Below are positions 1 through 64,000 of a stretch of 64,000 bases of DNA, in pieces; within the stretch, counting starts at the first letter, position 1, and each line of letters opens with the position of its first letter. The stretch covers positions 32,001 through 96,000 of IMG/VR virus record IMGVR_UViG_3300005573_000060; one strand, written 5' to 3'. The stretch comes from a virus. The position numbers and the translations under genes are program-made. Under the pieces are notes generated by a model. It did no database searches, was not told the origin of the DNA, and saw only the letters and a program-made list of their open reading frames with translations.

Positions 1-35
1 ATTTTCCTTAATATATATAATAAAAGGATTATTTT

Positions 36-191
36 ATGTGGGTAAAATCTAAAGAATTTAAAAAAAATACTTGGTTTATCGAATCAAGCATTATATGAAA
101 GACGTAAGAAAGGTTCATTAAAATATAAAATAGTTTGTTTATTTTTACTGGTTATAAAAAAATGTTACAAGAGCAAAATGAAAACGATTAA
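36..191 (+). pseudogene. Decayed IS607-like tnpA remnant (HTH N-terminus plus C-terminal tail)
   Basis: ATG at 36 after AAAGGA; removing one A from the A8 run (60-67) gives MWVKSKEFKKILGLSNQALYERRKKGSLKYKI, an HTH-like segment. Another frame ends GYKKMLQEQNEND* overlapping the tnpB start, like a tnpA tail. Confidence 0.45.
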
Positions 192-1476
192 ACTTCCATA
201 CAAATCATCTGAAGATTTAACACCTATACTTAAACAATATTCATCTGTTGTTAGGTATAGTTATAATCGTTTTCTTGAAAATAAAACAGAAAAAGAAGTT
301 AGATATTTAACTAAATCATTAAGTAACATTGATTTGTTAAACTCTTGGTTAATTCAATGCGCAATTAAAGACGCCAAAGCCATTCATATAAGATTTAAAG
401 ACGAAAAAGTTATATTTGGAGGAAAAAAGAATTTCATTGAAAGACTTAAGAACAAGATTTCTAATGAAGAATATCAACTTAAACGATTAAGTCCTATAAA
501 TATTCAAGGTGAAGAACTTAAACAAGGAAATCGTTCATTTAAGTTAGATATGATTGAAAACAACCAAATCATCTTTAAATTAAGTAGGAATAAACATATT
601 GAACTAAAATTGCCAAATTTAAGAAATAACATAGAGAATGAATTATTCAAGCTTCAACAACTTAATGAAGCTAAACATCAGAAAGGATGTACTTATTCAA
701 TTAGACTTGATTTAAAATATATCTATATAAGTTTTGAAGAATTTAAAAATGAAAAGGTCAGAAATTTAAATGAAAACAGATATTTAGGTATTGACTTAAA
801 TCCAGATACAATTGGAATTTCAATTTTAGATAATGGAAATGTTATCTATACTCAAGAATTTAGTTTGAAGCCTATTTTTAACAAAATTTTAAATGAAAAA
901 CTAAGTTCTAATTCAGATAGAATGAAATATTTTCAAAACAAATTAAAGTTTGAAACATTTGAGATAAGTAAATCTATTGCAAATCTAGCAAAATACTTTA
1001 ATTGTAAATCAGTTTTTATTGAAGATTTACATTTTAAACGCTCATCAACAATAAAAATATCAAATAGAAAAAACAAAAATCTTTGGAAAAGAGAATTGTT
1101 TATCAATAACTTAAATAAGAGATTAAACATAGAAGGAATTAAACTTTATTCAGTTAATCCAGCTTACTCAAGTTTCATTGGAAATTTACAACATAACTAT
1201 ACAGATGCAGTAAATGCTTCAATAGAGATTGCAAGAAGGAGCTTTGAATATAAAGTAAAGAAAAACAAGAAAGCATTCTACCCAGATCTGTTGGTAAAAC
1301 ACCAATGGAAGGAAATGGCTGCTAAATATAAAGATTGGAAAGAATTCTTTCTTGAAATAAAAAACTTGAAATTGAAATATCGAGTTTCATTAAATGAATG
1401 CTTTCATAAATTTAATGTTTTTCAGCAAAATTCAAGTCATAAAAGTATGGTTTTAAATTATGTTTTTTATGACTAA
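178..1476 (+). CDS. tnpB: TnpB-family RNA-guided RuvC protein lacking the zinc finger
   Basis: RuvC-I YLGIDLN, RuvC-II FIEDL, VNPAYSS, then TDAVNASIEIARR; no CxxC pairs between them. Confidence 0.8.
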   Translation: MKTIKLPYKSSEDLTPILKQYSSVVRYSYNRFLENKTEKEVRYLTKSLSNIDLLNSWLIQCAIKDAKAIHIRFKDEKVIFGGKKNFIERLKNKISNEEYQLKRLSPINIQGEELKQGNRSFKLDMIENNQIIFKLSRNKHIELKLPNLRNNIENELFKLQQLNEAKHQKGCTYSIRLDLKYIYISFEEFKNEKVRNLNENRYLGIDLNPDTIGISILDNGNVIYTQEFSLKPIFNKILNEKLSSNSDRMKYFQNKLKFETFEISKSIANLAKYFNCKSVFIEDLHFKRSSTIKISNRKNKNLWKRELFINNLNKRLNIEGIKLYSVNPAYSSFIGNLQHNYTDAVNASIEIARRSFEYKVKKNKKAFYPDLLVKHQWKEMAAKYKDWKEFFLEIKNLKLKYRVSLNECFHKFNVFQQNSSHKSMVLNYVFYD

Positions 1477-1549
1477 TTATTTAATTTATTGAATTTTGTA
1501 TTTTAACAGAAGAAAACAATAAATTGAAGATAAAATAGAGATTTAAAAT

Positions 1550-2149
1550 ATGAGTATTCTCAATAGTAAAGCTAATATGTATGTCATCTGGTTTCCCAGA
1601 GACTTTTTTTATCCTGAAGTTAGAGAAAGATGGACTCCAGTTGTAAAAAGATTAAAACTTCCGTATGATTCTCTAGAAGATTTTATAAATGCAACTGTTC
1701 AAAGTGTAACATTTCCAGAATTTTCTTTCTCAAATGTTTCTCAACCACAAACAATGTTTAATATAACATATAGAGGAGGAAAAGAGCTTGAGCCATCTGT
1801 AGAAAAAACTATTTCAGTTTCATTTAAACTAACTGAAGGTTTTATCTCATATTGGATGTTTTTTGATCAAATAGAGTTATATCGAAAGTATTCAGCAACA
1901 GTTCCATTTTGGCCTTCGATGTATATTAGTTTTCTTGATCATCATGGATTTGAGTTAATGGCGTTTGAATTCAAACAAATTGTTCCTACATCATTATCAC
2001 AATTAACTGTTGGATATTCTACAGTAGTTTCAGATTTTTCAACATTTTCTTTAGGCTTAAAATACAATAGATATAAAATAATAAGAAGACTAGATAAAAA
2101 TAATTATACAGTCGGAATTTCAAATTTAACCGGAGGTATTTTTGAGTAA
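1550..2149 (+). CDS. T4 gp19-like tail tube / tube-initiator family protein
   Basis: VQSVTFPE...TISVSF...YWMFF...LDHHG.ELMAFEFKQIVPTSLSQLTVGYS..FSTFSLGLKY pattern typical of myovirus tube-fold proteins. Confidence 0.55.
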   Translation: MSILNSKANMYVIWFPRDFFYPEVRERWTPVVKRLKLPYDSLEDFINATVQSVTFPEFSFSNVSQPQTMFNITYRGGKELEPSVEKTISVSFKLTEGFISYWMFFDQIELYRKYSATVPFWPSMYISFLDHHGFELMAFEFKQIVPTSLSQLTVGYSTVVSDFSTFSLGLKYNRYKIIRRLDKNNYTVGISNLTGGIFE

Positions 2150-2153
2150 AAAT

Positions 2154-2783
2154 TTATTTAAAAAGCTCTTTTTTTCTAAGTGTTTCTAGTGTCCAGAATG
2201 AATCTACTAAATCATCAATATGTATTATCCATTTTTTTGATCTAATAGTTTGAAATTTTTCTCTATAATTTTTTAGATTATTTTTAAATTCATTATCTAT
2301 ATCACTATTTATAAATTTTTCTATCATATCAAATTTTGTCATTCCTCTTTTTGAGCATTCAGCTACACTTTTTATTGTGATAGGAGAATAAGTGAACATA
2401 TGATTTAGAGGAATGTATTCTTTTAACTTTAGCATAAGAATATATTTATAACCACTTAATTGTAGTACCACGTCACCTGACGATGCATAAGATAAACCTT
2501 CGAATGCGAGATAAGTATTATTATTAATAAAATTTTTAAGTGACGAGATGATTAAATTTGAGAGATACTCAGCATTTTCTATTTCATATCTCATTTTTTC
2601 AGATATATTCTTATGTTCAACTTTTACATCTGTTCTATCCACAATTTTAACACCAGAATTTTTAAAAGTTTCTACTATTTCTGGGTTTAAACCATAAGGC
2701 CAACTTATAAAATGATAAGTATTATTCGAAAAAATGCAAGCTGCAGGTTTATTTATTGAAAAATCAATTCCTATAAGATTCAT
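2154..2783 (-). CDS. RuvC-like Holliday junction resolvase
   Basis: LIGIDFSINKPA, AFEGLSY, SPITIK, DDLVDSFW (RNase H-fold acidic residues). Confidence 0.75.
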   Translation of the reverse strand: MNLIGIDFSINKPAACIFSNNTYHFISWPYGLNPEIVETFKNSGVKIVDRTDVKVEHKNISEKMRYEIENAEYLSNLIISSLKNFINNNTYLAFEGLSYASSGDVVLQLSGYKYILMLKLKEYIPLNHMFTYSPITIKSVAECSKRGMTKFDMIEKFINSDIDNEFKNNLKNYREKFQTIRSKKWIIHIDDLVDSFWTLETLRKKELFK

Positions 2784-2791
2784 ATTTTATT

Positions 2792-3229
2792 TTATTCTGT
2801 AGTAAGACCATTAAATTTTTCTTTATCTGTTTCAGCATCTATTTTAGTTTTATGTATTGTTTTATCTTTATGATGAGGAGGTGCATATATAGTATAAAGT
2901 TTTAAATCACTTTTACCCGTGTTAATTATATTATGTTCTGAATCAGCGGGAACTATTATTCCACTGCCATCTTCAACATCATATTCATTATCATTTATAA
3001 TAACCTTTCCTTCACCATTTTCAAATCTAAAAAATTGATCATTATCATGAGTTTCAAGACCTATATCTTCTCCAGGTTTAAGACTCATTACAACTAATTG
3101 AAGATTTTTTCCAGTATATAGAACTTTTCTGAAAAAATCATTTTCTAGAGTTTCTTCTTCTATATTACTTTCAAAACCTCTTTTATGGGAATTTTCACTT
3201 TCATATAATTTTTCTTTAACCATTCTCAT
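2792..3229 (-). CDS. Cupin domain protein
   Basis: SLKPGEDIGLETH..DQFFRFENGEG and IIVPADSEHNIIN cupin motifs. Confidence 0.85.
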   Translation of the reverse strand: MRMVKEKLYESENSHKRGFESNIEEETLENDFFRKVLYTGKNLQLVVMSLKPGEDIGLETHDNDQFFRFENGEGKVIINDNEYDVEDGSGIIVPADSEHNIINTGKSDLKLYTIYAPPHHKDKTIHKTKIDAETDKEKFNGLTTE

Positions 3230-3246
3230 AAAACAAAAAATTTATT

Positions 3247-3942
3247 TTAATAATTTGCTCCTTTTATTGCTACACCAGACACAGCTGGATTTGCATTACT
3301 ATTAGGTTCACCAAATTCATTTTTAGTTTGTTTATTTGAAATATCTTCTACATTTGGTTGAATTAAACTTTCATTTTCTACTTTTTTTGTAACAACTCCT
3401 GCTGATTTAACATTTGTTGCATTTTGCATAGGAGCCATAGCAGAAAATCCTGTTCTTTCAGCCCAATAATCTTTTCCATAATTTATTGTAAGTTCTTCAC
3501 CGATATTAATAATTCTTGAAGCTATAAAATACATTTGTTTATTTTTAGGATTATAGGCGAATGTTATATTTGGATTATAACTATGAGAATATAAAGATCC
3601 ATATCCTAAAACAACGCCATAAATGCCCTTTTCTTTGTCTATTTCAAATATTATATCATTTAATTTTGAAATAGTTTTCGCTTCTTCTCCAACAAAAATA
3701 ATGGGGCATATTTCTACAATTTCTCCTTTTGCAAATTGAGTTTTAGCTAAAACTGTATATGCGCCATTAGCTTTCTTAGAGTATTCAACTCTATTAATAT
3801 TAAATATTTCTTTTCTTAATTTTAAAATTCCCCCTTTATCTGCTATATGTGAAGGCTTTTTTTCAATTGGATTATTTTCCTCAAATGGATTATAAAAGTC
3901 TTCATTTAAATATTCATCTAAAGATTTAATTCTGTGTTTCAT
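3247..3942 (-). CDS. SET-domain methyltransferase
   Basis: GAYTVLAKTQFAKGEIV, SLYSHSYNPN (NHS-like), GEELTINYG SET signatures. Confidence 0.8.
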   Translation of the reverse strand: MKHRIKSLDEYLNEDFYNPFEENNPIEKKPSHIADKGGILKLRKEIFNINRVEYSKKANGAYTVLAKTQFAKGEIVEICPIIFVGEEAKTISKLNDIIFEIDKEKGIYGVVLGYGSLYSHSYNPNITFAYNPKNKQMYFIASRIINIGEELTINYGKDYWAERTGFSAMAPMQNATNVKSAGVVTKKVENESLIQPNVEDISNKQTKNEFGEPNSNANPAVSGVAIKGANY

Positions 3943-4519
3943 TGTTTTGAATATAATTTTTAAAAGATTCGAAAGTATATTTAGGCAATTTTATCACTTT
4001 TCCCCTTAAGGCTTCATATATTTTCTTAAATTCATTTAAACTCATTGTTCCAGTTGAAATTCTCTTTATCTGATTAATATATTGTTTAATATTATCTGGA
4101 TGCAATAAAACTGATGCAAATTTTGTACAATATTCATCTAAATCATTTGCGTATCTATTATAATCATATTCATCAATTTTCATTGATTCAAAATATTTTT
4201 TTACTGAATGTACAACAGACCTAAAATATTTTTTCCCTAAAAAATATTTTTCAAAATAATCTGCTGCTTCATACATAAAATCTAAATTACGTTGTATTTT
4301 TTCTATATCTTCTTGAGAATATGTTTGAGTTAAATCACTTATATCAATTTTGTTTAATTTATTAAATAAAACATTAACATCATCTAATGCTCTATTTGCG
4401 TATGTATCAACATTTTCTTCTTCAATAGATCCGCTTTCAAATTTATTAAATAGATCATCAATGCTATGATATAAAAATTTTGCCTGTTTATAGTATTCTT
4501 TAATAACTTTTATATTCAT
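3926..4519 (-). CDS. Hypothetical protein
   Basis: 197-aa ORF co-oriented and overlapping with the SET gene. Confidence 0.6.
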   Translation of the reverse strand: MNIKVIKEYYKQAKFLYHSIDDLFNKFESGSIEEENVDTYANRALDDVNVLFNKLNKIDISDLTQTYSQEDIEKIQRNLDFMYEAADYFEKYFLGKKYFRSVVHSVKKYFESMKIDEYDYNRYANDLDEYCTKFASVLLHPDNIKQYINQIKRISTGTMSLNEFKKIYEALRGKVIKLPKYTFESFKNYIQNNETQN

Positions 4520-4575
4520 TTTTTTGTATAATTATTTTTTAGCGGTTTTTAGTAGTTTTTACTCTTCTCTTTCAG

Positions 4576-5529
4576 TTACTCTTCTCTTTCAGCAGTTTTT
4601 TCAGTTTTTTCTGATTCAGTTGATTCTGATTCAGACATTTTTTGTATGTCCTCTGTCATTTCATCAATAAAGCTCTTTTTATCTTGATTTAATCTATTAA
4701 GATTCAATATATCACTTTTAGCAATAGTAGAATTCTTCCATAACTTTTGTAATAATATATTCTTTTTTAAAGCATTTTGCATATTATTAGATATACTATC
4801 TTGAAGATATTTAAGTAAATTAACTTTTAACTGTGTTTTTAATACTATCCAATAACTTTTAATGTTTATTTTATTTGTAGGAGTTAATTTACTTTTTTCA
4901 ATTTTTAGATTTACTTTTTCTGTTACATTTTCCAGATATTCATTAATTCCTTCTTTTATTGTATCATATTCTTCATTAATTGCATCTTTTACATTTTTTA
5001 TTTTTTCCTCAAAACTTTTCATTATTTGTTTTAAATCTGAATCACTAAGTTTTACATCTGTATCTGTGTTCATATTTTTGTTTGTCTTAGTATTCTGCGG
5101 GTTTGTTTGAGCATTTTGAGGATTTGTCTTAGTATTCTGCGGGTTTGTTTGAGCATTTTGAGGATTTGTCTTATCATCTTCATTTAAGCTTTCATTAGCT
5201 TTAAGCTTATTTTGTTTAAATTCTCCTATAGTTTTTGATAATTCAGCTAATACTTTATATTCATTTTGTATAATAGATGGTAAATGTTTTTCTATGATAT
5301 TTTTAATTGTATCTTCTTGCGCTTTTTTAGCTATTGAAGTAAACTTTTTTCTAAGAATGGCAAATCTTGGTCTATATATAAAACTTAATACATCTTTAGG
5401 ATTTTTAATCTTAATATCATCCGGCGATTTTTCATCATCCGCTTCATTTATAAACATAAGTTCATCAAATAAATCTTTTCCGTTAGATTCATAGATTTCA
5501 CATAATTGAAGATATTCACTGTATTTCAT
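4576..5529 (-). CDS. Hypothetical coiled-coil protein, possibly internal head protein
   Basis: 317-aa ORF with INEA/LNED motifs and a TNPQN repeat; TATATAAAAA-type element upstream. Confidence 0.6.
   Translation of the reverse strand: MKYSEYLQLCEIYESNGKDLFDELMFINEADDEKSPDDIKIKNPKDVLSFIYRPRFAILRKKFTSIAKKAQEDTIKNIIEKHLPSIIQNEYKVLAELSKTIGEFKQNKLKANESLNEDDKTNPQNAQTNPQNTKTNPQNAQTNPQNTKTNKNMNTDTDVKLSDSDLKQIMKSFEEKIKNVKDAINEEYDTIKEGINEYLENVTEKVNLKIEKSKLTPTNKINIKSYWIVLKTQLKVNLLKYLQDSISNNMQNALKKNILLQKLWKNSTIAKSDILNLNRLNQDKKSFIDEMTEDIQKMSESESTESEKTEKTAEREE
5081..5173. repeat. 42-bp tandem repeat (about 2.2 copies) encoding TNPQNAQTNPQNTK
   Basis: tttgtcttagtattctgcgggtttgtttgagcattttgagga at 5081 and 5123, partial at 5165. 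Confidence 0.9.
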
Positions 5530-5597
5530 AATAAAAATATTTATTTTTATATATATTTATGAGAAAAAAATAAATATATAAAATAAAAATAATTATT

Positions 5598-6551
5598 ATG
5601 AGAAGATATATCGCTGAATCTTTAGATCAATATTACAAAAAAGATTTTTTGTTTGAAGATAAAAAAGAAGAAGATGAAAAGAAGAAACTTAAAGAAATTG
5701 AAAAGGACGGTCTTGAAGTAATAGAAAAAGTTAAGAAAAACTTTGAAAAATTTAAAAAAGAATCAAAGGGAAAAATTTCTGAATATAAACAATTTTGGAA
5801 TGAACAAGAAAAAATAAAAGCATCTTTTTCTAAATCTGATATTATTTATAAATTTTATGATAATGATTTTGCCGTGGGTGTTATAAATCTTCCTGTTGAA
5901 AAAAATTCAGATGAGCCTTTTTTAAGTAAGCTTGGAGCATCTGAAGATACAGATGAATTAAAAGTTCCAGATATTGAAGAAATAAAAGAAAGTTTAAAAG
6001 TAGAAAAATCAAAAATGTTAAAAGAAGATGATAATGATGATTTTAACATAAATTTAAATGATTTGAGCTTAAATGATAATAAAGAAAAAGAAACAGATGA
6101 AGAGAATCTAAAAAAAGAAGAGCCAAAAGAAGAAAATAAAGAGGGCGCAACAGAAGAACCTAAAGATGAGCATAATACAGATGAGTTAACTACAGAGCCA
6201 GAATCTGAACCTGAATCTGAACCTGAGTCTAAACTTACATCTGAGCCTGAAGATTCAAACGAACAAAAATATTTTGTTGTTTATAGTATATCTGATGATG
6301 AAAGAGAAGAAATTTTTAGATGTGGATCAAATAATGTAGTTAAAGCTTTCAAAGAATTCTATAATGATGTGTTTAAAGCTTCTATGAAAAATGCTCTTGC
6401 CAAATATAAAGAAATAAAACAAAAAGAGAAAGAAGAAGCCGAGAAAGCTGAAAAGAAGAAACTAGAGAAACAAAAAGAATCAAAATTTAAAAAGTTCTTA
6501 GAAGAATCTGTGCTATCTTATATAGAAGCTACTCATAGTTTAAATGATTAA
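5598..6551 (+). CDS. Acidic/charged hypothetical protein, possibly internal head protein
   Basis: 317-aa E/K-rich ORF with PESE repeats; TATATAAAATA upstream. Confidence 0.6.
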   Translation: MRRYIAESLDQYYKKDFLFEDKKEEDEKKKLKEIEKDGLEVIEKVKKNFEKFKKESKGKISEYKQFWNEQEKIKASFSKSDIIYKFYDNDFAVGVINLPVEKNSDEPFLSKLGASEDTDELKVPDIEEIKESLKVEKSKMLKEDDNDDFNINLNDLSLNDNKEKETDEENLKKEEPKEENKEGATEEPKDEHNTDELTTEPESEPESEPESKLTSEPEDSNEQKYFVVYSISDDEREEIFRCGSNNVVKAFKEFYNDVFKASMKNALAKYKEIKQKEKEEAEKAEKKKLEKQKESKFKKFLEESVLSYIEATHSLND

Positions 6552-6570
6552 ATTTTATGTAAATAAATAG

Positions 6571-6598
6571 AAAGGAGAATCTTGAGATTCTCCTTTTT
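6571..6598 (+). terminator. Intrinsic terminator
   Basis: aaaggagaatc-ttga-gattctcctttt hairpin after the 5598-6551 gene. Confidence 0.8.
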
Positions 6599-6608
6599 GC
6601 GTAAAAAT

Positions 6609-6664
6609 TTAACATAACTTTAACAAAAAAATATTTTTTTATATCACAAAAATGATTATTTTTA
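6609..6664 (+). promoter_or_regulatory. Early-type promoter with TTAACA-N5-TTAACA box
   Basis: TTAACA at 6609 and 6620; TATTTTTA (TAnnTTTA) at 6657-6664 before the 6681 gene. Confidence 0.55.
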
Positions 6665-6680
6665 TATAAAATTTACATTT

Positions 6681-7061
6681 ATGAATACAAAGGAAAAAAT
6701 CATTGAATTATCAAATGAACGTTACAAATTGATGGATAGTTTTTATGATAGTGACTATGATACTTATCCTCAAAATATAGAAGAGAAAATAAATGAACTT
6801 TCTAAAAAAATTCTTACACTACTTAAAGAAAATATAGATTCTCTAGATTTTGAATTTATGATGGTTCAATTAACAGAAATTGGAGATTGCCCAAGTCTAA
6901 TTTATGATGATAATGGTCACTGGGCTATATCTTATCCATATTTTTCAAATGTTTCAGGTGAGGATAAACCTATCAACACTGATATGGCCTTTTATATAAA
7001 AGAGGATAGTTGGAAAGATTCTCCTAAGGAAGCTTTAAAATTTTACTTACATAAAGATTAA
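6681..7061 (+). CDS. Hypothetical protein
   Basis: 126-aa ORF, first gene of a long + strand run. Confidence 0.6.
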   Translation: MNTKEKIIELSNERYKLMDSFYDSDYDTYPQNIEEKINELSKKILTLLKENIDSLDFEFMMVQLTEIGDCPSLIYDDNGHWAISYPYFSNVSGEDKPINTDMAFYIKEDSWKDSPKEALKFYLHKD

Positions 7062-7066
7062 AAAAT

Positions 7067-8008
7067 ATGGTTACTCTTGTAACATCTCATCAGTTTGAGA
7101 TATTTAAACTTTTTTATGAGCATAAATTTCATAAAAAACTTATTGAAAATCTTATTCTATATGTTGATAAAGAAGATGAAAAAGATATAAATGAGTATAA
7201 ATCTATTATAGATTTATCTAAAACGAGAATATTCACAAGAAAAGATATTATTCAATATTATGGAGATTACTATCTTCCAAATTGCCCTTATAATAAAAAG
7301 ATGTATTTTTTAAACATGTTGGCAGAAATGCATCTCATTGATGATGATTTTTATATGACTGATGATGATATTTTGATATATGATGAATCCTTTTATGATA
7401 TAATGAAAGAATCAAAAATAGTTTATGATAAAGATACATGGCCTAAAATAGAAAATTATAAAAATAAGTGGCCAAATGTTTATAAGTGGTATAATGATAA
7501 TAGAGAAGGAGATCCCATATTCATGAGAGCGACTAATTTTTATGTGCCAAAGATTTATGCTCAAGATGTAATGAATATGTTTGCCAAAAAGTTTTTCTCG
7601 TTTATTAGATTACTTAAAAATGAATCTGATTTTATTGATAAATTAAATAGTAGAGCTAAATCTAACAGAGGTTGTGATTTTTGTGTATTTTATCTTGAAG
7701 TTCCATTTTTTGATGATGTTTTTGCTTCTTTAGATAAAAGTTATTTTACTAGAGCTCCTATATATTGTGTGTCTATAACTGAACTTGCAAGAATTAGAGA
7801 TAAATTTAAGACAAATGACATAAAATTTATTCTAGAGAAATATTTGAAAAAATCTAAATATCCTAAAAGGCAGCCTCTATTACACTTTAATATAGGAAAT
7901 AAAAAACCGTTTATGAGTGAAACTTTTAATTTTATCAATAATAGAAATATAAATTATGATGATATAAATGAGCTTCTTAAGCATTATAGCATTCGAAATA
8001 AACATTAA
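7067..8008 (+). CDS. Putative GT-A fold glycosyltransferase
   Basis: FYMTDDDILI DxD-like motif; glycosyltransferase gene context. Confidence 0.45.
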   Translation: MVTLVTSHQFEIFKLFYEHKFHKKLIENLILYVDKEDEKDINEYKSIIDLSKTRIFTRKDIIQYYGDYYLPNCPYNKKMYFLNMLAEMHLIDDDFYMTDDDILIYDESFYDIMKESKIVYDKDTWPKIENYKNKWPNVYKWYNDNREGDPIFMRATNFYVPKIYAQDVMNMFAKKFFSFIRLLKNESDFIDKLNSRAKSNRGCDFCVFYLEVPFFDDVFASLDKSYFTRAPIYCVSITELARIRDKFKTNDIKFILEKYLKKSKYPKRQPLLHFNIGNKKPFMSETFNFINNRNINYDDINELLKHYSIRNKH

Positions 8009-8037
8009 TCTTTATTTAACAATAAAAGAATAAAATT

Positions 8038-9291
8038 ATGAAAATAGCAATGGTTGTTGGCCGCGGCTTCGAAGGCGCCGGAATTCAAATGTACATTAGT
8101 CAATTAACAAAGTATTTAAAGAAAAATGATATAGAGTATTCAGTTTTTGTAGTTGATGATAAAAAGTGGGGTAGAGAAAACATGCAAGAAAAACCTGAAC
8201 ATTCTTTTATTACAAAAGATAACATTGAAACTTTTGCAGATACATTAAATAAATTTGATTATGTTTTTATACACTCTGTCCCATCCATTAAACATTCAGA
8301 TTGGGCTCAAAGGGGATTTCTAGAATTAGTTAAAAAAATAGAAACTAAGAAAATTATTTTTCAAAATGACCATAAGTTACAATCTATACATAGAAACGCA
8401 AATTTTTTAGAAATTTGCAATCTTTGTGATGGAATAGTATCTCATAGTATAACATCACCATTTTATAAGAAATTAGTAGAAACATTTGGAGGCCAAATTA
8501 AATCAAAATTTATTCAATTACACGTAGGTTTTAATTTCGAACCTTTATATAAATATAGAAAAGATAACCATTGGAAAAAGATAACATATCTTGGAAGATA
8601 TGCTACATTTAAACAACCAGATAGACTTTTTGCATTTTTGCCGTATGCAGCTAAAAACAATATTCTTCTTGAAATGAAGGGAGTCGAAAGATCTCTTGGT
8701 GCTCTTCCTATTTTTTATGAATTCGAAGGTAAAAAAATGACAAAAATTCCAAGAAAAGATATCGTAGAATGTAGTTCTAAAGCTATTTTGAATGGTCTTA
8801 TTGTAGATAACGATAAAAGAGATTTAAATAAAATTTATGTTTTTGGACCATATGAACATGAAGAGGCAATGGAAACATTAAGTTCATCTTTAGTTGGTGC
8901 AGATTTTTATCATCTTAGCGCAGATTCTTATGGAGATAATTTTGAGTATGCACAATGCGAAATAGTTGGTGTTGGAACAGTTCCAATGTTTGATTATCAT
9001 TGGGCAGAAAATTGCTGGGTATATGATAAAAATGGAAATAAAACAAATAAAAGATTCATCGATTTAGATGAATATGGTTTATTTGTAAAGAAAGATTTAA
9101 GTAATGTAGAAGAGATAGTAAATAAAATAAATGAAATTTACTCTAATAAAAATTTACATAAAAAATATCTTGAACACAGTCTTCAAGTTACTAAAGATCA
9201 TTGCGATAGTAATTGGATATTTAATAAACTTATAGAAGATATTCAAAAAATAGAATATAAAAATGAAATTAAATCTAAATCTTTATTTTAA
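8038..9291 (+). CDS. agt: T4-type DNA alpha-glucosyltransferase homolog (GT-B)
   Basis: Colinear motifs with T4 Agt as I recall it: RGFEGAG/RGLEGCG, HSVPS/NSVPA, QNDHKLQSIHRN/QHDHSVLSLRRN, SHS, GRYATFK/GRTTTWK, KGVERS/EGLERS, EYAQCEIVGVGTVPMF/EYTHLELGACGTIPVF. Confidence 0.8.
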   Translation: MKIAMVVGRGFEGAGIQMYISQLTKYLKKNDIEYSVFVVDDKKWGRENMQEKPEHSFITKDNIETFADTLNKFDYVFIHSVPSIKHSDWAQRGFLELVKKIETKKIIFQNDHKLQSIHRNANFLEICNLCDGIVSHSITSPFYKKLVETFGGQIKSKFIQLHVGFNFEPLYKYRKDNHWKKITYLGRYATFKQPDRLFAFLPYAAKNNILLEMKGVERSLGALPIFYEFEGKKMTKIPRKDIVECSSKAILNGLIVDNDKRDLNKIYVFGPYEHEEAMETLSSSLVGADFYHLSADSYGDNFEYAQCEIVGVGTVPMFDYHWAENCWVYDKNGNKTNKRFIDLDEYGLFVKKDLSNVEEIVNKINEIYSNKNLHKKYLEHSLQVTKDHCDSNWIFNKLIEDIQKIEYKNEIKSKSLF

Positions 9292-9314
9292 ATTTTTATC
9301 AAAATTTTTTAATT

Positions 9315-10220
9315 ATGGCAAAGAAAATTAAAAGTTCGAAGAAAATTGAAGAAGAACCTAATTTTACAGGTACAACTTTGGTTCCAATTGATCAAAATGA
9401 ATTAACAAAAGAAATAATAAGTAATTCTTTTGTAGATAAACTTGTTAATATAGTGTATACTGATGCAAAAATAGTACATATTGAAGATCGTAGGTATGGA
9501 AGCAAAGATATACATCTATCTGATTTTAAAGCATCTTTTAAAATTACAAAAAAGCAATTAGAAGAAATAAGTTCTGCTATGGGACCAATGGATGAAGATA
9601 AGATAGCTTATGATGTTCTAAAGAATGAAATGATATTAAGTGTGAATAAAATTGTAGCAGACTATATAGAAAAAATTGCTTATCAGAATTATAAAAACGA
9701 ATTTTCTTTTACAGATAATCTTAAAGAACGTTTATTTAAATTATTTAAAAAAGAATATGTTAAAATTAAACATTTTAATAAAAATAATGATATTTTATAT
9801 GAATTCTCTCATTTAGAATATAAGAATACTAATCTTCTTATCAATAAATTTGAACAATATGAAAATTCTTATTTTATTTTATGCGACACTCAAACATTTT
9901 CTTATTTAAATACTATGAGCAGTTTTATGAAAATTGATGAAAAAAGTTTACTTAATAGTATTAAAAGAGGAAAATTTGCTTACTTTGATGTTGTATCAAA
10001 CACATCTATTCCGCAAAATTATAATTATAGTAAATTTTTATTTGGTTCTAAAAATGAATGTGTTAAACTTTATGTGTGTCCTCAGGGAACTAGATTAGAA
10101 AAAATAATGAATGATAAAGAAATAACTTATTCATTAAATATGTCATTTTCTTTATACAAAATTAGTGATGATGCAGATTCATTATATAGATTAATTAATT
10201 ACAAAAATGATAACCTATGA
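9315..10220 (+). CDS. Diverged major-capsid-protein paralog (gp23/gp24-like)
   Basis: Segments align by eye with the MCP in this window: FKITKKQLEEISSAMG..DVLKNEMILSVNK vs INVTLEQVQDLNKQWG..AGINELSQSINK; YFILCDTQTFSYL vs NFIVTNLKIATAL; GKFAYFDVVSN..FLFGSK vs GTIAGMTLYVD..VLVGRK. Confidence 0.5.
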   Translation: MAKKIKSSKKIEEEPNFTGTTLVPIDQNELTKEIISNSFVDKLVNIVYTDAKIVHIEDRRYGSKDIHLSDFKASFKITKKQLEEISSAMGPMDEDKIAYDVLKNEMILSVNKIVADYIEKIAYQNYKNEFSFTDNLKERLFKLFKKEYVKIKHFNKNNDILYEFSHLEYKNTNLLINKFEQYENSYFILCDTQTFSYLNTMSSFMKIDEKSLLNSIKRGKFAYFDVVSNTSIPQNYNYSKFLFGSKNECVKLYVCPQGTRLEKIMNDKEITYSLNMSFSLYKISDDADSLYRLINYKNDNL

Positions 10221-10501
10221 ATAATTTAGATCTACGAATAAAATATAAATTTGATAGTGGATTATATCCAGTTTATCCATGTAAAAATAGAGGAAACGTA
10301 TATAAAGGTTTGTTAACAGATGAGTACGCAAAATGGATGGAAGAATATATCGACGTTAAACTAACAACTGATTTAAGGTTACAATTTTTAAGAGACACTG
10401 GTTCTTATGCAACTTATCTTAAAGATGAAGAAAAAAGAATCATTGGTTACAAAAAAGCGTATAAAGAATGGCTAGAAAATATAATATGTAAAATTAAATA
10501 A
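10217..10501 (+). CDS. Hypothetical protein
   Basis: 94-aa ORF with ATGA overlap. Confidence 0.55.
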   Translation: MNNLDLRIKYKFDSGLYPVYPCKNRGNVYKGLLTDEYAKWMEEYIDVKLTTDLRLQFLRDTGSYATYLKDEEKRIIGYKKAYKEWLENIICKIK

Positions 10502-10503
10502 AA

Positions 10504-11238
10504 ATGAGAAATTTAATAAATGAACGCTTTGATAAAGTTGTATGCATTTCTTTAAAAGAAAGAAATGATAAATATGTTCATTCAGTTGAGCAATTTAAAA
10601 AACATAATATTGAAGTCGAATTTTTTAGACCGGTTATACCAGGATATGCCTCGAAGTTTATAGAACTTTATGCTGATAAATATAATAGATATGATGTAAA
10701 TCATGTTTTATTTAATAAGCATTTTCCCAATGAACTTGGAGCAATGCAATCTCATTATTATGTTATTAAATCTGCATTGTTAGATGGAGCAAAAAGCATA
10801 TTTATATTTGAGGATGACTGTGTATTTCATAAAAATTTTGATGAACTTTTACCCATTTATTTTAATACTATTCCATCCGATGCGGATGGCATACTTTTAT
10901 ACTCTTATATGTCTAAACTAGAGCCTCAAAATGTCAGAGCTTCTGCGAGATGGACGAAAGGATATGCTAGCTGGAGTGTGATTGCGTATGGAATGAAAGA
11001 AGACGCAATGAAGAAATATATAGAATTACAAGATACACAGCCAATGATTTCTGATAAAGCTACATGGACAATGATGACACATCTTAATTATAATTTTTAC
11101 ATAGCAACACCTCCATTGATTATTCCATCCAAGAGTTTAACAAGCTCTATAAGAGGAGATAATAAAAATTATGAGAAGCCTATTTTTGCAGGAGGAAATA
11201 TATTCATGTTAGGAATTAATCCAAATGATTACGAATAG
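10504..11238 (+). CDS. Glycosyltransferase family 25-like
   Basis: VVCISLKERNDK, NELGAMQSH, IFIFEDD. Confidence 0.75.
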   Translation: MRNLINERFDKVVCISLKERNDKYVHSVEQFKKHNIEVEFFRPVIPGYASKFIELYADKYNRYDVNHVLFNKHFPNELGAMQSHYYVIKSALLDGAKSIFIFEDDCVFHKNFDELLPIYFNTIPSDADGILLYSYMSKLEPQNVRASARWTKGYASWSVIAYGMKEDAMKKYIELQDTQPMISDKATWTMMTHLNYNFYIATPPLIIPSKSLTSSIRGDNKNYEKPIFAGGNIFMLGINPNDYE

Positions 11239-11256
11239 TTAAATTTTTATTTTAGA

Positions 11257-12108
11257 ATGGATACAATAAAAGTCTGGTTTACAGATTTCTGGCCTGAATG
11301 GAATAGTGAAGATTTTATAACACCTATTTTAAAAAGACATTTTAATGTAATTTTAGATAAAAATAAACCAGACGTTTTATTTCATTCTATTTTTAACTCA
11401 ATGAGAGATACACCGAACTATAATTGTAAAAAAATATTATATTTGGGAGAAAATCATAGAGCATCCAATTTTAAATCAGATTATACAATATCATTTGATC
11501 CTCATACTGAAAAAAATTTCAGATTACCTTTATGGCAAGTTTACATATTATTAAAACCTGAATTAAAGAATCGTTTATATAACAGATTAAATTATAAAGA
11601 GCAGGAATTTGAAAGATGGTGTGCATTTATCGTCTCCAATCCATCAAACTTTATCAGGAATAGCGCTTTTTCATATCTTAATTCTTATAAACATGTGAAT
11701 TCGTATGGAAGATTTATGACAAATGATTTTTCTTTACAAAATATTTCACGAAATAAATATTGGAGAGATGCAAAAGATGAATTTTTTCTGAAACATCCTC
11801 ATAAATTTATGATGGCATATGAAAATACTCCTTATAGATATTATTGTACAGAAAAATTAATGGATGCATTTCTTGTGGGTTCTATGCCTATTTATTGGGG
11901 TGATCCAAAAGTTAGTGAAGACTGGAACAAAGATGCATTTATAGATGTTACGAAACAAGAAATTGATATTGTTAAAAGTATTGATAAAGATTGGAAGAGA
12001 TTTGAAGAAATGTATAAACAACCTGTATTTACAGAAGAACAAAAGAAAAAACACGAAGATAACATGAAGAATTTTGAAAGTTGGTTAATTAATAAAGTTG
12101 AAAAATGA
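11257..12108 (+). CDS. GT10 alpha-1,3-fucosyltransferase-like
   Basis: FIVSNP..R, SYG, KFMMAYEN..YYCTEKLMDAFLVGSMPIYWGD fucosyltransferase motif. Confidence 0.85.
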   Translation: MDTIKVWFTDFWPEWNSEDFITPILKRHFNVILDKNKPDVLFHSIFNSMRDTPNYNCKKILYLGENHRASNFKSDYTISFDPHTEKNFRLPLWQVYILLKPELKNRLYNRLNYKEQEFERWCAFIVSNPSNFIRNSAFSYLNSYKHVNSYGRFMTNDFSLQNISRNKYWRDAKDEFFLKHPHKFMMAYENTPYRYYCTEKLMDAFLVGSMPIYWGDPKVSEDWNKDAFIDVTKQEIDIVKSIDKDWKRFEEMYKQPVFTEEQKKKHEDNMKNFESWLINKVEK

Positions 12109-13967
12109 ATATCATAATACCATTAGGCGGAAAAGGAAAGAGATTTTCGGAATTTGGTTATACACAACCAAAACCTCTTATAAAAGTTCTCGGAAAAGAA
12201 ATTTTATTTTGGGTAATTGATTGCCTCAAACTTAGCGAAAATGATAAAATTTATATTCCTTATAATGAAGAGCTTGATTATTATAATTTTGAAAATTATA
12301 TAAGAGCTAAATATTCAAATATAGAAATAAAGGCTATCAAAGATACTAGAGGAGCTGCAGAAACAATATATGAAGCTATAAAACAGTTTAATATTAAAGG
12401 AGAAACCGCAATAATTGATGGAGATACATGGTATGAAGATGATATTATCGAAAAACTTAAATTAATTGATTCGAATGCCGTCTTATATTTTATTTCAGAG
12501 GAAACTAATCCAATATATTCCTATATTCTCACGGACAACACAAGAATAATTGATATAAAAGAAAAACAAAAAATATCTAACAAAGCTAATACGGGATGTT
12601 ATTTTTTTAAATCCACAGAAAAATTATTAGAATATTTACAGAAAATAGATTTTGAAAAATCTACTCATGAACTTTATATTTCGCATGTTATCAAAAATAT
12701 GCTTGACTCAAATGAAAGTTTTGTAGCTATTCCGATTAATAAATTTCATATTTTAGGTACTCCAAAACAAATTATTCATTTTTCTGAGACCTTTAAAATT
12801 TCTCCAAAAAGATTTTGTTTTGATTTAGATAATACAATTGTTACATATCCGAAAATTGCCGGTGATTATACAAGTGTTGAACCAATATGGAGTGTAATTA
12901 ATGTAATGAGAAAATTAAAAAATAAAGGGCACACTATCATTATATATACCTCTCGAAGAATGAAGACTCATAACGGTAATGTAGGAGCCGTCATCAAAGA
13001 TATTGGAAAAATAACGATCGATACACTTAATAAATACAACATTCCTTATGATGAATTAGTTTTCGGAAAGCCTTACGCAGATTTTTACATTGACGATTTG
13101 ATGATTAATCCTAAATTAGACCTGAATAAAGAATTGGGGTTTTATTTAGATAATGTTAAACCTCGTCATTTTAATAAAACTTTTAGTGAGGGAACCTTTT
13201 TTATCAAGGAATCAAATTCAAACGAATATTCAAACAAAATAAATGCAGAAAAGTATTATTATGAGTGGGTAAATTCTTTTTCTCCAGAAAACATTAGGAA
13301 ATATTTTCCAAAAATATATCCATCTAAAGAAAACTCAATTAAAATAGACTTAATTGATGGGCTAACTTTTTCTTCTTTATATGTTAATGGTATTTTGACA
13401 ACACATCACTTACAATTATTAATTGATGCCTTAAAGCAAATTCATCAAGTAAAGGAAAATGATACTATTTATTATGACTATTACCATTATAATGAAAAAT
13501 TATTTGAACGTTGGAATTCTTTTGATTATGTAAATTATGGATTAAATTGGAACTTATTTAATGAATTGATTAATAAACTTAAAGATGTTTGTAAAAAAGG
13601 AATCAAAAGAACTATGATTCATGGAGACCCGGTTTTTAGTAATGTGCTTTTAGACAAAAACGATAACATTAAATTCGTTGATGTGCGAGGAATTGAGGGC
13701 AATACTTTTACGATATATGGACATAATCTTTATGATTACGCAAAAATATATCAATCTTTAACCGGATATGATGAAATATTATTAGACAAAAGAATTAAAA
13801 GATCGTACAAGGAAAATTTATTATCTTATTACGAAAACCTGTTTAGCAAAGAAGAATTAGAACATATAAAATTAATAACTGCGTCATTGTATTTTTCTTT
13901 GATACCACTTCATAATGAAAAAGAAAAGTATATTAAGTACGTAAAACTGTTTAAGGAATTGTTATGA
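12105..13967 (+). CDS. Nucleotidyltransferase + HAD phosphatase + APH/choline-kinase-like three-domain fusion
   Basis: IIPLGGKGKRF..PKPLI (NTase); FCFDLDNTI, FGKP.ADFYIDD (HAD); IHGDPVFSNVL..FVD..YDYAKI (kinase). Confidence 0.8.
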   Translation: MNIIIPLGGKGKRFSEFGYTQPKPLIKVLGKEILFWVIDCLKLSENDKIYIPYNEELDYYNFENYIRAKYSNIEIKAIKDTRGAAETIYEAIKQFNIKGETAIIDGDTWYEDDIIEKLKLIDSNAVLYFISEETNPIYSYILTDNTRIIDIKEKQKISNKANTGCYFFKSTEKLLEYLQKIDFEKSTHELYISHVIKNMLDSNESFVAIPINKFHILGTPKQIIHFSETFKISPKRFCFDLDNTIVTYPKIAGDYTSVEPIWSVINVMRKLKNKGHTIIIYTSRRMKTHNGNVGAVIKDIGKITIDTLNKYNIPYDELVFGKPYADFYIDDLMINPKLDLNKELGFYLDNVKPRHFNKTFSEGTFFIKESNSNEYSNKINAEKYYYEWVNSFSPENIRKYFPKIYPSKENSIKIDLIDGLTFSSLYVNGILTTHHLQLLIDALKQIHQVKENDTIYYDYYHYNEKLFERWNSFDYVNYGLNWNLFNELINKLKDVCKKGIKRTMIHGDPVFSNVLLDKNDNIKFVDVRGIEGNTFTIYGHNLYDYAKIYQSLTGYDEILLDKRIKRSYKENLLSYYENLFSKEELEHIKLITASLYFSLIPLHNEKEKYIKYVKLFKELL

Positions 13968-14623
13968 GAACTGCTGTATTATTAACAGGGCATACTCGAT
14001 CTTGGGATAAATGTGTAGATAGTTTTAAAAAATACATTTTAAAGCCTTTTAGCCCAGATATTTTTATTCATACGTGGCAAGAACCAAATATTCCAACTAA
14101 CAATAATAAAATTAATTACTTAAAAGTATATGATTTAAAAGAACTTCTTCCTATTAGTTATGTATCAGAATCATGGGAGAATGTTAGTGATGAATTAGAA
14201 AAAAGATCAAAATTTTTTACTCGAAAAAATCATTATGATGATCCAGTAAATACATTATCTCAACATCGAAAATGGTTTTTATGTAATGAATTGAAAAAAA
14301 TATATGAAAAACAAAATAATTTCATATATGATGTAGTAATTCGAACAAGAATAGATTTAAAATATGAAAATGAACTTCCAATTAATCTAAATTATGATAT
14401 AATTACCACACCCGAAGAATATTCTTTTAATATAATATCCGATGTCATGTGTATCACATCCTCCACTAACATGAACTTGTATTGCGATATTTTTAATAAA
14501 GAAGAAGAAATTTATACAAAATATGAAATACTATATAATCCGCATACGGTTTTAAAAAATTATCTTGATCACGTCAATTTAAAATATGAAAAAACAAAAT
14601 TAAATATTAAAATAGAAAAATGA
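13964..14623 (+). CDS. Putative glycosyltransferase-like protein (paralog of the next gene)
   Basis: AVLLTGHTR..DIFIHTW..YDVVIRTRID. Confidence 0.5.
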   Translation: MRTAVLLTGHTRSWDKCVDSFKKYILKPFSPDIFIHTWQEPNIPTNNNKINYLKVYDLKELLPISYVSESWENVSDELEKRSKFFTRKNHYDDPVNTLSQHRKWFLCNELKKIYEKQNNFIYDVVIRTRIDLKYENELPINLNYDIITTPEEYSFNIISDVMCITSSTNMNLYCDIFNKEEEIYTKYEILYNPHTVLKNYLDHVNLKYEKTKLNIKIEK

Positions 14624-15366
14624 AAATAGCGCTTTGTTTAAAGGGACAGCCTCGAAATTATGAAAAAGGATACGATCATATTAAACGAGAAATTCTTGAT
14701 AAATATGATGCTGATGTATTTGGTCATTGTTGGTGGGACAAAAATAAAATAGGCCAACCATATAGTACTGCGCCTTGGGCTTCAGGTAACTATACAATCG
14801 AAGATAATATACCTGAAAAATTATACAAACTTTATAAATTTATTGCAATTACATTCGAATCTCCAAAAACTTTTATTGCTAAAAGAGCTTATAATATTCC
14901 AAGAGATCCTGAAAAATCTTTTGATTCTTATAAGTCAAATTATTATTCTCAAAATAAAGTTCTTTCTTTAGTTAAAGACCATGAAAATGTTAATGGTGAG
15001 TATGATTGGCTAATAATAACACGATATGACATCGAAATTTCAAATTTTCCGAATCTTTTTGAATTAGACAAAGATAAAATTTATGTAGATCATTTTCACG
15101 GGAGTCGAAAATTTGTTTTTAACGACAATCTCTGGATATTTGGTAATCACAAATATGCTTTTATTGATATATACGAAAAATTCGATGAAGTGTATGATAA
15201 AATGATTAACATGCCGGAGAATTTTAAAAATATTATTAAAGGCACAGAATTAGAAACAGTTAAATATCTGGCGTCAGAAAATCACATATCTTTGCATTTA
15301 TTATTTAAAAATTTGTTAGAAAAAGTCATTACATTAGATAATTTTTCTTATAATATAATACGATGA
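14620..15366 (+). CDS. Putative glycosyltransferase-like protein
   Basis: ALCLKGQPR..DVFGHCW..YDWLIITRYD; same pattern as 13964-14623. Confidence 0.5.
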   Translation: MKIALCLKGQPRNYEKGYDHIKREILDKYDADVFGHCWWDKNKIGQPYSTAPWASGNYTIEDNIPEKLYKLYKFIAITFESPKTFIAKRAYNIPRDPEKSFDSYKSNYYSQNKVLSLVKDHENVNGEYDWLIITRYDIEISNFPNLFELDKDKIYVDHFHGSRKFVFNDNLWIFGNHKYAFIDIYEKFDEVYDKMINMPENFKNIIKGTELETVKYLASENHISLHLLFKNLLEKVITLDNFSYNIIR

Positions 15367-16304
15367 AAATAGCATTCCATACAAATCATTTAGGAATTGC
15401 AGGAACTGAGGTTGCTGTATTTGATTATGCCTTTTTCAATCAACAACTTTTAAACAATGAATCGATAATAGTTTCCAGATTAAATCCTGCGCAAGATGAT
15501 CCCGAAGTTATTGAAAAGTTTAAAAACCATTTTAAAGTTATTCAGTATAACGATTTTTCAGAAGTTGAAAAAATATTAGATGAAAATAAAGTCGATGTAT
15601 TTTATGCGTTAAAATCTGGTGAAAACGATGGCATAGTATCGAAAGGAAGAAAAAGCGTAATTCACTGTGTATTTGGAGAAACATATGAGCCCCACGGAAA
15701 TGTTTATGCATATATATCTGAATGGCTTTCAAAACGTATGAATTTTGGTATTCATCCCTGGGTACCTCACATGATTAATTTACCAGAAGAAGACGGAGAT
15801 TATCGGGAATTTTTAAAAATTCCTAAAGACGCAATCGTATTTGGAAGATATGGCAGTTATAAAACATTTGATATTACATTTGTTCATGAAGCGATTAAAG
15901 ATGTTATCGAAAAAAGAAAAAACGCATATTTCTTATTTGCAAATACTCAGCCATTTTTTATTCATCCAAGAATAATTTATCTTAAATCATTGATTGATTT
16001 ACGACAAAAGGTTAGATTCATAAATACATGTGATGCAATGTTGCATGCCCGAAAAAGAGGAGAAACTTTTGGCTTAGCATGCGGAGAGTTCTCAATAAAG
16101 AACAAACCAATTATAACTTATGGATTTTCTCCGGAAAGAAATCATCTCGATATTTTAAAAGATAAAGCTATTATATACTATAACAATGTAGATTTAATTA
16201 AAATCTTAAACACATTTGAGCCATCTCAGAAAAATTGGGATGCTTATTCTAAAGAATATACGCCCGAAAAAGTTATGCAAAAATTTAAAACAGTGTTTTT
16301 ATGA
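15363..16304 (+). CDS. GT-B (GT4-like) glycosyltransferase
   Basis: GIAGTEVAVFDYA N-terminus; DAMLHARKRGETFGLACGEF (E-x7-E motif). Confidence 0.75.
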   Translation: MKIAFHTNHLGIAGTEVAVFDYAFFNQQLLNNESIIVSRLNPAQDDPEVIEKFKNHFKVIQYNDFSEVEKILDENKVDVFYALKSGENDGIVSKGRKSVIHCVFGETYEPHGNVYAYISEWLSKRMNFGIHPWVPHMINLPEEDGDYREFLKIPKDAIVFGRYGSYKTFDITFVHEAIKDVIEKRKNAYFLFANTQPFFIHPRIIYLKSLIDLRQKVRFINTCDAMLHARKRGETFGLACGEFSIKNKPIITYGFSPERNHLDILKDKAIIYYNNVDLIKILNTFEPSQKNWDAYSKEYTPEKVMQKFKTVFL

Positions 16305-16951
16305 TATTCGATTATTTGACAAAATTAAGAGATCATGGCTTTACACCGTTAAATTTAATTGATATTGGCGCAAATAAAGGGGAATTTTCTCTACGTTGTA
16401 AACAAATTTGGCCCTTTTTAACGACATTTTATTTAGTTGAAGCTGATGAAGATAATCAATTTTATTTATCAACTACAGGTTTTCATATTTATAACGAGTT
16501 ATTAGGTGATGAAGATGGAAAAATCGTTACGTTTTACAAAACTAAAGATTCAGTGGGGTGTACAGGAAATTCTTATTATCGTGAAAAGACTGTTCATTAT
16601 ACAGATGATCATGTAATTCGAGTAAACAAAAAAATGATTACATTGGATACATTATTCAAAGATAAAGGCATTAAATTTGATTTTGCGAAATTAGATACGC
16701 AAGGATCTGAACTTGATATATTAAAAGGTGGCACACAAACTTTATCATCATGTAAATACATTTTAATTGAAGTATCTCTTAAATATTATAATGAAGGAGT
16801 TCCGTTAAAACATGACATCATAAACTTTATGAAGAATTTTTCATATAATAATTATGAAATACTTGAACAACATGTTTGGGAACATCCTGAGCCTGCGGGA
16901 GATATTAAAATTGGAGATGTATTTCAAGAGGATATAATATTTTTCAAATGA
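16301..16951 (+). CDS. FkbM-family methyltransferase
   Basis: IDIGANKGEF, EAD, ITLD, AKLDTQGSELDILKG. Confidence 0.85.
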   Translation: MIFDYLTKLRDHGFTPLNLIDIGANKGEFSLRCKQIWPFLTTFYLVEADEDNQFYLSTTGFHIYNELLGDEDGKIVTFYKTKDSVGCTGNSYYREKTVHYTDDHVIRVNKKMITLDTLFKDKGIKFDFAKLDTQGSELDILKGGTQTLSSCKYILIEVSLKYYNEGVPLKHDIINFMKNFSYNNYEILEQHVWEHPEPAGDIKIGDVFQEDIIFFK

Positions 16952-17631
16952 GTTATATAATTGTTATATCATTAAAACGCGCCTTAGAGCGTAGAGAAAA
17001 AATTGTTAATCAGCTAAAATCTTTGAATATTGAGGCTATTATAATGGATGCTGTTGATGGTCAAGAATTATCTAAAGATCAATTAGATAGAAAAATATGT
17101 TTGCCTGGTGGATGGAGATTTGGCGAAAAATTTATGCCAGGAGAAATAGGATGTATAATGAGTCATATTAACGCTCTTAAAATGGCGAAAATAAGAGATT
17201 GGCCATACGTAATCGTTTTAGAAGATGATATAACGATTGCGCAAGATTTTGAAAAAAGAATTAAATTGTTATTTAAACTTTTACCAACAGATTGGGAACA
17301 CGTGTATTTATCAGGTAAACCTAATATTATACCTCCTTCCACGTTGTTATTATTTCCTAATGTAATTAAAACTAATGGAGTTCAACAGACGCATTCTATG
17401 ATTATTAATAAAAACGCATATGATAAAGTTATTGAAAAATTAGAAAAATTTGAAACAGCTGCAGATGATGCATATATGGATATGATAGCTAAAAATGATC
17501 TTATTTCATATACGTATTATCCATTTGTAACTTATGCAAATTCTGATTATTCATATATTTGGAATAAAGCAGTAGGGCACAATGTTAAAAATGAATCTCG
17601 ATATTATTTTAAAGATAAAATATTTGAATGA
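16948..17631 (+). CDS. Glycosyltransferase family 25-like
   Basis: VISLKRALERR, DAVDG, GEIGCIMSH, VLEDD. Confidence 0.85.
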   Translation: MSYIIVISLKRALERREKIVNQLKSLNIEAIIMDAVDGQELSKDQLDRKICLPGGWRFGEKFMPGEIGCIMSHINALKMAKIRDWPYVIVLEDDITIAQDFEKRIKLLFKLLPTDWEHVYLSGKPNIIPPSTLLLFPNVIKTNGVQQTHSMIINKNAYDKVIEKLEKFETAADDAYMDMIAKNDLISYTYYPFVTYANSDYSYIWNKAVGHNVKNESRYYFKDKIFE

Positions 17632-17643
17632 AAGAGCTTTTAT

Positions 17644-18366
17644 ATGAAAAAAGTTTTAATTACATTTGGAGATAGAAAGTATTATAAAAGTATGGAATTA
17701 CTTGCTTCATCTGCGTTATCAGTAGGAAAGGTTGATGAAGTTATAACATACAAAAAAGAAGAACTAGAGTTGACTGATTTTTGGAGGAAAAATTCTTACA
17801 TACTTTCTAAACCTCGTGGCGCAGGTTATTGGATCTGGAAACCTCATATAATACTATTAACAATGGATAAATTAAAAGATGGAGATATTGTTATGTATAG
17901 TGACGCGGGTGTAGAAATTATTAGTGATTTAACACCTGTTTTTGATATTGCTGATAAAAAGGACAGAGTCGTATTTCAAATTGCCGGAAAACACAAAAAC
18001 AAAACATGGACAAAATTAGATTGTTTTGTGTTAATGAATTGCAATGAATCAAAATATTGGGAATCAATTATGACGACCGCATCTTACCATTTATGGAAAA
18101 AAACAGAAAAAAATATTGAATTTTTAAAAGAATATCAAAAATATTTAAGAGATCCGAGAATCGTAACAGATGACCCGAATATGTTTGGACCTAATATATT
18201 AGGGTTTAAAGACCATCGACATGATCAAAGCGTTTTATCTTTAATGACAATTCGAGATGGATTTGAAAGATTTAGAGACCCTTGCCAATATGGTAATGAA
18301 GAAATCAATGATTTTACAAATTCTCCTTATCCGCAATTAGTTAATCATCATAGAAAACAGTTATAA
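17644..18366 (+). CDS. Putative glycosyltransferase
   Basis: RGAGYWIWKPHII, VMYSDAG, DHRHDQSVLSL motifs; cluster context. Confidence 0.55.
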   Translation: MKKVLITFGDRKYYKSMELLASSALSVGKVDEVITYKKEELELTDFWRKNSYILSKPRGAGYWIWKPHIILLTMDKLKDGDIVMYSDAGVEIISDLTPVFDIADKKDRVVFQIAGKHKNKTWTKLDCFVLMNCNESKYWESIMTTASYHLWKKTEKNIEFLKEYQKYLRDPRIVTDDPNMFGPNILGFKDHRHDQSVLSLMTIRDGFERFRDPCQYGNEEINDFTNSPYPQLVNHHRKQL

Positions 18367-18367
18367 A

Positions 18368-19024
18368 ATGGATGCATTAATGAATATTTATAAAATGAAT
18401 AGAAAATATAGTCAAAGCGGTCAAGATGCTTTTGTACTATCATATTTTCAAAATAAAAGAAACGGCATTTTTGTCGATATAGGAGCAAATGATGGTGTTA
18501 AACTTTCAAATACTTACTATCTTGAAAAAGAACTGGGATGGACTGGTATTTGTTTTGAGCCTATACCCGCTATTTTTGAAAAATTAGATAAAAATAGAAA
18601 CTGTATAAAAATAATGGCTGGTGTTGCAGAAAAAGAATCAGTAGAAAAATTTATATATGTTGATGGGCCTTCTCATATGCTTAGTGGAATGTTAAAAGAA
18701 TATGATCCAAGACACCTTCAAAGAATACATAATGAAATTAATAGCTTAGGAGGAAAATTAGTTGAATTAGAATTAAAATGTGTTGTGTTAAATGATATTT
18801 TAGAACAATACAAATTTTATAACATTGATTACCTTTCTTTAGACACCGAAGGAAATGAGTTTAAAATACTTAAAACAATTGATTTTGATAAATTTAATAT
18901 TAAGGTTATGACTATAGAAAACAATTATAATGATAACGCGCAAACTGCTTTTGTTCAATCAAAGGGTTATTATTTAATGGGAAGACTGGAAGCTGATGAA
19001 GTTTTCATAAAAATAAAAAAATAA
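18368..19024 (+). CDS. FkbM-family methyltransferase
   Basis: YSQSGQD, FVDIGANDG..SNT, FEP, YLSLDTEGNE, IENN. Confidence 0.88.
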   Translation: MDALMNIYKMNRKYSQSGQDAFVLSYFQNKRNGIFVDIGANDGVKLSNTYYLEKELGWTGICFEPIPAIFEKLDKNRNCIKIMAGVAEKESVEKFIYVDGPSHMLSGMLKEYDPRHLQRIHNEINSLGGKLVELELKCVVLNDILEQYKFYNIDYLSLDTEGNEFKILKTIDFDKFNIKVMTIENNYNDNAQTAFVQSKGYYLMGRLEADEVFIKIKK

Positions 19025-19644
19025 TGGGTGTAACAAGGCAAAGTTTAGATTTTTTACAACAGTGGATTAAACCAGAATATAAATCTATCTGTGAGCTGGG
19101 AGATCAACAATTTATGAGTTGTTTTCCCTTTGAGGAATTTTCATATACTCGAAATTATTGGATTCGAAATGGATGGAGATATGTTTCTATTGATATTAAT
19201 GGGCGCGGTGGATCTTTGATGTTAGATATGAATGAAGATTTAGATATAGGTGAACAATTTGATGTTGTAACTGATTTTGGAACTTCTGAACATATAGCAG
19301 ATTTTTATATGGCATTTAAAAATGTTTCAAAGTTATGTAAAATAGGTGGAAGAATGATTCATATACTCCCTGCGAATAATCATTGGCCTAATCACGGTTC
19401 TTGGAGAGCACCAATATCCTTTTTTATTAAGTTAGGAAGAGCTCAAGAATATCTTATTCATACTATTCATGAAAATCCTACTAAAATAGGAGGAAAAGAT
19501 TCTGATCAAATATACGTCGTATACGAAAAAGAAAAAGAAAAAGAATTCGTATCTCGAGAAGAATTCAATTCATTTGGGCCAATTCTTAAATATCCAATTG
19601 AAATATACGAAAAGGGGAAACTGGGTGGTGGCAGAACATCATAA
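19024..19644 (+). CDS. Class I SAM-dependent methyltransferase-like
   Basis: ICELGDQ, SID, DMNE, FDVVTDFGTSEH, GGRMIH. Confidence 0.7.
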   Translation: MGVTRQSLDFLQQWIKPEYKSICELGDQQFMSCFPFEEFSYTRNYWIRNGWRYVSIDINGRGGSLMLDMNEDLDIGEQFDVVTDFGTSEHIADFYMAFKNVSKLCKIGGRMIHILPANNHWPNHGSWRAPISFFIKLGRAQEYLIHTIHENPTKIGGKDSDQIYVVYEKEKEKEFVSREEFNSFGPILKYPIEIYEKGKLGGGRTS

Positions 19645-19673
19645 AAAAAAGAGGAACTGAAGTTCCTCTTTTT
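19643..19673. terminator. Bidirectional intrinsic terminator between the glycosylation cluster and the capsid gene
   Basis: aaaaaaaagaggaact-ga-agttcctcttttt between convergent genes. Confidence 0.85.
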
Positions 19674-19697
19674 GTTTTATCTGTATGTTACAATCTA

Positions 19698-21434
19698 TTA
19701 AAGAACGGCACCAGAACCAGTCTTAATATAAAGTGTAACGTACTGAGTTTCAGGATGGAATCCGGCGTCAACTAAAGCATATCTCGATTTCACGATCACT
19801 TTAGGAGCAGCTGTTCCTTCTGTAATGAATTTAACGCTTTCAGCCATTAAGTATGGGCAGAATACAACACCCGGTTCATCAGTAGCACCTTTACGTCCTA
19901 CTAGTACTCTAGTGTCGGTGTAACTCATATTCGGGTCAACGTATAGAGTCATTCCGGCAATTGTTCCAAGAGGATATAAAGAACCATTAGACTGATTGAG
20001 AGTGTTGGTTATCGGTGAGAAAGTGTAACCTGAATTACTTTGTAAAGCAGTAGCGATCTTAAGGTTAGTAACAATAAAGTTAGCAGGACCTCTACGACCT
20101 CTTTGCATTACAACATTACCGGCAGCGAGAATGTTTGTCATAATTCTCTTAATGATAGTATCCTGGTTTTCGAATGCTATTGTAGCACCACCGGCCAAAG
20201 TAATTCCTGGGCATGTCATGGCAGCGTTTGTAACTGAACCATTTTCAGAATATGCAAATGCAGGAGTTGTGTCTGCAGTAGAAGAATTAACATTAAGATT
20301 AAGATTAATACCTTCTACAGTATAAGCTTTAATGTGGTTCTTCCATCCAAGAGCAAACAATCTAGAGAGAATGTGTTTGTTGATTGATTGGCTGAGTTCA
20401 TTAATACCAGCATTTTCAACCATAGCAATTACATCAATTCCCCACTGTTTGTTAAGGTCTTGAACCTGTTCAAGAGTAACGTTAATAGCTACCTGATATG
20501 TTCCAGCTTCAACGAATTTGGTAAACACCTGAAGACCTAAGGCCTTAGGATACTCTTGTTCACCAACACCTCTACTCATTGGTTCATACAGTGTTGTTCC
20601 TGATACAAATGTTCCTTCCCAGTTATCAGTGTTATTAACACCTGCGCCAACAAAGCCTTGAATTTGATCTTCAAGTGTTGAGATAACTGATGGATAAGTT
20701 GTAACTGAGCCCCACACTGAACTACGACTAGTGTTAATACCTACTGCAGCGCCATCAAATACACCGGCTAAATTAGTTACACCTGTATATGAGCCAACTT
20801 TAAACATTGGGTAACCATCAATTCTCGATTTTCCAATGTATACAGTAGATACATAATTGCTATCAGCACTAGTATCTTTATGGAATACAACTGTATCACC
20901 GTTGACTAAGCTATTCAATAAAGCAGATGCATCACTAGATGTAAGCTGAATTTTGAAAGCTGCCGGTGATTCATAATTTGTATATCCTGATGCAGGATTT
21001 GCGGTTGATGGACTAGATGCAGGAGGCGCACCAAATGGCTGTTTTCCACCAGCGTATACATAATCCATATAGGAAATTATACCGGTTGCTCCTGGCATAG
21101 GAACCACATTAACAAGGTCGAAAGCAATTGTTCTTGCAGCTACCTGAAGAGCCATTGGAAGAATTGACATCCATTTGTCACCAGATCCTTTTGCTAGAGG
21201 AGAGGTTTGCTGTGTACCTGATACAGCTGCTAAACTAGCAGGAACTGCATCACCAACACCCGGAACGTTTAAAATAGTTGAATAAGGTGCAGATACACCG
21301 CCCAATGATTCATTTAATGCGTGATAATGGGCGTATTTGGAAATCCAAGCAAGTTTTTCTTTGTCCTTAATTCCTGTTACGGACTCAATCATTGGACTCC
21401 ACTTTTTTACGATTTGTTGTTCATTTAAGTTCAT
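19698..21434 (-). CDS. Major capsid protein (T4 gp23-like)
   Basis: KWSPMIE, ALNES, VVPM.GATG, NELSQSINK, RRGPANFIV, G..AGMTLYVD, VFCPY, SRYALV. Confidence 0.9.
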   Translation of the reverse strand: MNLNEQQIVKKWSPMIESVTGIKDKEKLAWISKYAHYHALNESLGGVSAPYSTILNVPGVGDAVPASLAAVSGTQQTSPLAKGSGDKWMSILPMALQVAARTIAFDLVNVVPMPGATGIISYMDYVYAGGKQPFGAPPASSPSTANPASGYTNYESPAAFKIQLTSSDASALLNSLVNGDTVVFHKDTSADSNYVSTVYIGKSRIDGYPMFKVGSYTGVTNLAGVFDGAAVGINTSRSSVWGSVTTYPSVISTLEDQIQGFVGAGVNNTDNWEGTFVSGTTLYEPMSRGVGEQEYPKALGLQVFTKFVEAGTYQVAINVTLEQVQDLNKQWGIDVIAMVENAGINELSQSINKHILSRLFALGWKNHIKAYTVEGINLNLNVNSSTADTTPAFAYSENGSVTNAAMTCPGITLAGGATIAFENQDTIIKRIMTNILAAGNVVMQRGRRGPANFIVTNLKIATALQSNSGYTFSPITNTLNQSNGSLYPLGTIAGMTLYVDPNMSYTDTRVLVGRKGATDEPGVVFCPYLMAESVKFITEGTAAPKVIVKSRYALVDAGFHPETQYVTLYIKTGSGAVL

Positions 21435-21460
21435 ATTTCTTTTATTATTTTTTTTTTTGT

Positions 21461-21468
21461 TATTTATA
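21461..21468 (-). promoter_or_regulatory. T4-like late promoter TATAAATA
   Basis: Exact TATAAATA upstream of the MCP; also at 32717-32724(-), 38023-38030(-), 41932-41939(-), 54640-54647(+), 58869-58876(+), each upstream of a gene start. Confidence 0.6.
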
Positions 21469-21503
21469 CTTTAAATACTTTTTCATTTTTGTAACTTAGT
21501 GCA

Positions 21504-23879
21504 TTAGTGTGACCATCTTTTCATCTGTTCACCTACATATGCAACTAAGCTGTCTAATTTTTGTTCACTTTCCTTTGGTGATTTAGCAGTAACAACCTCA
21601 TTAAGTGTAATAACAGGTCTTGAGATTAAACCACTAGTTTCCCAAAAGTTGTCAATTTGATATTGTGTATTTAAAGTAAAAAATTCTGCTTTAGCTTTAA
21701 TACTCTCCTGAAGAGACTGAGGTGCTTTATTAAAAGCTTCTTTATAAGCTTTAGGAGCAAGCTTTAACCACAGAGGTTCTTCAGTTTTGTTTGGTGCTAA
21801 AGCATTTTCCCACAACTTCAAAATAACCTTTGGATCTGTTGTAGGAACTTTAGATACTTCATCTGCTACCTTTTGTTTATCGGTTATATCAAGAGCTGCA
21901 AACTTTTTTCTATCGCTTTCACTCAATAGTTGAGTAAAAGGATATTGAGACTTGACCTGCTCATCTACTTTCTTTTCGTTTTCTAGATTTTGAATGATTC
22001 GTTCAAGTTTCTCATCAAGTTTAAAGCGTCTTTCTCTAATACTTTCTTTTAATTCTGGTTTAGTATCTAGTTTAAGATTTTGATTCTTTTCTTGTGAACC
22101 CTTTACATTACCAACATTATCCGTATTGCCAGTTTTAATTGAGTTATGTTTTTGAAGGTCATTTTCAAGTCCTTTTGGTAAATTACCATAAATTTGATCT
22201 TTAGGAAGTTTACCACCCTCTTTTTCAGGGTTCATTTGAAGATCATCTTTTCCAAGAGGATTTTTTTCTTTCTTTACACTAATATTTCTCAGTTTAGAAA
22301 CAATTGTTTTAGTTTTTTCGTCAAACTCTACACTATTATTTTTTGTATCATATTCTTCATCCTTTAAGCCTTTAATCTTATTAACAGTATCAATAACCAT
22401 TATTCCCTTTAATTGCGATTCATTAAGAGGCTTATGAGTAATAGAGTGTGTTCTTAACATTTCATCAATTTTCTTCTTTAATTCAGGATTAGATTTTGAT
22501 TCATTAACTAATTCAACATATTTTATGAGTTTCATGGCTTCTTCTTTAGATATTGCTCTTCCAAACATTTCTTCGGCCCAATTAATAGTATTATTAACAT
22601 TTTTAGCAATTGAAGATGTCCATTCATGCATTGCATTGGTTGTTTTTGCTATTGAACTCACCCAATCATGCATATCATTTATTGCTTTAGCCTTTTCTTC
22701 TCCCCACTCATTGAGTTTATTAACTCCTCTTGCGATTTCACCTGTCCACTCATTTAATTCATTAAGCATTTCTGCATTATGATCTACAGTTTCACCTATT
22801 GCATTAGTTACATTTGCAATTTCTTCAGTCCAATCTTGTGTATGATTTAGAACTTTTGCGTTATAATCAACTGTTTCAGCTATTTTCTTTGTTAAATTAT
22901 AATGAATGTTACTCTTCTTTGCTAATCTATCAGCATAATCAGCAACTTCATTAACAGATTTTGCTATATCAGATTGCCAGTTTAATGAATCTTCTTGAAT
23001 CTTACGTATCTTTTCAATATATTTCTTAATAGCAGTTATTTCTCTTTGAGATACATCAGATTTAGATTGTTCCATTTCATCCAATCTTTTATTTATAGCA
23101 TTGAGTTCTCTCTTAAACAATTCTGTCCATTGTTGAAGAACTGCTTCGTCAATATGAGATGATTTTACTTCTGACATTTTATTTTCATTATTTTTATTAG
23201 ATAACATTTTTGCTTCTTCACGTAATTTTAATTGAGGATATTTATCCGTTAAATCAATTATTGAAACGTTCTCGTTTACAATTCCAAATTCAGAATTAAG
23301 ACTATGTCGATTACGAGATGCAGCTGATTCATTAAGTACTCTTAGTATCTTATTAATTTCATCTGATCTTGCATTGCCGCTTTCGTTTACAGAATATAAC
23401 GTCGCAGATTCAAATCCAGGTTTTGCAACTAAATCAAATGTATAAATCTGTTCAATTTTAACTCTTTTATCTTCATTAACACTACCAGCTGCTCTTGAAG
23501 AAATAGATAAAGGAACACCAGCTTCAAGTAAGGCTTTAGCAATCTGTCCTTTAGGAGTTCCCTCCAAAATTTCAACGCGTCCTAATACTTGTCTCTTTTG
23601 AGGATCATACCACAAATCTGTAATTCTATGAGAAACGTTATTTAATGCAACTTCAAATCTTTCAGGGTGATCTAGTTCACCAAGAAGATTTCCATTAGCA
23701 ATATCTTTTTTGAGATATTCAAGATGAGGAAGATACTCCTTTTCCTCATAAATACGTCCATTACGATTTTCAACACCAAATTCAGCAAAAACTCCTTCAA
23801 GTACTGTCTTCCCATTTCTAGATATCTTTTGAAGATTTTGAGAAGATCTTTCTAGAATCAATAGATTTTTTTCTGCCAT
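21504..23879 (-). CDS. Prohead protease (T4 gp21-like) fused to a long coiled-coil scaffold region
   Basis: LEGVF..NRNGRIY, GELDHP, VSH, TPKGQIAKAL, ISSRAAG, TFDLVAKPGF; followed by about 550 aa of coiled coil. Confidence 0.88.
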   Translation of the reverse strand: MAEKNLLILERSSQNLQKISRNGKTVLEGVFAEFGVENRNGRIYEEKEYLPHLEYLKKDIANGNLLGELDHPERFEVALNNVSHRITDLWYDPQKRQVLGRVEILEGTPKGQIAKALLEAGVPLSISSRAAGSVNEDKRVKIEQIYTFDLVAKPGFESATLYSVNESGNARSDEINKILRVLNESAASRNRHSLNSEFGIVNENVSIIDLTDKYPQLKLREEAKMLSNKNNENKMSEVKSSHIDEAVLQQWTELFKRELNAINKRLDEMEQSKSDVSQREITAIKKYIEKIRKIQEDSLNWQSDIAKSVNEVADYADRLAKKSNIHYNLTKKIAETVDYNAKVLNHTQDWTEEIANVTNAIGETVDHNAEMLNELNEWTGEIARGVNKLNEWGEEKAKAINDMHDWVSSIAKTTNAMHEWTSSIAKNVNNTINWAEEMFGRAISKEEAMKLIKYVELVNESKSNPELKKKIDEMLRTHSITHKPLNESQLKGIMVIDTVNKIKGLKDEEYDTKNNSVEFDEKTKTIVSKLRNISVKKEKNPLGKDDLQMNPEKEGGKLPKDQIYGNLPKGLENDLQKHNSIKTGNTDNVGNVKGSQEKNQNLKLDTKPELKESIRERRFKLDEKLERIIQNLENEKKVDEQVKSQYPFTQLLSESDRKKFAALDITDKQKVADEVSKVPTTDPKVILKLWENALAPNKTEEPLWLKLAPKAYKEAFNKAPQSLQESIKAKAEFFTLNTQYQIDNFWETSGLISRPVITLNEVVTAKSPKESEQKLDSLVAYVGEQMKRWSH

Positions 23880-24037
23880 ATTGAATTAATTTTTTTATAT
23901 ATATATAAGTGCATATTTACTATAATATATAGTAAATGCTTAAGATTTTTATACACATTTTTTTACATACGAAAAACAAGAATACACTTGATGAACATAA
24001 AAAGTATAAGATATATACAAATATATATAAAACGACA

Positions 24038-24061
24038 AAGGGAACTCTTAGAGTTCCCTTT
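24038..24061. terminator. Intrinsic terminator
   Basis: aaagggaactc / gagttcccttt inverted repeat. Confidence 0.75.
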
Positions 24062-24085
24062 AACTACAATAAAAGATTGAAATGA

Positions 24086-24370
24086 CTAGTTCGTTAGTTT
24101 ATAATATTCAATATTAGAAATAGATTTAATTTTATTAATCTCTTTTGAAATTTTTTCATTTTCTTCTTTTATAAGAAAGAATTCTTCTTCTATATCAATT
24201 TCATTCATTTTATTATAATTATAGCCATAATCTATGATATCAAGATATCTTTTAAGTTTTTTTGCATTTTTTTCAAATCTTTTAGTGAGTTTTTTTACTC
24301 TATCTTTTAACAATTTTTCCTTTTTTAAAAAGGAGATGGCAGATAAATTATTAATTTTTAATGATTTCAT
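24086..24370 (-). CDS. Hypothetical basic protein
   Basis: 94-aa ORF overlapping the def stop codon. Confidence 0.5.
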   Translation of the reverse strand: MKSLKINNLSAISFLKKEKLLKDRVKKLTKRFEKNAKKLKRYLDIIDYGYNYNKMNEIDIEEEFFLIKEENEKISKEINKIKSISNIEYYKLTN

Positions 24371-24900
24371 TTTATAGGATATTTAGTTTCAACTTTCTTA
24401 TCTTTGATTTTTTCTAGTTTCATAAAATTTAAAAGTTTATCTGTAAACTCAAATTTATCTATCATTAAAATTCCATTCAGATGGTCAATTTCATGCTGCA
24501 ATATTCTAGATAGAATTCCGCTAAAATATTGTCTATAAAATTTCCCGCTTTTACCATACCATTCTAATTCTATAGCATCTCTTCTTTTTACGTTACCATG
24601 AATATCCGGTAAACTTAAACAGCCTTCTTCAACAGTAACATATTGTCCAAATTCTTTAAGAATTTTCGGATTTATAAAAACATACTTTTTAACTCCATAA
24701 CTTGCAATTGGTAACTGAATGGTAATAATCTGTTTGCTTATTCCTATTTGAGGAGCGGCTAAACCTATTCCATCTGAAATATTCATTGTTTCAAACATAT
24801 CATCTATAAGAACATGAAGATTCGAATCATTAAAATCCTTTATTTCTTCTGCTTTCTTTCTTAAAATATCTTCGCCATAAAGATAAATAGGATATATCAT
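24367..24900 (-). CDS. def: Peptide deformylase
   Basis: GIGLAAPQIG, EGCLS, QHEIDHLNG. Confidence 0.95.
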   Translation of the reverse strand: MIYPIYLYGEDILRKKAEEIKDFNDSNLHVLIDDMFETMNISDGIGLAAPQIGISKQIITIQLPIASYGVKKYVFINPKILKEFGQYVTVEEGCLSLPDIHGNVKRRDAIELEWYGKSGKFYRQYFSGILSRILQHEIDHLNGILMIDKFEFTDKLLNFMKLEKIKDKKVETKYPIK

Positions 24901-24908
24901 AAAACATT

Positions 24909-25427
24909 TTATATAAAATTAACAAAACATAAAGCTACTAAAGCAGTTCCATATCTTTTATCTATAGTTAAAGATTCTGTAATTACATTAGGCTCTCCGA
25001 GATAATATTGTGAAAATGTACGTTTATGCAAATCATTTAATACTTTATATAATCTTTCTTCAAGATTTTCTGTATCAAAATAACCAGATAATTCGCATAC
25101 CAGACCTCCAACTTTCTTTTCAAATGATTCATCTTCATACATCCAAGAATAAATTATCCCCGCAGAAATATGCTCTCCGTAATATCCATGAGCACAAGCC
25201 ATTATAGTTCTTAATTCTGATCCAAATGGTGGCATATCAATTTCATCAACTGAAACTAATTTAGAAGTGGCGGGAATGACAGAAGAATAATTCATTATAT
25301 TATATGGAGCTATACCTGCGTCATGTAACGCCATATGATATGAGCCGGGATGAATAGCATATTCACTGCATCCGGAACCCTTTGTTATGAAAAAGTCTCC
25401 AGGAATTTGATTAGGTGTACGCATCAT
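24909..25427 (-). CDS. Pyruvoyl-dependent arginine decarboxylase
   Basis: SYHMALHDAGIAPYNIMNYSSVIP with the Ser-Ser autocleavage site; ISAG; TALVAL. Confidence 0.85.
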   Translation of the reverse strand: MMRTPNQIPGDFFITKGSGCSEYAIHPGSYHMALHDAGIAPYNIMNYSSVIPATSKLVSVDEIDMPPFGSELRTIMACAHGYYGEHISAGIIYSWMYEDESFEKKVGGLVCELSGYFDTENLEERLYKVLNDLHKRTFSQYYLGEPNVITESLTIDKRYGTALVALCFVNFI

Positions 25428-25451
25428 TTTATTTTTATTTTATCTTATTTA

Positions 25452-26000
25452 TCAAAATTTAGAAAACAAATTAACGCTTAATAGTGTTTCAAAGGTGTAA
25501 AATTTTTTGTACTTACACCATTCATAGCCAACTCCAATTTTTAAGTTTGCATATTTATCTTGATTTCTTATTCTAGATTTTGAAATTTTTATAGGTACGT
25601 TAATTCCAGTTTTTACAATATTCATTGGGCCAGTTATCTCATAAATTATGTCTCCGGATAAACTATCTTTATCTTGACGCGCATATGCATCACTTATCAT
25701 TCCTAATGAAATATATGATCCAAATTTATTTGGTTTGCATGAATATGCTGTTAATTCTACACAATCGGATATAATCTTATTTTTATTGATTGGCATATGA
25801 GATAACATCCATCCACTGCTCATTCCAAAATATCCATAATGAAAATCTATACCAATAGTACTATTAAAAAATAGATGACCAATATAAACATTAGCGCTAA
25901 AAGGTATATCTTTTTTTCCAGCTTTAAGGCGCTCATACTGAGAATAGATAGATCTACTCATTAACACAAATAAAATAATAAATAAGATTAACTTTTTCAC
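25452..26000 (-). CDS. Hypothetical exported protein
   Basis: N-terminal signal peptide MKKLILFIILFVLM. Confidence 0.55.
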   Translation of the reverse strand: MKKLILFIILFVLMSRSIYSQYERLKAGKKDIPFSANVYIGHLFFNSTIGIDFHYGYFGMSSGWMLSHMPINKNKIISDCVELTAYSCKPNKFGSYISLGMISDAYARQDKDSLSGDIIYEITGPMNIVKTGINVPIKISKSRIRNQDKYANLKIGVGYEWCKYKKFYTFETLLSVNLFSKF

Positions 26001-26001
26001 A

Positions 26002-26208
26002 TTAGCTTATTTTACTTTTTTGTTTTTTTACTCTTTTATTTATTTTAACAGAAGTCTTATTTTCTTGATTTTTTTCATTTTCTTTAATTTCATTCATTTT
26101 AATTATGTTAAAGACTACTTCTCCGCAACTTTTACAAACTTTTGAATCTTCGTTATTTAAAAATGATACTACTTCTGAACACTTAGGGCAATGTCTCACA
26201 TAAATCAT
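26002..26208 (-). CDS. Small zinc-ribbon protein
   Basis: CPKC...CKSC. Confidence 0.55.
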   Translation of the reverse strand: MIYVRHCPKCSEVVSFLNNEDSKVCKSCGEVVFNIIKMNEIKENEKNQENKTSVKINKRVKKQKSKIS

Positions 26209-26257
26209 ATGTTATAGTTTATTTTAGTTTTTTATATGAAGAAACTTCTTCACAGTT

Positions 26258-26749
26258 TTATTTTCTTCTCATAAGCTCTGTGTTAATTTCTAAATCATAA
26301 TTTTTAAAGTCTTTAAATTTTAAGCTATCAATATATGATCTTTCTTCTATCTTTTCATCAGACCAACCACGTTCTTTCATTCTTTTTACACGAGTTCTAA
26401 ATGGAGTATTTATGAAAATAACCAAGCAACTTTTTCTATCATCAGGTTTAATATGAGTTATTCCATCTGTTTCCATTATAAAAATATCACACGTGTTCCA
26501 TTCTTCTAATCCAGTTCCATAATAATAATCTCCGTATTTAACCCACTCATAAAAATATTTTTCAAATATTCTTTTCTCAAATTCATTTTTAGAAATGAAA
26601 TGATAATCTACACCATCAACTTCTCCGGGCCTAATTGGTCTAGATGTATATGATATATCAGGTTTAAAACCTGCATTAGAAAATTTATCTCTAATGTAAG
26701 TTTTTCCGGATGCTGTAGGACCGCATAAAATTATTCGTTTATGATTCAT
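26258..26749 (-). CDS. Guanylate kinase-like protein
   Basis: GPTASGKT, SYTSRPIRPGEVDGVDYHF, YYYGT. Confidence 0.85.
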   Translation of the reverse strand: MNHKRIILCGPTASGKTYIRDKFSNAGFKPDISYTSRPIRPGEVDGVDYHFISKNEFEKRIFEKYFYEWVKYGDYYYGTGLEEWNTCDIFIMETDGITHIKPDDRKSCLVIFINTPFRTRVKRMKERGWSDEKIEERSYIDSLKFKDFKNYDLEINTELMRRK

Positions 26750-26964
26750 ACTTCTTTATATCTTAAAATAGAAAAGATTCCATTTGCAAAATGAATTCTA
26801 TCTCTCAAATGTTCATGATAAAATTCTTTTAACAAATTCTTTTTAGATTCATCAAGATATACTCTTGTTCTAAATTTTTTATTTCCATCATCATTTACTT
26901 CTTCTGTATCAATGAAAACGTCAATCGGATAACCATTTTCTTTTAAAAACTTTACCATATTCAT
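26746..26964 (-). CDS. Hypothetical protein
   Basis: 72-aa ORF in the operon. Confidence 0.5.
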   Translation of the reverse strand: MNMVKFLKENGYPIDVFIDTEEVNDDGNKKFRTRVYLDESKKNLLKEFYHEHLRDRIHFANGIFSILRYKEV

Positions 26965-26969
26965 TTGTT

Positions 26970-27182
26970 TTAAATTTTTTCAATTTTTGTTACTTGTACA
27001 GGCTTAAGGCCATTAAACTTAATGTGATATTTAAACCACCTTGGATACTTTGCTTTAACCTCATCTGTAACTTCTTCAGGTTTATAAGCATTTTTCCAGA
27101 TTTCACTTTTCTGAAGATTTGCATTAATTTTCTCATCTTCTACAGGACTTAGAACAATTTCAATGTTTTTACTTTCTCTCAT
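26970..27182 (-). CDS. Hypothetical protein (start moved to MRESK)
   Basis: The track start at 27218 translates the promoter; ATG at 27182 lies downstream of the promoter. Confidence 0.5.
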   Translation of the reverse strand: MRESKNIEIVLSPVEDEKINANLQKSEIWKNAYKPEEVTDEVKAKYPRWFKYHIKFNGLKPVQVTKIEKI

Positions 27183-27204
27183 AATGGTTAAATATTTAAT
27201 GATA

Positions 27205-27262
27205 TGCAAATATAACAATTATGTTTGACAAGATATCATACATATTGTTAAATTTTTGTTAA
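27205..27262 (-). promoter_or_regulatory. Bacteroidota-type sigma70 promoter with TTAACA-N5-TTAACA box
   Basis: TATATTTGCA at 27205-27214 (TAnnTTTG); TGTTAA at 27246 and 27257. Confidence 0.65.
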
Positions 27263-27302
27263 AAATTAACAATAATTTATGATAAAAAACATAAAAAATA
27301 TA

Positions 27303-28700
27303 ATTTTCTTTAATATATATTTTATATTATATAATTATTTGAAGTTTCATATAGTTAAAGTAATAACGAAGTGAAAACGATTAAGCTTCCATATAAATCA
27401 TCTGAAGATTTAATACCTATACTTAAACAATATTCATCTGTTGTTAGGTATAGTTATAATCGTTTTCTTGATAATAAAACAGAAAAAGAAATTAGACATT
27501 TAACTAAATCATTAAGTAACATTAATTTATTAAATTCTTGGTTGGTTCAATGCGCAATTAAAGATGGTAAAGCAATTCATGCACGTTCTGGAAATAAAAA
27601 AGTTATATTTGGAGAAAAGAAAAATTTCATCTTAAGATGTCGAGGTAAAATATCAAAGGAAGAATATGAACTTAAAAGACTAATTCCTATAAATATTCAA
27701 GGTGAAGCACTTAATCAAGGAAATCGTTCATTTAAGTTAGATATGATTGAAAACAACCAAATCATCTTTAAATTAAATAGGAACAAACATATTGAATTAA
27801 AATTGCCTAAATTAAGAAACAATATAAAGAATGAATTATTCAAGCTTCAACAACTTAATGAAGTTAAATACCAAAAAGGATATACTTATTCAATTAGGCT
27901 TGATTTAGAATATATCTATATAACTTTTGAAGAATTTAAAAATGAAAAGGTTAGAAATTTAAATGAAAACAGATACTTGGGCATTGATTTAAATCCAGAT
28001 ACAATTGGAATTTCAGTTTTAGATAGTGGAAATGTTATTCATACTCAAGAATTTAGTTTGAAACAAATATTTAACAAAATTTTAAATGAAAAACTAAGTT
28101 CAAACTCAAGTAGAATGAAATATTTTCAAAACAAATTAAAGTTTGAAACATTTGAGATAAGTAAATCAATATCTAAATTAGCAAAACAATTTAATTGTAA
28201 ATCAGTTTTTGTTGAAGATTTACATTTTAAAGGTTCTTCAACAATAAAAATATCAAATAGAAAAAACAAAAATCTTTGGAAGAGAGGTTTATTTATCAAC
28301 AGCTTAACTAAAAGATTAAACGTAGAAGGAATTAAACTCTATTCAGTTAATCCAGCTTACTCAAGTTTCATTGGAAATTTACAGTATGATTATACAGATG
28401 CAGTAAATGCTTCAATTGAAATTGCAAGGCGCGGATTTGAATATAGAGTAAAGAAAAACAAGAAAGCATTCTATCCAGATCTATTGGTAAAACACCAATG
28501 GAAGGAAATGGCTGCCAAGTTCAATGATTGGAAAGAATTCTTTCTTGAAATAAAAAACTTGAAATTGAAATATCGGGTTTCATTAAATGAATGCTTTCAT
28601 AAATTTAATGTTTTTCAGCAAAATTCAAGTCATAAGAGCATGATTCTAAATTATGTTTTTTATGATTAATTATTTAATTTATTGAATTTTGTATTTTAAC
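27303..28700 (+). mobile_element. Non-autonomous TnpB-encoding insertion sequence, copy 2
   Basis: Same left motif, ORF and 31-nt tail ending TTTTAAC as copy 1; lies opposite to the surrounding minus-strand genes. Confidence 0.72.
27371..28669 (+). CDS. tnpB: TnpB-family protein, paralog of 178-1476
   Basis: Same length (432 aa) and motifs; GTG start. Confidence 0.8.
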   Translation: MKTIKLPYKSSEDLIPILKQYSSVVRYSYNRFLDNKTEKEIRHLTKSLSNINLLNSWLVQCAIKDGKAIHARSGNKKVIFGEKKNFILRCRGKISKEEYELKRLIPINIQGEALNQGNRSFKLDMIENNQIIFKLNRNKHIELKLPKLRNNIKNELFKLQQLNEVKYQKGYTYSIRLDLEYIYITFEEFKNEKVRNLNENRYLGIDLNPDTIGISVLDSGNVIHTQEFSLKQIFNKILNEKLSSNSSRMKYFQNKLKFETFEISKSISKLAKQFNCKSVFVEDLHFKGSSTIKISNRKNKNLWKRGLFINSLTKRLNVEGIKLYSVNPAYSSFIGNLQYDYTDAVNASIEIARRGFEYRVKKNKKAFYPDLLVKHQWKEMAAKFNDWKEFFLEIKNLKLKYRVSLNECFHKFNVFQQNSSHKSMILNYVFYD

Positions 28701-28776
28701 TTATTTGGTGGATATAAGTTGCATGCATATATAAATTCTTGTTGAGAAATTTCCATAAGCTTTTATTTTATTTATT

Positions 28777-29673
28777 TCAATAGAGTTTTCTTTTTCTTAT
28801 AAATAAAATTGCAATTATACTAATTAAGAATGATAACAAAACAATAAAGGGAAATGCATTTTCATAAGATTCTAAATAATTATGAATATTCATTCCAAAA
28901 TAACTAGCTATTAAGGTAGGTATCATTAAAATAATTGACATTAAAGTTAATTGTTTCATTATAACATTCAAATTATTTGATATAACAGAAGCAAATGCAT
29001 CCATCATTCCGCTTAATATATTAGAATATATTTCTGCCATTTCCTGAGCTTGTTTGCTTTCAATCATAGCCTCTTCCATTAAATCTTCATCATATTTTTT
29101 TGTATTCTTTAATCTTAATAAAACTATTTCATTAGATTTGATTGATGTTATGAAGTAAACTAAGCATTTTTCCATTTTAAGTAATTCGCTCAGTTCCTTA
29201 TTTTTAATAGATTTCTCTATATCACGTTCTATTTCTGTAGTTTTTATGTTTATTTGCTTTAAATATTTCAAATACATAAAACTTGAACGAATGAACAAAG
29301 ATAAGATAAAATCATAACTGTTTGTAGGATATATTTTCCGTTTAAATGAAAATATGTCTATACGCTTACTACATATTGTTATGGTGTATTCATCTTTTAT
29401 AAATATTCCAAGAGGAATAGTAATATATGGCACTCCATTTTCGAGTGTTTCTAGAGGCACCCTAATAATTACTAATGTATAATCTTCATCTATTTCTATA
29501 CGAGGCATCTCATCTGTATCCAATATATCTTGTATGCTATCGTATGGAAGATTAAATTTATTAACTAATTTTTGTATCTCTAATTGATTTGGGTCAATAA
29601 CGTTTATCCAACATTTGTCTTGTATGTTAGCTATTTCATCTGAAAGTTTAAATGATTTATATATTTTTATCAT
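28777..29673 (-). CDS. corA: CorA-family Mg/Co transporter
   Basis: CWINVIDP, D.DEMPRIE, two C-terminal TM helices with ASYFGMN signature. Confidence 0.9.
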   Translation of the reverse strand: MIKIYKSFKLSDEIANIQDKCWINVIDPNQLEIQKLVNKFNLPYDSIQDILDTDEMPRIEIDEDYTLVIIRVPLETLENGVPYITIPLGIFIKDEYTITICSKRIDIFSFKRKIYPTNSYDFILSLFIRSSFMYLKYLKQINIKTTEIERDIEKSIKNKELSELLKMEKCLVYFITSIKSNEIVLLRLKNTKKYDEDLMEEAMIESKQAQEMAEIYSNILSGMMDAFASVISNNLNVIMKQLTLMSIILMIPTLIASYFGMNIHNYLESYENAFPFIVLLSFLISIIAILFIRKRKLY

Positions 29674-29716
29674 TATGTCATAGTAACGTTATTTTATATA
29701 TTTAATTGAGATTATG

Positions 29717-29800
29717 AGCCGACAGAGGGATTCGAACCCCCGATGCGTTTTATCATCCAGTTTACAAAACTGGCCCAGTCGACCGCTGTGGCATGTCGGC
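29717..29800 (-). tRNA. tRNA-Thr(UGU) with a long variable arm
   Basis: GCCGACA/TGTCGGC acceptor, CCAGT-TTTGTAA-ACTGG anticodon arm, 15-nt extra arm, GGGGG-TTCGAAT-CCCTC T arm. Confidence 0.8.
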
Positions 29801-29857
29801 ATTCTATAGTAAATATATTCTTGATTGTCTTTTTCTCTAATATACTTTAAAAAAAGC

Positions 29858-30112
29858 TTAAAGAAGTTTCACTTTATCGACATCTGAAGAAATACTTCTC
29901 CACTCATTTTTATCTAAATCGAAATACTTCAGATTTTTATAATTACTAGAATTATCTTTTGGAAGCATCTCTGGAGGAATATATTCTTCGCATAGTGTTC
30001 CATGAGCATCTCTAAGAGAACCATCTTTCTTTTTATATTGAAAATGAAGTTTTTCTTTCGAAAGTCTTTCTCTCAATTTTTCAATTGTGATGTTTTTTGT
30101 TTTCATACGCAA
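29858..30112 (-). CDS. SH3 beta-barrel / WYL_2 (DUF2693)-like protein
   Basis: FQYKKKDGSLRDAHGTL...YFDLDKNEWRS. Confidence 0.7.
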   Translation of the reverse strand: MRMKTKNITIEKLRERLSKEKLHFQYKKKDGSLRDAHGTLCEEYIPPEMLPKDNSSNYKNLKYFDLDKNEWRSISSDVDKVKLL

Positions 30113-30116
30113 AAAT

Positions 30117-30365
30117 TTAGTCTATTTTATCATTTTCAATATTATTGATATTGAATCTTTTCATTATTCTAGCTTTTGTAAGATCATACGGGCTCATTTC
30201 CAATTGAACAATATCACCTGGAATAATTTGTATAGAGTTCATACGGATTTTTCCTGAAAGATGAGCAATTACAACATGCCCATTATCGAGTCTTGCTCTA
30301 AATAGAGAGTTACCAAGAGCTTCTATTATTTCTCCTTTAACTTTAAGATTTAATTGTTTAGACAT
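30117..30365 (-). CDS. infA: Translation initiation factor IF-1
   Basis: GEIIEALGNSLFRARLDNGHVVIAHLSGKIRMN.I.I.PGD.V..EMSPYDLTKARI; start taken at MSKQ. Confidence 0.93.
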   Translation of the reverse strand: MSKQLNLKVKGEIIEALGNSLFRARLDNGHVVIAHLSGKIRMNSIQIIPGDIVQLEMSPYDLTKARIMKRFNINNIENDKID

Positions 30366-30381
30366 TAGAATAAATTTTATA

Positions 30382-30420
30382 TGCAAATATAATAAAATTT
30401 CTTAAATAAAAAAAATTTTT
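30382..30420 (-). promoter_or_regulatory. Recurring early promoter AAAAWTTTTT...TATATTT(G/A)CA
   Basis: TATATTTGCA at 30382-30391; similar elements at 32441, 34910, 40282, 48481, 49979, 50922 (minus) and 51234, 52537 (plus). Matches the Bacteroidota -7 consensus TAnnTTTG. Confidence 0.7.
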
Positions 30421-31012
30421 AGTAACTTTTTTCAATATATTTTATAAGTTTTTCTATATTATCATCCGCTCCTTTACCAAATATGTTTTTTCTTGTTTTT
30501 AAGAACTCAATTCTTTTTTTCTTATATTCTTCGGGAGAAACAAATAAGTATTCTTTACGTATTAATGATTCATATTCAACAAGATTTTCAAAACTTTTGT
30601 TAAAGATGTTATTGTCTGCATTCCAGAATATTCTTTGCAATTTATCTGATGGGGGCTTATTATATTTTATGCAATTGATCAATTCTTTAACTGTATTCAA
30701 CATTTTAGGATCATGTTTTTTAAATGATTTCTCAAAAAATTTTATAGATTTATCTTCATTGTCATCTCTTCTTGGGTCATATACAACATCGTGAAAAAAT
30801 GATGCTAATAGTAATGCATGTTTTTCATACACGTTCAATAGAGTGAACTCGGGATTGTTTTCCATATATCTTATAACATCAATTAAATGATTGATCGTAT
30901 GATAAAATCGATGTCTTTGGAGCCATGCTGATGATATAATATCAAAAGTATTTTCATGAATATAATAATCTAATATACTCTTGAAACTCATGAATGGATT
31001 TACCATATACAA
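30419..31012 (-). CDS. HD-superfamily metal-dependent phosphohydrolase
   Basis: RFYHTINH, FFHDVVYDP, DNEDKS, AD. Confidence 0.8.
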   Translation of the reverse strand: MYMVNPFMSFKSILDYYIHENTFDIISSAWLQRHRFYHTINHLIDVIRYMENNPEFTLLNVYEKHALLLASFFHDVVYDPRRDDNEDKSIKFFEKSFKKHDPKMLNTVKELINCIKYNKPPSDKLQRIFWNADNNIFNKSFENLVEYESLIRKEYLFVSPEEYKKKRIEFLKTRKNIFGKGADDNIEKLIKYIEKSY

Positions 31013-31017
31013 AGATT

Positions 31018-31275
31018 TTACTCTTTTTCGAGATCTTTGAGTTCTTTCAGTTCTTCTTCAAGATATATATTCATCATCATTAGAATCATCTGAAAATTTT
31101 CATCTTGACATTCTTGGCATATACCACTTATTTCATATTCTTTTCGAGATCTCTCATCTCTAAATTCGTTCTTATCAATTTTTTTACCACAAATTGGGCA
31201 TTTTTCATTTTCAACAGCTTCTACTTCTTTTTTGAATCCAAGATCAATCAGATTCTTTTTTGTTGAATCTTTCAT
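31018..31275 (-). CDS. Small zinc-finger protein
   Basis: CPICGK...ISGICQECQD. Confidence 0.6.
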   Translation of the reverse strand: MKDSTKKNLIDLGFKKEVEAVENEKCPICGKKIDKNEFRDERSRKEYEISGICQECQDENFQMILMMMNIYLEEELKELKDLEKE

Positions 31276-31339
31276 AAGATTTATATTTATTTTTATATTT
31301 ATTTACTTGTAAATAGTTTTACAAATTTATCTCTTTACG

Positions 31340-31412
31340 TGACCCGAGTGAGATTCGAACTCACAGCTTATAGTTTAGAAGACTATTACTCTATCCATTG
31401 AGTTATCGGGCC
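31340..31412 (-). tRNA. tRNA-Arg(UCU)
   Basis: Cloverleaf; ATAGT-CTTCTAA-ACTAT. Confidence 0.9.
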
Positions 31413-31419
31413 ATTAAAG

Positions 31420-31492
31420 TTGCGGGAAAAGGATTCGAACCTTTGTCTTTGGCTTATGAGACCAAGCTGGTACCACTCCAGTCTATCCCGCA
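31420..31492 (-). tRNA. tRNA-Met(CAU), initiator-like acceptor stem
   Basis: TGCGGGA/TCCCGCA-A; TTGGT-CTCATAA-GCCAA. Confidence 0.8.
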
Positions 31493-31527
31493 ATGTTTAA
31501 AAATTGAGTTTTTATTAAAAATTTTTG

Positions 31528-31598
31528 CGTTCCCTCCGAGACTTGAACTCAGAACAAAGGCTTAACAGGCCATTGTGATACCATTTCACCAAGGGAAC
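31528..31598 (-). tRNA. tRNA-Asn(GUU)
   Basis: TGGC-CTGTTAA-GCC; G73. Confidence 0.85.
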
Positions 31599-31603
31599 AT
31601 TAG

Positions 31604-31676
31604 CGGGCGCTGAGGAATTCGAATCCTATCCTTGGGTGTGACAAACCCATATGCTAACCATTACACCACAACGCCC
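31604..31676 (-). tRNA. tRNA-Asp(GUC)
   Basis: TGGGT-TTGTCAC-ACCCA; G73. Confidence 0.9.
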
Positions 31677-31685
31677 AAATATTTG

Positions 31686-31760
31686 TTCCTCTGATGGGAC
31701 TTGAACCCATAACCGCCTCTTTATAAGAGAGGTGCGCTAACCAACTTGCGCCACAGAGGA
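31686..31760 (-). tRNA. tRNA-Ile(UAU)
   Basis: CCTCT-CTTATAA-AGAGG; near-duplicate of the adjacent Ile(GAU). Confidence 0.85.
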
Positions 31761-31771
31761 TGTCTTATTCG

Positions 31772-31843
31772 TTCTTCCGATGGGACTTGAACCCATAACC
31801 GCCTCCTTATCAGAGAGGAGCGCTACCATTGCGCTACGGAAGA
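31772..31843 (-). tRNA. tRNA-Ile(GAU)
   Basis: CCTCT-CTGATAA-GGAGG; A73. Confidence 0.9.
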
Positions 31844-31859
31844 GTACTCTAAGTTTATG

Positions 31860-31932
31860 TGGAGCCGAGGGTAATCGAAACCCTACCTGAACAGTGCAAA
31901 TGTTCCGTGCTAGCCATTATCACTACGACCCC
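31860..31932 (-). tRNA. tRNA-Ala(UGC)
   Basis: GAACA-TTTGCAC-TGTTC; G3-U70 wobble present. Confidence 0.9.
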
Positions 31933-31939
31933 AACTTTG

Positions 31940-32010
31940 CAGGCTGTATCCGAATCGAACAGATATCTTATGATTTGGAGTCATAAATTTTACCATTAAA
32001 CTAACAGCCT
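31940..32010 (-). tRNA. tRNA-Trp(CCA)
   Basis: TATGA-CTCCAAA-TCATA; G73. Confidence 0.9.
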
Positions 32011-32016
32011 GTTAAG

Positions 32017-32089
32017 AGCGGTTAAAGAGATTCGAACTCTTTCTTTCGGCTTGGCAAGCCGACGCGCTAACCATTAACGCTATAACCGC
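32017..32089 (-). tRNA. tRNA-Gly(GCC)
   Basis: TCGGC-TTGCCAA-GCCGA; U73. Confidence 0.9.
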
Positions 32090-32097
32090 GCATATTG

Positions 32098-32168
32098 AGC
32101 GAATGAGGAGAATCGAACTCCCATCACCAGAGTGGAAGTCTGGAGCACTGCCATTGTGCTACATTCGC
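32098..32168 (-). tRNA. tRNA-Gly(UCC)
   Basis: CCAGA-CTTCCAC-TCTGG; U73. Confidence 0.9.
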
Positions 32169-32199
32169 ATAATGCAATATGTCAAAGAACTATATACTT

Positions 32200-32415
32200 T
32201 TAGTTTAATGAAACTACAGAATTGACTACTTTATTTTTCGTAGTATCTATTTTTTTAAATAGTTTCTCTTTTTTCTGAAAGGCTTTAAACATAGATAATT
32301 GCTCAATAGTTATTAATTCCTCAAATGAAATTATCTTTTCATCGAAACAATAGAAAATTATTCCGAATGGAAAAAAAGCCATAGCCTGTGTCTTATATGA
32401 AAGTTTGTTTTCCAT
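32200..32415 (-). CDS. Hypothetical protein (start moved to MENK)
   Basis: The track start at 32454 translates the promoter at 32441-32450. Confidence 0.45.
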   Translation of the reverse strand: MENKLSYKTQAMAFFPFGIIFYCFDEKIISFEELITIEQLSMFKAFQKKEKLFKKIDTTKNKVVNSVVSLN

Positions 32416-32490
32416 GAATCTTTTTATTTTTAAATTGTAGTGTAAATATAACAAATTTCTCTGAAATAAAAAAATTTTTTATAACTTTTT

Positions 32491-32706
32491 TCACTCTTTT
32501 ATGTAAAAATTTTTAACTCTCGGATTCTTTTTTATACCATTCATAAATTTCCACGGGTTATCGATGTCATAGTATTCCCTTGTAACGTCATTGTCATATG
32601 TAACTACAACACAGTATTTTTTATCTTTTAATGGAACATATCCATCAAAAAACTTATCTTCGTTAAACTTAACACCATTTAAAAATGACGATAAATTATC
32701 GAACAT
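32491..32706 (-). CDS. Hypothetical protein
   Basis: 71-aa ORF with TATAAATA upstream. Confidence 0.55.
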   Translation of the reverse strand: MFDNLSSFLNGVKFNEDKFFDGYVPLKDKKYCVVVTYDNDVTREYYDIDNPWKFMNGIKKNPRVKNFYIKE

Positions 32707-32737
32707 TTCTAATTTTTATTTATATATTCTAATTATT

Positions 32738-33361
32738 CTAAAATGTGAGTAAATAATCAGAACTTATCACATTAATCTTATTATTTCCGAGATTTTCGAA
32801 TGTTTTTTCTAACACGGAATGATCAAAAAATGCTTTAGAGCCATTCATAAAAAATATAGCATCCTTTATAAGATAAGTCTTAAATCCACAGAGTGTTGAA
32901 TCAATGGCCGTATATTTAACGGAATACTCTCCAAACAATCCACAAATAAATACATTTTTAACGCCTCTTTTTTCTAAGAATTTTTTTAGACTTACTGAAT
33001 TATTTGTTTCATCATTAGAAAATACAGAAAAACATTCAACATTTGGGTCTAAACCCTTTTTAAAAATATAGAAATCTTTCTTTATGCTTTTAAAATCTAT
33101 TTTAGAGTAAAGATCCGCTCCTGGAGTGTTTTGAATACAATGATCAGGCCATAAAATTACATTTTCTGGTAAAGCATAATTATGAGAAGATAAAAAAGAT
33201 ATATGATTATGTGGATGCCAGTCTTGTGTGAATATAATCAAATCAAATTTAGGTAAAATGCTATTTATAACAGGCAAAATGCTATCAGAATCTTTATGTG
33301 ATATAGATCCTCCTGGCATAAAATCATTTTGAACATCAACAACAATCAAACAATCTTCCAT
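32738..33361 (-). CDS. pncA: Nicotinamidase/isochorismatase-family protein (catalytic Cys replaced by Ser)
   Basis: VVDVQNDFMPGGS, QDWHP, WPDHCIQNTPGA, FKKG, GLFGEYSV. Confidence 0.85.
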   Translation of the reverse strand: MEDCLIVVDVQNDFMPGGSISHKDSDSILPVINSILPKFDLIIFTQDWHPHNHISFLSSHNYALPENVILWPDHCIQNTPGADLYSKIDFKSIKKDFYIFKKGLDPNVECFSVFSNDETNNSVSLKKFLEKRGVKNVFICGLFGEYSVKYTAIDSTLCGFKTYLIKDAIFFMNGSKAFFDHSVLEKTFENLGNNKINVISSDYLLTF

Positions 33362-33373
33362 GATATTTAAACT

Positions 33374-33826
33374 TTATGCAATCTTAGACAATTCTTTTTT
33401 AAGTTCTTCAATAGAAAAACATACATTTCCGCCATTCTCTAAAACAAATTGATACATTAGATCCCATCTTTCAGGTTCTTTATCAAAAAGAACAAAACAT
33501 GTTTTCCCTTGACCAATCATATATCCAAGCTCTAGATGAGCACTTTTTCCGGCTGGCATAATTAATATTCCGATATCAGCTCTATCTATATGAGTTTTAT
33601 CGAATTCGTAAATATGCTTTGCCGCATAATTTCTAAGAGCTTCTTTATATGTGCTTCCTCTCGTTTTCTCAAATTTCCTCCAAAAATCATCAGCTTCTGG
33701 GCCAGGACTGAACCAATCATCAAAAACCTCAAAATTAAATTCTTTTCTAATTTCTTTTGCTATAACAGGTATTTTTTCATTTCTAAGTGAACCTATTATA
33801 TAAATTATTTTCTTTTGTTTATCCAT
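33374..33826 (-). CDS. Nucleoside 2-deoxyribosyltransferase / N-glycosidase-like protein
   Basis: IYIIGS, D..HIDRAD..IL.MPAGKSAHLELGY..GQGK. Confidence 0.65.
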   Translation of the reverse strand: MDKQKKIIYIIGSLRNEKIPVIAKEIRKEFNFEVFDDWFSPGPEADDFWRKFEKTRGSTYKEALRNYAAKHIYEFDKTHIDRADIGILIMPAGKSAHLELGYMIGQGKTCFVLFDKEPERWDLMYQFVLENGGNVCFSIEELKKELSKIA

Positions 33827-33836
33827 TTTAATTATT

Positions 33837-34286
33837 TTAAATATTGTTAACAGTTATTTCGTGAAAATCTTTCATATCTTGATCTCTTTCATATATTTTT
33901 ATGCCGGCTCTCAAAAGAAGCTTTATGCCATCAACAATTCTATATCTTTGATCATAATAAACACATTTAATTCCAGATTGAATTATCAATTTTGAACATT
34001 CCATACAAGGAGAAACTGTAACATACATAGTTGCGCCATCGGAAGACTGCGCGCTTTTTGCTACTTTTGTTATTGCATTAGATTCTGCGTGCAAAACTTC
34101 GGGTTTTGTTACTCCATCTATTTCACATATATTTTCAAATCCGTAGGGCATTCCATTATAACCATCTGAAATTATAGAGTTATTCTTAACTAAAATTGCT
34201 CCTACTTTTGCTCTTTCCGCGTATGATCTTTTTGCTATTTCGTATGCGATATTCATGTATGATATATGTATATTACAATTTGGCAT
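33837..34286 (-). CDS. dCMP deaminase
   Basis: KVGAILV, GYNG, HAESNAI, SPCMECSK. Confidence 0.92.
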   Translation of the reverse strand: MPNCNIHISYMNIAYEIAKRSYAERAKVGAILVKNNSIISDGYNGMPYGFENICEIDGVTKPEVLHAESNAITKVAKSAQSSDGATMYVTVSPCMECSKLIIQSGIKCVYYDQRYRIVDGIKLLLRAGIKIYERDQDMKDFHEITVNNI

Positions 34287-34344
34287 ATTTTATTTTTTAT
34301 GATTATTAATTAGATATTTTGTATATTTCATTTTTTATTAGAAT

Positions 34345-34887
34345 TTAAAATTCATAACTAGATTCATTTGATACAGTATCCTCATAATTTATATTTGTTA
34401 TTACTAACCCAACTCCATATTTATTAAAAAGACCCAAAGCTACCTTTATGTTATCTTTTTTAAATATTACTATCAGAGGTTTATATTCAGGAATGTAAAT
34501 GGGATGTTCCGGAAACCGAACATGATAACCTTCTCCATACTTTACTTTTAGTATTGTATATAATTCAATAGCAATTTTTTCATCTTCAAAAAATTCACTT
34601 GTATCATAACTTACAAGAGGACTCATTGTAATTGCATATAGCAAATTATCACTATTAAAGCTTGGAGAAATTAAATATTGCATTTTCCCTAATACCGGTT
34701 CCCCTAATACTGTAATGACGGCAGTATCTGGTAGATAAAGAGGTACAAAATCTGGGTTGCTTTTAACATTATTTATAAATTCTGATGGAGTCATTCCTGA
34801 CTTAATTCCTTTAAACAACGAACATTGAGAAAAACTGTTTAAATGTAAATAAATTAGAACAGTAAGCAATAAAAATACTCTTTTCAT
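34345..34887 (-). CDS. Hypothetical exported protein
   Basis: Signal peptide; early promoter at 34910 and TTAACA box at 34945/34956. Confidence 0.55.
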   Translation of the reverse strand: MKRVFLLLTVLIYLHLNSFSQCSLFKGIKSGMTPSEFINNVKSNPDFVPLYLPDTAVITVLGEPVLGKMQYLISPSFNSDNLLYAITMSPLVSYDTSEFFEDEKIAIELYTILKVKYGEGYHVRFPEHPIYIPEYKPLIVIFKKDNIKVALGLFNKYGVGLVITNINYEDTVSNESSYEF

Positions 34888-35047
34888 AATAGATATTGTT
34901 TAAAAATTATATAAATATAAAACTTTTTTGTAATAAAAAAATTTTTAACAAAATTTTAACATCATATTTATTTAGAAGATATATCTTTCTTTTATGATAT
35001 ATTGATTTAGATTTTAAATAATGTCAATTAGTAAGTAATTTATTAGT

Positions 35048-35293
35048 TTACACACTATAATATTCTTTAAACCATAGCTGATACAGTTTTCTTTTTTGTT
35101 TTTCTCTTAATGCAATAACCCTAAGAGCGCCAAGTGAAACTGCATTTAACACAACATCAACTGGAATACCAGGCAACATACTATCATCAATATATTTACC
35201 AAGCCAAGGACTACCTTCTTCGGCAAATTGTTGCATCATTACGTTGTCTGGATAACATTCATAAACTTTTTTTATTAATTCTTTGCTGTACAT
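35048..35293 (-). CDS. Hypothetical protein
   Basis: 81-aa ORF. Confidence 0.5.
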   Translation of the reverse strand: MYSKELIKKVYECYPDNVMMQQFAEEGSPWLGKYIDDSMLPGIPVDVVLNAVSLGALRVIALREKQKRKLYQLWFKEYYSV

Positions 35294-35317
35294 TTTAAGT
35301 TTTTTAGTATCAAATTT

Positions 35318-35686
35318 TTAAATATTCTTTTGAAATTCATAAATATTTCCAAGTACTTTATATTCTTTAGTTAATTTTTCTCGTTTTGCGCCATAATCAA
35401 CATAAAATCCATTTTCATCGCACTTTACTACGCCTTCTCCATCATTATTTCCTAAAGACACAATATCTCCTTCAAAAATGTTTTCTATTCCAGACCATTG
35501 CATTATTTTTAATTGATTCTGAAAATATGGATTTTCGAATGGATGCGGTTTACTGGTAAGGAGTTGCTTATCAGAAGTAAACACAATCCAATCATTACTT
35601 TCTTCACCTGAGCGTATAAACTGAAAGTTGTTATGCATAACACAATTTCCTTCATCCCACGCTCTAAATTTAATTGTTCTTTCCAT
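35318..35686 (-). CDS. YopX-family protein
   Basis: IKFRAWD, MQWSG...IFEGDIV, VLGNIYE. Confidence 0.85.
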   Translation of the reverse strand: MERTIKFRAWDEGNCVMHNNFQFIRSGEESNDWIVFTSDKQLLTSKPHPFENPYFQNQLKIMQWSGIENIFEGDIVSLGNNDGEGVVKCDENGFYVDYGAKREKLTKEYKVLGNIYEFQKNI

Positions 35687-35711
35687 AAATTTAAATTTTT
35701 AAATTTGACAT

Positions 35712-37376
35712 TTAAATATTGATTTTCTTAATTTCTTCAATTACTTTAACAGGATCTATTTCAACTGTAGAAGCCTTAACATAAATATCTTGATTATAAC
35801 CATATATGCGAAATGTCTTACTATTTTCTCTTATATTAGTAGTTGTACCATAACCACAAATATTGATAATATAGAGATATGGTGTACCATATTTTTCACA
35901 ATATGATTTGTATGAAAAAAGAGCATTATCTTTAGATTGTTCGTCAGAAATAATTATAATTCTTTCGTATCCACCATTATTCATGAGAACTGGAAATATT
36001 GAGTTCCAAGAAGTCATACCTCCTGCTTCAACTAAAGAAATGCTCTTCTTAATAGTATTTATACTATCTGTAGGATTATATTGACATAATTTACAAGAAG
36101 AGGCAAATGTGTAAATGTCTGCGTTAAGTCCTTTACCAAATGTTGCTGCAATTAATCTAGCTTTATTTAAAGCAGAAGAAACTCCTCTTCTCTTATCATT
36201 TAATGTAATATTCGTACTCATACTTCCAGAAGAATCGAACACAACAGCCGTCTTACGTTTTGGCATAAGTACTTGCAGATTAGGAATAGAACGTTCATAT
36301 GCAGTATTTAAAGCAGATATGACTTTACCTATGCTAGAAGTTTTAAACTCTAATTGAAGTACTTCATTTGCTAAATCTATTTGAATTGGCCACACTAAAG
36401 ATTTTCTGATAAACTCTTCATTTACTAATAAATTACATGCTTCATCAATTAATTCTTCATCTTGTGTGATAATTATATTACGAAGATTACGAAGCAATGC
36501 AAGATAACCGATTTTTTTATCTCTGATTAGTTCCTTATAATTTTGTGTTTTAAGATCTTTAAGTTCATTTTTAGCCTCATCTTCTGAAATTTGTCTAGAT
36601 TTTATTTTTTCTGCAACAGTTTTTCCAGCATTAGAATTCTTATCTTCAACTGTATTAAATTGTTTTAACGTTCCAAGAACAAGAGCTGTAAGAGTAGGAA
36701 CATTTATTTCTTTTTCGTTGTAATGTTTAAGATCATACACTTCTTCGTATTTTGTTCCCTTTGCAGCTTTTGAAAGAGCTTCAACCGATAAACTTACAAC
36801 TCCATTTATTACAGTTGGATGAGGATGTACTAAATTAACAATATCAACGAGGGATACAGAATGATTTTTTAACTGATATTTTGCAAGAGTATATGCGTCG
36901 GAGTTTTCTATAACACTTTTGAATCCTCTCTTTATAGAGTTTGGAATTGCAGCATCTTTACCGTTTTTCTTTTGATATAATGCAAGAATTTCATTCATAT
37001 CGTCAAGACGATATATGATGCCTCCTTTATTTTTTCCGTGTTCTCTTTTTGAAAAGAATCTTTTAGCTAATTCAGTTCCACTTAAAAAAGGCAATAATTC
37101 AACGGCGCCAAAATGAGTAACAGATCTTTGTCCAAAAACTGTTCTAGCATAAATAAGTGCTTTAGCTACAAATTCTGGATTCTTTTGAGCTATTTCTTGA
37201 ATAAGCTGTTTAAAGCGAATTTCTCTTTCAGACTCATTTTCATAAAAGGTGTCATTTAGACCAGATGCTAAAATAGATATTAATTCAATCTCAGCAGTTT
37301 GTTTTAATCCATCACCATTTTCAAAAGTTTGAGAGTGACTAACCTGTTTTTGCTTTTTTGTATTATACTTTGCCAT
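35712..37376 (-). CDS. Ro60/Rsr-like TROVE + vWA RNA-binding protein
   Basis: Y.RTVFGQRS, RLDDM.EI, LAKYQ, VDIVNLVHP, IGYLALLRNLRNI (TROVE); VFDSSGSM, ISDEQ (vWA MIDAS). Confidence 0.9.
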   Translation of the reverse strand: MAKYNTKKQKQVSHSQTFENGDGLKQTAEIELISILASGLNDTFYENESEREIRFKQLIQEIAQKNPEFVAKALIYARTVFGQRSVTHFGAVELLPFLSGTELAKRFFSKREHGKNKGGIIYRLDDMNEILALYQKKNGKDAAIPNSIKRGFKSVIENSDAYTLAKYQLKNHSVSLVDIVNLVHPHPTVINGVVSLSVEALSKAAKGTKYEEVYDLKHYNEKEINVPTLTALVLGTLKQFNTVEDKNSNAGKTVAEKIKSRQISEDEAKNELKDLKTQNYKELIRDKKIGYLALLRNLRNIIITQDEELIDEACNLLVNEEFIRKSLVWPIQIDLANEVLQLEFKTSSIGKVISALNTAYERSIPNLQVLMPKRKTAVVFDSSGSMSTNITLNDKRRGVSSALNKARLIAATFGKGLNADIYTFASSCKLCQYNPTDSINTIKKSISLVEAGGMTSWNSIFPVLMNNGGYERIIIISDEQSKDNALFSYKSYCEKYGTPYLYIINICGYGTTTNIRENSKTFRIYGYNQDIYVKASTVEIDPVKVIEEIKKINI

Positions 37377-37407
37377 ATCTATTTAAAAATTAAGTTATTA
37401 TTAAAAC

Positions 37408-37449
37408 AAAAAGTGCTCTGGAAGTGGTAACATTCCCGGAGCACTTTTT
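37408..37449 (-). terminator. Intrinsic terminator in the ro60 leader
   Basis: aaaaagtgctc / gagcacttttt 11-bp inverted repeat; on minus followed by UUUUUGUUUU; about 30 nt before the ro60 ATG. Confidence 0.8.
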
Positions 37450-37484
37450 GACTCTACAACATCTTTATAGATATTATAAATTAT

Positions 37485-37590
37485 AAAAGAGCTGGGAATT
37501 AGTGAAGAAGGATACTTTGACAAATAAAGTAACTATTTAACAAATAAAGTATTTATTCATACCGATGAAATCCTTCTTCTTACCACAACC
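37485..37590 (-). ncRNA. Candidate Y-RNA-like structured RNA upstream of ro60
   Basis: Perfect 10-bp stem gaagaaggat (37504-37513) / atccttcttc (37570-37579); end motifs shared with the 40151-40236 element; Ro60 adjacency. Confidence 0.55.
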
Positions 37591-37654
37591 TTTATAATAT
37601 ATATAAAGAATATATTATATAGTTTTGTAACTTAATGTTAAAATTTTGTTAAAA

Positions 37655-38017
37655 TTATGGTTTCTTAATTGGAATTTTTCTTACTTTTATTTCAAAATAA
37701 GTAGAATCTTTGTCTTTAACATATACAGCATTATGAATAATATCATATATTGCTGTATCAGTTTTAAGAATATAAATTCTTTGTGAAACACTTCCACTAT
37801 ATCTGCTTACGTAAAATGATAGCCAATCTGTTAAAGGTGGAATATCTTTTATCTCCATCTCTTGCATGATATTCTTTAAAATTATATATGAATCTCTTTC
37901 TTTATTCGTTGGAAAAGACATTTGTAAAATATAATTGTCTCTATATTGATCATCAAAATGCTCACAATTATTGGAAGATAAAAGCAATAAAACAATAATG
38001 AGAAACAATCTTTTCAT
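37655..38017 (-). CDS. Hypothetical exported/lipoprotein-like protein
   Basis: MKRLFLIIVLLLLSSNNC signal. Confidence 0.55.
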   Translation of the reverse strand: MKRLFLIIVLLLLSSNNCEHFDDQYRDNYILQMSFPTNKERDSYIILKNIMQEMEIKDIPPLTDWLSFYVSRYSGSVSQRIYILKTDTAIYDIIHNAVYVKDKDSTYFEIKVRKIPIKKP

Positions 38018-38086
38018 ATTTTTATTTATATATTTTTTAAAAACTTAAATATATTCAATATATATAAAATATAAAAAGTTTATTTT

Positions 38087-38650
38087 ATGGGAAATGTCAT
38101 TTATTCTCAAGATGTAATGGAACCTACAGCTCCTACAGCTTTCATTACAAAATGCAAAAACAGACTAAAATATTATGGTAAAAATGTTTATTTGCATGAT
38201 AATGATGAATTTGAAATAGAACTTTACAACCCTTTATCTATTGAAATTCTAGCAAAAGTTAAGATTAGTGACATCCCCGCGGAAAAGGTGGTAGTTTTAC
38301 AGCCAGAAGAAATAGTTTATCTTAATAATTATGTGTTTAAAATAGATGATGCATATGAAAATGATCCAGTTTCCAAGAGATCTCATACGCATAAAGGAAA
38401 CATTAAAATAGAATTTTATGAAAAAGAAAAACAAGTATCTTATTTTGATTCTTATATAATATATAGAACTAATAAAAAATTCAGTGTTTCTAGTACATCT
38501 GCAGCAGATTCAAATGCATATATTTATTATACAAATCCGGTTTCTTCTATAGACAGTTCTAGTGTAGCTTCAAACAAAGAATCTAATTCTCTAAAATTTA
38601 ATAAGTATTATTCGTGGAAAATTTCCTGGAAAATTCTTCCTCTTTCATAA
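38087..38650 (+). CDS. Hypothetical protein
   Basis: 187-aa ORF with AT-rich promoter and downstream terminator. Confidence 0.6.
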   Translation: MGNVIYSQDVMEPTAPTAFITKCKNRLKYYGKNVYLHDNDEFEIELYNPLSIEILAKVKISDIPAEKVVVLQPEEIVYLNNYVFKIDDAYENDPVSKRSHTHKGNIKIEFYEKEKQVSYFDSYIIYRTNKKFSVSSTSAADSNAYIYYTNPVSSIDSSSVASNKESNSLKFNKYYSWKISWKILPLS

Positions 38651-38658
38651 AAAACTTC

Positions 38659-38688
38659 AAAAAAAGAGAGCTTAAGCTCTCTTTTTTT
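38659..38688. terminator. Bidirectional terminator
   Basis: aaaaaagagagc-ttaa-gctctcttttttt between convergent genes. Confidence 0.85.
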
Positions 38689-39001
38689 ATATTATCTTAT
38701 TAATTTTTTCTTGTAAAATTTTCTTAGGATAAACTCCAACTGTTTTATCTACTATTTTGCCATTTTTTATATAAAGTATTGTGGGTATGTTTTTAATTCC
38801 AAATTTTACAGCACTTTGCGGGCTCTCATCAACATTACATGTTATAACCTCAACTTTTTCTTTTAATTCAGATGATATTTCTTCTAAAACAGGAGAAACC
38901 ATTTTACATGGAATACACCAAGGAGCCCAAAAATCTATTACAACAGGCTTCTTTGATTCTAACACAATTTCATTAAAATTTTTGTCATTAACTTCTATCA
39001 T
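38687..39001 (-). CDS. trxA: Thioredoxin
   Basis: VVIDFWAPWCIPCKM, FGIKNIPT. Confidence 0.93.
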   Translation of the reverse strand: MIEVNDKNFNEIVLESKKPVVIDFWAPWCIPCKMVSPVLEEISSELKEKVEVITCNVDESPQSAVKFGIKNIPTILYIKNGKIVDKTVGVYPKKILQEKINKII

Positions 39002-39011
39002 AGCTATACAA

Positions 39012-39209
39012 TTATTTTAAGTTGTTGATTAACTCTCTTGCAGCTATTTCTGCAGATTCTAGAGAATCATGATAATAAGAATTTGCACCAACTACTTTCT
39101 TTTCATCTAGAGTTTTTACAACGAAACGGTAATCATTATATATCGGGTCTTCTGTGATTATTACTAAATATCCCGCATAGGTGAAAGAATACTGATTCAT
39201 AGAACACAT
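39012..39209 (-). CDS. Hypothetical protein
   Basis: 65-aa ORF. Confidence 0.45.
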   Translation of the reverse strand: MCSMNQYSFTYAGYLVIITEDPIYNDYRFVVKTLDEKKVVGANSYYHDSLESAEIAARELINNLK

Positions 39210-39440
39210 AAAATATTTAAGATTACATTCAAATTTTGTAAATATGAAGAATCTTTGTTGGAGTTTTTTTCTGTATTTTATTATATATTTACGAGCGCAA
39301 AAAGATTTTAAACTCTTTAAAAAAATATAAGAAGAATGATTGTTATCACAATCAAAATAATTCCGAAAAATACAGTTTTATACTCGAAAAAATGATCTCT
39401 ATTATAATACTCTTTTTTATTCATGGTAAAATACTATTTG

Positions 39441-39526
39441 TGGCTCCGAGGGGATTTGAACCCCCAAGTTCCTTACGGAACGCTTGATTTTAAGTCAAGT
39501 GCGTTTACCAATTTCGCCACAGAGCC
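39441..39526 (-). tRNA. tRNA-Leu(UAA)
   Basis: CTTGA-CTTAAAA-TCAAG; variable arm GTTCC-GTAA-GGAAC. Confidence 0.92.
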
Positions 39527-39549
39527 ATTTTACAATTTAAAATCATAAG

Positions 39550-39633
39550 TGGGGAAGGAGGGACTCGAACCCCCGAAGTCCTTTCGGACGAGTGATTTAC
39601 AGTCACTTGCAATTGCCACTATGCGACACCCCC
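39550..39633 (-). tRNA. tRNA-Tyr(GUA)
   Basis: AGTGA-CTGTAAA-TCACT; variable arm GTCC-GAAA-GGAC. Confidence 0.92.
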
Positions 39634-39647
39634 ATTCCAAAGAACTT

Positions 39648-39839
39648 TTATGCTAATTTTACATTGATAGCATTCATACCTTTACGTCCTTCTTTAAGAT
39701 CAAAAAACACAATATCATCTTTTTCTATTTTATCAATACATTCAGATACATGTACAAAATACTCATTAGATGATTCCCTGTCTTTAATAAAACCAAAACC
39801 TTTTGTTTCATTAAAAAATTTAACGATTCCTTCTTTCAT
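39648..39839 (-). CDS. Cold-shock domain protein
   Basis: GIVKFFNETKGFGFI, YFVHVS, GRKGMNAINV. Confidence 0.92.
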   Translation of the reverse strand: MKEGIVKFFNETKGFGFIKDRESSNEYFVHVSECIDKIEKDDIVFFDLKEGRKGMNAINVKLA

Positions 39840-39885
39840 TATAAAAATTTATTTTAATTATCTCTAATACTATTGTTAGAGATCG

Positions 39886-39961
39886 TCGAGTAGGTGCGAT
39901 TCGAACGCACGAGTTCTCCACATCCCAAATGTGGCGGGGTAGCCAACTCCCCAACTACTCG
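39886..39961 (-). tRNA. tRNA-Pro(UGG)
   Basis: CCACA-TTTGGGA-TGTGG; C1-G72, A73. Confidence 0.9.
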
Positions 39962-39968
39962 TTATTTG

Positions 39969-40042
39969 TAGTTCTGGTGGGATTCGAACCCACACTTTAT
40001 AGCTCCTAAAGCTATCGCCTCTGCCAATTGGGCCACAGAACT
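39969..40042 (-). tRNA. tRNA-Leu(UAG) with short variable loop
   Basis: ATAGC-TTTAGGA-GCTAT; Leu-type D loop; only AAAGT before the T arm; A73. Confidence 0.85.
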
Positions 40043-40078
40043 GTCATATAACTCTTCATGAGTTGATAAGTTATTGAG

Positions 40079-40150
40079 TAGCTCCTTCAGGATTCGAACC
40101 TAAAATTTATCCTCCAAAGGGATACGTGTTAGCCATTACACCAAGGAGCT
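40079..40150 (-). tRNA. tRNA-Gln(UUG)
   Basis: TATCC-CTTTGGA-GGATA. Confidence 0.88.
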
Positions 40151-40236
40151 GTAGAGTGAGAAAAACGAGAAGAGAATTTAACAACAATTAATCAGTTTTG
40201 CCGACTGTCGATGTATCTCTTTCTCTTACTACACTC
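40151..40236 (-). ncRNA. Second candidate Y-RNA-like element, abutting the 5-prime end of tRNA-Gln
   Basis: GUAGUAAG-AGAAAGAG-AUACAUCG...CUCUUCUC-GUUUUUCUC vs GUGGUAAG-AAGAAGGA-UUUCAUCG...UCCUUCUUC-ACUAAUUCCC in the ro60 leader; stem gagaagaga/tctctttctc. Confidence 0.5.
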
Positions 40237-40362
40237 AAACCATCAAAGTTTTTTCAAAGAACCTGTATTTTATTTTTATATTGCAAATATATAAAAATTT
40301 TTTATACTAGAAAAATTTTTAACAAATTTTAACAATTTTTTAATATCTACTTATTTTTAAAT

Positions 40363-40390
40363 AAAAACCCCTCTTTGGGGAGGGGTTTGT
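40363..40390 (-). terminator. Intrinsic terminator
   Basis: aaaaacccctc / gaggggtttgt hairpin with U-run on minus. Confidence 0.7.
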
Positions 40391-40401
40391 CAAATATATA
40401 A

Positions 40402-40519
40402 AATGATACTATGCTACGATAGTTTTTGTCCCTCCCATACTATAGGCAAATACAATAATGGTAAGTAACCTCTTTGGGGGAGTTGGCATAAAACTTCATA
40501 TATATAGCATAGTATCATT
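40402..40519. ncRNA. Unassigned ~118-nt intergenic long-hairpin element
   Basis: Perfect 15-bp inverted repeat 40402-40416/40505-40519 continued by agtttttgtc/ggcataaaact and ctccc/gggag. Confidence 0.4.
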
Positions 40520-40591
40520 CTAAGTTCATTTTAAATATATATCAATCTATTTTTTTATTTTATATAAACTTATTGCGAAAAGTTTTTAAAT

Positions 40592-40819
40592 TTATTCTTT
40601 ATCATTAAATATCATTTTTGCTAGCATTAATTCCTCCCATCTTTCTAACAGTTGTTCTTCTAATCTCATTTTTAAATCATCTAAATTCATTATTCCGTCT
40701 TTCTCAACGGATTTTAAGAATTTTTGTACCATTATTCTACAATCATCAATTTGTTCTTGTGTTTGGCATTGTTTTATAGTTTTTAAAACCTTCTTAACTG
40801 TTATAACTGATTTTTTCAT
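40592..40819 (-). CDS. Hypothetical protein
   Basis: 75-aa ORF. Confidence 0.5.
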   Translation of the reverse strand: MKKSVITVKKVLKTIKQCQTQEQIDDCRIMVQKFLKSVEKDGIMNLDDLKMRLEEQLLERWEELMLAKMIFNDKE

Positions 40820-40834
40820 AGCTCACTTTTATTT

Positions 40835-41110
40835 TTATGATGATTTCCAGAATTCTTTTAAAAAATCATCTCCTGTATTATATTTTGATAAATCTATGTT
40901 ATTTCCTAAAATAAAATTAAGCCAAAGATATTCCAGCGCATCAATATTTTTAACCATTCCTTTTTTATACTTTTCAAGCAAATCTACAACGAAATTCCAA
41001 TTATTGCTTATCTCTAATATAATATGATTGTGTTGAATATAAGTTGGTAGTGGCTGTTCAACATGTGTTTCTTGAGGCCCGAAAAATGCTTGAAAAAAAT
41101 GAGGTTCCAT
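40835..41110 (-). CDS. Hypothetical protein
   Basis: 91-aa ORF. Confidence 0.5.
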   Translation of the reverse strand: MEPHFFQAFFGPQETHVEQPLPTYIQHNHIILEISNNWNFVVDLLEKYKKGMVKNIDALEYLWLNFILGNNIDLSKYNTGDDFLKEFWKSS

Positions 41111-41914
41111 TTATTTCTTTCTTAGTTTTCTTCCAAAAATTTTTCTAAATATACTCTTTTTATCTTCAGGTTTTATATTAGCTATTTTTTTGTTTAGTGT
41201 TTCAGGATTAGAATCAGCATCAATTGCTGTCCAAATTTCCCAGTGCATTCCAAAATCTTTAAATGGATAATATGTGTATCCATTATCTCCCCATGCATTG
41301 CTCCAGGAGTTTCTTATAATAAATGAATCTTCTAAATAACCACAAACACAAACTGCATGCCCACCTAATAATACTTGTCCAGTATAATCAGGTTTCCAAA
41401 ATTCCATTTTATTTGGATTATAAACCGGAAATGCTATGTAACAGGGGCCGTTTGCAAATAGTGCCTTTTTCAGAGATTCTATTGTACTAATTCTAGCATA
41501 TCCTTGAATTTTATAGTGTTCGGCTATATCTAATAATTCTTTTGTTATAGGAGAGTTAGAACCATATTTATAATTAAATTCCGGAACGATTCCTATTTTA
41601 TACAAAATCTCCATTGTATTTCTTGGAGTCATTCCTTCTTCTGGAGCATTTTCTCTAAGATTGTATACAAATTGAGGAGACATATAATCTTTAAACTGAA
41701 CATCTATAAATTCTTCCCACTCTTTTATCGCCGCAGCGGTTTGAGCAGAACAAGTTCCATACATTCCTTGATCTCTTACTGGTCTCATTTGATCTCTTAG
41801 ATCCCATGTTTTTGGTAATGTAACAGTTTCAGGATAAATTGTTTCTAACAAGAAATCTCTTTTATCATCAGGAGATTTTAAAAGATTAAATTTATACTGA
41901 TTAGTATCTATCAT
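41111..41914 (-). CDS. Papain-like C1A cysteine peptidase
   Basis: DQGMYGTCSA, GGHAV, RNSWSNAWGDNGY. Confidence 0.92.
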   Translation of the reverse strand: MIDTNQYKFNLLKSPDDKRDFLLETIYPETVTLPKTWDLRDQMRPVRDQGMYGTCSAQTAAAIKEWEEFIDVQFKDYMSPQFVYNLRENAPEEGMTPRNTMEILYKIGIVPEFNYKYGSNSPITKELLDIAEHYKIQGYARISTIESLKKALFANGPCYIAFPVYNPNKMEFWKPDYTGQVLLGGHAVCVCGYLEDSFIIRNSWSNAWGDNGYTYYPFKDFGMHWEIWTAIDADSNPETLNKKIANIKPEDKKSIFRKIFGRKLRKK

Positions 41915-41979
41915 ATATAAAAAATTATTTTTATTTATATATCTATATTCTTATAAGAAATTTTAAAAGTTTTTTATAT

Positions 41980-42636
41980 TTACATAGAAGCAACATCACT
42001 TAAATTTTTATAGTCTATTTGTTCTTCTAGAGTAATAGCCAACATATCTGCAGCAATTATTATTCTAACAAGAGGATCATTTATAGCATCAGAATACGCA
42101 TAATTTTGAGGTGTATTTGCTAACATAGTTGATACTTCAGTTGAACCCATATGCCATCTAATAGCCAATGCTTCAGAATATGTTAATTTAATAAATTGAG
42201 ATATTAAATATAAACTTTTTTCACCGTGTCCAAGAGGAAAACTATCTTTCACTTTATATGATATATAATCTTTCCATCTTCCATCATCACCTTTTGTCCA
42301 CTTTTTATCTAAAAAATATGTGTTTACTTTACATATGTCATGAAATAATCCACAAATAATAACAGATTCTTGCAAATCTTTAAACTTTGAATCATGTTTA
42401 ATCATCATATTTAAATTATGAAGAGCAAACCGTGTAACATTTATAGAATGCGCAAGTAACCCACCTTCATAATTTCCATGATAATTTGTTGAAGCTGGAG
42501 CAGTAAAAAAATCTGTTTCTTCTTTAAGCCATTTAACAAGATCATCAACACCTTCTCTTTTTATATATGTTAATGCTTTGTTAAAACTTTCTAATGCTGA
42601 AACATTATTTTCTAAATCTTTCATATTTTTTATCAT
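41980..42636 (-). CDS. HD-domain phosphohydrolase
   Basis: APASTNYH..EGGLLAHS, LFHDICK, GHGEKS, IRWHMG, AD. Confidence 0.85.
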   Translation of the reverse strand: MIKNMKDLENNVSALESFNKALTYIKREGVDDLVKWLKEETDFFTAPASTNYHGNYEGGLLAHSINVTRFALHNLNMMIKHDSKFKDLQESVIICGLFHDICKVNTYFLDKKWTKGDDGRWKDYISYKVKDSFPLGHGEKSLYLISQFIKLTYSEALAIRWHMGSTEVSTMLANTPQNYAYSDAINDPLVRIIIAADMLAITLEEQIDYKNLSDVASM

Positions 42637-43409
42637 TTAATGGCTAACAGTTCTTGATTTTGTTTATCTTCATAAGAAAAGTACTCAATAATTTTTTCAT
42701 CTGGTAATTTTATTATCCTTTCATACATTGATATCGATGTATTCATGTTTATGTAAAATACATAATTTCTAAGTTTAGATTCATAATGAGAAACGGATGC
42801 ATATCGGTATCCATTTACATTAATAAATTTTCCATCTTTTAAAAGATCATATACTTTCTTATTATTTACTAAATATTTTTCTCTAAGTAAGATTAAATAG
42901 GGTTCTATAGATTCATTTGGATCTTTATAAATATACCCAATTTTTCCGTTATCATAAGTTCCAACATTCCAAACAGAGTTTGTTATAGCAGCCTTTCCTC
43001 TTGTTCCTAAATGAGATTCTAAGATACCTTGAGCTAAAGCAAATGTAATATCAATATCATACTTTATACATAAATTTACAAATAACTCTGAGTTAATTTT
43101 ATTTCCAGGACAAATTCTATTCATATACTCATCCACCTCTTTTACAAGATTTTTACTTAATCTTGATCTAATCAACTTAGGAAATTCACTTGAATCTATA
43201 TTAGTAGTATTAGTAGTATTTAAAACTGATATATTACTAGATTCTGATAATGCCGGATATTTAGAACCTATATTAAGAAATAAAAATACAATTAAAAGAA
43301 ATGCAAATTTACTAAATCTTTTTAATATATTTTTAAGAATCAGCAAAATACTTGTAGAACATTTCATTTTATTGTCTTGTTCTATAGACATTTCGTTTTT
43401 TCTTTTCAT
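42633..43409 (-). CDS. Glucosaminidase (GH73-like) muralytic enzyme with N-terminal membrane anchor
   Basis: FALAQGILESHLG, NSVWNVG, GYRYAS..YESKL; hydrophobic segment FAFLLIVFLFL. Confidence 0.7.
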   Translation of the reverse strand: MKRKNEMSIEQDNKMKCSTSILLILKNILKRFSKFAFLLIVFLFLNIGSKYPALSESSNISVLNTTNTTNIDSSEFPKLIRSRLSKNLVKEVDEYMNRICPGNKINSELFVNLCIKYDIDITFALAQGILESHLGTRGKAAITNSVWNVGTYDNGKIGYIYKDPNESIEPYLILLREKYLVNNKKVYDLLKDGKFINVNGYRYASVSHYESKLRNYVFYINMNTSISMYERIIKLPDEKIIEYFSYEDKQNQELLAIK

Positions 43410-43431
43410 TTTTAAAATTATTTAAGTTTGA

Positions 43432-43977
43432 TTATTGAGTGAAAAGTGATATGCTCTTGTATGAAGATGTATGATCATCATCTTCTTTTTCTATCTCTTT
43501 ATTAATTACAGGTATATAATCAATTTGTTCAAGATAAACACTATTTTCATTTATATATTCGCTTGTTCCAGAAAGCTTTTCTCCATTTTTAATATGCTTT
43601 AATATCATAAAATCTTTATCTTTAATTTTGCCATCTATAAGTTTAAGAGAAAAAAACTGCAATTGTTCTTCATCAGCTATTAATCTGGCAATACAATTAA
43701 GTTCTTTACTTTTAATTAAAACATATTTTCCTGAATTTAACCCAAGAGAATAATTTAAAACATCTCTTGAAAAAATTCCACCTCTTCCTCTTTTCCAATT
43801 TTTAAACTCTAATCCAGTTAAACCTAACGGTAAAAATAAAGTATGATAATTATTTACTATTGTTACTATTACATTATCTATAACATTAGGAATAATTTCA
43901 CTAATGTTAATATCAACAACATTTTCTTTTGAAAAATTTGTTGATTCTTCATGATGGTTAATTTCTTCTTTATTCAT
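43432..43977 (-). CDS. Hypothetical protein
   Basis: 181-aa ORF. Confidence 0.55.
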   Translation of the reverse strand: MNKEEINHHEESTNFSKENVVDINISEIIPNVIDNVIVTIVNNYHTLFLPLGLTGLEFKNWKRGRGGIFSRDVLNYSLGLNSGKYVLIKSKELNCIARLIADEEQLQFFSLKLIDGKIKDKDFMILKHIKNGEKLSGTSEYINENSVYLEQIDYIPVINKEIEKEDDDHTSSYKSISLFTQ

Positions 43978-44185
43978 TTTGCTTATTTTTTATGAATTTA
44001 TATGATACTAATTCTATTATTGATGACGCAGTTACAATATTTTTATTTTTTATTAGATTTAATATATTTGCACTCCAAGTACTTGGGTCTACACACATAT
44101 CAGGTTGTGTTAAATATTTATATACTTGAGGAATTCCTCCTTCTTCATAATTTCTAATGACTTCTATTACTCTTGGGCTTTTCAT
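43970..44185 (-). CDS. Hypothetical protein
   Basis: 71-aa ORF overlapping both neighbours. Confidence 0.5.
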   Translation of the reverse strand: MKSPRVIEVIRNYEEGGIPQVYKYLTQPDMCVDPSTWSANILNLIKNKNIVTASSIIELVSYKFIKNKQNE

Positions 44186-44598
44186 TTTTGTTTCAAAAGT
44201 TCCTCAAATTTTTTTAGTTCTTCAATCATACTTTTATTATAAAATAAAAGAGCATCTTCAACTGATTTACGATCTATTTTCATATATTTACAATACTCTT
44301 TTATTAGTTCATTGCTAACGCTTGCGTTCTTTTCTTTTATTTCTTGATTTTTTTTAACTCCCTTTACATACATCCATCCCGGAACTTTATTAAATTGTTT
44401 TCTTAGAAATATATGCCAAAAATCTATTACAGCAGATTGATTGACCTTTATATGCTGAAGAGCATTTGCTTGCATTGGAAAATTTATGGAGAATCTTCTC
44501 TGACACATGAAAAAATGACGCCTTTTTTCACCAGCAAATACTTTTTCATATTCTTTGGGGTTAGTAAAAATAATATTTATAAAATCAAATAACTCCAT
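44182..44598 (-). CDS. Hypothetical protein, possibly clamp-loader small subunit-like
   Basis: 138 aa in a replication cluster; FMCQRRFS only weakly recalls gp62-type FMINR motifs. Confidence 0.3.
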   Translation of the reverse strand: MELFDFINIIFTNPKEYEKVFAGEKRRHFFMCQRRFSINFPMQANALQHIKVNQSAVIDFWHIFLRKQFNKVPGWMYVKGVKKNQEIKEKNASVSNELIKEYCKYMKIDRKSVEDALLFYNKSMIEELKKFEELLKQK

Positions 44599-44649
44599 AA
44601 AAATGAAATACTTATATTATATATAATATAAAGACATTAGATATAAGTT

Positions 44650-45843
44650 TTAAAATAAACCATTTTTATGCCCCTGTACTCTATCAATTTGCTTAAATAT
44701 AATGGATTCATTTTCAGATCTCATGTTATCTAAATATTTAGTTCCTTCAAGTAAATCTTGCATCTTTAAACTTAATAAACTTATTTTAGGTGTTATTTCA
44801 TAGTCATTTTTAATGGTTTCAAATTCTTTACATATATTATCCGGAAAAAATGTCGAATCTAATATCACAAGTTTGATTTGACGTTTAAGTCTTTCTTCCA
44901 CATTAAATGTGGGCTTAAATTTCAAAACATCTGTAAAAGCTTCTTCAACCAAACTAACATTATTTAAAAGAACATTGTAATTAATATTATTAGTATTTAG
45001 TTTATTAGAAATGTATTCTATGATCTTTTCGAATTTTGAGTTAGTTATTCTCTTTTCTTCGTCCTCTCCATTTTTATTTTTGACTAACCATGTATGAAAT
45101 GCAGGAACGTTATCGCCATCATCTCCACAAAAAATCTTACGCATTCCAATTATAGAGCCATTAACTACTTCCATTTTTACTTTTTCATGAGCTATAATTC
45201 TTTTAAAATCTTCTTTATCAATATTTACAGTTAAACTCATGTTCATGAAATCAACTTCATCGGGAGTATTTATCCAGGTTTCAAATTCCTTAGAAACATA
45301 AAGTTTTCTTGAAGCATTCTTTCCTTGCATAAAGGGATTAAAAACTGTCACAAAAACTTGATTATTAGATTTAGTTTTATGTGAAGTAACCAATTGACGT
45401 ATATCTTCATCTCCTGATACTATGATAACATTTTGTTCTTTATTTATTAAAATTTCTTTTGACCACAAAGATATAATATCATCTGCTTCTGCTCTTGATA
45501 TCTTCGAAACTATCATTCCCTTCTGTTTCACAATATCAGTGAATTCATCCATTACAGCATAAACATTATCCCAATTTACTATTTTACTTTTAACTCTATT
45601 TCCTTTGTATCCGTCATTCTCATCAATTTTAATATCTTTTCTCCAAGAGCTATCATCCTGACAAAATATAACTTTAGAAGGATTTATAATACGAATTATA
45701 AAAGAAACGTCCATTGAAATCTTTCTCATCAATTGGTCTATCTCACTTTGTGTATCAAAAGTATATTTCTTTGATCCATAATCACTCATTATAAAGAGAG
45801 ATCGATATACTATATTATTTAAGTCAAATATAAGATTATTCAT
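44650..45843 (-). CDS. T4 RNase H-like 5-3 exonuclease / flap endonuclease
   Basis: LIFDLN, SWRK, YKGNR, EADDII, SGDED, GDDGDNVP. Confidence 0.88.
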   Translation of the reverse strand: MNNLIFDLNNIVYRSLFIMSDYGSKKYTFDTQSEIDQLMRKISMDVSFIIRIINPSKVIFCQDDSSWRKDIKIDENDGYKGNRVKSKIVNWDNVYAVMDEFTDIVKQKGMIVSKISRAEADDIISLWSKEILINKEQNVIIVSGDEDIRQLVTSHKTKSNNQVFVTVFNPFMQGKNASRKLYVSKEFETWINTPDEVDFMNMSLTVNIDKEDFKRIIAHEKVKMEVVNGSIIGMRKIFCGDDGDNVPAFHTWLVKNKNGEDEEKRITNSKFEKIIEYISNKLNTNNINYNVLLNNVSLVEEAFTDVLKFKPTFNVEERLKRQIKLVILDSTFFPDNICKEFETIKNDYEITPKISLLSLKMQDLLEGTKYLDNMRSENESIIFKQIDRVQGHKNGLF

Positions 45844-45857
45844 ACATATTTTTTTAA

Positions 45858-46817
45858 TTATTTACTATTCATTATTAATTGTATTTTAAAAACTAATGAC
45901 AATAATGTAATCATTTTATCGATAACAAAATTAAGTTGTTGCTGATGCTCTGCTGCAGCTATTATGACATGTGGAATTTTATCTATTTTCTCTGGAGCAT
46001 AACTTTTAACATATTCAATAAAATTTCCATTTATGGCTGCAACAGCTTCATCAATTTTACTTGAGTACTCACTTACAATAAATTTATAATTTTCATAAGG
46101 CTTATCAGGTTTACTTAAACATAATTTGTAAAGATCTTCAAAATCAAAATTTATGTTAAACTTCTTTTCATCTAATTCTTGTATTCCTTGAAGATAAAAA
46201 CTCTGAAGTTTGTTTAACAAAGATCGCATATCAGGAAAGTCACTCCTAACAAATTTATCAAGTACTTCTGGTGTGTATCTTACTTTAATGGCATTAAGTA
46301 TTAATGCAACTCTTTTTTTGTATTCTTCTATAAGATAATTCTCTTCTTCAGTATTTATAGGATCATAAGAAATACAGTTAAATCTAGATTGAATAGCTTC
46401 TGGAACTTTTTGAATATAGTTACATGATGCAATGAATCTAGCTACATTAGAGTATCTTTCCATACTAGCCTTGAAAGCATTAAAAAACTCTGGAGTAGCG
46501 CCATCAATCTCATCAAGTATAACACATTTCATTTTTTCTCGTCCATTTTCCAAAGATATAGTTGCACAAAATTTAGATATCTTTTCTCTTAAAGTATCAA
46601 TTCCTCTTTCTGATGAAGCATTTATATAAAGAGACGTATAAGGTTTAGATAAAATAAAAAGCGTACTAGTTTTTCCTGTTCCTGGGCTACCATATAATAA
46701 TAAATTTTGAACAAGGCCTCTTGATAATTCTTTCTTTATTCTTTCCGGCACAATTAATGTTGATAAATCTTTAGGACGAAACTTTTCTGTAAATAACTGA
46801 TTAATAGTTTGATTCAT
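45858..46817 (-). CDS. Sliding clamp loader ATPase subunit (T4 gp44/RFC-like)
   Basis: EKFRP, GSPGTGKT, INAS, ILDEID, IQSRF, PDMR. Confidence 0.9.
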   Translation of the reverse strand: MNQTINQLFTEKFRPKDLSTLIVPERIKKELSRGLVQNLLLYGSPGTGKTSTLFILSKPYTSLYINASSERGIDTLREKISKFCATISLENGREKMKCVILDEIDGATPEFFNAFKASMERYSNVARFIASCNYIQKVPEAIQSRFNCISYDPINTEEENYLIEEYKKRVALILNAIKVRYTPEVLDKFVRSDFPDMRSLLNKLQSFYLQGIQELDEKKFNINFDFEDLYKLCLSKPDKPYENYKFIVSEYSSKIDEAVAAINGNFIEYVKSYAPEKIDKIPHVIIAAAEHQQQLNFVIDKMITLLSLVFKIQLIMNSK

Positions 46818-46871
46818 AAATATACTTTTATATTCTATGAAATTTTGTAGTTTTAGTTTTATTTTTTTTTT

Positions 46872-47045
46872 CTAACACTGATATGTAACTATGCTTCCGT
46901 CTTGTAATTTAACAGTAGCAACACAGTTTTCATCCATAGAAATAAGTTTTCCAATGTATGAATTTCCTGCCATGTCTGTCCACCGAACAGTTTGGCCCGG
47001 TTCGCACATATAATCTAAATAAAACACTTTTTCTTTCTTTTTCAT
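46872..47045 (-). CDS. Small hypothetical protein not in the ORF track (57 aa)
   Basis: MKKKEKVFYLDYMCEPGQTVRWTDMAGNSYIGKLISMDENCVATVKLQDGSIVTYQC fills the gap between two genes. Confidence 0.55.
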   Translation of the reverse strand: MKKKEKVFYLDYMCEPGQTVRWTDMAGNSYIGKLISMDENCVATVKLQDGSIVTYQC

Positions 47046-47053
47046 AATCTTAA

Positions 47054-47617
47054 TTATTTATAGGTGTATTTATTATTGCTTAAAGGAGTAAGTTTTTCTA
47101 TAGCCTCTAAAATTCTATAATTATGATTAAATGCCCACTCATAGCTTGATATTTTATCGATACGTATCCACTTAACTTCATCAACTTCTTTACATTTATA
47201 TTCTTCAACTTTCTTAGGGAACTCTTTTTGAGAGAAATCTAAAATAACACAATATAAAAGTATGATATCTTGTTTATTATTATCATTTGGATTAGTGATA
47301 ATGAAAAATGGTTCTCTATTATTATCAAATACTATTTCATTCTTATATTTATTTATTAGAAAAGATGTTTCTTCATATAATTCTCTACGCATTGCATCCC
47401 ATCCATCTTCGTTAAAATTAATATATCCACTCGGAACACACCAAAGATTTTGCCCATTTAGCATTTTATTTGATCTTTTTTCTGCCAAAACAAAAAGATT
47501 ATTATTCTTATCCATCATTATAATAATAGCCGCTACAACTACTGATCTAGATTCCCACACTTCTTTTCCATCAATAATATGTAATGTATTCTCTTTACTA
47601 TTAAAGAGTGGCTTCAT
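47054..47617 (-). CDS. NUDIX hydrolase
   Basis: WCVPSGYINFNEDGWDAMRRELYEET Nudix box. Confidence 0.9.
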   Translation of the reverse strand: MKPLFNSKENTLHIIDGKEVWESRSVVVAAIIIMMDKNNNLFVLAEKRSNKMLNGQNLWCVPSGYINFNEDGWDAMRRELYEETSFLINKYKNEIVFDNNREPFFIITNPNDNNKQDIILLYCVILDFSQKEFPKKVEEYKCKEVDEVKWIRIDKISSYEWAFNHNYRILEAIEKLTPLSNNKYTYK

Positions 47618-47801
47618 ATATCATCCAAATTATAATGAAAATAATTATAGTTGGCCAGAAAACTCTCAATATATTTTGATAAATTTTTAAAAATTTTTCT
47701 TTGTTACATGATTTAATAAAACACAAATCTATAAATAGAAATTCTACTAGTATTGTTACTATTATCAAAATAAATATTAATATAGTTAAAAACTTGATCA
47801 T
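47601..47801 (-). CDS. Small membrane protein
   Basis: Two hydrophobic segments. Confidence 0.45.
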   Translation of the reverse strand: MIKFLTILIFILIIVTILVEFLFIDLCFIKSCNKEKFLKIYQNILRVFWPTIIIFIIIWMIYEATL

Positions 47802-48461
47802 TTATTCTAATATTAATCCTATTCCGGATATATTTCTAATATTCATATTAATTTCATTTTCTCTAAAAGTATTTCTTAGATATGTTATATAAACATCCAT
47901 GCTTCTTTTTGTAAAATAATCTGTTTTATGCCATACTTTTTCTAAGATAATATCTTTTTTTACAGTACTCTTATAATTTGATGAAAGTACTTCTAAAATT
48001 CCGCCTTCTTTTATGGATAGTTTCTTTATTTCTTTGTTATTATGATAAAGAGTTCTATTTGATGGGTCATAAACACAATCTCCAAACTCTATTTTATCGC
48101 CAAGCTTTGATGTAAGTCTTTGAAGAGTGTTAAATGTTTTAGTGTACATATTTACGTTATACAATACAACTTTAACAAGATCGTTATAATCTGTAAAATA
48201 TGGTATTACTATATCTACTCCTCTTACAATATTTGAACTTGCATTTTTAATAAAAATTACAGGAACATAAGGATAAAATCTTTTTACCGAATCAACTATC
48301 TTTTGCGTATAATTTGAATCTAATATAATGTATGCATCAACATCATCTTCCAATTTCTTCAAACTATCCACTGTTAAATTTATAACATGATAGTTTGGAT
48401 CTTTATAGTCTCTAAAAGTATTGAAGAGTTCTTGGTTTTCTGTATGTACTGCTATTTTCAT
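47802..48461 (-). CDS. OmpR/PhoB-family winged-helix regulator (RprY-like) with degenerate receiver domain
   Basis: KLSIKEGGILEVL, ILEKVW, RSMDVYITYLR, IRNISGIG. Confidence 0.85.
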   Translation of the reverse strand: MKIAVHTENQELFNTFRDYKDPNYHVINLTVDSLKKLEDDVDAYIILDSNYTQKIVDSVKRFYPYVPVIFIKNASSNIVRGVDIVIPYFTDYNDLVKVVLYNVNMYTKTFNTLQRLTSKLGDKIEFGDCVYDPSNRTLYHNNKEIKKLSIKEGGILEVLSSNYKSTVKKDIILEKVWHKTDYFTKRSMDVYITYLRNTFRENEINMNIRNISGIGLILE

Positions 48462-48480
48462 ATTCCATGTAAAATTTATA

Positions 48481-48560
48481 TGTAAATATAATCAAAAACT
48501 CTGAAATAAAAAAATTTTGTTAAATTTTTTTTAATTTTTAAATTGTTAAAGTTTTGTTAA
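48481..48560 (-). promoter_or_regulatory. Promoter of the regulator gene with TTAACA-N5-TTAACA box
   Basis: TATATTTACA at 48481-48490; TGTTAA at 48518, 48544 and 48555. Confidence 0.65.
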
Positions 48561-48899
48561 AGAATGATTATACTTTTTCTTAACTTCTTCTATGTGTTTA
48601 CAATGCTTTCTAAATCCAAACCCTACGCACGTACATGACCAGATTCTTCCATCGAACATAACTCTGTACTTTTCTCCAGTTTTACTAGAAGTAACATATT
48701 CAATTATTTTGCGTTTTTCTTGTATTACATCATTATTTGAAGTATTCGGAGCAGATTCTTTTATCCAATTTCTTTCAACTTCTTCAAGAGTAGTTTCCAT
48801 AGGCACTACATGCCACCCTGGAACTACATATTTAACACCATTTATAATTACTAAGCCTGGAGGTATGAAAGATTTAAATGTAACTTTATCGTTACTCAT
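48546..48899 (-). CDS. SWIM zinc-finger protein
   Basis: YRV..WSCTCVGFGFRKHCKHI. Confidence 0.8.
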   Translation of the reverse strand: MSNDKVTFKSFIPPGLVIINGVKYVVPGWHVVPMETTLEEVERNWIKESAPNTSNNDVIQEKRKIIEYVTSSKTGEKYRVMFDGRIWSCTCVGFGFRKHCKHIEEVKKKYNHSLTKL

Positions 48900-49194
48900 T
48901 TTTACTAAAAATTAAAAATTTGTATTTTCCACATTCCCATATAAAGGATATAGGATCTCCATTTAAATCTCTAGTGAGCCCAACATATCTAAAGATATTT
49001 TCTTCATTTCCATCTTTCACTTTAAATTCAAATGATAGATCGTCAATTCCATTCTCAAATCCAGCATTCTTTAAATCAAAATCTGAACAAGAAAAGGCTG
49101 AATTCTGATTATCAAATGCAAGATTTCCCCTTTTATCCGGGCGATACATATTGCTCATTGAGCACTCTTCTCTATTAATATTTATTGTTATCAT
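48892..49194 (-). CDS. Hypothetical protein
   Basis: 100-aa ORF. Confidence 0.5.
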   Translation of the reverse strand: MITININREECSMSNMYRPDKRGNLAFDNQNSAFSCSDFDLKNAGFENGIDDLSFEFKVKDGNEENIFRYVGLTRDLNGDPISFIWECGKYKFLIFSKNE

Positions 49195-49415
49195 TAGAAT
49201 AAATCTTTAATTTTGTTAAAAAATTTTATAATGAAGAAAATGATAAAAAAGGCTAAAATAATGACAATAACAAAAAAACTTGAAAATAAAGACCCGATCG
49301 AAAAGCCTTCTTCGAACCAGGATTGTATTTCCGAGTATATAAAGAGTAAAAACAAAAAGGCGAAAAACATGTATACTAAACATCCACTGCCGCCATTATT
49401 ATCATTTGTTCCCAT
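49194..49415 (-). CDS. Small two-helix membrane protein
   Basis: GCLVYMFFAFLFLL and FFVIVIILAFFIIFF. Confidence 0.55.
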   Translation of the reverse strand: MGTNDNNGGSGCLVYMFFAFLFLLFIYSEIQSWFEEGFSIGSLFSSFFVIVIILAFFIIFFIIKFFNKIKDLF

Positions 49416-49434
49416 TTTGTTTAAAATTTAAAAT

Positions 49435-49605
49435 TTAAAATATCATTTTTATTACATCTATACAGAGTTTTATAAATAGAATTACAATTACAGTAGATAC
49501 AATTACAAGCAAGGGAGCGCTGCCTAAGATTATTGCTACAAAATATAAAACGCTAAATATTAGCAATATTATAAAGCTTATTAAGCATCCACCAAGTTTT
49601 TCCAT
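49435..49605 (-). CDS. Small membrane protein, paralog 3 (56 aa, not in track)
   Basis: MEKLGGCLISFIILLIFSVLYFVAIILGSAPLLVIVSTVIVILFIKLCIDVIKMIF. Confidence 0.6.
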   Translation of the reverse strand: MEKLGGCLISFIILLIFSVLYFVAIILGSAPLLVIVSTVIVILFIKLCIDVIKMIF

Positions 49606-49622
49606 TTTTCTTTATTTTTAAG

Positions 49623-49784
49623 TTAGAATAACATTTTTCTTACATCTATATAAATTTTTATAAATAGAAACATAAGTATAATTGAGTCAATTGCAAATAA
49701 AAGAATACTATTTAAAAGTGTTGCTACAAAAAATAAAATGCTAATCATTAGCAAATCTGATAAGTAACTATTAAAATTTTTCAT
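49623..49784 (-). CDS. Small membrane protein, paralog 2 (53 aa)
   Basis: MKNFNSYL...LFIKIYIDVRKMLF; ATG overlaps the upstream TGA. Confidence 0.55.
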   Translation of the reverse strand: MKNFNSYLSDLLMISILFFVATLLNSILLFAIDSIILMFLFIKIYIDVRKMLF

Positions 49785-49954
49785 TTTTCTACTTTTATTA
49801 TATGTATGCAAAGTTTTATAAATAGAACAATAATTACAATAGAAATAATTACAACCAAAGGAGTGTTACCTAAAGATTTCGCTACAACATATAAAATACT
49901 AAATATTAGTATTTTTATGAAATCTATTAAGCATTTTGCAATTTTTTCTTCCAT
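49781..49954 (-). CDS. Small membrane protein, paralog 1 (57 aa, not in track)
   Basis: MEEKIAKCLIDFIKILIFSILYVVAKSLGNTPLVVIISIVIIVLFIKLCIHIIKVEK. Confidence 0.6.
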   Translation of the reverse strand: MEEKIAKCLIDFIKILIFSILYVVAKSLGNTPLVVIISIVIIVLFIKLCIHIIKVEK

Positions 49955-50096
49955 TTTTATTTGTTTTTAACTTTGTAATGTAAATATAATAAAAATTTGA
50001 ATACGATGTACACTTTTTTAACATTTTTTTTAATGTTTTAGAGCATTTTTTTTATAAGTTGTTAATTTTTAATACTTTAAAATATATTTTTAAATA

Positions 50097-50131
50097 AAAA
50101 GACATCTGTGCATAAAATACAGATGTCTTTT
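50097..50131. terminator. Intrinsic terminator
   Basis: aaaagacatctgt / acagatgtctttt. Confidence 0.8.
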
Positions 50132-50164
50132 GACATATAGAGTTAACTTATAATTACTTAAATA

Positions 50165-50557
50165 CTAAAAAATATCCCAATTGATAACGTTTCCTTTTTC
50201 AAAGTATACTAAAATGTCATATGAGTTTTCTTCATGAATATCATTTTCTACTAAAAGGGATAAATTGGTTATGATATATTTTTTATTCACTAAAAATTGA
50301 ATATATTTTGGTTTAAGAGCTGGTGGGTAGTTTAGTTGATACAGCGCTACATTTATAGTTGAATCTGTAAAAAATTCGATATCAGATTTTTTTAGTTTAG
50401 AAGTAGCCGCGTCCGAAATATAATATGGTATAGAAAGTTTTTTTCTTTCTCCTATGTATATAGTTACTTCTCTTTTATTTCTGTGAAAAAACTTCTTCTT
50501 AATAAAATTAGAAAATTTATAAATAATATTTTCATTACGTGCATTTTGTGTTTCCAT
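50165..50557 (-). CDS. Hypothetical protein
   Basis: 130-aa ORF. Confidence 0.5.
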   Translation of the reverse strand: METQNARNENIIYKFSNFIKKKFFHRNKREVTIYIGERKKLSIPYYISDAATSKLKKSDIEFFTDSTINVALYQLNYPPALKPKYIQFLVNKKYIITNLSLLVENDIHEENSYDILVYFEKGNVINWDIF

Positions 50558-50576
50558 TTTTTACAATTTTAACATT

Positions 50577-50774
50577 TTATTTTACTCTCCTAACAAGATT
50601 ATGCTTTGATGCTTTAAGACCATAATAATTTATTTGTTCAGAGATATTTAAAATATCCATTACGTCTTCACTTATATTAATTTTTTTAATCTTAATGAGT
50701 TCATTGTTTTTTGAAAAATATACTCCATTTTCCTGAAGCTCATTAACTCCTAAAATTTTATCATCTTGATTCAT
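50577..50774 (-). CDS. Hypothetical protein
   Basis: 65-aa ORF. Confidence 0.5.
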   Translation of the reverse strand: MNQDDKILGVNELQENGVYFSKNNELIKIKKINISEDVMDILNISEQINYYGLKASKHNLVRRVK

Positions 50775-50785
50775 AATTTAATTGT

Positions 50786-50898
50786 TTAATGATTAATAGT
50801 AAACCTTTTCTTTATCTATTCAAGTGTACTTAAAGACACATCGTTAATATTAGTGCCATTTCAGGCAACCCTCTTATAAGTATCAAGTTTTTTTTCAT
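50786..50898 (-). pseudogene. Internally deleted P-loop kinase (AAA_33-like) remnant
   Basis: MKKNLILIRGLP joined out of frame to NGTNINDVSLSTLE*IKKRFTINH*. Confidence 0.5.
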
Positions 50899-51168
50899 AG
50901 ATCATTTTTTTAGAATTTTAATGTAAATATAATAAATTTTTTTGACACTAAAAAATTTTTAAGAATAAATTTTACAAAAATATTTCAGTAAAGAATTCTC
51001 GCTCAAGAGAGATTTTTCAATAATTCAAGAAATTCGCCCCCGAGTGTCTCGAGTCTCCTGAGAGTCCAGATATTCTAAGCTAAGCTCTAGATATAAATCT
51101 AGATCTATACCTTCCGGGGGGCTTAGGTACTAATTATATGGTTACTTTCGAAAAAGTTTCACTTTATA

Positions 51169-51243
51169 TGTTAAAGTTTTGTTAAAATTTTTTTAAGAAT
51201 AAATAAAAAAATTTTCTATTCAAGAAAATTTATTATATTTATA
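51169..51243 (+). promoter_or_regulatory. Early promoter with TGTTAA-N5-TGTTAA box
   Basis: TGTTAA at 51169 and 51180; TATATTTATA at 51234. Confidence 0.6.
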
Positions 51244-51250
51244 TACTTTT

Positions 51251-51406
51251 ATGAATATAAACTTTAAAATATTGCAACATAAAAACAGAAAATCCGCAAA
51301 AGAATCTGGGTTTTATGACGGAAGGTTTAGAACACGAAGAGTTACGAGCAAAAAGCATAAAATTTATCTAAAGTTGAGAAAAAATAAAAACATTAAAATA
51401 GAATAA
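51251..51406 (+). CDS. Small basic protein (51 aa, not in track)
   Basis: MNINFKILQHKNRKSAKESGFYDGRFRTRRVTSKKHKIYLKLRKNKNIKIE right after a promoter. Confidence 0.55.
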   Translation: MNINFKILQHKNRKSAKESGFYDGRFRTRRVTSKKHKIYLKLRKNKNIKIE

Positions 51407-51522
51407 TGTTTCAGTAGTTATGCGTTATATTGATATATCTGAAATATAGTAAAGTATTCTACGTTATTTAAAATAGTAACGTATGTTCTCTCTTTACAAA
51501 AATAAATAAAATAAAAGCTATT

Positions 51523-51747
51523 ATGATTACTAAAGTTGAAAAATTCTTTAAAAACCTTATAGAAAAGAATGGTCTCATAAAAATCATTATTTCTTATATA
51601 TTGTTAGTTGTTTCTATTGTATTATCTATAAAAACTGAAGGAACTGTTAGTGATATATTTAATATTGTATCTTTAATTTCTTTTGGATATTTGTTGTTAA
51701 CTACATTAGTAATGTTGATATTTGCAATAAAAAATATGATAAAATGA
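51523..51747 (+). CDS. Small two-helix membrane protein
   Basis: Two hydrophobic segments. Confidence 0.55.
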   Translation: MITKVEKFFKNLIEKNGLIKIIISYILLVVSIVLSIKTEGTVSDIFNIVSLISFGYLLLTTLVMLIFAIKNMIK

Positions 51748-52112
51748 CCTCTTTATTTATAATTATACTAGTTGGCATCTTAGATGCTATGATTGATACT
51801 TTATCTTTTCATTTTAGTAAATCTATTTTTTATAGATGGAAAGACAATAAGTGGGTTAATCCAGCTTTAAGTTGGAAAAATAAATGGAAAGATGAAAGCG
51901 CTACAAAAGAAAAGTTTTTTGGATCTAGTACTATATTTGTGTTTGTAACAGATCTTTGGCATTTATTGAAATTTATAATGATTGTATTGATATGCTTTTC
52001 TATTGTATTTTATACTCCTATTATAAATTGGGAGATAGATGCATTAATAGTATATTGTACTTATACAATAATAAAAGAACTATTTTTTAAAAAAATTTTA
52101 TCTAAAATATGA
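51744..52112 (+). CDS. Membrane protein
   Basis: Three hydrophobic segments; SWKNKW and TDLWH motifs. Confidence 0.55.
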   Translation: MTSLFIIILVGILDAMIDTLSFHFSKSIFYRWKDNKWVNPALSWKNKWKDESATKEKFFGSSTIFVFVTDLWHLLKFIMIVLICFSIVFYTPIINWEIDALIVYCTYTIIKELFFKKILSKI

Positions 52113-52456
52113 AAAACTTTATTTTATGCTTGTTATTTTTATTAACAATGGCTTCCTGTAATAAACATATTATGGTAAATGTTTATGAGAGAAACTTTTA
52201 TGATAAAGATGCAGCTGTATCAAATGTTTATTATAAGTTGCACGAATATGAAATGGATTCGATACCTCTTGATTTATGGATGAGAAACTATGTAGAATAT
52301 GATACTTTAAAGATAGAACAAAGAATGATAAGAAAAACTGTAAATAAAAATAGTATGTATGGTTTTGTTTTCTCTTCATTCTTGTATCCTTCAGTTAAAT
52401 ACTATAACTTTAAGATAATGTTTTCTGGAAATAAAAAAGATTACATAAAATATTAA
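52109..52456 (+). CDS. Lipoprotein
   Basis: MKNFILCLLFLLTMASC lipobox. Confidence 0.65.
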   Translation: MKNFILCLLFLLTMASCNKHIMVNVYERNFYDKDAAVSNVYYKLHEYEMDSIPLDLWMRNYVEYDTLKIEQRMIRKTVNKNSMYGFVFSSFLYPSVKYYNFKIMFSGNKKDYIKY

Positions 52457-52566
52457 TTTTTAATAACTTAATGAAAAAAATGCTCTAGGGCATAAATTTT
52501 TTCTTAGAAACGAGTACATTGTATTCGTTTTTTTATTATATTTACATTAAAATTTAAACAAAATAT

Positions 52567-53730
52567 ATGAACTATTTAATAACATATGAAGACGCTTTAA
52601 GAATAGTAAATGAGTATCATAACTTTAATTTTTATAAAATTGAGTTCAATCTATATGATTATAAAGTAGTTACATTCAACTATTTTATGTGTGAACCTGA
52701 GATGTTTAAAACTCCTTTAAAAGATTCTCCTGAAATCGATGCATACGATATGAGAGGCGTTACTTTTGTTTTCAATAAAGATGGGTCTCTTTTCAAAAGA
52801 TTTTTAGCGCTTCGTAAGTTTTTTAATATTAATCAAACAGAAATTACACAGTATTATAAAATTAAGAATAAAAAGATAAAGCACGTTACTGAAAAGTTTG
52901 ATGGTTCACTTATAGCATTTATGCGACTTCCCGATGGAAGAATATTCGCAAAAACTATAGGGTCTTTTATGAATGACCAAATCATAAATTCTATGAAAAT
53001 TTATAATGATGATACTCGTATTCAAGAATTTGTGAAAAAATCTTTAAGTGAAGGATATACTCCTCTCTTTGAATATGTATCATTTGATAACCGTATTGTT
53101 CTATATTATCCTCAAAGACAACTTGTTTTCATAGGTTTAAGAAACAATGTTGACGGAACTTTTATTTCTGCCTCAGAATTAGAATCATATGAAATTCCAA
53201 AAGTTAATGCTTTAAATAATGTAACTTTAGATGATCTCTTAGAGAAAGCAAAGACTAAAAAAGATATTGAAGGTTGGGTTGTAGAATTTGAAGATGGACA
53301 GATGGTTAAGATTAAAACTGATTGGTATCTTAATCTTCGTGGAGTTAGAACGGTTAGCATATTTCGTGAAGACTATATTATAAAAAATTATTTAGAAGAG
53401 ACTTTGGATAATGTAACTCAAAGTTTTGATATGGAGAAAGATTCTAATGTCTTTTCATTTATTGATATAGTAAAGAACTCTGTTAATAATTGGTCAAATT
53501 ACATAGATAAAAATGTTGATAGATTAGTATCTGAGTATTCTAAATATGAAAATGATTGGCCAAAGTTTGCAACAAATTATCATAAAGATCCTTTCTTTTC
53601 ATTGGCAAAAGTTAAGATATTTGAAGACAAAAATGAATATAGACGTAAAAAAGTTGAGTACATGTTAAAATGCACTAATAGGTTAAATAGAGCAAAGGAT
53701 ATAGTTGAAGAATTTAAAGCTGAAAAATGA
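52567..53730 (+). CDS. T4 Rnl1-like RNA ligase
   Basis: Motif I TEKFDGSLI, FEYVS..NRIVL.Y, motif IV EGWVV, motif V MVKIKTDWY. Confidence 0.9.
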   Translation: MNYLITYEDALRIVNEYHNFNFYKIEFNLYDYKVVTFNYFMCEPEMFKTPLKDSPEIDAYDMRGVTFVFNKDGSLFKRFLALRKFFNINQTEITQYYKIKNKKIKHVTEKFDGSLIAFMRLPDGRIFAKTIGSFMNDQIINSMKIYNDDTRIQEFVKKSLSEGYTPLFEYVSFDNRIVLYYPQRQLVFIGLRNNVDGTFISASELESYEIPKVNALNNVTLDDLLEKAKTKKDIEGWVVEFEDGQMVKIKTDWYLNLRGVRTVSIFREDYIIKNYLEETLDNVTQSFDMEKDSNVFSFIDIVKNSVNNWSNYIDKNVDRLVSEYSKYENDWPKFATNYHKDPFFSLAKVKIFEDKNEYRRKKVEYMLKCTNRLNRAKDIVEEFKAEK

Positions 53731-53800
53731 TAAAAGAAGAAATTAAAAAGCTTACTGTAGATGGTTCATTTGAAGATTTTAAAATGAAATCGTAACTGTT

Positions 53801-54565
53801 ATGTTATTGACTAATTCACAGATGAAAGTTTTATTTCAATGTGTTGGAGGCGGGCCAATTGATAAAGCCAAAATTGTAGTTTTTGGAAATGAGCTTGGAA
53901 CTGCAGAAGGCGGAGGAAATACAGAAGCTACAATTAAAAAATTTATAGCAGATTGGACATCTTATGAAACGTTAAAAGTTGGAGAAGGTTTTGTGCCTCT
54001 TCATATTGGAAATTTGCCAGTAAACAGTATATTTTTACAGTGCATTAGTAGAATGGCATTAGCTATAAGATATAAAGATAATAGATTTTTTGATCAATTG
54101 TCACTTCAAGGGAAACTATTCTTAAATAAGTATATATTAGAAGAATTGTATCGAACAGAAACAGCAGTTATCAACTTAAAGCCTTTGCCTCAAAGCACTG
54201 AAAGACATTGGGACTATGAGAACATAGATGAAAGCAGATATAATAGTATGTTTAATTTTACTTTAAGAAATTCTCCAGATAGTCCATGGAAGCAATTAAG
54301 AGTTTCTATACTTAAAGAGGCTTTTAATATGGCAAAAAATGCATTAATTCTTGGAGCAGGAGATAAACATAATAAAAAGGCTTTTCTAGAAATGATATTT
54401 CCTGATATAAGTTTTAAATCTGTGAATCTTTCTGATAAAATACAGATTTATGTTTCTAATAGTCCAAAAATAGTACTATCCAATTACTATAGCTCTTACA
54501 CAGGATTGGGTTTGGATGGATTAAAGCTTTTATATAATTATATGTCAGAAAATGGTATAGTATAA
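53801..54565 (+). CDS. Hypothetical protein
   Basis: 254-aa ORF; no motif recognised with confidence. Confidence 0.6.
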   Translation: MLLTNSQMKVLFQCVGGGPIDKAKIVVFGNELGTAEGGGNTEATIKKFIADWTSYETLKVGEGFVPLHIGNLPVNSIFLQCISRMALAIRYKDNRFFDQLSLQGKLFLNKYILEELYRTETAVINLKPLPQSTERHWDYENIDESRYNSMFNFTLRNSPDSPWKQLRVSILKEAFNMAKNALILGAGDKHNKKAFLEMIFPDISFKSVNLSDKIQIYVSNSPKIVLSNYYSSYTGLGLDGLKLLYNYMSENGIV

Positions 54566-54582
54566 AAATAACGTTATTTATT

Positions 54583-54621
54583 GAAGAGAGATACAGGATC
54601 GTTCCTGTATCTCTTTTTTTT
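54583..54621 (+). terminator. Intrinsic terminator
   Basis: gagatacagga-tcgt-tcctgtatctc followed by a T-run. Confidence 0.85.
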
Positions 54622-54664
54622 GTTTATATTTTTAAAATATATAAATAAAAAAGAATGTCATTTC

Positions 54665-56317
54665 ATGCAATTTTCTAGTTTTTCTCGTACACAAAAAGAC
54701 TATACTATAACACTATACAACAGCTTTCCAATTAAAAATGTTAAGACAATCAAATATTATAGCGATAATGCGGTTGGAACATTTTCAAAGAAAGAGTTTC
54801 GTTGGTCATTTGACTCTGAACACTGGTCAGATTGGGAAAGCTTAAATCAAAGCTCTATTATAAACATAGATACAACAAATAAATATTTTTTATATTTACA
54901 AATTCAATATATTAAAGGTACTTCAGATTCAGATGTTTCTCAGTTCACATTAACATATGAAGAAGGGCCTAATATAAGTAATGCTCCTTCTCTTGTATCT
55001 ATACCTGTGCTGAATGCATCTACAGCGACACCAGTGAAAAGTGTAAAAGTATCTTCATCTTCATCAACTTCATCTTTTACACAATTCTCAAATTTTTTAC
55101 GCGTAGAGGATGTTTCTACTATATTATTATATAATGAAGACCCACTAGAGAACGTTAGTAACATAAGATATTATAGTGAAAATTTATCAGGAAGCTTTTT
55201 AAAGAAGGAATTTAGATGGTCTTTCAATAATGAATATTGGTCAAATTGGGAAGATTTGTCTCAAAATGCAGTAACTAGAATAAACACTAAAGATAAAAAT
55301 ACTTTATATTTACAAATACGATATACTAAGAGTTCTAATGATTCAAAAGTTAATCAATTTACATTACATTATAGAACATCTGAAATGTTAATGACAACAG
55401 TTTCAAGTGAATCAAAATCTACTAATATTATAGAACAAACTTCAAACGATGCATTAACATTAAATGGAAAAACTGGAGCCTATTATTTATCTAGAGCAAA
55501 TCATACAGGTAGTCAACCAATAGGCACTATATCAGGCTTACAAACAAAATTAAGTAATATTGATACTTCAATAAACAATGTTTATTCTTACACAAATTCT
55601 TCATTTATTACTTCATATACAAATCCAGGAAATAATAGAGTAATTACAAGCATAGATTCTAGTAGTATAAACGCTGAATCAAATTTATTGTTTGACGGAT
55701 CAATCTTAAATGTAATTGGTGAAGCTTCTATTTCTAGAAATTTATATGTAAATGGTAATATAGGAATTGGAACGAATAACTTAACATCAAAACTAACAAT
55801 AGATGGTGATGCATCAATATCAGGAACTATTACTTCACCTTATATTGATGGTTCATTAAATGCTTTAAAAATTAAAGACTCTAATATTGATACATCACTT
55901 AATACTTTATCAACAAAAATTCAAAATGTTGATGCCTCGATATCATCAATAATAAATAACACAGAAAGATACACTGGATTATCAATTGATGCCGGGCTTT
56001 CTGATATATCGACAGGTTCAAAGGGATATAAACAAATTGATTTTGATTGTGAGATAGCAGGCTGGACTTTATTGGCAGATACTTCAGGAAATATAGTAAT
56101 AAATATTAGAAAGAGCACTTATAGTGAATGGCCATCTACGACTAGTATAACAGGAACAGAAAAGCCATCATTAGTAAGTCAAATAAAAAATAGTAGTGAT
56201 GCGATTTCTACGTGGAATAAAATCTTAAATAAGGATGATATATTAGAATTTTATGTAGAAAGCTCAGATACAGTAAGAAAAGTTTGGTTTTTCTTAAAAA
56301 TGAAGCCGAGATACTAA
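54665..56317 (+). CDS. Virion structural/fibre protein with a duplicated N-terminal domain (start moved to MQFSSF)
   Basis: Two KKEFRWSF...WSxW domains, YYLSRANHTGSQ motif, DxS repeats; TATAAATA upstream. Confidence 0.65.
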   Translation: MQFSSFSRTQKDYTITLYNSFPIKNVKTIKYYSDNAVGTFSKKEFRWSFDSEHWSDWESLNQSSIINIDTTNKYFLYLQIQYIKGTSDSDVSQFTLTYEEGPNISNAPSLVSIPVLNASTATPVKSVKVSSSSSTSSFTQFSNFLRVEDVSTILLYNEDPLENVSNIRYYSENLSGSFLKKEFRWSFNNEYWSNWEDLSQNAVTRINTKDKNTLYLQIRYTKSSNDSKVNQFTLHYRTSEMLMTTVSSESKSTNIIEQTSNDALTLNGKTGAYYLSRANHTGSQPIGTISGLQTKLSNIDTSINNVYSYTNSSFITSYTNPGNNRVITSIDSSSINAESNLLFDGSILNVIGEASISRNLYVNGNIGIGTNNLTSKLTIDGDASISGTITSPYIDGSLNALKIKDSNIDTSLNTLSTKIQNVDASISSIINNTERYTGLSIDAGLSDISTGSKGYKQIDFDCEIAGWTLLADTSGNIVINIRKSTYSEWPSTTSITGTEKPSLVSQIKNSSDAISTWNKILNKDDILEFYVESSDTVRKVWFFLKMKPRY

Positions 56318-56325
56318 AATAAGTT

Positions 56326-56592
56326 ATGCATATGTCAGATTTTAAATTCTTAAATAACAAAGAGTTGATTGTTCCGGTTCCTCCAGATGGATATGAGTAT
56401 AAACTTGTACCTAAGGAAAAGAGTGAACGCGAGAAGTTAGAAGAGCAATTGGCTCAATTAGAGGATGAATTATCACAAATGATAGAGCCATCTAATGAAG
56501 AATTAATTAAAGTCGGTAAAATGTTTCATCCTTATTATTGGAAGTTAAATGAAAAACAAGAAGTTGAAAATCTATTAAAGGAGATGTTATAA
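56326..56592 (+). CDS. Small coiled-coil protein (possible fibre chaperone)
   Basis: 88 aa, between structural genes. Confidence 0.45.
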   Translation: MHMSDFKFLNNKELIVPVPPDGYEYKLVPKEKSEREKLEEQLAQLEDELSQMIEPSNEELIKVGKMFHPYYWKLNEKQEVENLLKEML

Positions 56593-56593
56593 T

Positions 56594-57970
56594 ATGTCAA
56601 TAACTAAAAGTAGTGATATTATTACCGTTAAATTTGAGGTAGGAGATTCTAAAGGCAACTCTTACAACAATCCTTATACCTTTGAGGATATTTATCAGGC
56701 TGATGTTTCAAATGGATGGGGAGTTGTGACAAAAAGCGAAAATGCTTACTTTTTAAATTGTGGTGTTAAAATAGATGGTTCGTCAACATATTTCTGGGAT
56801 TATGATAAAATCATAGTCTTTACAAAAAAAATTACAGCATATTTTTATTATTTACAATTAACAAATTCACCATATTTTCGTTCTGGTAAGACTGATGCGA
56901 TTTATTGGAACAATAAAACAATGGTATGGACACAAACGGGAACATCAGAACCTGCCTTTGCCTTTTTTAGTATAAATGGTAAAATTGAATTATATCACTC
57001 AAAATTTATTAAATTAAGAGTTAAAGATTTTGGAAACATATCATCATTTACGTCCGTAGTATATAATTGTGAAATTTATTTTCCTGATACTCTTGCGTAT
57101 GGCATATATACAGACATCCAACATTTAAAATTTTTTTCAAGTTACTTTAATTTAAATTCAACGTCTATCAGGATTCAATATATAGATCTTTATTTGGCGA
57201 CACTTTCCTGTAATCCTTTATCATCTTCGGGAGCTTATGCGAAGAACATAAGATTTTTTGATAATTCAACAGTAAAGTTTTATTTGCAGGGTGGGGAAGA
57301 CGATAGGACTTTGGTATTATGTGATAGTAATGCACCACATGACATCATTGTTCAGTCTAATTCATATTGGGCAAGTACTCGTTGGCGGTACAAACTTAAT
57401 TCAACATTTAACTTTAATATTAAAAATGGTAATGGAGCAACAATAACACTGAAAGATAAAGATAATAATAGTGTAATTAATCAAACACTTTCTGGGGAAA
57501 CATATTCACAGGAGGTAACATATTTTGCAGCAAAATGTTGGCATATTTATGATGGGCAAACAGCTAATGCATATAAAGAATTATATGATTATCAGCCTTT
57601 TTCTCTTGTAATATCAAAATCAGGGTATCAAGATTTTATAATTGATAGTATTACAGTAACAGACGGAATACCTACTGAAATAAGAGGAGAACTTAAGGTA
57701 AATACACTTATTATTGATTCACTTTCCTTCACCCACCCCACACAGTCAAAAAATAACGGCACAATAACTGTTCAAGCTTCTGGTGGTGTAGCTCCATATC
57801 AATACAGCATTGATGACGGCGCAACATGGCAAGCAACAGGAGAGTTTATCGGATTGGTGGCAGGTGATTATATTGTTAAAATAAAAGATAGCGAAAATTC
57901 AATAACAGAAAGCGTAACTGTAACTCTAATTGAACAAGTAGAAAAAAGAGAATACATTTCTATTTTTTAA
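56594..57970 (+). CDS. Structural/adhesin-like protein with a C-terminal SprB-type repeat
   Basis: NGTITVQASGGVAPYQYSIDDGATWQ...GLVAGDYIVKIKDS. Confidence 0.6.
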   Translation: MSITKSSDIITVKFEVGDSKGNSYNNPYTFEDIYQADVSNGWGVVTKSENAYFLNCGVKIDGSSTYFWDYDKIIVFTKKITAYFYYLQLTNSPYFRSGKTDAIYWNNKTMVWTQTGTSEPAFAFFSINGKIELYHSKFIKLRVKDFGNISSFTSVVYNCEIYFPDTLAYGIYTDIQHLKFFSSYFNLNSTSIRIQYIDLYLATLSCNPLSSSGAYAKNIRFFDNSTVKFYLQGGEDDRTLVLCDSNAPHDIIVQSNSYWASTRWRYKLNSTFNFNIKNGNGATITLKDKDNNSVINQTLSGETYSQEVTYFAAKCWHIYDGQTANAYKELYDYQPFSLVISKSGYQDFIIDSITVTDGIPTEIRGELKVNTLIIDSLSFTHPTQSKNNGTITVQASGGVAPYQYSIDDGATWQATGEFIGLVAGDYIVKIKDSENSITESVTVTLIEQVEKREYISIF

Positions 57971-58043
57971 TCTCTTCAAACTTTATCTATTTATTTTTTA
58001 AATACTTTTTTTACGAATAAATAATTTAAAAAGGTATGTTCAT

Positions 58044-58841
58044 ATGCAATATATTTTTGATGATAAACAGGTTTATGCCAAAACTATAGAATTTTCAAAT
58101 TCTATTCCAATATTTAATATTGATAAAATAACTTCTTTTATTGAAAAGGGAGTTCTTGGCAAGTTCACAAAAAAAGAATTCAGATGGTCTTATGATAATC
58201 AAAACTGGTCGTACTGGACAAATTTGACTCAATTGGCGCTTACATCTATAAATATACAAAGTAATCACTCTCTTTATTTGCATTTTAAGTATACTAAAGA
58301 AAGTGATGATTCAGATATATCACAAATTGTTATTAACTACAATGAAGCAGACGGATACGTTTCATCGTATCCATACACTACATCTCAATCTTATACACAA
58401 AGAAATACAACTCAAGATTCAAAGAGTTATATAAATGCTTCACTGTTAAACGGTTATCCAGGAAAATATTATTTAACTAGATCAAATCATATAGGATATC
58501 AGCCAATGAGTTCTATAACAGGATTACAAACAAATTTAAGTAATATTGATACATCAATTAATAATTTAATGACTTATGTTAATACAAAAAGTAAATCTGT
58601 TCAAATGACTATTTTATCTAGTGGTTGGGATATTTCTACAAAATCTTATTTACTTGATACAACACTGGATATATCTATTTTAACGAATGATATACTTTTT
58701 GTTTCACCTCTTAAAAAGCAAGATTATTTAACATGGACAAATTTCGGTGTGTTCTGTGAAGATCAATCTATAAATACTCTTTATTTTCTATGCGACAATG
58801 TTCCAAATAGTGATATTAAAATCAGAATAGTGAAAATTTAA
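58044..58841 (+). CDS. Structural protein, paralog of 54665-56317
   Basis: KKEFRWSY..WSYW domain; YYLTRSNHIGYQ...SNIDTSINN. Confidence 0.65.
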   Translation: MQYIFDDKQVYAKTIEFSNSIPIFNIDKITSFIEKGVLGKFTKKEFRWSYDNQNWSYWTNLTQLALTSINIQSNHSLYLHFKYTKESDDSDISQIVINYNEADGYVSSYPYTTSQSYTQRNTTQDSKSYINASLLNGYPGKYYLTRSNHIGYQPMSSITGLQTNLSNIDTSINNLMTYVNTKSKSVQMTILSSGWDISTKSYLLDTTLDISILTNDILFVSPLKKQDYLTWTNFGVFCEDQSINTLYFLCDNVPNSDIKIRIVKI

Positions 58842-58966
58842 TAGTTCAAAAATTGAGCTATTTTAGTGTATAAATAAATAAAATAAAAAATGAAGTTTGA
58901 TCAAATCTTCAACATTTTTATTTTTAATACACATAAAACATAATAGATAAAAATTAAGATGTTTTC

Positions 58967-61558
58967 ATGCAATATATTTTTAATGATAGACGAACATATA
59001 TAACATCCATAGAATTTCAGAACACTTCTCCTATAGTTAATATTGAAAAAATAGTATCTTTTCGAGAAGACGGTATTGTAGGCAATTTTACAAAAAAAGA
59101 ATTTTGTTATTCATTTAATAATATTACATGGTCTCCATGGCAAACTCTTAATATTACAAATTTATCTTCAATAGATTTTAGAGATAATCAATACTTTTAT
59201 TTACATGTAAAATACTCAAGAAATAAAGTTATTGATGGAAATATTGATCGCTTTTCTATCATATATGATTCTAAGATAACAACTCCATCAATAATATATG
59301 ACGTTTCTATTATAGATGCCGATTTCTTACAGGGAAAAGACGGAGAATACTATTTAAATTTTAGTAATCATTATGGAAAAATCCCCACATCTTCATTAAC
59401 ATTTTTTAATGTTGGAGGAGAGGTAGAATGTGCTGATATAATTGATGCATCTGAGTACACAACAATAAGATTTAGAACATTTAAAGGAATAAATAATGTA
59501 ATTGTTTATCAGGATGGCGATAACATTATCATAGATGTTTCTGATTATACACTTAAATCTTATGTAGACGGTTCATTAAATGATATACGTTCACAATATA
59601 TTCCAGATTTTTCATTAGGATATAAATTTATATGGGACACTTCTGGATTATTAGATGTTAGTATTAGAACTGATGGAGCTCAAGGTGTACAAGGAACACA
59701 AGGAACTGTTGGCGCTCAAGGCACACAAGGAGTTCAAGGATCGTTGGGGTTACAAGGTGCTCAAGGAAAAATAGGATCTCAAGGAATTTCGGGCGCACAA
59801 GGAAAAGTTGGCGCTCAAGGTTCAATTGGTTATCAAGGAGTTCAAGGATCTATCGGCATTCAAGGTATTCAGGGCACACAAGGAAGAGTTGGTTCAATTG
59901 GGCTTCAAGGAGTTCAAGGACATATAGGTTCTCAAGGATTATCTGGCGTTCAAGGAGCTCAAGGAAACCAGGGACAGAAGGGAGATAAAGGCGATCAAGG
60001 TATTCAAGGTTTAGCTGGTTCTCAGGGAGCTATTGGATCTCAGGGGTCTCAAGGAATGATTGGTCTTAAGGGTGATAAAGGAGATGTAGGCTCTCAAGGA
60101 TTAGCAGGTTCTCAGGGTTTGGTGGGATCGCAAGGTGTTCAAGGGTCAAGAGGTTTAAAGGGTGATGATGGTGCTCAAGGAGTTCAAGGATCTATTGGTA
60201 TTCAAGGATCACAAGGAATGTCAGTGCAAGGAAGCGCTGGAAAAGCTGGAGATCAAGGTGCACAAGGAACACAAGGCGCACAAGGATTATCGGGTATACA
60301 AGGAGCTCAAGGTTCAGAGGGGCAACGTGGCGTAAAAGGAGACACTGGATCTCAAGGAGTTCAAGGAACACAAGGAACTCAAGGTGCTCAAGGTATACAG
60401 GGTGTAGTTGGTTGTAAGGGTGAAGTTGGAGCGCAAGGAACACAGGGTACTCAAGGAAGAATAGGATCACAAGGTATTCAGGGTAATGTTGGTTATGGCT
60501 CACAAGGAGTGCAAGGAGCTCAAGGTACTGCTATTCAAGGTGTACAAGGAAATGTAGGTATTCAAGGTATTCAAGGTGCAACTGGAAGTGGAGGAGGAGC
60601 CTCAGATGCATCTATAAATGAGTTGTATCAATGGCAAATTATTCAAGACGCATCTATAATATCCAGTGTCATTTATACTTCATCTCTTGATCCAAGTATA
60701 ACAATGCCTTCAGCTGTTGGTGGAATTCCCGCTGGAACTACTGTTAGTCAACTTAATAACAAAACTTTTAGTTATTTATGGGATTCTCTGTTATTTCCTA
60801 CAGCATATCCTACATTGACAAATCCTTCAGCTACATTTGTTATAAGTAGTCCATCGTCCACATTACAAGAAGTTTCGGCTAACATTAGTATTCAATTTTC
60901 AGCAACATTTAACAGAGGTTCTATTAGTCCTCAGTATAGTGCAGATAGTCCATATAGAAGCGGGCCTCCTAATAAATACAATTATTCTGGAACAGGATTA
61001 CCTGCATATGTTGATACTTCTGCATTAAGCAACTCACAAACAGTGTCATCTTATTACATTAAACTTGGAAATCAATCATGGTCTTCGTATGTATCATATG
61101 ATGCGGGTTGTCAACCTAAAGATAGTAAAGGAAATAATTACATGTCTCCTTTACCAGCAGGAAATACATCAACGATAACTAGAACAATAACGGGAGTTTA
61201 TCCTATATTCGCTACAACCGTAGATATATCTCTAATGACAAAACAGACATTATATGATATGAATACTGTAGGACCAATAACACTATCTTTAGTTGCAGAA
61301 GTTGGAGGATATAAGCAAGCATTTGAGTTACCCAATGCTTGGATAGGTGCGCCTACAAATAATCCATTGACAGGTATTAGAACATATAACACTGTTTCTG
61401 GGCAATGGGAGTATCAAGGTGGTACAGCAGCAGCATCATTAACAAAATGGACATCTTCTAGTACAACAGAGACAATACAGGGATACGTTATTAATTACAC
61501 TAAATATACATATAATCAAACAGATAGAAGCGCAACACAAATTAGATTAGAATTTTAA
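58967..61558 (+). CDS. Collagen-like fibre protein
   Basis: Same N-terminal domain family, about 100 Gly-X-Gln triplets, beta-rich C-terminus. Confidence 0.85.
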   Translation: MQYIFNDRRTYITSIEFQNTSPIVNIEKIVSFREDGIVGNFTKKEFCYSFNNITWSPWQTLNITNLSSIDFRDNQYFYLHVKYSRNKVIDGNIDRFSIIYDSKITTPSIIYDVSIIDADFLQGKDGEYYLNFSNHYGKIPTSSLTFFNVGGEVECADIIDASEYTTIRFRTFKGINNVIVYQDGDNIIIDVSDYTLKSYVDGSLNDIRSQYIPDFSLGYKFIWDTSGLLDVSIRTDGAQGVQGTQGTVGAQGTQGVQGSLGLQGAQGKIGSQGISGAQGKVGAQGSIGYQGVQGSIGIQGIQGTQGRVGSIGLQGVQGHIGSQGLSGVQGAQGNQGQKGDKGDQGIQGLAGSQGAIGSQGSQGMIGLKGDKGDVGSQGLAGSQGLVGSQGVQGSRGLKGDDGAQGVQGSIGIQGSQGMSVQGSAGKAGDQGAQGTQGAQGLSGIQGAQGSEGQRGVKGDTGSQGVQGTQGTQGAQGIQGVVGCKGEVGAQGTQGTQGRIGSQGIQGNVGYGSQGVQGAQGTAIQGVQGNVGIQGIQGATGSGGGASDASINELYQWQIIQDASIISSVIYTSSLDPSITMPSAVGGIPAGTTVSQLNNKTFSYLWDSLLFPTAYPTLTNPSATFVISSPSSTLQEVSANISIQFSATFNRGSISPQYSADSPYRSGPPNKYNYSGTGLPAYVDTSALSNSQTVSSYYIKLGNQSWSSYVSYDAGCQPKDSKGNNYMSPLPAGNTSTITRTITGVYPIFATTVDISLMTKQTLYDMNTVGPITLSLVAEVGGYKQAFELPNAWIGAPTNNPLTGIRTYNTVSGQWEYQGGTAAASLTKWTSSSTTETIQGYVINYTKYTYNQTDRSATQIRLEF
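59675..60586 (+). repeat. Collagen (Gly-X-Y) repeat region, Gln-rich and proline-free
   Basis: GAQGVQGTQG... repeats; caagg recurrent in the DNA. Confidence 0.92.
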
Positions 61559-61578
61559 AATGATTTAATATTTTACTA

Positions 61579-62091
61579 ATGGCTAGATACAAAGGAACAT
61601 TTAACTTTTCTAATAACTTTGAAGTACTTAATAAGGCTCCATTGGATGCTAGACTTGTTGTTGACACAAGAGCAGATCTAATAGATCCTTCAACATGGAA
61701 AGATAGCGCAGGTTTAGTATGGTTATTTAAAGGTATAATTGTTTCTGTTGTATCAGATTCGAATCCTTCATATAATGGTCCTTATTTTTTAACAGATGAA
61801 ACTAGTTATACAAGTTATAGTAGTTGGGTAAAACTTGAAACTGGAGCATCAGGAACATCTTTGTTAGTATATGACGCATCTATAATAGGCGATAATGTCA
61901 CAACTGTTTTTCCGATAATACATAATTTAAACACTATGAGACAAAATATAACAATTTCAGACGCAATGACAAATGCGATAATTTATCCAGGAATAACTAT
62001 AGGATCAAGTACAAATTACATATCATTCTTTACACCTCCATCAACATCAGAAGTATATAACGTTCACATAAGCTCGAATATCATAACATAA
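61579..62091 (+). CDS. Structural/fibre-associated protein
   Basis: APLDARLVV motif; FPIIHNLNT C-terminal fibre-like domain. Confidence 0.55.
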   Translation: MARYKGTFNFSNNFEVLNKAPLDARLVVDTRADLIDPSTWKDSAGLVWLFKGIIVSVVSDSNPSYNGPYFLTDETSYTSYSSWVKLETGASGTSLLVYDASIIGDNVTTVFPIIHNLNTMRQNITISDAMTNAIIYPGITIGSSTNYISFFTPPSTSEVYNVHISSNIIT

Positions 62092-62176
62092 AAAATAGCA
62101 AAGAATAAATAAATAAAATAAAAATTGATAATTTATAAATGATGAAAATATCATTTTAGCTAAAATAATATGAAAT

Positions 62177-63076
62177 ATGAATATCACCAAATTTGTGGCT
62201 CCTAATACAATATTTGATTCAAGTGTATCATTTCTACGAAATATATCATTTGAATCATCTACTTATTTACATGGAACCGCGTTCATAAACGCCCCAGCCA
62301 CAGTTTCTGCGCAAAACCCATATGCATTAGTGCTTGAAACCGGAACAGGAAATAATTTACAGATTAAATCTGTACAATTAGGAACAATGGCGTTTCAAGC
62401 ATCGACGAATTATTATACAGCGGCTCAACTTGATGCTTCTTTTAATGTAATTTGGACAAAATTTTCTAGTGAAGATGCTTCTATAGTTGCATTAAGAACT
62501 AAAGATTCAAATATAGATACTTCACTTAATCAGATTTGGAGTAAACTGGGAAGTGAAGATTCTTCTATAGTTGCATTAAGAACTAAAGATTCAAATATAG
62601 ATACTTCACTTAATCAAATTTGGTCTAAATTAGGAAATGAAGACACATCAATAAATGGCGCTTATACTGCTATTAATGATTTATCGTTAAATAGATTAAA
62701 AGATGTACGTAACATTAATGTAACGGGTAATGCTTCTATATACGCATACGAAACTGATAATGTAGCATATATCAAAAAATTAGTTGCTGGATCTGGTGCA
62801 ACAATAACAGAAGACGCATCTACAATTACGATAGCAGTATCAGGTGTTGCTGGATATGTAAGAAAATATTCTGGCACATTTGATGGAACAGCTAATGCAT
62901 CTATTGGAATACTTGCGGTAACACATGGTTTAGGAACAGGCCCACTATCTATAACAGTTTATGAATCAAATCAACAAGTTTGGCCGGCAATAGATTGTGA
63001 TGATAGTGGAAATGTTGTTATATCATGGTCACCTGGATCATTAGGTACAAATTGCAAATATATTATAGTGGGATAA
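62177..63076 (+). CDS. Fibre protein with 28-aa tandem repeats
   Basis: EDxSIVALRTKDSNIDTSLNQIWSKLG repeats; VTHGLG C-terminal motif. Confidence 0.65.
   Translation: MNITKFVAPNTIFDSSVSFLRNISFESSTYLHGTAFINAPATVSAQNPYALVLETGTGNNLQIKSVQLGTMAFQASTNYYTAAQLDASFNVIWTKFSSEDASIVALRTKDSNIDTSLNQIWSKLGSEDSSIVALRTKDSNIDTSLNQIWSKLGNEDTSINGAYTAINDLSLNRLKDVRNINVTGNASIYAYETDNVAYIKKLVAGSGATITEDASTITIAVSGVAGYVRKYSGTFDGTANASIGILAVTHGLGTGPLSITVYESNQQVWPAIDCDDSGNVVISWSPGSLGTNCKYIIVG
62471..62650 (+). repeat. 84-bp tandem repeat (2 full copies plus a partial)
   Basis: Units start at 62471, 62555 and 62639. Confidence 0.9.
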
Positions 63077-63145
63077 TTTTACATATGATTGAATTTATCC
63101 ATTATTTTATATTTTTCTGGATAGTGAAAGAAAATGATAAAATAA

Positions 63146-64000
63146 ATGGCTCGCGAATTTAAGATAAAAAATGGCCTTTTAATAGAAGGCTCGACAAATA
63201 CTGCTCCTGTAATAGCTATAAGAAACTCTTCCACAGAGATAACTAAAGATTCTTCTTCTATATTAGTTACAGGAAAAGCTATATATGATTATGTTGATAG
63301 ATTAGTTGATATTACTGTTCCAGGAGATGCATGCATTTATACCGCTAAAGACTGGTTTGAAGATACACAAATGGCGGGTCGCATTTCTGGAGGTATCATA
63401 ACACCCAATGGAGATGGAACTATAAGTGTTTCTTCTGGAACTGGTATAGTTCATATAATTTCTTCTTCTCCAAATTCTTATGCTGATGACCCGGGTCTTA
63501 CATCACCAATTAAATATGTTACATGGCCAAGTGTTTCTAATTTAACATTAACAGATAATGCATATAATTACATTTATTATGATTATGAAACTGGATCTAT
63601 TTTAGCTACAACAAATTTTTATTCTATAGATTTTACAAGAGAATTTACTATAGGTAGAGCTTATAGAATGGGTAATTATGTTGTAGCAAGATTATGCGGA
63701 ACAAATGTTTGGAATTTTGATAGAAGAGTTCAATTATTTGGAGAAGAAAGATTTCCAGTTGAGAGAGCATCTGGATTAATAACAGGTGATTCTGGTGATA
63801 GAAAAATAAATGTTTCTGCTGGTGTTATTTGGGCTGAACTTGTTAACAGATTCATAACCGATTCATTTGATTCTTCTGCTGGCGGAAAATTTACTACATG
63901 GTATCATTCAAGTGGAGTGTGGAATTCTTCAACTGGTCAAACACAAGTTAGTAATACTCAATATGATAATGGTACTAATTTACAAAATCTTGGCACAAAT
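63146..64000 (+). CDS. Partial tail/fibre protein running off the window end
   Basis: MAREFKIKNGLLIEG... start at 63146; Gly/Ser/Thr-rich; no stop noticed (frame not checked codon by codon to the end). Confidence 0.6.
   Translation, partial: MAREFKIKNGLLIEGSTNTAPVIAIRNSSTEITKDSSSILVTGKAIYDYVDRLVDITVPGDACIYTAKDWFEDTQMAGRISGGIITPNGDGTISVSSGTGIVHIISSSPNSYADDPGLTSPIKYVTWPSVSNLTLTDNAYNYIYYDYETGSILATTNFYSIDFTREFTIGRAYRMGNYVVARLCGTNVWNFDRRVQLFGEERFPVERASGLITGDSGDRKINVSAGVIWAELVNRFITDSFDSSAGGKFTTWYHSSGVWNSSTGQTQVSNTQYDNGTNLQNLGTN

What the first reader, a model, noticed from the sequence alone, without database searches (positions are those of the whole stretch)
37408..37590. Y-RNA-like leader with mutually exclusive terminator and antiterminator upstream of phage Ro60
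Seen (minus strand): a ~100-nt element closed by a perfect 10-bp stem, then a hairpin plus U-tract terminator, then the ro60 ATG. The element's 3-prime tail AUUCCC-AGC-U-CUUUU (37499-37485) can pair with the terminator's 5-prime arm AAAAG-U-GCU-CC-GGGAAU (37448-37432), which would prevent termination. Its 5-prime GUGGUAA (37586-37580) is exactly complementary to UUACCAC in the terminator loop (37430-37424). A TTAACA-N5 box lies upstream at 37636-37652. Known: bacterial Ro60 binds Y RNAs encoded next to its gene. Inference: termination releases a Y-like RNA, and Ro60 binding holds its tail so the terminator forms, giving an autoregulatory attenuator; free RNA allows read-through. I do not know of such a switch having been described.
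Basis: partly seen in the sequence, partly recalled or inferred. Interest (0 to 1): 0.85.

Follow-up and report, generated by a model that had tools for sequence, protein, structure and literature searches.

The report
Y-like RNA with terminator switch before ro60
Just upstream of a huge phage's Ro60 gene lies a small structured RNA of a new, widespread Y-RNA-like family, and its 3' tail can pair either with its own 5' end or with the terminator that follows, so it may control how much Ro60 is made.

Summary

**The family.** The ~107-nt element (37485-37591, minus strand) is not an orphan. A covariance model built from relatives finds about 110 non-redundant copies next to ro60 in related metagenomic phages. 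It also finds a second copy in this window (40149-40237), which abuts tRNA-Gln.

**The fold.**
- A bulged terminal helix P1, 5' UUG[U]RG[U]AA paired with UUCYCAA.
- A second helix, P2.
- Both are backed by strong covariation.
- Some relatives carry tRNA-like inserts on the same base, with sub-threshold Rfam YrlA hits.
- I read it as a Y-RNA-like family that Rfam does not recognise in this window.

**The switch.**
- The tail's complementarity to the upper 5' arm of the terminator is conserved in relatives: 94.8% of cells pair.
- It is lineage-matched: UUCCC with GGGAA, UUCUC with GAGAA, never crossed.
- In one lineage it also co-varies at finer scale.
- The terminator stem, which uses the same bases, co-varies too.
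- The next gene starts a median 26.5 nt after the terminator, so it probably depends on read-through.

**What did not hold.** The GUGGUAA:UUACCAC pairing occurs only in this window. Ro60 as the effector is untested.

**Verdict.** A real, conserved terminator/antiterminator design. Autoregulation by Ro60 is plausible but unproven.

The parts
37636..37652 (-). TTAACA-N5-TTAACA direct-repeat box upstream of the RNA gene. A sigma-70-like TTAACA(37641-37636)-N16-TATAAT(37619-37614) match overlaps it.
   Evidence: Sequence; promoter scan 11 of 12 matches. The same box lies upstream of GG-type relatives. Earlier notes call it a phage regulon operator.
37580..37590 (-). P1 5' strand: GG-UUG[U]GG[U]AA, with two bulged U at 37585 and 37582. 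This is region 1 of the switch and the candidate Ro60-contact strand.
   Evidence: RNAalifold consensus. Family covariation with 97% of cells paired. Copy 2 carries compensatory GAGUG[U]AG[U]AA / UUCUCACUC.
37570..37579 (-). P2 5' strand GAAGAAGGAU, half of the perfect 10-bp stem.
   Evidence: P2 covaries across the family.
37514..37569 (-). Apical region. It holds the family's conserved CAUCG (37567-37563) and a window-specific duplication: UACUUUAUUUGU at 37551-37540 and again at 37531-37520.
   Evidence: The motif UAC(U/A)UCG is invariant or nearly so in A3. In relative L048 it aligns to the CGAA of Rfam YrlA's 5' motif.
37504..37513 (-). P2 3' strand AUCCUUCUUC.
37485..37503 (-). Internal loop ACUAA (37503-37499) plus the tail AUUCCCAGCUCUUUU. 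The tail is region 2: it pairs with the P1 5' strand (37498-37490) or with the terminator 5' arm (37499-37485).
   Evidence: The window's A-U at the sixth tail:arm pair is a change on both sides relative to the family's U-A.
37453..37480 (-). Spacer hairpin. Its sequence varies among relatives but it is present in most of them.
   Evidence: RNAfold. Relatives read.
37403..37449 (-). Intrinsic terminator. 5' arm AAAAAGUGCUC-C-GGGAAU (region 3), loop with UUACCAC (37430-37424), 3' arm (region 4), U-tract 37412-37403.
   Evidence: Hairpin -21.3 kcal/mol. The stem covaries in relatives. GGGAA matches the tail.
35712..37376 (-). ro60 (554 aa). It starts 31 nt after the end of the terminator hairpin as called.
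   Evidence: Pfam TROVE; PHROG 850 RNA-binding protein; profile hits Ro60 structures 1YVP and 9NEN.
40149..40237 (-). Second, better-scoring copy of the same RNA family (AG-type). It is joined directly to tRNA-Gln (40078-40150) and has no terminator.
   Evidence: cmsearch 52.2 bits, E 1.6e-8; sequence; tRNA calls.

Best explanation
The stretch is most of a small transcription unit: promoter, then a 107-nt Y-RNA-like non-coding RNA, a spacer hairpin, an intrinsic terminator, and ro60 about 30 nt later.

The RNA has a terminal helix P1 with two bulged U, a second helix P2, and an apical loop containing CAUCG.

The RNA's 3' tail (UUCCC...) has two conserved partners. One is its own 5' strand, forming P1. 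The other is the top of the terminator's 5' arm (GGGAA...).

Proposed mechanism: while the RNA is being made, P1 forms first. When the 5' arm emerges, the tail prefers it, because that helix is perfect and extends the spacer hairpin. This delays or weakens the terminator and lets polymerase read into ro60. If P1 is held shut, the terminator forms unhindered and a discrete Y-like RNA is released.

The most likely clamp is Ro60, because the terminal bulged helix is where Ro60 binds Y RNAs. That would make a negative feedback coupling Y-like RNA and Ro60 output.

Shown here: the RNA family, both alternative helices with their covariation, and the gene layout. Inferred: that the switch changes read-through. 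More weakly inferred: that Ro60 is the effector.
For: Family membership:
- About 110 non-redundant copies lie next to ro60 in related phage contigs. In the clade closest to the window they are upstream and on the same strand. This phage record holds two copies.

Fold:
- RNAalifold on a plain MAFFT alignment predicts P1 and P2.
- On 108 distinct sequences 93.5% of cells pair, against 75.6% when shuffled, and 14 of 16 pairs show changes on both sides.
- The P1 pair in columns 8 and 188 is A-U 77 times and G-C 31 times, never unpaired.

Y-RNA link:
- The same base carries tRNA-like domains in relatives. Rfam tRNA positions 4-67 match inside model hits. YrlA scores 39 bits (E 1.3e-7 locally) on L048:530-657.

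Switch:
- On a sequence-only alignment of 51 loci the tail:arm helix pairs in 94.8% of cells, against 33-69% when slid. The key pair is U-A 34 times and C-G 16 times.
- The terminator stem, which uses the same three columns, pairs in 94.6% of cells, and 6 of 7 pairs change on both sides.
- 37 of 60 terminators hold the exact 5-mer complement of their own tail, where chance gives 1-2.5%. None holds the other lineage's 5-mer.
- Within the AG lineage the helix extends further: GGUUUCUC:GAGAAACC and GGUUUUCUC:GAGAAAACC. Native contiguous length averages 6.97 against 6.21 when tails and arms are permuted within the lineage, with 0 of 2000 permutations reaching it.

Folding stages across 57 loci:
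- P1 probability is 0.56 just after the tail is made.
- Tail:arm probability is 0.88-0.89 before the 3' arm exists, against 0.16 with a shuffled arm.
- In the full transcript the terminator plus P1 wins by a mean 6.4 kcal/mol. The window itself is near-isoenergetic.

Layout:
- The median gap from terminator to the next ORF start is 26.5 nt; in the window it is 30 nt.
Against: - There are no transcript data and no binding data.
- In full-length RNA the terminator hairpin is much more stable in most relatives. The tail does not cover the lower stem next to the U-tract, so termination might proceed regardless.
- In about 44 of 60 loci the ORF after the terminator is a small unknown gene rather than ro60.
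- The window's second copy, and most tandem copies elsewhere, have no terminator.
- The outgroup clade (L047, L163, L165) has a terminator without tail complementarity.
- The G/A lineage match may reflect only one or a few ancient events if RNA-plus-terminator cassettes are swapped as units. Only 4 well-supported independent pairs exist, sign test p = 0.125.
- Within the GG lineage, to which the window copy belongs, no fine-scale covariation is seen.
- The 5'-strand motif is not the published GGUCCGA or GNCGAAN0-1G (PMC4201824).
Confidence: 0.5

Rival explanations
1. Stable non-coding RNA with a constitutive terminator. On this reading the tail:arm helix belongs to the mature ~190-nt RNA. The tail pairs with the upper arm and loop while the lower terminator stem stays formed, making an H-type pseudoknot or a post-transcriptional two-state switch. 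That switch could expose or hide the 5' strand for Ro60. ro60 would be expressed by basal read-through or from another start site.
For: - The tail does not cover the lower GC stem next to the U-tract.
- Arm positions 3-8, which co-vary with the tail, lie in the terminator's apical loop. They could therefore pair without melting the stem.
- Known bacterial Y RNAs are stand-alone RNAs processed from precursors upstream of rsr (PMC4201824).
- Other copies of the family work without any terminator.
Against: - The perfectly matched R/Y position lies inside the terminator stem, so the full helix is mutually exclusive with it.
- The next ORF starts about 26 nt after the terminator with no obvious promoter, so termination cannot be complete.
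- Nested folding tools cannot score the pseudoknot, so it is untested.
Confidence: 0.25
2. Factor-independent leaky terminator. On this reading the alternative pairing is a built-in kinetic brake that sets a fixed ratio of abundant Y-like RNA to scarce downstream mRNA. No ligand or protein sensing is involved.
For: - Folding stages alone predict a transient tail:arm helix in 89% of loci.
- The layout is compact and has no obvious promoter after the terminator.
- No effector is identified.
Against: A weak, bulged P1 is conserved in sequence, including its two bulged U. A pure kinetic brake does not need this, but a protein-binding site would.
Confidence: 0.15
3. By-product of ancestry. On this reading the terminator stem descends from a duplicated P1 helix, since tandem duplication is common here. 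Its 5' arm therefore resembles the P1 5' strand and happens to complement the tail, with no selected function.
For: - The arm CCUG-AG-AA resembles the P1 strand UUG[U]AG[U]AA without the bulges, and the 3' arm resembles the tail.
- Arrays of 2-4 tandem copies are frequent.
Against: - Co-variation extends to tail bases outside P1 and to arm bases in the terminator loop.
- Tandem copies within one locus differ in G/A state, yet the terminator always matches the adjacent copy.
- The motif is held constant while the lower stem diverges.
Confidence: 0.05

Closest known systems
Bacterial and phage YrlA Y RNAs (Rfam RF02553; Chen et al. 2014, PMC4201824)
   Same: - Encoded beside ro60, often in several copies upstream on the same strand.
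- The 5' and 3' ends form a long stem.
- Relatives on the same base carry T-arm, acceptor-like and D-arm modules and give sub-threshold YrlA hits.
- A conserved (U/A)UCG(A/U)A aligns to YrlA's CGAA motif.
   Different: - The window copies have no tRNA-like domain and no Rfam hit at E <= 10.
- The stem is longer, with an extra invariant bulged helix UUG[U]RG[U]AA / UUCYCAA outside the YrlA model.
- The GNCGAAN0-1G motif is not matched.
- No YrlA is reported to be coupled to a terminator switch.
Second-type bacterial Y RNAs (YrlB, Yrn2): long hairpins without a full tRNA mimic (PMC4201824)
   Same: They are small hairpin-like RNAs co-encoded with a tRNA-like Y RNA near ro60. The window's two copies are of this minimal kind.
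   Different: No sequence relationship was shown. Binding of YrlB and Yrn2 to Rsr was shown by experiment, whereas binding here is untested.
Metazoan Y RNA (Rfam RF00019)
   Same: - About 100 nt.
- Terminal helix with a bulged pyrimidine in the 5' strand near the ends.
- Asymmetric internal loop, then an upper stem.
- 3' U-run.
   Different: - No model hit.
- The motif is GGUAAGAG rather than GGUCCGA.
- There are two bulged U instead of one bulged C.
- The transcription system is different.
Protein-dependent transcription attenuators with an anti-antiterminator (B. subtilis PyrR; ribosomal-protein leaders such as L10 and L20) - compared from general knowledge
   Same: Four segments with 1:2 / 3:4 versus 2:3 pairings. 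A protein that stabilises the upstream helix would favour termination and repress the downstream gene, including its own gene.
   Different: - Here segments 1 and 2 belong to a conserved stand-alone RNA family that also occurs without a terminator.
- The released product would itself be a functional RNA.
- The effector is unproven.
- The antiterminator covers only the upper arm.

Membership tests
Y RNA (Ro60-associated ncRNA, broad sense) | Encoded close to the ro60 gene in prokaryotes and phages | tested here: met
   The element ends 109 nt before the ro60 ATG. About 110 homologous copies lie beside ro60 in related contigs.
Y RNA (Ro60-associated ncRNA, broad sense) | 80-130 nt, with 5' and 3' ends forming a long stem that has bulges and an internal loop | tested here: met
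   The two copies are 107 nt and 89 nt. P1 and P2 were predicted on MAFFT alignment A3 and covary.
Y RNA (Ro60-associated ncRNA, broad sense) | Conserved Ro60-contact motif in the 5' strand (GGUCCGA in animals; GNCGAAN0-1G in bacteria) | tested here: inconclusive
   The 5' strand is invariant but reads UUG[U]RG[U]AAGA. A separate conserved (U/A)UCG aligns to the CGAA of the Rfam YrlA model in relative L048. The motifs themselves come from PMC4201824.
Y RNA (Ro60-associated ncRNA, broad sense) | Physically bound by Ro60 | not testable with these tools
   This needs EMSA or co-immunoprecipitation with the phage Ro60.
YrlA (Rfam RF02553) | Match to the covariance model at gathering score | tested here: not met
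   No hit at E <= 10 in 35000-40500 or in 37390-37620. The best relative scores 39 bits against a gathering score of 69.
YrlA (Rfam RF02553) | tRNA-like domain with T and D arms | tested here: not met
   Absent from both window copies. Present in relatives on the same base: L048:507-660 and L048:1139-1264.
Intrinsic (Rho-independent) terminator | GC-containing hairpin immediately followed by a U-tract | tested here: met
   Hairpin at 37449-37408 with -21.3 kcal/mol, followed by UUUUUGUUUU. The stem covaries in relatives.
Transcription attenuator (terminator / antiterminator / anti-antiterminator) | Mutually exclusive helices, each conserved across relatives | tested here: met
   P1, tail:arm and terminator share bases and each pairs in more than 94% of cells.
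Transcription attenuator (terminator / antiterminator / anti-antiterminator) | The downstream gene depends on read-through | tested here: inconclusive
   The gap is 30 nt in the window and a median 26.5 nt in 60 loci. No transcription start data exist. A conserved hairpin motif before ro60 in relatives could be a promoter or a processing site.
Transcription attenuator (terminator / antiterminator / anti-antiterminator) | Read-through responds to an effector | not testable with these tools
   This needs in vitro transcription or Term-seq with and without Ro60.

The most novel reading that the evidence does not exclude
Ro60 autoregulates its own transcription. It would do so by clamping the bulged terminal helix of a nascent Y-like RNA. 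That helix would act as an anti-antiterminator, so the same RNA serves both as Ro60's partner and as the cis-acting sensor that sets the Ro60 to Y RNA ratio in a large clade of huge phages.
Probability: 0.3. Interest if true: 0.85.

Novelty: new variant of a known kind. Interest (0 to 1): 0.7.

Why it matters
Y RNAs next to bacterial and phage ro60 genes are known. How Ro60 and Y RNA amounts are balanced is not known, and full-text searches found no regulatory RNA switch linked to Ro60.

This work gives three things:
- A new, well-supported Y-like RNA family, missing from Rfam, with about 110 non-redundant copies. It comes in minimal forms and in forms carrying a tRNA-like domain.
- A sharply conserved candidate Ro60-binding helix.
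- A conserved design of alternative pairings that makes a Ro60 feedback loop directly testable with a few mutants and one purified protein.

It also suggests that huge phages carry a complete Ro60/Y RNA module wired into their tRNA operons.

Tried and rejected
- **Rfam.** I searched at gathering score over the whole window, and at E <= 10 over 35000-40500 and 37390-37620. There was no Y_RNA or YrlA hit, only chance miRNA-like matches to the terminator hairpin.
- **DNA similarity to 50,697 phage records.** No match for the leader or for the locus.
- **Single-protein search of viral contigs.** Nothing found. A 40-sequence profile was needed.
Searched in 60 loci. Only the window (7 nt) and L114 (6 nt) exceed chance, so I reject it as a family feature.
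- **The motif TTCTTT...ATAG before ro60 in relatives.** I tested it as a general promoter in the window and it is not enriched: 9 found against 9.0 expected.
- **A loose GRGRR motif as a terminator marker.** Too permissive: 33% of unrelated terminators have it. I replaced it with the exact complement of each locus's own tail.
- **The terminator as a P1 duplicate.** Considered as the sole explanation, and judged insufficient because co-variation extends outside P1.
- **Independence of the G/A co-switches on the Ro60 tree.** At least 6 changes and 4 well-supported independent pairs, all concordant, but p = 0.125. Cassette exchange cannot be excluded.
- **The 2020 Annual Review on bacterial Ro60.** Not held in the library.

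Full report
**Setting.** The window is bases 32001-96000 of a 129.7-kb IMG/VR virus record that CheckV estimates as 32% complete. It carries 16 tRNA genes. ORF 35712-37376 (minus strand, 554 aa) is a Ro60 homologue:
- Pfam TROVE at E 4.7e-12.
- PHROG 850, RNA-binding protein.
- A profile of its family hits solved Ro60 structures 1YVP and 9NEN, and two TROVE proteins.

The nearest deposited phage homologue is only 33% identical. Metagenomes, however, hold more than 1000 relatives, the closest at 52-66% identity.

**Observation.**
- The 10-bp stem, 37579-37570 with 37513-37504.
- The hairpin plus U-tract, 37449-37403.
- The ATG at 37376.
- The tail:arm complementarity, 37499-37485 with 37448-37432.
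- GUGGUAA (37586-37580) against UUACCAC (37430-37424).
- The TTAACA-N5-TTAACA box, 37652-37636.

The 278-nt intergenic RNA folds far better than shuffles, z = -6.4. On a slightly different stretch the terminator form is 0.6 kcal/mol better. In silico, then, the window RNA is bistable.

**What the element is.** I fetched 160 loci that encode relatives of this Ro60. Reading upstream of ro60 showed homologous elements in many of them.
- RNAalifold was run on a plain MAFFT alignment of 18 of them. It predicts a terminal helix P1, 5' UUG[U]GG[U]AA paired with UU-CC-CAA, with two bulged U. After a 3-nt internal loop on the 3' side comes a second helix, P2. P2 has abundant compensatory change.
- A covariance model built from that alignment finds about 190 matches in the 160 loci, or 110 in a non-redundant set of 87 sources. 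Nearly all are on the ro60 strand, and there are often 2-4 tandem copies.
- In the clade closest to the window the copies lie upstream of ro60. In more distant clades some lie downstream.
- On the 108 distinct sequences 93.5% of cells pair, against 75.6% after shuffling and 39-59% when partners are slid. 14 of 16 pairs change on both sides. The P1 pair in columns 8 and 188 is A-U in 77 sequences and G-C in 31, never unpaired.
- That alignment is fitted to the model, which favours the structure. The independent RNAalifold result and the second window copy argue the same way.

The model also finds a second, better-scoring copy in the window at 40149-40237 (52 bits, E 1.6e-8). Its P1 reads GAGUG[U]AG[U]AA / UU-CU-CACUC, which is compensatory throughout. 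It is joined without a spacer to tRNA-Gln. These are the only two copies in the record. The copy under study scores only 29 bits (E about 0.004) because its apical part holds a 20-nt-period duplication of UACUUUAUUUGU.

**Relation to Y RNAs.** Rfam gives no Y_RNA or YrlA hit in the window, even at E <= 10. In more distant ro60 loci, however, the same P1/P2 base carries tRNA-like modules.
- L048:507-660 has a T-arm, an acceptor-like hairpin and a D-arm in the permuted YrlA order. It scores 39 bits against RF02553, E 1.3e-7 locally, below the gathering score of 69.
- L048:1139-1264, L072 and L163 contain matches to tRNA positions 4-67 inside model hits.
- In the YrlA alignment, the family's conserved (U/A)UCG(A/U)A falls on the CGAA of the model's 5' motif.
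- Chen et al. 2014 (PMC4201824) report several relevant points. Bacterial and phage Y RNAs lie near ro60. Each species has one tRNA-like Y RNA plus a simpler hairpin Y RNA. The motif GNCGAAN0-1G resembles the animal GGUCCGA.

The window copies are therefore best called minimal Y-like RNAs of a new family. They fail the YrlA model test and lack the tRNA-like domain. Ro60 binding is untested.

**The switch.** I examined 60 distinct loci with a terminator hairpin called after the last copy. In most of them a variable spacer hairpin and then the terminator follow within about 50 nt.

The family splits into two lineages:
- GG-type: 5' G[U]GG, tail UUUCCC.
- AG-type: 5' G[U]AG, tail UUUCUC.

The top of the terminator's 5' arm follows the tail.
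- It reads GGGAA after 16 of 18 GG-type copies. It reads GAGAA, GAGAG or GAGGA after about 38 of 44 AG-type copies. The two are never crossed.
- The exact 5-mer complement of a locus's own tail occurs in 37 of 60 terminator 5' halves, where chance gives 1-2.5%. The other lineage's 5-mer occurs in none.
- On a sequence-only MAFFT alignment of 51 units, the six tail:arm pairs are formed in 94.8% of cells, against 33-69% when slid. The key pair is U-A 34 times, C-G 16 times and unpaired once.
- The terminator stem uses the same three arm columns. It pairs in 94.6% of cells, and 6 of 7 pairs change on both sides. Two mutually exclusive helices are thus both conserved.

The complementarity also reaches beyond P1.
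- Tails reading AGGUUUCUC go with arms GAGAAACC.
- GGUUUUCUC goes with GAGAAAACC, so the U-run and A-run lengthen together.
- G at tail offset 6 goes with C in the arm in 20 of 21 loci (Fisher p = 1.5e-8, not corrected for relatedness).
- Within the AG lineage the native contiguous helix averages 6.97 bp, against 6.21 +/- 0.12 for within-lineage permutations, with 0 of 2000 reaching it. Within the smaller GG lineage there is no such excess.
- The window's own tail has AAUUCCC instead of AUUUCCC and its arm has GGGAAU. That is a U-A to A-U change on both sides.

On a Ro60 protein tree the tail state changes at least 6 times and the terminator follows each time. Only 4 well-supported independent pairs exist, 4 to 0, p = 0.125. 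Exchange of whole cassettes could mimic independent events.

**Predicted folding path.** Averages are over 57 loci.

| Stage of transcription | Predicted state |
|---|---|
| Just past the tail | P1 probability 0.56, above 0.5 in 74% of loci |
| Just past the 5' arm | Tail paired to the arm at 0.88-0.89, against 0.16 with a shuffled arm; P1 near 0 |
| Full length | Terminator plus P1 better than the tail:arm fold by a mean 6.4 kcal/mol; window near-isoenergetic |

**Layout.** The next ORF starts a median 26.5 nt (quartiles 20-39) after the terminator hairpin. It is ro60 itself in about 16 of 60 loci, including the window at 30 nt. Otherwise it is a small 64-77-aa ORF with no Pfam or PHROG match. 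This leaves little room for a promoter, so downstream genes probably depend on read-through or on processing of a longer transcript.

**Interpretation.** There is a Y-like RNA, and its tail competes between its own 5' strand and the terminator's 5' arm. The most economical reading is an attenuator in which P1 is the anti-antiterminator. A factor that holds P1 shut would favour termination. The terminal bulged helix is the Ro60 site in known Y RNAs, so Ro60 is the obvious candidate. This step is inference.

Weaknesses:
- The tail does not cover the lower terminator stem.
- The terminator is thermodynamically dominant in most relatives.
- A pseudoknot in the mature RNA, with the tail paired to the upper arm and loop while the lower stem stays intact, would explain the same co-variation without regulation.
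- Other copies of the family, including the window's second copy, have no terminator.
- The outgroup clade has a terminator without the complementarity.

**Novelty.** Full-text searches found no description of a terminator switch or autoregulation linked to Ro60 or Y RNA. A jumbo-phage survey only notes TROVE proteins with a tRNA-like partner. I rate this a new variant of known kinds, namely Y RNAs beside ro60 and protein-type attenuators, with moderately high interest.

**Earlier notes.** Earlier first-reader notes on this genome had already flagged the two copies and the TTAACA operator. I checked the two copies here. For the box, I only saw it upstream of GG-type relatives.

Noticed in passing
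window 40149-40237 (-), with tRNA-Gln at 40078-40150: The second copy of the Y-like RNA is fused head-to-tail to the first tRNA of a five-tRNA operon. RNase P cleavage of tRNA-Gln would create its 3' end. It has no terminator of its own.
   Followed up: partly
L099:1905-1956, and most ro60 relatives just before the ribosome-binding site; weak version at window 37377-37400: A conserved motif AAUUCUUU-hairpin-AAUAGUAAAA lies directly before the ro60 Shine-Dalgarno sequence. The hairpin covaries: UUGAGC..GCUCAA versus UUAGU..ACUAA versus UUAAU..AUUAA. A similar UUCUUU...UAG spacer lies between tandem Y-like copies. It could be a processing site, an operator or a promoter. It is not enriched in the window.
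   Followed up: partly
L048:507-660, L048:1139-1264 and L048:1546 onward; L065:215-356: Arrays of up to five Y-like RNAs share one stem module but have different apical modules. Some have a permuted tRNA-like domain of the YrlA type, some a tRNA body lacking the acceptor stem, and some are plain hairpins.
   Followed up: partly
L086:2251-2445 and L014:2226-2456: Two unrelated families of small ORFs (64 and 76 aa) sit between the terminator and ro60 in most relatives. They start about 25 nt after the terminator and have no Pfam or PHROG match. They are absent from this position in the window.
   Followed up: partly
window 37636-37652 (-) and about 40315-40340: The TTAACA-N5-TTAACA direct repeat upstream of the RNA gene also occurs upstream of GG-type elements in distant relatives. 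A reverse-oriented, shorter-spaced version precedes copy 2. Earlier notes propose it as the operator of a phage OmpR-type regulator.
   Followed up: partly
window 37520-37551 (-): UACUUUAUUUGU occurs twice, 20 nt apart, inside the apical region of copy 1. This recent internal duplication explains the copy's low model score.
   Followed up: no
window 39648-39839 (-): A 63-aa ORF with a KGFGFI motif, which looks like a cold-shock protein, sits between the two tRNA groups, within 2.5 kb of ro60. It was not run against Pfam here.
   Followed up: no
L058:595-993 and L163:637-858: Related phage loci carry a tmRNA, and in L163 a permuted tmRNA, among the tRNAs upstream of ro60.
   Followed up: no
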